DNA of 16,848 bases from a virus. Taxonomy: Duplodnaviria > Heunggongvirae > Uroviricota > Caudoviricetes. The position numbers and the translations under genes are program-made. The stretch is from positions 121,776 to 138,623 of IMG/VR virus record IMGVR_UViG_3300027994_000001. One strand, given 5' to 3'. The notes beneath the pieces are model-generated. The model did no database searches and was not told where the DNA came from. It worked only from the letters and a program-made list of their open reading frames with translations. Of the stretch, positions 1 to 16,848 are shown piece after piece; position 1 is the first letter of the stretch; every line of letters starts with the position of its first letter.

Positions 1-161
1 TCGTAATCTGTCGACTTGAAATTCTTATAGTACTTTCTTTCAGACCAATTAGCATAGCAGCCTTGTAAAAAATGATGATGTGAGTAATTAAAGTTAGGTA
101 TTTTTATTACAAAATTTTTAAATACAAAAACTATCCTTGTAATACCGCTTTTAATAATCAT
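1..161 (-). CDS. Partial ORF (runs off left edge), protein-kinase-like N-lobe
   Basis: Not in ORF track. ATG at 161 overlaps the stop of the upstream gene; open to position 1: MIIKSGITRIVFVFKNFVIKIPNFNYSHHHFLQGCYANWSERKYYK. G-x-T-R-x-V, VIK and a downstream N-x-x-E resemble the kinase beta1-3/alphaC arrangement. Confidence 0.5.
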   Translation of the reverse strand, partial: MIIKSGITRIVFVFKNFVIKIPNFNYSHHHFLQGCYANWSERKYYKNFKSTDY

Positions 162-360
162 TTTTCGCCGGAAAAGACTGAAAACAGAGGTTTATTTTTT
201 CTTTATTCACAAAAAACCAATTGTATTCGTCTTCTTCAAAAGAATCTTTGTCTTCCATACACTCTGCAAAATCAATTATCTCTATTTCTCCTAGATATTT
301 ATTACATTCATTTATTATAAGTATTGAAGTATCGCTTGATTTTTCATATCTGACAATCAT
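151..360 (-). CDS. Hypothetical protein (69 aa)
   Basis: ORF track 151..369 begins at GTG; ATG at 360 gives an ATGA overlap with the groES-like stop, so it is the preferred start. Confidence 0.75.
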   Translation of the reverse strand: MIVRYEKSSDTSILIINECNKYLGEIEIIDFAECMEDKDSFEEDEYNWFFVNKEKINLCFQSFPAKNDY

Positions 361-596
361 AATTCCCACCTAATTACTTGTGACTCTACAATATATATTT
401 CACCATTTTGTTCTCTAAATCCCCCTACAAGAACTTTATCCCCAACTTTAAGAGGTGTTGACTTAATTTCTTCGCCTAGCGCAACAATCTCAACAATATT
501 TTTGAATGTCCCTACTTTATCTAAAACATTTTCCTTAGTAAGCACTTTTTTAGCTAAAATGTATTCTCCAAAAATTCTATATTTCTTCTGTTCCAT
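357..596 (-). CDS. groES: GroES/Cpn10-like co-chaperonin (divergent)
   Basis: YRIFGEYILAK ~ IRPLHDRVIVK; EIVALGE ~ EVLAVG; LKVGDKVLV ~ VKVGDIVIF; YIVESQVIRW ~ IMSESDILAI. Start placed at second Met (596). Confidence 0.65.
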   Translation of the reverse strand: MEQKKYRIFGEYILAKKVLTKENVLDKVGTFKNIVEIVALGEEIKSTPLKVGDKVLVGGFREQNGEIYIVESQVIRWEL

Positions 597-738
597 ATGT
601 TTCAATATCTAAAGTATCGTTATAAAGTTGTGTAAACCAGCCTTTGTCTTTTTTAAAATCTCCCGTTGCTTCTGGATTCATTTCATAAATATCTCCTGAT
701 TCAAGGAACATATCATATGTAGATCTAATTGATGTCAT
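577..738 (-). CDS. Small hypothetical protein (53 aa)
   Basis: Not in ORF track. MTSIRSTYDMFLESGDIYEMNPEATGDFKKDKGWFTQLYNDTLDIETYGTEEI*; fills the 606-724 gap and overlaps both neighbours. Confidence 0.75.
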   Translation of the reverse strand: MTSIRSTYDMFLESGDIYEMNPEATGDFKKDKGWFTQLYNDTLDIETYGTEEI

Positions 739-967
739 AACTTTTGGTATTTAATATCTGGAATAAATCATTAAATTCATTTACTCCAATCTCTTCTAAT
801 TTGCAGTTTATTTGTATTCTTACTCTGTCTTTGCCGATTTTTGCTTTGAAAAACAATCTGTCTTTTACCGTTTCAAAAGCCAGGAACGTGCATTGACTTC
901 CCAGCTTTTTCTTGGTATTTATAATTTCTTGTTTTAAGTAGCTTGCTTGAAATTCGCTGTTAGTCAT
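725..967 (-). CDS. Hypothetical protein (80 aa)
   Basis: ORF track; start overlaps stop of 960..1388. Confidence 0.75.
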   Translation of the reverse strand: MTNSEFQASYLKQEIINTKKKLGSQCTFLAFETVKDRLFFKAKIGKDRVRIQINCKLEEIGVNEFNDLFQILNTKSYDIN

Positions 968-1388
968 TGACTACTTCTAATTTAGATTTCTGCGCTTCTT
1001 CCATCTCAGCAATAAGTGTTTCAATGCTCACAGCTTTCCCTTCTTCAATTCCACGGTCATGGATAATAAATCTGTTCTCAAGTGCTTTCATTACAATTGC
1101 TGTAGGATCTCCAACATAAGCTTCTACTACGTTATTAGCCGCCATAAAAGCTACAGGATCGAAAACTTTCTTTACTTTTCCTGAATCAATGTCTTCTTGT
1201 TTTGGAGATAATACGATATCTTCTCCTAACCAGTATCTATAAGTCAGTGGTCTTACCTGTTTGATATTTGAATTGAATAATCTTTCTACAGATGCTGCAA
1301 AAACTGCATATTCTTCTCCGGTTATTTCTAGTTTTTCGCCTGCGCGGAATCCGCTGTTATATTGGTCTAATTTAATTTCTTCGTTCAT
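960..1388 (-). CDS. Hypothetical protein (142 aa)
   Basis: ORF track; co-oriented, AT-rich leader before ATG. Confidence 0.85.
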   Translation of the reverse strand: MNEEIKLDQYNSGFRAGEKLEITGEEYAVFAASVERLFNSNIKQVRPLTYRYWLGEDIVLSPKQEDIDSGKVKKVFDPVAFMAANNVVEAYVGDPTAIVMKALENRFIIHDRGIEEGKAVSIETLIAEMEEAQKSKLEVVND

Positions 1389-1402
1389 TATGTTATTTAT
1401 TT

Positions 1403-1510
1403 AAAAGCAGTGATCTGTATTAAGTACCCGTACCCACGCTATTGTGTAAACAGCACCTTGGTTGTGAACCTTTCCTTAATACTTTGTTACACCAATTGAT
1501 TACTGCTTTT
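1403..1510. ncRNA. Candidate structured intergenic RNA element
   Basis: Nested stems 1403-1415/1498-1510 (13 bp) and 1417-1424/1475-1482 (perfect 8 bp), two inner hairpins, possible loop-bulge pairing 1444-1449/1487-1492. Confidence 0.5.
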
Positions 1511-1544
1511 TGGGAATTATTTAATAAAATATGTTAATATTATC

Positions 1545-2285
1545 TTAAAACGGAAGATCATCCGTTACAGTTACTGTAAAAGCTTGCTCAGGTGTACCTT
1601 TAGGGATTTCTGTTTTTGGTGCAGATGTTTCACTTGCTGTTCCTGGTTTGAAGTGTTTTACAAACTCGCCATATAAAAAGTCTAATCTGTTATCTCTGCT
1701 TGTTGACATCTTACCTTGGACTTTTACTTGTTCTGTGCTTGGTAATGGAGAATTAGCATCTTTTGATTTGTCCTGATATTTTGGCTCAATTTTTGTACCC
1801 GCCACTTTTAGAGAAACTCCTTGAGTATAGAAATTTTTAACGCTTCCATCAAACTCTGCCGAATTTACAATGGCATAAGGGAAGAACGTAAATTCAGAAG
1901 AAGTGTCTGCATTTAATAATCTATTTAAAATATTCTCATTGTATTTTGAATAGAATTTAATTTGAATAATACTTGTGTCCCCATCTTTATCTAAGACTGT
2001 TAAATTAAGACTTGTTCCTTTATCATTCTCAAACTTTTCTTGTGATAAGATAGTTCCTGTAATTGAATCATAGAAAATTTTATAAGGGTAATCTCCTGAT
2101 CCTTTATTTAGATATTTTTTTCTCAAATCAATTTGTTCAACTGCTTGAGTTTTTGCTTTTAAATCAGCTTCTGTGATTTCGGTATATCCTTCTGGAATAT
2201 CTTTAACACTAGTTGATAATTTACCATAAGCTACCCCATAGTAGTTCTTCTTTCCTGTACTGTCGCTGCTTGTGTTTGCTGCCAT
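1545..2285 (-). CDS. ssb: Single-stranded DNA-binding protein (phage type)
   Basis: 246 aa; low-complexity linker then acidic-aromatic C-terminal DDLPF, the typical SSB tail; lies in the replication/recombination module. Confidence 0.65.
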   Translation of the reverse strand: MAANTSSDSTGKKNYYGVAYGKLSTSVKDIPEGYTEITEADLKAKTQAVEQIDLRKKYLNKGSGDYPYKIFYDSITGTILSQEKFENDKGTSLNLTVLDKDGDTSIIQIKFYSKYNENILNRLLNADTSSEFTFFPYAIVNSAEFDGSVKNFYTQGVSLKVAGTKIEPKYQDKSKDANSPLPSTEQVKVQGKMSTSRDNRLDFLYGEFVKHFKPGTASETSAPKTEIPKGTPEQAFTVTVTDDLPF

Positions 2286-2297
2286 CTTTAAATTTAT

Positions 2298-2462
2298 TTA
2301 CTTGTTATTTAATTTTACTCTTATTGCATTTACTCCCGCTAATATTAAAGCTCCTAACCACCACAATGCAGTCAAATCGTCTCCTTTAACTGTGTAGTAA
2401 GCCCATCCGATTATTGCACCTATTTCTGCAATTAATCCCACTACTTTAAAAAATTTATGCAT
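2298..2462 (-). CDS. Small membrane protein (54 aa, two hydrophobic segments)
   Basis: Not in ORF track. MHKFFKVVGLIAEIGAIIGWAYYTVKGDDLTALWWLGALILAGVNAIRVKLNNK*; 8-bp ATGCATAA overlap with the upstream ORF. Confidence 0.7.
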   Translation of the reverse strand: MHKFFKVVGLIAEIGAIIGWAYYTVKGDDLTALWWLGALILAGVNAIRVKLNNK

Positions 2463-2631
2463 ATTTAATATCCTTTTTATAAAGTTGTTTTGCTCTCTTT
2501 TTCTCTTCTTTAGAAAAGTAAGACTGAGCTTTTACTAAATAGTTTGTTTTATCGTCATTGAAAAAGAAGTTTCTAACGATTTTTGCTCCGTTTTTCTTTG
2601 TCTCGATTTCGTGTGTTACTAAAATTTCCAT
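2455..2631 (-). CDS. Small basic hypothetical protein (58 aa)
   Basis: Not in ORF track. MEILVTHEIETKKNGAKIVRNFFFNDDKTNYLVKAQSYFSKEEKKRAKQLYKKDIKYA*; directly downstream of a promoter-like element. Confidence 0.7.
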   Translation of the reverse strand: MEILVTHEIETKKNGAKIVRNFFFNDDKTNYLVKAQSYFSKEEKKRAKQLYKKDIKYA

Positions 2632-2651
2632 AGTTATTTATTTTTACTGTG

Positions 2652-2683
2652 TAAAGATAATGTTTATTATTGATATAACCTAA
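2652..2683 (-). promoter_or_regulatory. Bacteroidota-type promoter (variant)
   Basis: Minus strand TTAG-N20-TATCTTTA versus consensus TTTG-N19-21-TAnnTTTG. Confidence 0.55.
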
Positions 2684-2689
2684 TTTATT

Positions 2690-3211
2690 TTAATCTTTTT
2701 CAGCGATATAATCCGGTTGATTTTCTGGTCTGGATAAAATTTCTTCTAGGCTTACTTTTTTGATACCTCTCAACCTTCTTTTAAAATGATACCAATCTAC
2801 TTTAATTGAAGCCCACGCTCTAATGTGCCAAGGAGAGGTCAAGTATTCAACATAGTCATCTATTTCTTCAATACTTTCAAAGACACTAAACTGATAACTA
2901 TAACTTGTATAAATTATTGAAGTGCCGTCTGTGCTGGCTTCTGCTCCTGCATAATATTTTAAAGGAATTGAGACTGCTATCCCTACTTCATCCACGTCTT
3001 CTGGATCTAAAATTATCTGCCCCCATTCATCTCTTTCAACTTCATCTTCTGAATCCATTGGTGGTTTTAAATTATTTTCAATAAACCATTCTCTCGACAA
3101 TGTTCCGGCATCTTCTCCCGTCTTTTTTCCATTTGCTTTTGCGATCTTCTCAGTACCTTTTGCGTTGGGTGCGGTCGTGATTCCTGTTAGGTGTAAAACT
3201 TTCATTCCCAT
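2690..3211 (-). CDS. Hypothetical protein (173 aa)
   Basis: ORF track; acidic centre. TSIIY...SVFESIEEI is weakly reminiscent of FlbD-like small domains. Confidence 0.8.
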   Translation of the reverse strand: MGMKVLHLTGITTAPNAKGTEKIAKANGKKTGEDAGTLSREWFIENNLKPPMDSEDEVERDEWGQIILDPEDVDEVGIAVSIPLKYYAGAEASTDGTSIIYTSYSYQFSVFESIEEIDDYVEYLTSPWHIRAWASIKVDWYHFKRRLRGIKKVSLEEILSRPENQPDYIAEKD

Positions 3212-3212
3212 T

Positions 3213-4058
3213 TTATTTATTTTTATTTCTTAAGTAAACCTCTAGGCGAGCAACTGAATTCCAGGCTGATGCAATTAGATGCTCTTCTTCTGAATCCTCT
3301 CCGATACCTAAAGCATGTCTAAATTCTGCATTACTGTATTCGAAATCTCCGTTTTCTACTCTGGAAAAATTTTCCCAGTCATCTCCTTTTTCATAGTGTT
3401 TGTGACCATAGAGAGAACGTAATGCTAAAGCTTCAACTGCATTTTTCATTTGTTTACAGTAAGTGAAAATAGGCGCTTTTTCTGTTGTCTGTGAATCTTT
3501 TTTTCCCGCCATAACTTCACCCACTCTTTTTAAGGACTCTGCATATGCTTTTTCAAGTTCATATTGTTTAGGATGCGGGGGTAAATCTGATTTGATTATT
3601 AAAGGTGTATTTTGTACTTTTTCAAATACTGTTCCTCCTGTATTATCTTGATCCCATAATGGCTTTCCTATACTCATATTCCTTTTAAGAATTGTTTCCA
3701 GCTCTTCTTCTGATTCAGCTCGGACTATTTTAGCAACATCTTCTAAACCTAGATATTGTTTGGTATTTAAACAAGCACTTTTTAGTTTATTTATCTGTTC
3801 TTCCTCCTTTTCCGTGACTGCTATTTTCTCCCACACAGTGTTTTTAAATACATTACCTTCTTTTAATTCAGACATATCAATAGTTGTACCTTTTACTGAT
3901 TTACTTTCTTCTTCGTTTTTTGGCGGGAAAAAAGAATGTAAAATCTCGTCTAAAAAAAACGGCTCATTTAGAATTATATTTCCTTTTACGCCTTTTGAAA
4001 TTTCTCTGTCAAACTCATCTTTTGTAACTTCTGTGTTACCGAGCATATATCTTGCCAT
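3213..4058 (-). CDS. dATP/dGTP diphosphohydrolase (DUF5664) domain protein with ~185-aa N-terminal extension
   Basis: C-terminal GKKD...AVEALALRSLYGHKHY...DWEN...YSNAEFRHALG...HLIASAWNSVARL fits the DUF5664 pattern (G-x-x-[KH]-Y, NW-like, A-x-x-RH, HL-x-x-A-x-WN). Confidence 0.7.
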   Translation of the reverse strand: MARYMLGNTEVTKDEFDREISKGVKGNIILNEPFFLDEILHSFFPPKNEEESKSVKGTTIDMSELKEGNVFKNTVWEKIAVTEKEEEQINKLKSACLNTKQYLGLEDVAKIVRAESEEELETILKRNMSIGKPLWDQDNTGGTVFEKVQNTPLIIKSDLPPHPKQYELEKAYAESLKRVGEVMAGKKDSQTTEKAPIFTYCKQMKNAVEALALRSLYGHKHYEKGDDWENFSRVENGDFEYSNAEFRHALGIGEDSEEEHLIASAWNSVARLEVYLRNKNK

Positions 4059-4080
4059 TTATTTTTGTTTTAATTAAAAA

Positions 4081-4200
4081 TGTGGTGTCGGACTAATCTT
4101 CCCATTTGTAACCACCCCTGAGTTGAGCATCAGGACAAATCATTCGCGGAGTTCAGAATTCCCAATGACTTTACGCATACTATCTGAGTCAGAGCAATGT
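4081..4200 (-). ncRNA. Candidate structured RNA in tRNA 3' trailer
   Basis: Stems GTCATT/AATGAT, ATTTGT/ACAAAT enclosing CCTGA/TCAGG; ends in CCGACACCACA, a 10/11 copy of the tRNA 3' end CCGAGACCACA 120 bp upstream. Confidence 0.4.
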
Positions 4201-4202
4201 TG

Positions 4203-4275
4203 TGGTCTCGGCAGAACTCGAATCTGCAACCTTCGCGTTATGAGCGCGCTTCTCTGCCAATTGAGATACAAGACC
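4203..4275 (-). tRNA. tRNA with CAT anticodon (elongator Met or lysidine-dependent Ile2); CCA not encoded
   Basis: GGTCTTG/CGAGACC acceptor, TCTC/GAGA D stem, loop CTCATAA, T arm GCAGA-TTCGAGT-TCTGC, discriminator A. No initiator hallmarks (paired 1:72, no triple G-C in anticodon stem). Confidence 0.93.
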
Positions 4276-4283
4276 GTAAAAAT

Positions 4284-4403
4284 AATAAAGACAGAAGAGT
4301 ACAGGATTTCATACCTGCAAGGTGGTTATTTTTACGGTCTTCTATTACCCACAACGATTTTACGTCTTGACTGAGGATTACAACTTACTCCGCCATCTTT
4401 ATT
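4284..4403 (-). ncRNA. Candidate tRNA-like structured RNA in tRNA 5' leader
   Basis: 18-bp closing stem 4386-4403/4284-4301 (one mismatch, several G-U pairs valid only on minus strand), adjacent T-arm-like hairpin GCAGG-TATGAAAT-CCTGT. Confidence 0.5.
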
Positions 4404-4409
4404 ACTCTA

Positions 4410-4441
4410 CAAATGTAACAATTATTTTTTAATATACCAAA
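4410..4441 (-). promoter_or_regulatory. Bacteroidota sigma-A promoter for tRNA/ncRNA transcript
   Basis: Exact TTTG-N20-TACATTTG; predicted start near 4405. Confidence 0.8.
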
Positions 4442-5092
4442 TTATTTCCCATAAATATAATCAAGAATTTCACCTACTAATCCGCTTCTGTGATTTTCTT
4501 TAAGTTTAATATGTTTTATTCCTTCAATGTTCTTTGATAATTCTATGGCAAAATCAAGACCTGTATAAGTTTCAGTTGTATCTCTCTGGCTGGAATCTCC
4601 ATTAATTACTATTTTACCAGAAGTACCTAATCTAGTTAGAATTGCTTCCATCTCTTTTACTGTTAGATTTTGGCCTTCTTCAACTATTAAAATATCATCA
4701 ATTGTTTTTCCGCGAATAAATTGAATAGGTAATGCTTGAATTTTACCAGATTTTACATATTCGTCTATTTTAATCCTATCCCCGCATTTATATAAATTCT
4801 CTATAAGACTTTCCATATAGGGGTTAAATTTCTCCTTTAAATCTCCAGGCAAAAATCCTAATGACTTCCCAACCTCGATTGCGCTTCGACTTACTAAAAT
4901 TTTATCACATTGTTTAGTGTTTAAGAAATCCAAAGCTGTTATAGCTCCAACTAATGATTTACCTGATCCGGCTCTTCCTGTTATAATAACAATTTGGTTT
5001 TCTAATATTAAACTCTTTGCTTCTTTCTGTTCTTCATTTAAAGTAACATTGTATTTAATATCACTTTTTCTAGTCCTGTTAGGCTCTTTCAT
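4442..5092 (-). CDS. phoH: PhoH-family ATPase
   Basis: LNEEQKEA, Walker A GRAGSGKS, LGFLPGDLKEK, FIRGKT, DILIVEEGQN, RLG, GDSSQRD, HRSGLV are all PhoH motifs. Confidence 0.95.
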   Translation of the reverse strand: MKEPNRTRKSDIKYNVTLNEEQKEAKSLILENQIVIITGRAGSGKSLVGAITALDFLNTKQCDKILVSRSAIEVGKSLGFLPGDLKEKFNPYMESLIENLYKCGDRIKIDEYVKSGKIQALPIQFIRGKTIDDILIVEEGQNLTVKEMEAILTRLGTSGKIVINGDSSQRDTTETYTGLDFAIELSKNIEGIKHIKLKENHRSGLVGEILDYIYGK

Positions 5093-5112
5093 AATTTATG
5101 TTTTTATTAAAG

Positions 5113-5144
5113 TAAATCTACAACTTATTTTTGGAATATACAAC
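5113..5144 (-). promoter_or_regulatory. Bacteroidota-type promoter (variant) upstream of phoH
   Basis: GTTG-N20-TAGATTTA in the only gap between GIY-YIG and phoH. Confidence 0.5.
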
Positions 5145-5158
5145 TGTTTTTAAATCTT

Positions 5159-5593
5159 TTATTTTATTTCTTTTTTCGCCGGATTTAAGTGCTTACCATA
5201 AACTAAGGCTTTTATCCAAAAATTATATGATAGGTCATCAATTAAGGCATCCGAGCAAAGAATGGATTGTGTTTCATAGTAAGTTAATTCAGCTTTAGAG
5301 TAACACCACTTAATAATTTCCTTGTGATATAAGTCTCCATTCTTCAAGTCTTCATTTAAAGACACCGAACTTCCAGTATATCCTCTCCAGCTGTATTCAC
5401 CTTTACTTTGTCCTTTGTTCTTACCGCTAGTATAATTTGGTTTCATCATACTTTTACGGCCGATATAAGTCATATTTTTAGTGAGGTTTGTAATTCTGTA
5501 TATAAATCCAAGTACATTAGGAGGTGCGTCAGTAAGTGATTTAATTTCTCTGCCCTCGCAGAACCAATTTTGTGTTTGTTTCTTTACTGCCAT
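5159..5593 (-). CDS. GIY-YIG family (Seg-like) endonuclease
   Basis: GFIYRITN...TYIGRKS, WRGYTGSS, EII...ELTYYET. Start placed at ATG 5593, coupled to upstream stop, not at 5629. Confidence 0.85.
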   Translation of the reverse strand: MAVKKQTQNWFCEGREIKSLTDAPPNVLGFIYRITNLTKNMTYIGRKSMMKPNYTSGKNKGQSKGEYSWRGYTGSSVSLNEDLKNGDLYHKEIIKWCYSKAELTYYETQSILCSDALIDDLSYNFWIKALVYGKHLNPAKKEIK

Positions 5594-5817
5594 TAAATAT
5601 AAATTGTAAAGTCTTGATAATATGCACAAGTATTGTGAAAAACCTCTTTGAAAGTTGAGTATTTATTTCTTATCGCTTTAAAAACATAAGACCAAGCTTC
5701 ATCGTCATCATTACCGCTATTTGTTCTAAGACCTTCTAAAGATTTACATCTGATCCAATTATTTCCTTCTGTTATCTCATAGTGAGATGGTAAAATGTTT
5801 TTAATGTTATTTATCAT
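5593..5817 (-). CDS. Hypothetical protein (74 aa)
   Basis: ORF track; overlaps both neighbours. Confidence 0.75.
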   Translation of the reverse strand: MINNIKNILPSHYEITEGNNWIRCKSLEGLRTNSGNDDDEAWSYVFKAIRNKYSTFKEVFHNTCAYYQDFTIYI

Positions 5818-6016
5818 AAATTAGTTTCTTCAGTTTCTCTCGCCACTCATCATCAATTCTATTTCTAATAGCCCACTCAGAAATTACCCCTCCAATATCT
5901 CTTTCTACTTTCACAACACTTTTATAGCATAAAGCTGTTTTTTCAATGTAGTCAATATACTCTTCATTTACATCTTCGTCAAATAATAGTGTAATGCTTC
6001 TTATTTTGTTGCTCAT
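5807..6016 (-). CDS. Hypothetical protein (69 aa)
   Basis: ORF track; ATGA overlap with upstream gene. Confidence 0.75.
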   Translation of the reverse strand: MSNKIRSITLLFDEDVNEEYIDYIEKTALCYKSVVKVERDIGGVISEWAIRNRIDDEWREKLKKLIYDK

Positions 6017-6270
6017 AATGCTATTTTATTTAGTAATTCTAACTTTTCTTTTAACTGTTCTAACACTTTTATATCTTCTTTTTTCGCCGGATCAAAAACT
6101 GAAAGCAAAGAAATACATTTATAAAGAGCAATACCTACATTAAAACAATCATCTTCAACATCATTAGTAATATCATCAAATAAATCTAATACCACATCTG
6201 AATAAGGATATGATGATTTATACCAAATTTCTGCTTTTATTTCGCCGATTTCTTTAATTGTGTCTTTCAT
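6013..6270 (-). CDS. Hypothetical protein (85 aa)
   Basis: ORF track; abuts upstream stop. Confidence 0.75.
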   Translation of the reverse strand: MKDTIKEIGEIKAEIWYKSSYPYSDVVLDLFDDITNDVEDDCFNVGIALYKCISLLSVFDPAKKEDIKVLEQLKEKLELLNKIAL

Positions 6271-6717
6271 TTATCTGTTATTTCTGTCTCTTACTAATGT
6301 AATATAGCTGTTAATATCTTCACGTAAATCCGCTACATTTGTAAAGTTCTCTTTATGTGTTGTTCTTTGATTTAAAAATTCTTTATATTGTTTTGTAGCG
6401 GCAGCAAACTTCTCAGCATTACTTATAGCAGGAGCTTTATCATACATCGGTTTTTCTCCCTCACTCCAAACATATTCATCACGTACCATAGCTACTGCTA
6501 TTCTCATCTTAATCGCCGTTGCACCTTTGTCTGATCTCATCTCACTGGCATTCAACATCTTAGTGTGCCAATAGCGCAAATCTGATTTTAAATCTACAAA
6601 TCTATGTTGGAATTCTAAAAGAGTTTCTTTATTATTATCTCCGGTAAGTGAAAAGTTTTTAAAATTATCCTTTATTTCATAAAACTCGGTTATAATTTCT
6701 TCAAGAGGTCTTATCAT
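6271..6717 (-). CDS. Helical protein, possible UvsY-like recombination mediator
   Basis: 148 aa, predicted all-helical, coupled directly downstream of recA; AISNAEKFAAATKQY...VADLREDINSY resembles the UvsY C-terminal helices. Function inferred. Confidence 0.4.
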   Translation of the reverse strand: MIRPLEEIITEFYEIKDNFKNFSLTGDNNKETLLEFQHRFVDLKSDLRYWHTKMLNASEMRSDKGATAIKMRIAVAMVRDEYVWSEGEKPMYDKAPAISNAEKFAAATKQYKEFLNQRTTHKENFTNVADLREDINSYITLVRDRNNR

Positions 6718-7697
6718 AATTGTTGTTTTAAAAATTCAAAATCTTCTGGATTGGCTTTTAAATGTTTTATAAAATTATCCATCCCCTGTACTTTTTGTTC
6801 TTCGCTATTTACGTCTGGAAAAGTAGTCCAACCCCCACCAGAAACTTTGGCTATATCTAACTCGCAAAATAATTGAGCGTACTCATCAATTTCATTAAAT
6901 CCTCCATCATAGTAAAAGTTTAAAGTAATAACTTCTTTTGGGTTGTAAGGGGCTAATTTAGACTTCTTAATTCTTACATCTAATTTATGACCTATTGGAT
7001 TTTTATCATCATCTAAAATAATATCTTTCTTTGTAAGTTCTAATATTAAATTAGACATTGTATACTGCCAGCCACCTCTTGAAAGTTTTCTAGGGTCGCC
7101 CATAGCACCAGGGTCTAGTTTATAGCTCGTCAGTCCTATAATAGCAATGTCCCTCTTTACGCAGTTTCCTTCAATTATTGGCATTCTAGCTGTAAATTTA
7201 CGAGCTTCAACTGCCATATTATTATCTTCGGCAGATTTAGCTTCTACAACAGATGATACAAAAACAGGAATAGAATCTAAAACAATAACACCTATCTCTT
7301 CTGCTGTTGCTATTGCTTCAACTGTATCTAGCATGTTTTCTAAATTTCTACTTTTTTCTGGAAGAAAATATTCTTTTTTAACTCCCATTCTATTCAAGTA
7401 TGATTGATCTAAAGTTCCTTCCGCATCCCAAAACATACCTATTTTACCAAGTCTTTCATTTGAGTCTTTAATGGCTTTAAGGGCAAGTGATGTTTTACCT
7501 GTACCTCCATCTGCAATTATACAATTATACCCCCCTAATACAAATCCTCCTCCAGTTCTGTAATCTAGATATGGACTACCTGTAGAAATTGTTTTTTTAA
7601 CTAAATAGTCTTCTTTTTTATCTTTTAAAAGTGTTACTTTATCTTCTTCTTTTTTATCTTTATTTAGTTTTTTTAAAACATCTTGTAAGTTGGCCAT
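6714..7697 (-). CDS. recA: RecA/UvsX-like recombinase
   Basis: ISTGSPYLD, Walker A GGTGKTS, FWDAEGTLD, Walker B VIVLDS, EARKF, KKSKLAP, F.YDGG. Confidence 0.93.
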   Translation of the reverse strand: MANLQDVLKKLNKDKKEEDKVTLLKDKKEDYLVKKTISTGSPYLDYRTGGGFVLGGYNCIIADGGTGKTSLALKAIKDSNERLGKIGMFWDAEGTLDQSYLNRMGVKKEYFLPEKSRNLENMLDTVEAIATAEEIGVIVLDSIPVFVSSVVEAKSAEDNNMAVEARKFTARMPIIEGNCVKRDIAIIGLTSYKLDPGAMGDPRKLSRGGWQYTMSNLILELTKKDIILDDDKNPIGHKLDVRIKKSKLAPYNPKEVITLNFYYDGGFNEIDEYAQLFCELDIAKVSGGGWTTFPDVNSEEQKVQGMDNFIKHLKANPEDFEFLKQQL

Positions 7698-8075
7698 TTA
7701 TTCGTATTTATCTGTTATTTTGTAATTAATTTTTTCTGTTATTTGATCTTTTATTTCCGCGAAAATTTCCTTTACTCTAGGGTATATATTCATATCTTTA
7801 ACTTTTTCTAATGACCAAGTATCAAAATTAGTGTGGCATTGTTTTGATGAGTATTGCCCGCAAAGATAAAGTACATTCAAATCATTTGTGCTTATAGATT
7901 TAAAATATCCTTTTGGAAGACAATGCGCTATTTCAGAAACATCTCCTCTCAACTTATCTCCACATTCTTCGCAATGCTTAGACTTTGCAATTTCAATATG
8001 CTTTTGAAAAAATTCTGGAAAATCTTTGCGTTCTTCTTTTCTTTTCTCTAGAGCTTTTTTGCTATATCTTTTCAT
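7698..8075 (-). CDS. Zn-binding HNH-like nuclease (NinG/Rap-like)
   Basis: CEECG...EIAHCLPKG...NVLYLC...CHTNFD: CxxC, H, N, LC..CH pattern of beta-beta-alpha-Me nucleases; directly upstream of recA. Confidence 0.7.
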   Translation of the reverse strand: MKRYSKKALEKRKEERKDFPEFFQKHIEIAKSKHCEECGDKLRGDVSEIAHCLPKGYFKSISTNDLNVLYLCGQYSSKQCHTNFDTWSLEKVKDMNIYPRVKEIFAEIKDQITEKINYKITDKYE

Positions 8076-8079
8076 TATG

Positions 8080-8111
8080 TAAATGTAGTTATTTTAATTG
8101 AGAATAACAAA
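8080..8111 (-). promoter_or_regulatory. Bacteroidota-type promoter for HNH-recA operon
   Basis: TTTG-N20-TACATTTA, only 4 nt before the ATG at 8075. Confidence 0.6.
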
Positions 8112-8125
8112 TTTATTTTCTGTTT

Positions 8126-8347
8126 TTATTTGTTTTTCGCGGAATTTACTGTTCTGTTTATACTTTGGCAATACGTTAATAAATCTTGGAAATGTTCAAA
8201 AGGGACTTTTATTTTGATATCGTTTTCAGAGTAATCCTCGTCTGGTACATAGTGAAGTAGAATATTATCGTCATCTTGACTTTGTATTTCCCAAAATCCT
8301 TTTTTACTTTCTCCAACACCAATTAATTTCCAGTATTTAATTATCAT
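8126..8347 (-). CDS. Hypothetical protein (73 aa)
   Basis: ORF track; ATGA overlap. Confidence 0.75.
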   Translation of the reverse strand: MIIKYWKLIGVGESKKGFWEIQSQDDDNILLHYVPDEDYSENDIKIKVPFEHFQDLLTYCQSINRTVNSAKNK

Positions 8348-8724
8348 TTTAGTATATTAATAATTTCTTGTTTTAATTTTTCTTTACCCGCAAAATCAAA
8401 GTTTTTCAAAATCCATTTTAAATATCCCTTATCGTTGTCAAATACGTATTGAACAGTTTTTGTTGAGTGTTTTCCGAAGTTAAATACTTCTAGATACTCT
8501 TTTGGATTAATATAAGGGCTTACTTCTCTTTCTTTATAGGTTTTCTTATTCCGCCGGATAAAGTCTTTTAAAAAGTCTGTTTCTGATGTTATTTCTATTC
8601 CTCCACCTGCAAATATAAGTTCATTATTCTCATTTAAATAATAATGCTTCATATTACACCACCAATGAGAACTTTTATCACGAAATTGCTTTATTTCTAC
8701 TTTAGCTTCTTTCTTCGCGACCAA
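8344..8724 (-). CDS. Hypothetical protein with DUF3820/ExoX C-terminal-like motif
   Basis: TTG start; FNFGKHSTKTVQYVFDNDKGYLKWIL matches the FGK[YH]-x-G/K...D-x-x-YL-x-W motif. Confidence 0.65.
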   Translation of the reverse strand: MVAKKEAKVEIKQFRDKSSHWWCNMKHYYLNENNELIFAGGGIEITSETDFLKDFIRRNKKTYKEREVSPYINPKEYLEVFNFGKHSTKTVQYVFDNDKGYLKWILKNFDFAGKEKLKQEIINILK

Positions 8725-8727
8725 AAT

Positions 8728-9138
8728 TTAAAACAACATTAATATCTGACTATTAATAGAATTTAATCGTAAAAGTTTATTCTCTCTGTACTTTTCAAAC
8801 TCTTTAAAAATCGATTTTGCTTGTTTCTTATAAAAATTTACGCATTCTTTTTCTTCTGTGAATACACTTAAAGGAACTCCTGCATACGATCTATACCCTG
8901 TATTATCAAATAATTTAATTAAAGAAGAATTTGAAACCTTATCTTTTTTAATCTCCGAGAAAAATGAATGGCTGTAATTGACTCTTTTTGTAGTTTCATC
9001 TGTAGATCTGATTAAAACTTTCACAGGTTTTATATTTCTATCCTCTTTTTTGTCAAAGTCCGTCCATCTGTAGTCGCAAATAAAAACTGTTTTGCCATTA
9101 TGTTCTCCGTCTAATATTTCTTTTGTTTCTAACTTCAT
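8728..9138 (-). CDS. Hypothetical phage protein
   Basis: ORF track 8728..9165; ATG at 9138 avoids overlap with the upstream stop at 9140. Confidence 0.8.
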   Translation of the reverse strand: MKLETKEILDGEHNGKTVFICDYRWTDFDKKEDRNIKPVKVLIRSTDETTKRVNYSHSFFSEIKKDKVSNSSLIKLFDNTGYRSYAGVPLSVFTEEKECVNFYKKQAKSIFKEFEKYRENKLLRLNSINSQILMLF

Positions 9139-9139
9139 C

Positions 9140-9343
9140 TTATAAAAGTGTTTCGAGTTCCGCAATAAATAATTTCCTCATTGACATCTCTATCTCCAGT
9201 TCCATTATTGAATTTTTTATGTCTTCAATTTCTTTTCCGCCGAATTTATTTAAATCTAATTGAGTTAATTCATTCAATTGATGAAAACATTCTGATGCTG
9301 ATAGTCTATGTTCTGATATTAATTTCTGTAATTTATTTTCCAT
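9140..9343 (-). CDS. Small coiled-coil protein (67 aa)
   Basis: ORF track 9140..9433; start placed at MENKL (9343), next to upstream stop at 9345. Confidence 0.7.
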   Translation of the reverse strand: MENKLQKLISEHRLSASECFHQLNELTQLDLNKFGGKEIEDIKNSIMELEIEMSMRKLFIAELETLL

Positions 9344-9344
9344 A

Positions 9345-9542
9345 TTAATAATTGCTGTAAATTGGTTGAAAATATTCCTCGACAGCATTCGTAAAAGAAA
9401 TGCCTGAATTATAACTATGTTTCTGCCACTCATTTATAAATTCATTCACTGTCATAGTTTCTGGAATATAGTTTATATCTATCTCATAAGTTGGATTACT
9501 ATTATAAGTTAATCCAAAAACTGCGTCGTACTTAAATTCCAT
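9345..9542 (-). CDS. Hypothetical protein (65 aa)
   Basis: ORF track 9345..9572; start placed at MEFKY (9542). Confidence 0.7.
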   Translation of the reverse strand: MEFKYDAVFGLTYNSNPTYEIDINYIPETMTVNEFINEWQKHSYNSGISFTNAVEEYFQPIYSNY

Positions 9543-9834
9543 CTTCTTCTGTATTTTCAGGGAAACAACCAATCCATTCCCACTGTTTTCGGTAATGATT
9601 TAAATAATAGAACTTTCCGTCCTCTCCTAAATATAGATTACGCTTTTTCTTTTTCAGTTTTCTTGTTCGTATCACTACTTTTTGCGCGACTAGTTCAGAG
9701 AATTGTTCAAATGTTACGTGTTGATAATTATCACTTTCTCTGACAGATTTAACAGTTTCTATTTGCTCCGGCGTGTATTCGAATTTAATAAGTATCTGTT
9801 CGTATAATTGCCAGTCTTGTTTGGTTGATTCCAT
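9532..9834 (-). CDS. Hypothetical protein (100 aa)
   Basis: ORF track; tightly packed. Confidence 0.75.
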   Translation of the reverse strand: MESTKQDWQLYEQILIKFEYTPEQIETVKSVRESDNYQHVTFEQFSELVAQKVVIRTRKLKKKKRNLYLGEDGKFYYLNHYRKQWEWIGCFPENTEEDGI

Positions 9835-9835
9835 A

Positions 9836-10054
9836 TTATATATTTGTTATTGCTGTGTCAAGTAGTCTTTTGTAAGCGTAGTATCCTAATTCTTCCATGT
9901 TTTCATTTTCCGCGGAGAAAAAACTTAAAAACTGATATTTTATTTTTCTGCCGATTTCCAGATAATCATTCTTAAACACTTCTTCTCCTGTAGGTTTAAA
10001 CACTTCTAAAAAGCATTCTTTACTGTCTTCTTTTTTATAATAGTACTTTCTCAT
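9836..10054 (-). CDS. Hypothetical protein (72 aa)
   Basis: ORF track; 1-bp gaps on both sides. Confidence 0.75.
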   Translation of the reverse strand: MRKYYYKKEDSKECFLEVFKPTGEEVFKNDYLEIGRKIKYQFLSFFSAENENMEELGYYAYKRLLDTAITNI

Positions 10055-10055
10055 A

Positions 10056-10370
10056 TTAATCTACTAATAGCCCTCCAACTTCGTTAACTTCTCCTTCAAA
10101 TCTTATTTCGTTATCTTGTAGGAATTTATAAAAGGCAAATACTCTATCCTTAATATTAAGGTCATTTAGCAAGTCACTTATGCAAACGTAAATATCATTC
10201 TCTCCTCCTACATACATTGATTCACCAACTTCAAAATAATAGTAATTAGTATTTTCTAATACATCATCCAAATAAGTTGTAAAATCTTCATAGTACTCAC
10301 TATTTTCATCAAATTCCTTTCTTATTACTTTAACACCAATTCCATAATTTCCTGTATAATCTACTCCCAT
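10056..10370 (-). CDS. Acidic hypothetical protein (104 aa)
   Basis: The TTG at 10388 in the ORF track lies inside the promoter -7 box, so ATG at 10370 is preferred. Confidence 0.75.
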   Translation of the reverse strand: MGVDYTGNYGIGVKVIRKEFDENSEYYEDFTTYLDDVLENTNYYYFEVGESMYVGGENDIYVCISDLLNDLNIKDRVFAFYKFLQDNEIRFEGEVNEVGGLLVD

Positions 10371-10385
10371 GATCTTTATTTTAAA

Positions 10386-10417
10386 CAAATTTACAATTAA
10401 TAATTGAAATAACCTAA
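10386..10417 (-). promoter_or_regulatory. Bacteroidota-type promoter for the small-ORF early operon
   Basis: TTAG-N20-TAAATTTG; shares TTAGGTTATwTCAAT with the 2652-2683 promoter. Confidence 0.7.
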
Positions 10418-10544
10418 TGAAATCTAATTTAATTTCATATTTTTTGTATAATATTTTGCCGCCCTATTATTTATCTGTTTTTGTTGTTTACGAATATAGT
10501 TTGGCAGCAGACTAAAGACAAAGAGAATCAAAACGGATATTACC

Positions 10545-10778
10545 ACGTACTCTACTTCAAACCGAAACTATGCGCAAACTGAGTAACTAGATACTTAAAT
10601 GCCCTGCTCGGGCGGAGGTTAACCAAGCTACTGCGCTTCGCTTCGTATCTCGTTAACTAACCTATTATTTTTCTTTTATCTGTTTTGAAGTAGAGTACGT
10701 AAGTAATGGCTTCGCCTTTCGGTCGTTCCTCCCTCACTAAAGGATTTATTTTTTATTGGAGCTAAAGCTCCCGCTCCA
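10545..10778. other. Candidate replication origin / primosome assembly (ssi-type) element
   Basis: Perfect 17-bp inverted repeat 10545-10561/10684-10700; GCGAAGC mini-hairpins on minus strand (in 10628-10643 and 10708-10716); GC-rich hairpins 10601-10613 and 10757-10778; located near the strand switch. Confidence 0.5.
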
Positions 10779-10789
10779 TAGGATAACTT

Positions 10790-11070
10790 TAAGAATTTAA
10801 ATTTTGGCTGAATAATCAACCTTCAGGCGGAAATAGTGTAAAAACACCTCCTTGTCCCTTTAGCTTAAGTCCAGGAAATAAAATTCCTTTTCCGCAACAT
10901 GAGCGAATCCAATCGCAGCTCCATGTTATTAAACGCGAAAAATCCTTGTAAAACTAACAGCATAATATGGAACCGGCTGTATAACGTTTTAGAAAGGATT
11001 TTTCTTATTGTTATGATATTAGTAATTATGGTTCCATCCAATAATAACTATCTTATATTTTAATGCTATC
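10790..11070 (-). ncRNA. Candidate structured non-coding transcript
   Basis: Directly downstream of promoter 11074-11105, no minus-strand ORF of 60 aa or more, many stems, and crossed pairings 10938-10947/10994-11003 and 10967-10974/11030-11037. Confidence 0.45.
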
Positions 11071-11073
11071 CTG

Positions 11074-11105
11074 CAAAGGTAAGCATTATGTTTTGATTCT
11101 GCAAG
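11074..11105 (-). promoter_or_regulatory. Bacteroidota sigma-A promoter
   Basis: CTTG-N20-TACCTTTG. Confidence 0.7.
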
Positions 11106-11209
11106 CTTTTCAGTAGATTTTTTATGATGATTTGTAAAATAAGTTTTTTAGTCTTATGAAACCCTCACTAATACGTCCTTTTTAACGATTCATCTACTTT
11201 AATTATACG

Positions 11210-11241
11210 CAAACTTACAAAAATAAAATTTAATGTGCAAA
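11210..11241 (-). promoter_or_regulatory. Bacteroidota sigma-A promoter
   Basis: Exact TTTG-N20-TAAGTTTG. Confidence 0.8.
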
Positions 11242-11245
11242 TTAC

Positions 11246-11500
11246 TTAATTTTTGTTGAAGTCTATTTCTTCCCCGCCATCAAAAACTTCCGGCTTAAAG
11301 AGAAATAAATTATAAAAGAACAGCTTAAGATTTTCCGCATAAACAGATTCATGAACATTCTTAGATTCATACTTCCTGAATAAAGAGAAAGTAAGCGTCT
11401 TAATAAATTCTGCATTCTGTTCCCTATACTGAAAAGAGACATCACTATAACTAATATAATGATTCCATATACGTGAATAAAAATCGTCGTAAGCAAGCAT
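11246..11500 (-). CDS. Hypothetical protein (84 aa)
   Basis: ORF track; has its own consensus promoter just upstream; aromatic-rich. Confidence 0.7.
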   Translation of the reverse strand: MLAYDDFYSRIWNHYISYSDVSFQYREQNAEFIKTLTFSLFRKYESKNVHESVYAENLKLFFYNLFLFKPEVFDGGEEIDFNKN

Positions 11501-11524
11501 AATTCTTTGGTTTTAATTATAGTG

Positions 11525-11556
11525 CAAATATATAAAATAATAATTTAAAACGCAAA
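11525..11556 (-). promoter_or_regulatory. Bacteroidota sigma-A promoter
   Basis: Exact TTTG-N20-TATATTTG. Confidence 0.8.
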
Positions 11557-11673
11557 TTACTTAATTTTAGACCACACCCATACAAAATAAATTAATACAA
11601 AACTCTTAACGAAAAGTTAATTGATTAGGATATATCAATCTAATTGATTTATTTTGTAGTCTAAGAGCATTAA

Positions 11674-12123
11674 ATGGACGAAAAAGATATAAAAATAAAG
11701 CAGTTAGAAGCACAACTTTTAAAATTTAAAGAGCCTTTGAATGCCCTTAATATTAAAGTAAGTTCTAAAAATACGATAGAGAGGTTAGATAAATTCCTGA
11801 CCGCATACGCTGAATTAAAAATGACGGAAGAAAACAGACTTCTGCCGTCCCACAAACCAATTTTACTATATTATTTGGCGAAAGGTATTACAGATGAAGT
11901 ACTTCAAACTATTTTAGATGATAATCCTGAGCGGGAAAAAGTAAAAAAAGGAAAACAGCTTACAAGAAATCACCTACATACAATTAATAAAAAATTAAGA
12001 GACAGAGGATATCTAATAAAAGACGAAAAGAATTATCAAAAATTCAAATTATCTCCAGATTTAGAAGCAATAAGAAAAAAAGTATTAGAAGAAAATTGTA
12101 AATTAATTCTATTAATGTTTTAA
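11674..12123 (+). CDS. Probable winged-helix DNA-binding protein
   Basis: LLPSHKPILLYYL...LTRNHLHTINKKLRDRGYLIKDEKN...FKLSP fits recognition helix plus wing (L-x-x-[KR]GY[LI]); first gene of the rightward module. Confidence 0.5.
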   Translation: MDEKDIKIKQLEAQLLKFKEPLNALNIKVSSKNTIERLDKFLTAYAELKMTEENRLLPSHKPILLYYLAKGITDEVLQTILDDNPEREKVKKGKQLTRNHLHTINKKLRDRGYLIKDEKNYQKFKLSPDLEAIRKKVLEENCKLILLMF

Positions 12124-12124
12124 A

Positions 12125-12589
12125 ATGACCCAGTTAAGTTACTTAGATGATATCTTAAAAGAAGTATTTCGAAAACACAAACTGAAATATGATTATAAAC
12201 AGTCACTAGACGGAGTAAAATGGATGTTTGAATACATCGTAAGTGAAACTAAGAATCCAGAAGTATTTGCAATTGATTTACCATATTTAGGGCATTTGTA
12301 CAAAAACAAACATTTTGTAATAAACAGTAAAAAAAATATGGATGTCGGATCAGAAACTTACAAACAAGTGGAAGATCAGATACAGCAATTAAAGAGATTT
12401 GCAGATGAAAATGGGTGGAATACACCACATAATAAAATGCCATTCTTCTATAGTTTCAATAAATATATTTGTGATAGATTTGAAATAACAGACGTAGCGC
12501 GAAAGATGCATAAACCAAGTCATCAAATTTACGCCGCAACAGAATACATACAGAATAAAGATTATAAACGCCTAACAGAAAACAAATAA
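12125..12589 (+). CDS. HU/IHF-like DNA-binding protein with C-terminal extension
   Basis: DDILKEVFRKH helix, second helix, then IDLPYLGHLYKN ~ the HU V-x-L-x-GFG-x-F strand. Confidence 0.5.
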   Translation: MTQLSYLDDILKEVFRKHKLKYDYKQSLDGVKWMFEYIVSETKNPEVFAIDLPYLGHLYKNKHFVINSKKNMDVGSETYKQVEDQIQQLKRFADENGWNTPHNKMPFFYSFNKYICDRFEITDVARKMHKPSHQIYAATEYIQNKDYKRLTENK

Positions 12590-12592
12590 AAA

Positions 12593-14236
12593 TTGAAGAA
12601 TAAAGTAGTATACGGCGCAGAAGCCAGAAAATATTTAAAAAAAGGAGTAGACTTAGTAGCAAACCCAGTTAAGGTAACATTAGGGGCAAAAGGATTAAAC
12701 GTAATGTGCGTGAGAGACTTGCTTTTACCTATTGTCACTAAAGATGGAGTTTCTGTAGCTAAGGAAGTAGAATCGAATAATCCAATAATTAGCGCCGGAG
12801 TTTCATTAATTAAACAGGTTTCGAGTCAGACGAATGACTTAGCCGGCGACGGGACAACATCTAGTGTAGTGCTTGCTCAGGCTATTGTTAATGAAGCAGA
12901 TAAAGTGCTAAATGAAGGAACTAACGCGATATCTTTAAAAAGAGGATTAGATTTAGCTCTAGATTTTTCTTTAAAACACTTACAAAAACTTAAAAATAAA
13001 TCAAGTAGTTTAAAGACACTTAAAAACATTGCCAATATTTCAACTAACGGAGATAAAGAAATTGCAGATTTAGTCTTAGGAGCGGTAAACAAAGTAGGTA
13101 AAACTGGAACAATAAGAGTTGAAGAAACGGATGATTTAGTTTCGAGCGTTTTTGTTGCCGATGGATATGAACTTGATGTACCATACGCTCTTGCAGAATT
13201 CATTAATGACAGAGAAAAATTTGAAGCTGTTTTTGAAGATATGAATGTTTTAATTTATCAGGGTCATCTTAAGGAAGCTTCGCAATTAAATCAAGCTATT
13301 AGATTATCAACACTACCATCCCAACAAGAGGATAAAGATGGAGAGTTTCAAGGTCTTTTGGTTATTTGTGATAATATTTCAGGACACGTACAAAAAGAAA
13401 TATTAGAGTGGAGTTATAGAGGATTCAATTTAATGAATTTAAGATCACCTAGTTTCGGCGGAAGAAAAAATGAAACACTAAAAGATATTGCGGCCTTGAT
13501 AGGAGCAAAAGTATATAGTGAAGATTTAGGGGATAACTTAGATGAAGTTACCGCAGAAGGACTAGGACACATTGATAAAGTGATTTCAGATGCTAATAAA
13601 TCTATATTAATCGGCGGAAAAGGAAATGAAAAGGAAATAAAAGAAAGAACAGCAATAGTAAAAGAACAGATAAAAAACATCACCGGAGGAAAGACAGAAA
13701 CAGAATTCGTAAAAGAAAGATATTCTAAACTAACCAAAGGAGTTGCTGTAATCAAAGTAGGGGGATATTCTACGCCTGAGAAAAGAGAAAAGACAGACAG
13801 AGTAGAAGATGCACTATGTGCAGTTAGAGCCTGTTTAGAAGAAGGATATGTAGCAGGCGGAGGTGTAACTTATTTGAATATCTCCCATGCCCTTAAATCG
13901 GCTAAAATAGAAACTAGAAATCAAGATGAACAGAAAGGAATTGAAGTATTAGTAAAAGCCCTTGAAGCACCTTTCAGACAGATTTTAGAAAATGCCGGAA
14001 TGCAGGAAGAAACAGAAAACTACATTAAAAACATTCAAAGCTCTCAATATTATGGAGACGGAATAGATTTACAAACACAAGAATATGTAGATTTATTTAA
14101 AAGAGGAATAATCGACCCCACAAAAGTAGAAAGACTGGCTCTTCAAAATGCAGTATCTATTTCTGGAACGTTTTTAACACTTGGGGCAATTACTTATAAT
14201 AGTACACCAATATTTTCAGCAAATGGGCAGAAGTAA
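12593..14236 (+). CDS. groEL: Phage chaperonin GroEL
   Basis: 547 aa, TTG start; VKVTLGAKG, TKDGVSVAKE, AGDGTTS, AVIKVGG, DRVEDAL...EEGYVAGGG, GIIDPTKV. No GGM tail. Confidence 0.97.
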   Translation: MKNKVVYGAEARKYLKKGVDLVANPVKVTLGAKGLNVMCVRDLLLPIVTKDGVSVAKEVESNNPIISAGVSLIKQVSSQTNDLAGDGTTSSVVLAQAIVNEADKVLNEGTNAISLKRGLDLALDFSLKHLQKLKNKSSSLKTLKNIANISTNGDKEIADLVLGAVNKVGKTGTIRVEETDDLVSSVFVADGYELDVPYALAEFINDREKFEAVFEDMNVLIYQGHLKEASQLNQAIRLSTLPSQQEDKDGEFQGLLVICDNISGHVQKEILEWSYRGFNLMNLRSPSFGGRKNETLKDIAALIGAKVYSEDLGDNLDEVTAEGLGHIDKVISDANKSILIGGKGNEKEIKERTAIVKEQIKNITGGKTETEFVKERYSKLTKGVAVIKVGGYSTPEKREKTDRVEDALCAVRACLEEGYVAGGGVTYLNISHALKSAKIETRNQDEQKGIEVLVKALEAPFRQILENAGMQEETENYIKNIQSSQYYGDGIDLQTQEYVDLFKRGIIDPTKVERLALQNAVSISGTFLTLGAITYNSTPIFSANGQK

Positions 14237-14528
14237 ATTCCTAAAACTATCGACTTGGAAAATGATACTTAATTCTAGAGTAAGTGCTTACAAAAATAGT
14301 AAGCAGAGCTGGTGTAAAGAACGAAGGAAAATATGTAAAGATTGTGAGTATAATAGCAAAAATAAGACCGATCGGTCGTTTAAAGAAAAAATATTCATGG
14401 CTTTACAGTTAACAAAATCAATATGCACAGCCTGCTTTTGCTCAGTTGCCCGTAAAACTTTAGTTAAGCAAAGTTGTTGCGGATTAGAAGAAATAGGATT
14501 AACACCAAGATGGCGGGAAGAAAAATAA
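14223..14528 (+). CDS. Cys-rich putative zinc-binding protein
   Basis: RRKICKDCEY...CTACFC...K...CCG...W pattern; start placed at MGRSK (14223), overlapping the groEL stop. Confidence 0.7.
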   Translation: MGRSKFLKLSTWKMILNSRVSAYKNSKQSWCKERRKICKDCEYNSKNKTDRSFKEKIFMALQLTKSICTACFCSVARKTLVKQSCCGLEEIGLTPRWREEK

Positions 14529-14541
14529 AAAACAGATAAAA

Positions 14542-14871
14542 ATGCAAGTAATAGACAAAAAAACAAACACAGAAATAGGTAAGTCAACAGACAGGTATAT
14601 CATTAATTTCGGCGTATTAAAAAAGAATGAAATAGCAAAAAGAACAGTGCAGATAAAAGGAATTAATTTATCAGGATTAACATCTCAATCTGATTGTACA
14701 TGCACAGAAAGTTCGCCGGAAATAATAGATAAAAACACAATTGAAATTGAACTTCAATACAAAAATACACACATTACAAAACCATTTGATAAAAAAGTGT
14801 ACTTGAGTTTCCACGAAGACAATCAACCAAAAGCAGCAACAATTAATATTAAAGGACAAGTTACCTCATAA
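14542..14871 (+). CDS. DUF1573-like Ig-fold protein
   Basis: INFGVL...SDCTCT...FDKKVYL...INIKGQV matches the Bacteroidota DUF1573 pattern (FG, sCGCT, I-x-G-x-V). Confidence 0.65.
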   Translation: MQVIDKKTNTEIGKSTDRYIINFGVLKKNEIAKRTVQIKGINLSGLTSQSDCTCTESSPEIIDKNTIEIELQYKNTHITKPFDKKVYLSFHEDNQPKAATINIKGQVTS

Positions 14872-14874
14872 CAT

Positions 14875-15123
14875 ATGAATTACACACAAGAAACATTACG
14901 CGCATTACAAGCATTAGGACAAAAGCACCAAGAAATGAATTTTGGAGATTTATTGTTCACTGTATTTCAAAGATCGGCGGTAAAAAATAAAAGCTCACTA
15001 AATTTCCTAAGAAACATTTCAAGTGAAGATGCTTACACGCTTGTAGAAACAGCAATCAATACAAATTTTACAGATGAAGTTTGTACGGAAGAGGAATTTG
15101 AAAATTGGCAAAATAAAAAATAG
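14875..15123 (+). CDS. Hypothetical protein (82 aa)
   Basis: ORF track; operonic spacing. Confidence 0.8.
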   Translation: MNYTQETLRALQALGQKHQEMNFGDLLFTVFQRSAVKNKSSLNFLRNISSEDAYTLVETAINTNFTDEVCTEEEFENWQNKK

Positions 15124-15444
15124 ATGATAGAGACAGTTGAGCAATTAAAAGAAGAGAGAGCCGATTTAGTTGAATTATTCGAACCGATGAGTCGCGAACA
15201 ATTACTAGAACAAATCTACAAAGAATGTCTTGATGGTATAAATATGGAAGAAAGAGTTCAGGTATTCATGAATGAATGTACAGGTTTGTCTTACACTACT
15301 TATACACCTGAGGTTATAAAAGGACTGATTCATACGGCAGATATTCAAAATATAAGTGAGTTTTGTAAAACAGTTCTAGAGGATATTGAAGGTATGGATA
15401 TAGAGGAAATTAAAGAATACTTAAAATCAGAGACAATTGAATAA
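15124..15444 (+). CDS. Acidic hypothetical protein (106 aa)
   Basis: ORF track; abuts upstream stop. Confidence 0.8.
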   Translation: MIETVEQLKEERADLVELFEPMSREQLLEQIYKECLDGINMEERVQVFMNECTGLSYTTYTPEVIKGLIHTADIQNISEFCKTVLEDIEGMDIEEIKEYLKSETIE

Positions 15445-15946
15445 ATTTTACGATATAATAATCGCCAAACACAAAGACTACTTACTTTACAATGAATTCC
15501 TGGAAAAAACAAGACTAGAATTCAAAGATAAAAGAAAAGAAGCAGTAGATAAAGTATACAAACTAAATCTAAATGATTCAAACGAGTCAGAAGAAATAGT
15601 CGTACCAGAAGAATTTCCAGCTCTGCTTTACGATTTACAAGTAGAAGAGCAAACTTATATGCAGGATCTTCAAAGCATTTTCTACAGTTTATATTTAAGT
15701 GTAAAAACTTATCTCGAAATTGGAGATGGTATGGTGCTTCCAAAAGAAATATTAGAGTTATGTGAGAGTCTTGAATATCTTATGCCAAAACCATTCTTTA
15801 TTATAGATGATAAACTCGCGGCAAAAGAAGTTGAAAAAGGAAGACTTGAAAAACGAAAAGAAATCATAACCAAAAGTTATGAACTTGAAAAAATTAAGAC
15901 ACTAATTCTGCAAGCTATAGAGGCTCAGAATAATACTAAAGAATAA
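15437..15946 (+). CDS. Helical hypothetical protein (169 aa); positional candidate for terminase small subunit
   Basis: ORF track, TTG start; lies directly before the putative terL. Function by position only. Confidence 0.75.
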   Translation: MNKFYDIIIAKHKDYLLYNEFLEKTRLEFKDKRKEAVDKVYKLNLNDSNESEEIVVPEEFPALLYDLQVEEQTYMQDLQSIFYSLYLSVKTYLEIGDGMVLPKEILELCESLEYLMPKPFFIIDDKLAAKEVEKGRLEKRKEIITKSYELEKIKTLILQAIEAQNNTKE

Positions 15947-16848
15947 ATGGAAAATGCCTTTATAAGTGATTTTATAAAGAAGACCTCACCTCAGTTCCAA
16001 AAATACAAAAAGTATATAGTTAATAATGACTGGACTACTACAAGTATTGATGAGAATCTGGGGGATTCTTTTTTTATAGACTATCTCTCAGACGACTCCA
16101 AAAAAGTAAAAAAGGCAGAGATAGAAAAGTTTTTAAAAGAGAAAATTGCCGCTCAAAAGAGTAGTATAAAATATAAGTCTGAAGAATTTAAACTTCAAAA
16201 TCAGCTGATGGAAAATCTTCTGGAAAGACTTAAATATTTAGTTAATAAAACGCAAGGGGATCATCATCTAAAAAGTTTTAAAAAATTTGTAAAAGAGTCG
16301 CTTAATATAATATCAATACATACAGATAGAGTTGATGGTTATGTAAATTCTATAGACATCTCTCAAATTGAAAATCAAGATGTAAGATCAGAAGAAATTA
16401 AGTTAATTAAAGACTGTTTTGCGGGAGTAAATAAATTAGAAGATATCATAACTTTACTAAATATAAAAGATGATACTGCTGACACTTCGGGTATACAATT
16501 TCATGAAAGTACTAAAATCGCTCAATTATGTATGCATGAGATACTTTATGAGCTTTATCCTGAAATAAAAAGAAAAGTTGATGGAATGAATATAGATTTT
16601 GTATCTCCGCCTAAAAATGAGATGCATATCCATAATGAAAACCCTCCAAAATGGAATTCCGACAAGCATTATTTTGACCAAGAAAGAGATACACTCCAGT
16701 ATTATGTAGACGAGTTTAAAAAATTAAAATACGGAATAACTATTGACGGTCTAGAGCTAGAGCCTTGGCTATATTTCCACATAAATCACTTTCAAACAGA
16801 AATTCCTATAACTGTTATAGATAAAGTGACGGGAGAAAAAAAAACAGG
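15947..16848 (+). CDS. Partial ORF (300+ aa, runs off right edge); probable terminase large subunit N-terminus
   Basis: Not in ORF track (no stop). Open from ATG 15947. YYVDEFKKLKYGITIDGLELEPWLYFHINHF resembles the [FY]W-x-EE-x-x-RC-x-x-G-x-x-x-x-G...YFYLN segment that precedes the ATPase domain in crAss-like TerL. Walker motifs are outside the window. Confidence 0.55.
   Translation, partial: MENAFISDFIKKTSPQFQKYKKYIVNNDWTTTSIDENLGDSFFIDYLSDDSKKVKKAEIEKFLKEKIAAQKSSIKYKSEEFKLQNQLMENLLERLKYLVNKTQGDHHLKSFKKFVKESLNIISIHTDRVDGYVNSIDISQIENQDVRSEEIKLIKDCFAGVNKLEDIITLLNIKDDTADTSGIQFHESTKIAQLCMHEILYELYPEIKRKVDGMNIDFVSPPKNEMHIHNENPPKWNSDKHYFDQERDTLQYYVDEFKKLKYGITIDGLELEPWLYFHINHFQTEIPITVIDKVTGEKKT

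Follow-up and report, generated by a model that had tools for sequence, protein, structure and literature searches.

The window analysed in this study is a stretch of 16,848 nucleotides (positions 121,776 to 138,623) forming the right end of a complete virus record of 138.6 kb, with 32% G+C and 127-bp terminal repeats. Genes in the window are oriented leftward up to position 11500 and rightward from 11674; the rightward set includes the phage GroEL gene (12593-14236), and the leftward set includes genes for a UvsX-like recombinase and PhoH. The first gene of the leftward operon (11246-11500, minus strand) encodes a conserved 84-aa protein, with amino acid identities of 89-90% in L004-L006 and 30% in L041, and it was used as the anchor for recognising the slot in relatives. 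An earlier note on this DNA had described a gene-free stretch of about 850 bp next to it. Indeed, 10389-11245 (857 bp) contains no ORF of 60 aa or more. Shorter ORFs (26-58 aa) occur in the gap, and every one of them is broken or frameshifted in relatives; the protein-coding reading of the gap was therefore rejected. ARAGORN detected no tRNA in the gap.

Promoters in the window are of the Bacteroidota type. A sigma-70 scan was set aside because the consensus of the tool is not that of Bacteroidota and its counts equalled those of shuffled sequences; the strict pattern TTTG-N17-21-TAnnTTTG was used instead. It matched three times in the window, each time on the minus strand: before a tRNA-Met gene (4410-4441), before the 84-aa gene (11525-11556), and at P1 (11210-11241). 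A 53-nt copy similar to P1 lies at 11512-11565, ahead of the 84-aa gene. The earlier note had listed two consensus leftward promoters for the gap. P1 is an exact match (TTTG, spacer, TAAGTTTG), and it is conserved in all the relatives (L004, L005, L006, and L010). P2 (11074-11105, minus strand) is conserved and near-consensus, with the -7 box TACCTTTG and a -33 box that reads CTTG here and TTTG in relatives; it is perfect in two of three close relatives (L005 and L006), and its -7 box ends in TTTA in L004. The two promoters are separated by a leader of ~95 nt (11106-11200, minus strand), which is closed by the stem AGUAGA/UCUACU according to the alignment and RNAalifold fold of the window, L003, L004, L005, and L006. 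The leader shows 67% identity to L005. At the other end of the gap, an AT-rich spacer and the promoter of the next gene (10386-10456, minus strand) are kept in L004, L005, and L006. The downstream 110-aa gene thus has a promoter of its own, as had been proposed, with the -7 box TAAATTTG at 10386-10393. The strict scan revealed no antisense (plus-strand) consensus promoter in the region.

Judging from these promoters, a structured non-coding RNA of ~0.6 kb is probably made from the minus strand of the gap (10457-11066); P2 would set its 5' end and the last conserved hairpin its 3' end, where no intrinsic terminator was detected. The element is present once in each genome. Its core (10796-10935) is 92% identical to that of L005, compared with 76-86% at the DNA level for the flanking protein genes. 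The RNAalifold consensus of six sequences contains 166 pairs, of which 13 show compensatory change, a count that draws on two lineages only. The fold also depends on the strand. The minus strand folds with a z-score of -4.0 and the plus strand with one of -2.75, and in every lineage tested the sense MFE is about -170 kcal/mol versus -136 to -149 kcal/mol for the antisense, with the sense folds more stable by 20-34 kcal/mol. Many G-U pairs fit the minus strand only. When single-sequence MFE structures were projected as a covariation test, predicted pairs were kept at 23-47% of the changed sites in the sense direction and at 18-29% in the antisense direction, which is only a moderate signal. These results agree with the earlier note, which had predicted a folded minus-strand transcript and had held that its structure should be conserved in relatives. 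Covariation alone cannot separate an RNA from a single-stranded DNA structure, because the displaced non-template strand has the same sequence as the RNA and tolerates G-T pairs; an RNA is favoured by how large the fold is and by its long-range architecture. On the basis of these comparisons, the minus strand of the gap encodes a structured RNA of ~0.6 kb that is conserved and single-copy and has the generic features of a structured-RNA gene in two lineages.

The predicted RNA has a long 5' hairpin (10937-11001, minus strand) identified by RNAalifold and alignment, in which a 16-bp outer stem carries a 9-bp apical stem. Compensatory changes occur at four of the nine apical pairs, including C-G to U-A and U-A to C-G; the outer stem shows one-sided changes only. 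The most conserved core follows (10796-10935, minus strand), with invariant helices at 10895-10928, 10873-10888, 10835-10848, and 10806-10821. In the consensus fold, the segment 10850-10872 pairs with 10516-10535 (minus strand) in an 18-bp long-range helix; many of its pairs are G-U and would turn into A-C mismatches if the plus strand were folded. Next to this helix, a 3' domain (10540-10705, minus strand) is clamped by a 21-bp helix (10685-10705 with 10540-10560). This domain contains the 17-bp inverted repeat (10545-10561 and 10684-10700) reported earlier, which is perfect and grows to 21 bp in the alignment. One clamp pair varies: the window and L010 have U-A, L006 has C-G, and L005, L027, and L037 have U-G. 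The RNA would end with a terminal hairpin (10457-10509, minus strand) of the form GCUGCC...GGCGGC, whose loop is rich in A. Within its 3' arm, the homology with L004, a phage with a protein cassette, starts again, and the cassette probably has its 3' boundary here.

The GCGAAGC motifs that the earlier note had placed on the minus, non-template strand are found there, at 10635-10641 and 10709-10715; the minus strand of the whole 138.6-kb genome has only one further copy. The first is a mini-hairpin that tips a conserved 11-bp hairpin (10618-10657, minus strand) of the consensus fold. The second lies in a small variable hairpin, GGC-GAA-GCC (10708-10716, minus strand), which is replaced in relatives by unrelated hairpins, CGC-GUAA-GCG or CCAACU-GGAU-AGUUGG, so that only the first copy is conserved. 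This replacement suggests that selection acts on the RNA fold and not on a sequence for primosome assembly. Around the first motif, 18 of 22 bases, including AAGCGAAGCGC, match phiX174 2353-2374 in the F-G intergenic region; they lie on the strand that would become single-stranded. The local score of 29 exceeds the maximum of 27 obtained in 300 shuffles; the match is short, and relatives keep it only in part. The label phiX-like has a real resemblance behind it, and the site is at most a candidate primosome site. We know of no sequence consensus for primosome assembly sites, so similarity cannot establish function; moreover, the matched phiX174 segment presumably adjoins, and does not lie within, the 55-nt PriA recognition fragment.

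Relatives were found through the phage GroEL and DNA patterns. They comprise L005, L006, L010, L027, and L037 (L034 and L039 hold partial copies) and form one tight cluster whose members are 91-98% identical to each other and ~73% identical to the window. Pattern and protein scans of IMG/VR returned the same four contigs only. A metagenome scan added L027 and L037, and its six other matches were chance matches in high-GC contigs. Neither the scan of prokaryote genomes nor the search of GenBank phages gave any further homolog. Rfam 15, which includes GOLLD, ROOL, tmRNA, RNase P, 6S, and group I/II introns, yielded no match in the gap at gathering thresholds, and a permissive search of the window and its relatives (E up to 10) yielded only chance-level matches. 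The predicted RNA is thus a new family outside Rfam, with two deep lineages that are both metagenomic.

In a sister phage, L004, the same P1, leader, P2, and downstream promoter enclose a 318-aa gene instead of the RNA. This phage and that of the window are close relatives, with GroEL proteins that are 78% identical and flanking proteins that are 81-89% identical. The RNA and the 318-aa protein exclude each other in the complete genomes; three (G000, G002, and G003) have the RNA without the protein, and one (G001) has the protein without the RNA. The model of the 318-aa protein (pLDDT 86) shows two winged-helix domains joined by a long helix. Structure searches returned only generic winged-helix matches (Z 5-7), with weak rows for the N-terminal domain of DnaD, a staphylococcal plasmid initiator, ORC2, plasmid replication initiators in AFDB, and AbiEi. 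Homologs of the protein fall into 78 clusters, and it also fills this slot in distant relatives (130-149 kb). The notion that the gap is a pseudogene of this winged-helix protein was rejected, as tblastn against the phage's own genome gave no match at E up to 10.

Two further occupants of the slot were found with the 84-aa gene as the anchor. The slot of L047 holds a 389-aa protein whose model (pLDDT 92) combines an N-terminal winged-helix-like domain with a family-A polymerase fold. Foldseek matched it to apicoplast Pol, Klenow, and Bst with E-values down to 7e-7, and the comparison with BFVD gave a 'putative DNA polymerase I' at TM 0.78 together with 'DNA replication protein' rows from virophages. 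The family of such winged-helix and mini family-A polymerase fusions comprises 102 clusters and has the invariant motifs D..NSQ, R..K..F, and TIHDS. Truncated A-family polymerases serve as primases on mobile elements (PMC10061031), and TV-Pol is a related family (PMC2579912). The slot of L049 holds a 403-aa protein with a BT4734-like_N domain (Pfam, 25.4 bits against a cut-off of 22.4) and a C-terminal HTH. Its PHROG match is 'DNA primase/helicase', and its Atlas neighbours carry PriCT or Replicase families. In a distant relative, five tRNA genes are found in the same region.

According to this gene arrangement, the slot is a swappable cassette that carries either the RNA or one of three protein genes behind common tandem promoters. 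By fold or family match, at least two of the three protein occupants appear to join a priming or polymerase enzyme to a DNA-binding domain. The remaining one, the winged-helix protein, is by its model a DNA-binding protein and is compatible with an initiator. No iterons, cluster of DnaA boxes, or convincing repeats were detected near the slot in any cassette type.

The earlier note had proposed a plasmid-style, RNA-primed origin at this locus. In ColE1 terms, a persistent R-loop would be cut by RNase H into a primer, and host PriA would load on phiX174-type hairpins of the displaced minus strand. The predicted RNA does resemble ColE1/pMB1 RNA II in several ways. Both are non-coding and highly folded, with a length of ~0.55-0.6 kb, and follow strong promoters; both would present hairpin signals on a displaced strand, which here are predicted. 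The GCGAAGC hairpins read on the non-template strand, the phiX174 match exceeded all the shuffles, and the global minimum of the cumulative GC skew over the whole genome falls at 133,000 (window position ~11,225), with the maximum at 57,000. However, both extremes coincide with switches in gene orientation, so the skew minimum, a feature that the earlier note had proposed to check, is no independent evidence for an origin. The ColE1 scheme also depends on a G-rich RNA segment that anchors the hybrid to a C-rich template, whereas the RNA-like strand has a weak G excess (126 G vs 103 C) and no G-run; a G-run tract, GGGGGUUUGGGGG, is restricted to the sister lineage, and neither a G-run nor a C-run anchor is conserved. 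An antisense RNA I promoter over the 5' stem-loops is absent, as all the strict promoter matches in the window lie on one strand. The RNA has no sequence or Rfam relation to RNA II, and only one of its GCGAAGC hairpins is conserved.

The carrier differs as well. ColE1 is a plasmid system, while this RNA is carried by a 139-kb lytic-type phage. Genome-wide family searches for PolA, PolB, Pol III alpha, and DnaB were negative, but the assumption that the phage has no replisome and therefore requires a plasmid-style origin was rejected after direct scans of its large ORFs. These revealed a 703-aa DNA polymerase (phrog_1252, E 1.7e-140), a DnaB-like helicase, and a core BT4734-like (AEP-like primase) protein, which is present in all four complete genomes; the replisome also includes exonucleases and the UvsX-like recombinase. 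Because the phage has a polymerase, a helicase, and a primase of its own, a mechanism run by host factors alone is not needed. The full ColE1/PriA scheme is improbable. What remains plausible of the earlier proposal is an origin-linked role of some kind, given the predicted folded RNA and a slot shared with replication-type proteins; its plasmid-style part is weakened by the low G excess and the phage's own replisome.

The best single reading is that the RNA serves in replication initiation, to which we assign a probability of roughly 0.4, because the same slot holds initiator- or primase-type proteins in sister phages. Under this reading, host RNA polymerase would transcribe the RNA leftward at an early stage of infection, starting at P2 and also reading through from P1. 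The cassette would sit in a fixed slot beside a divergent promoter region and the GC-skew minimum, and the RNA would stand in for the initiator or primase genes of the sister phages by starting or priming phage DNA replication there. The transcript may remain on its template or be processed into a primer, and it may prime or open the double strand where it is made. Once displaced, the minus strand could present the clamped 3' domain, with its GCGAAGC-tipped hairpin, as a single-strand initiation signal, and the phage's own primase and helicase may use the exposed hairpins. Mini-hairpins of the form GCGNAGC occur at primase-recognised single-strand initiation sites in phage G4 and in ssiA of RSF1010 (PMC13037366). 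A role in replication of any kind goes a step beyond the RNA-like conservation, structure, strand, promoters, and cassette exchange, and we infer it from them. The stronger version, in which a folded RNA took over the job of a protein initiator or primase and forms a self-contained origin-priming module interchangeable with three unrelated types of protein initiator, is possible but rather doubtful.

A shared position is a weak argument for a shared function. Early accessory genes in general might gather in this slot as a hot spot, since the winged-helix protein also resembles AbiEi-type regulators and the region contains the five tRNA genes in the distant relative. A reading nearly as likely as replication initiation is that the element is a large structured RNA acting in trans and unrelated to replication, either similar to GOLLD or ROOL or serving as a regulator or decoy in the takeover of the host or in counter-defence; its place in a variable slot for early genes would then be incidental. 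A large fold with many helices and invariant junctions would be equally expected of such an RNA. The element is long and multi-helical, with a very conserved core, GNRA-type and GAA loops, and long-range helices; its consensus promoters are of the kind that also drives the phage tRNA-Met gene; the phage genome is rich in RNA-repair genes; and the tRNA array of the distant relative would fit as well. GOLLD and ROOL are large RNAs linked to phages (PMC12286853, PMC5737381). Like the element described here, they are intricately folded, phage-borne, and non-coding; they are of unknown function and often lie near tRNA genes. Unlike them, this RNA matches no Rfam model, even in the permissive search, belongs to phages of a different host phylum, has a much narrower distribution, and alternates with protein genes. 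If the RNA acts in trans, it would also be a coincidence that two, and perhaps all three, of the alternative occupants are of the replication type.

A cis-acting role was also considered, in which the element would be the structured 5' region of the leftward operon and control read-through, processing, or stability of the downstream small-gene transcripts. Its location between strong promoters and a run of co-oriented genes, the lack of a detected terminator at its end, and the retention of the P1-P2 leader whichever cassette comes next are consistent with such a leader. But the next gene has its own conserved promoter, a protein gene replaces the element in sister phages with the downstream context unchanged, and 0.6 kb with a 92%-conserved core far exceeds known leaders; this role has little probability. 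Finally, a family as narrow and purely metagenomic as this one might be expected of the decaying remnant of a lost gene or of functionless chance hairpins. Such a reading is close to refuted by the conservation pattern in the alignments, as the core is more conserved than the neighbouring genes and compensatory changes are present; the fold z-score of -4 and the lack of tblastn similarity to the winged-helix protein also speak against it.

If replication initiation is the function, the locus can be compared with known systems. The primary origin of T7 (1.1A/1.1B) and oriF and oriG of T4 are transcript-primed phage origins. Like the T7 primary origin and T4 oriF/oriG, the slot has two promoters in tandem that point the same way, close to where the early region starts. 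The T7 and T4 origins have a short AT-rich unwinding region directly downstream of the promoters and are not known to have a conserved structured RNA of 0.6 kb. Here, in contrast, the promoters are of the host type, and the structured region that comes right after them has a GC content of 0.35-0.40, with an AT-rich stretch only at 10386-10456. Plasmids offer a further analogy. Their initiation systems include iteron Rep proteins with WH1-WH2 domains, primase-type systems (ColE2 Rep, and RSF1010 RepB' with ssiA/ssiB), and ColE1 RNA II, and this trio may be mirrored by the four cassette types: the double winged-helix protein, the two polymerase or primase fusions, and the RNA. The predicted GCGAAGC hairpin is likewise of the GCGNAGC type found in primase-recognised ssi sites (PMC13037366). 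The cassette proteins differ from their plasmid counterparts in showing no homology to them beyond generic winged-helix and AEP/BT4734 folds. The likeness to RNA II would extend to the replacement of an initiator protein by an RNA only on the replication reading.

In sum, if the RNA is a replication element, it would represent a new form of transcript-primed origin. The winged-helix and mini family-A polymerase family is a candidate phage primase and is of interest in itself. If the role in replication is true, a single genomic slot would show a natural swap between RNA-based initiation and protein-based initiation, with a winged-helix initiator, a mini family-A polymerase, and an AEP primase as the protein options. 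The phages that share this slot would then provide a comparative system for the exchange of origins and initiators and for the replacement of protein by RNA in starting DNA synthesis.

The region around P1, one of the two tandem leftward promoters of the slot, is an extended repeat (11198-11250) of the promoter (11512-11565) that precedes the 84-aa gene, the two matching at 80% over 53 nt. Relatives carry a third copy of the P1-type repeat, on the opposite strand. Because the repeat recurs before the 84-aa gene and again in relatives, it looks like a phage-specific early promoter class. Between P1 and P2 lies a leader of ~95 nt (11106-11200, minus strand), which is closed by the stem AGUAGA/UCUACU and is conserved irrespective of the cassette downstream; it may act in regulation or constitute a small RNA of its own.

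The leader also shares UUAGUGAGGG (11162-11171) with the main structured RNA (10731-10740). In the 3' half of this RNA, the A-rich motif AAAACAGAUAAA..UAAUAGG occurs in two copies (10463-10481 and 10661-10686). The sister-lineage RNA of L005 contains a G-run tract, GGAGAGGGGGUUUGGGGGUGAGG (L005:6140-6200), that is not conserved in the window RNA, where an ordinary hairpin takes its place; in L005, this tract might form a G-quadruplex or favor an R-loop.

A distant relative (L041) has five tRNA genes (5257-5726) between its first promoter and its tandem promoters, in the region that holds the RNA in the window, and its tandem promoters precede a winged-helix gene. The start codon is the exact point at which the sequence of a fifth relative (L003:1-93) departs from the winged-helix cassette; the L003 contig stops 93 nt past this point, and the departure may reflect either an assembly break or a further type of cassette.

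A phage-encoded GroEL homolog of 547 aa (12593-14236, plus strand), located roughly 1.3 kb rightward of the slot, is conserved in sister phages with 77-84% identity. The genome-wide search of the complete genome (G000) returned no match to Pfam DnaB_C, yet a direct scan of a 369-aa ORF (G000:C1:82205-83314) scored 34.1 bits against this family (cut-off 27); whole-genome family-search negatives on this virus should therefore be treated with care.

In L047, another relative, the cassette alternative to the RNA is a gene for a winged-helix and mini family-A polymerase protein (L047:4083-5252, plus strand). Its family is widespread, comprising 102 clusters with members of ~385 aa. Across these clusters the exonuclease domain is absent, and Pfam holds no family covering such proteins. 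In the family alignment (A6), every member combines an N-terminal winged-helix-like domain with a miniature family-A polymerase, and the D..NSQ, R..K..F, and TIHDS motifs are invariant. Its members are candidate primases or initiators of phages.

Follow-up and report, generated by a model that had tools for sequence, protein, structure and literature searches.

A phage locus shared in alternation by a putative large structured RNA and a winged-helix protein gene

We describe a stretch of phage DNA without credible protein-coding genes that probably (at roughly 70%, by our own estimate) encodes a large structured phage RNA of a new class, which would be made early from a host-type promoter and act as a folded RNA. 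The DNA analysed (the window) makes up the final 16.8 kb of an IMG/VR virus record of 138,623 bp, which has a 127-bp terminal repeat and 32% G+C and is rated complete. As we picture it, the gene occupies approximately positions 11071–10452 of the minus strand and specifies a structured non-coding RNA of ~620 nt; host RNA polymerase would transcribe it from a promoter that we call P2, with extra input from an upstream promoter, P1, in some lineages. The first ~140 nt of the product would form a leader, and the remaining ~455–480 nt would form two conserved domains of several helices each, with variable hairpins between them. The locus is an interchangeable cassette, in which either the RNA or a winged-helix protein gene lies behind the same promoter and leader.

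A conserved gene-free region at the head of the leftward arm

The genome is organized in two arms, with rightward genes running from window position ~11674 through the record ends to ~57 kb, and leftward genes from ~57 kb to window position ~11500. Whole-genome cumulative GC skew peaks at ~56 kb and reaches a minimum at ~133–134 kb of the genome (window ~11.2–12.2 kb), where gene orientation flips, which places the RNA region 0.3–1 kb inside the leftward arm. The putative RNA gene stands at the head of this arm (early, DNA-metabolism), whose content in DNA and RNA metabolism includes genes for a RecA-like protein, a DnaB-like helicase, an Rnl1-type RNA ligase and a reverse transcriptase, among others; the rightward arm opens with a GroEL-like gene. 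A tie between the RNA and the reverse transcriptase was considered and dropped, as that enzyme is part of a diversity-generating retroelement (DGR) that lies 39 kb away and has a template repeat of its own.

In agreement with a preliminary description of this DNA, positions 10389–11245 contain no credible open reading frame (ORF). The largest frames there are 58, 54, 47 and 40 amino acids (aa) long, the small frames mostly start with TTG or GTG, and relatives carry 1–2-nt indels inside the 40–58-aa frames, which are therefore non-coding. By a criterion of ATG starts and 50 aa, same-strand ORFs cover 93% of the genome and the gap is the second-largest uncovered stretch (875 nt). It is bounded on the minus strand by an upstream ORF of 84 aa (11246–11500) and a downstream ORF of 104–110 aa that belongs to no known family (10056–10388), and its G+C content (0.35–0.40) exceeds that of the flanks (0.27–0.30).

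Four sister genomes were retrieved via GroEL, two of which (L004 and L005) align over the whole gap; a ~150-nt block is near-invariant among close relatives, against ~76% identity in the coding flanks. A search via a 149-aa neighbour recovered the same four genomes and no others, the downstream 110-aa ORF led to no close relatives in IMG/VR, and a 'distant' blastn search against 50,697 phage records gave no match. Further copies were sought with a covariance model of the ~150-nt block (R1) and two DNA-pattern scans, which found them in four JGI metagenome contigs (L095, L099, L100 and L101) and an IMG/VR contig (L149), and homologues of the downstream ORF led to two more, one in L123, an ENA contig that does not differ from L099 across the region compared, and one in L117, a contig of an NCBI metagenome-assembled genome (MAG). 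The copies fall into four lineages: the window; the L004 type (L004, L005, L095, L100, L101 and L149); L099 together with L123; and L117. Between lineages, the RNA is 82–85% identical (87–90% in its core), compared with 75–78% for adjacent genes, and the flanking genes themselves differ among RNA-bearing lineages: in the window, L099 and L117 the RNA is followed by the downstream ORF, which does not come after it in the L004 type, and homologues of this ORF in other phages mostly lack such an RNA upstream. None of 80 unrelated phage loci collected with a GroEL profile carried the RNA, the single match (L083, E = 0.09) being taken as chance. A scan with a 19-mer from the distal domain (domain B, below) gave seven matches in unrelated MAG or genome records with non-Bacteroidota labels, and was discarded as none of the seven matches R1.

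Promoters were sought with a strict Bacteroidota pattern (TTTG-N17-21-TAnnTTTG), which occurs at 19 sites in the genome versus 6.3 ± 1.8 in shuffled sequences. On the minus strand, the genome scan found a strict site, P0 (TTTG-N20-TATATTTG; 11525–11556), that would serve the 84-aa upstream ORF, and the scan and alignments identified a second, P1 (TTTG-N20-TAAGTTTG; 11210–11241), which has an upstream motif, AAGTAATTTGC, in common with P0 (found as a blastn repeat and by sequence inspection). P2 (CTTG…TACCTTTG in the window; 11074–11105, minus strand), the putative promoter of the RNA, was recognized from pattern and alignments. The preliminary description counted two consensus leftward promoters; P1 matches the strict pattern, whereas P2 is one base off it in the window, is conserved, and is a perfect match in relatives. 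P1 is found in the window and the L004-type lineage, is not conserved in L099 and is absent from L117. At motif level, by comparison, the −33 and −7 boxes of P2 are kept in all four lineages, with a spacer that varies, and P2 is also retained in a relative of the protein type (L003). Since P2 is kept in all four lineages while P1 and the segment behind it are not, the constant unit starts at P2. From their sequences, these leftward promoters are predicted to drive transcription of the RNA. As had also been stated, the ORF beyond the putative transcript (10056–10388) has a predicted promoter of its own, P3, whose −7 box (TAAATTTG; 10393–10386, minus strand) precedes it and is conserved in relatives. 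A sigma-70 scan found nothing special, and at motif level the plus strand contains no TAnnTTTG box between 10394 and 11245 that could mark an antisense promoter.

Fold, strand and parts of the predicted RNA

The region is unusually structured, with a minus-strand RNA fold of −171.3 kcal/mol (z = −4.5 against shuffles), compared with −150 kcal/mol (z = −3.2) for the plus strand and z = −0.2 for the other large gap of the genome. RNAalifold, run on seven sequences, returned ~20 helices comprising 140 pairs. Compensatory changes occur in 17 of the 140 pairs, versus 2–4 when the 3′ partners are slid by 1–3 columns, a comparison whose statistical power is limited because it draws on four lineages, two of which supply most of the variation, and several helices never vary. 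In the same alignment, 94.5% of cells are paired, against 41–45% in the slid controls, and G.U cells (117) greatly outnumber A.C cells (10), an excess that assigns the structure to the minus-sense strand. In a model-guided alignment of the core (A11), 99.7% of cells are paired (42–50% when slid) and four pairs have changed on both sides, a result reached by 1 of 500 shuffles. Together with the retention of P2 in four lineages, the compensatory changes and the G.U bias support the earlier proposal that the leftward promoters lead into an extensively folded transcript, whose predicted structure is conserved in relatives. One long-range helix offered by RNAalifold (10872–10860/10527–10516) was rejected, having eight non-canonical cells and one-sided changes in three lineages.

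Between P1 and P2 lies an accessory 5′ segment of ~100 nt (11106–11204, minus strand) that is weakly structured, conserved in three of the four lineages (in L099 without P1) and absent from L117. It may pair with 10516–10540, a possibility suggested by two compensatory pairs, and was rejected as a separate folded small RNA (sRNA), its consensus fold amounting to only −1.4 kcal/mol. The leader (10930–11071, minus strand), delimited from the helix table and the alignment with L003, contains two hairpins, one formed by 11049–11038/11031–11020 and the other by 10995–10984/10954–10941, the latter enclosing 10978–10974/10962–10956; these three helices have 5, 1 and 1 compensatory pairs. This ~140-nt leader is common to the protein-type relatives, where it is the 5′ untranslated region (UTR) of the winged-helix gene.

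Next follows core domain A (10795–10948, minus strand), which corresponds to model R1, has seven helices and is the most conserved block; it includes an invariant unpaired stretch, GGACUUAAGCUAAAGGGA-AAGGAGG, and another long unpaired stretch in the RNA, CUCCGCCCGAG, is likewise invariant. A variable linker (10706–10790, minus strand), delimited from alignments, joins this domain to the second one and holds the motif GAGGGAGGAACGACCGAA and two hairpins. The first reads GGAGC-UUUA-GCUCC in the window, with a G-rich tract in the L004 type. The second, shorter one is one of two hairpins in the RNA that keep their positions across lineages with entirely unlike sequences; it reads GGC-GAA-GCC in the window, where it contains a GCGAAGC (10709–10715), and elsewhere CGC-GUAA-GCG (a version with a GUAA tetraloop), CCAACU-GGAU-AGUUGG, CCCACU-GGAU-AGUGGG or AUCC-GUUA-GGGU.

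Domain B (10540–10705, minus strand), defined from fold and alignments, is closed by a 25-bp helix (10705–10680/10564–10540). Within it are two junction helices (10661–10658/10621–10618 and 10652–10645/10631–10624), a GCG(A/U)AGC motif (10635–10641), a GCCC-GAGYA-GGGC hairpin (10613–10601) and a hairpin at ~10582–10598 that is found only in the window. A 3′ terminal hairpin, UGCCGCC…GGCGGCA (10452–10512, minus strand), has two compensatory pairs and is followed by an A-rich tail with no U-tract. As the minus strand contains no terminator-like site anywhere between 10400 and 11245, and hence no intrinsic terminator after the RNA, the 3′ end given here is provisional and the RNA may belong to a longer transcript.

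This missing terminator, and the use of the first ~140 nt as a 5′ UTR by the winged-helix gene of relatives, would suit a cis-acting leader or processing platform, with which a polycistronic early transcript would begin and which would control stability, termination or translation downstream. We consider such a function quite unlikely, because a separate conserved promoter box precedes the downstream ORF, the next gene varies by lineage while the RNA stays constant, ~455–620 nt with two ornate domains is far above known leader sizes, and no riboswitch or leader family matches.

An RNA and the non-template DNA strand displaced by its synthesis share the same sequence, so pairing alone cannot separate an RNA fold from a fold of single-stranded DNA (ssDNA). 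That identity, and the location near the arm junction, could also accommodate an element that works at the DNA level only (a packaging site, a single-strand initiation site or a protein-binding array), with transcription incidental. We find this most improbable: the promoter is conserved exactly upstream, hairpins are replaced by GNRA-type and other RNA-typical versions, the helices are rich in G.U cells (117 of them) and would lose stability in DNA, where these become G.T, the record's 127-bp terminal repeat is located elsewhere and the element is missing from relatives. We favour reading the fold as RNA, given that the promoter is conserved, that one hairpin replacement is of GNRA type and that the helices are rich in G.U.

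Exchange of the putative RNA for a winged-helix protein gene

The complete sister genome G002 (locus L003) has no R1 match anywhere, and its slot is occupied by a 310-aa ORF encoding a winged-helix protein (~300 aa in relatives). P2 and the first ~165 nt of the predicted transcript are kept in G002, with sharp junctions; the ATG of the protein ORF aligns to the hairpin that comes first in the RNA core, and downstream of the ORF one half of the 3′ terminal hairpin persists. Among complete close genomes, the two occupants are mutually exclusive in four of four cases (G000, G003 and G004 have the RNA without the protein; G002 has the protein without the RNA), and an R1 search of 11 further protein-type records found the RNA in none. 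In a Logan contig (L116), the upstream 85-aa ORF is 93% identical to that of the window and the locus carries the gene for the same winged-helix protein and a T5orf172/MUG113 endonuclease gene. Descent of the RNA from a decayed copy of the protein gene was considered and rejected, as a profile of the protein finds nothing in G000.

The winged-helix family has at least 126 members and, in all eight IMG/VR records considered (106–146 kb), its gene is the first or second after the switch in strand and GC skew. Searches of the protein against Pfam, PHROGs, NCBIfam, PDB sequences and phage genomes (tblastn) returned nothing, and its look-alikes in the Atlas are phage HTH_36/HTH_24 proteins. An AlphaFold2 (AF2) model (pLDDT 87.5) showed, with Foldseek and VIA, generic winged-helix similarity only, over residues ~6–117 (best Z 5.9); matches to a plasmid initiator and to Cdc6 (Z 5.0–5.4) tie with ordinary regulators. 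Judged from this model, the slot protein is a DNA-binding protein, and because only its N-terminal winged helix finds look-alikes, among which regulators tie with initiators, regulator and initiator are not separable. No iterons were found inside or beside the winged-helix gene of relatives.

Other genes also occur around this slot. At the equivalent spot, L142 has five tRNA genes and L139 a tRNA-Gln gene. Homing-endonuclease genes lie near the slot in several relatives (T5orf172/MUG113 in L116, GIY-YIG in L117, Endonuclease_7/DUF723 in L120 and RRXRR in L121 and L122).

If the RNA were mobile-element remnant or cargo (for instance intron-like, or associated with a homing endonuclease), kept by cassette travel instead of by benefit to the phage, this would account for endonuclease genes beside the slot in relatives and for cassette exchange with sharp junctions. 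This is very unlikely, in our view, given that there is no interrupted host gene or exon, that Rfam intron families give no match at E ≤ 10, that the RNA has its own conserved promoter and is under stronger purifying selection than neighbouring genes, and that in the window itself no endonuclease gene adjoins it. A bolder extension of the RNA-gene reading is that the RNA stands in for the winged-helix protein that heads the arm across 130–146-kb phages, one genus having swapped a protein-based early function for an ornate RNA behind the same promoter and leader; the function could then be origin activation (by R-loop or primer) or transcriptional reprogramming. We put this forward tentatively, as a possibility with the odds against it.

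Replication and comparison with known elements

The preliminary description had proposed an RNA-primed replication origin. On this model, the transcript from P1 and P2 would stay hybridized to its template and be processed into a primer for the leftward leading strand, while hairpins of the displaced minus-sense strand, resembling the φX174 primosome assembly site (PAS), would load the host primosome. Its sequence elements are real. The 17-bp perfect inverted repeat is found at 10545–10561/10684–10700, and GCGAAGC is found on the minus strand at 10635–10641 and 10709–10715 (three copies in the window against 0.53 expected; 4 of 200 shuffles reach three). Their interpretation has shifted: the inverted repeat forms the centre of the helix that closes a conserved RNA domain with several helices and is not a free-standing site, and of the PAS-like hairpins, that at 10709–10715 is replaced by unrelated ones in relatives and that at 10635–10641 reads GCGUAGC in L099. 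The suggested check of whole-genome cumulative GC skew gave a mixed outcome, a minimum that adjoins the region but coincides with the flip in gene orientation.

Support for an R-loop origin is positional: the skew minimum and the divergence of the gene arms are 0.3–1 kb away, and tandem strong promoters aim into the region. In addition, the same slot in relatives holds a winged-helix DNA-binding protein, missing from RNA-bearing genomes, whose N-terminal domain weakly resembles a plasmid initiator and Cdc6 along with many winged-helix proteins, and the pairing evidence would suit displaced ssDNA equally well. Several observations nevertheless make such an origin unlikely. The element is missing from a complete sister genome (G002) and 11 related records, and protein-type relatives have a skew switch too, matching the flip in transcription direction. 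The region has no iterons or tandem repeats (none in 10300–11700, where repeat families go no further than weak two-copy matches), no DnaA-box cluster (no DnaA-like box within 9728–13303) and no plus-strand antisense −7 box, and it is enriched in G+C where an AT-rich unwinding block would be called for. Its G richness is ordinary (8.1 runs of three or more G per kb, compared with 4.9 for the arm; RNA-sense skew of +0.09, against +0.2 to +0.5 in flanking genes), and tracts of five G, which are not conserved, are confined to the L004 type. Furthermore, one GCGAAGC hairpin has been swapped for unrelated hairpins in relatives, and ~20 conserved helices with invariant unpaired blocks are more than a primer needs. 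A replication role would also be consistent with the location next to the skew minimum and with the fact that the RNA takes the place of a DNA-binding protein.

The ColE1 RNA II pre-primer is a structured, promoter-driven transcript of ~0.5–0.6 kb, with non-template-strand hairpins downstream. P2 and the ~620-nt folded, predicted transcript, with hairpins on the non-template strand, resemble this arrangement, but the phage region has no antisense-RNA promoter motif and no conserved G-run/C-run hybrid anchor, and not all sister replicons have the element. Another comparison is with the T7 primary origin and T4 oriF and oriG, which depend on a promoter that is followed by an AT-rich unwinding element; here, promoters likewise read into a non-coding stretch near the start of the early region, but the downstream block is the most G+C-rich, structured and conserved part of its neighbourhood. 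The two GCGAAGC sequences on the minus-sense strand recall the φX174-type primosome assembly site and the d(GCGAAGC) mini-hairpin; in contrast to such a site, one is the window's version of a lineage-variable hairpin and the other lies within a conserved junction of the RNA. We know of no sequence consensus for PriA sites.

We return to the proposed RNA gene. Searches of the window and relatives against Rfam, at gathering and at permissive thresholds, found no family and no consistent match among relatives; the best E value in the region was 0.74, for a 17.9-bit match to an unrelated sRNA model. ARAGORN found no tRNA or transfer-messenger RNA (tmRNA) in the region, the only tRNA in the window being a tRNA-Met at 4202–4275. 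Phage tRNA clusters and stable early RNAs share the genomic niche of the RNA (as in L142 and L139, at the head of the same arm), but the RNA has no detected tRNA-like or tmRNA-like element. ROOL and GOLLD are large ornate non-coding RNAs, often borne by phages or prophages and near tRNA genes, that form RNA-only multimeric assemblies (PMC12286853; PMC5737381). The present RNA resembles them in size class (~0.5–0.8 kb), in its many helices and highly conserved unpaired blocks, and in being phage-borne and sporadic; relatives have tRNA genes at the corresponding locus. It belongs to neither family, as no Rfam family reaches E = 0.7, and it differs from both in host range (Bacteroidota-type promoters) and in alternating with a protein gene at one locus. 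By analogy with other large phage-borne ornate RNAs, it may fold into a molecule that works in trans, for instance as a scaffold, a decoy, or an RNA-only or RNA–protein assembly for host takeover.

Few large, intricately folded bacterial or phage RNAs of unknown function (ROOL, GOLLD and OLE among them) have been described, and each opened new RNA structural biology. The RNA proposed here would add a large ornate RNA from Bacteroidota-type phages, with clear covariation and a defined promoter. Its locus lies beside the GC-skew minimum, and a role in replication stays a possible question. The alternation at the slot is also a natural experiment, in which the same promoter and leader would drive an RNA in some phages and a winged-helix protein in their sisters; because the phenotypes are comparable and the cassettes exchangeable, the swap offers a direct handle on function.

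Promoter-like sequences and a variant of the structured RNA

Beyond their −33/−7 boxes, the two minus-strand, Bacteroidota-type promoters P1 (11210-11241) and P0 (11525-11556) share an extended upstream motif, AAGTAATTTGC (minus strand; window 11237-11251 at P1 and 11553-11567 at P0). This promoter-like sequence also occurred elsewhere in relatives as side matches in blastn searches (for example, L003:13390-13437 in a sister-genome locus), and the P0/P1-type elements look like a phage-specific promoter family. In the structured RNA downstream, the type represented by locus L004 has a G-rich tract, GGGGG-UUU-GGGGG-UGAGG, where the window has the GGAGC-UUUA-GCUCC hairpin (L004:~4165-4190, minus strand; equivalent position in L005, L095 and L100). 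This tract, which might fold as a G-quadruplex or base-pair elsewhere, was not kept across lineages.

Other features of the window and genome

Leftward (minus-strand) genes in the window included a RecA-like ATPase (6714-7697), a small ORF with a weak PHROG match to HNH-endonuclease (7698-8075), an ORF whose C-terminal motif resembles ExoX (8344-8724) and a tRNA-Met (CAT) gene (4202-4275; 61.6 bits), which lies within a 383-nt gap after a 281-aa ORF and was also found in a sister phage (L135:7406-7480). On the plus strand, a GroEL-like chaperonin (12593-14236; Cpn60_TCP1, E = 2e-62) was at most 37% identical to its isolate-phage counterparts. The leftward arm of the whole genome (G000) also encodes, on the minus strand, a T4 Rnl1-type RNA ligase (98313-99305) and two further proteins, one carrying a GmrSD_N domain (70494-71327) and the other a BT4734-like domain at its N terminus (65105-66019). 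These genes hint at tRNA repair, and also at interplay with defence or at modification of nucleic acids.

Outside the window, the genome carries a diversity-generating retroelement (DGR), whose minus-strand reverse transcriptase (genome 93382-94332, L011:17383-18360; 316-325 aa; RVT_1, E = 8e-17) adjoins a pair of 60-nt repeats that are 78% identical (L011:18439-18498 and 18589-18648). Mismatches between the repeats fell almost exclusively at T (coding-strand A) of the RT-proximal copy. The likely variable target is a 187-aa ORF (L011:18517-19080, minus strand), whose 3′ end contains the distal copy. The genome's longest gap without an ORF (962 nt; 112813-113774, L012:16814-17775) held no tRNA and no Rfam match, and showed no surplus folding (z = −0.2).

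Genes occupying the slot in relatives

In L003, which lacks the RNA, the slot holds a gene (L003:3403-4332, minus strand) of a phage protein family of ~300 aa with at least 126 members (alignment A10), none bearing a name. In the AF2 model (mae73b6052adf), the predicted fold has a winged helix at the N terminus, a long helix of 38 residues, and an alpha/beta domain at the C terminus. Across the eight IMG/VR records surveyed, this gene invariably sat just within the arm adjoining the strand switch, in 106-146-kb phages. In two relatives, tRNA genes were located immediately upstream of it, at the same arm's head: five in L142 (Tyr, Ser, Ser, Asn, Phe; L142:3182-3727) and one for tRNA-Gln in L139 (L139:3577-3649). 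Free-standing homing-endonuclease genes lay beside the slot in different relatives, namely T5orf172/MUG113 (L116:2257-2946), GIY-YIG (L117:1063-1854), Endonuclease_7+DUF723 (L120:1979-2785) and RRXRR (L121:1103-2107). The presence of four different endonuclease families at one slot suggests that it is a hotspot for cassette exchange driven by homing endonucleases.
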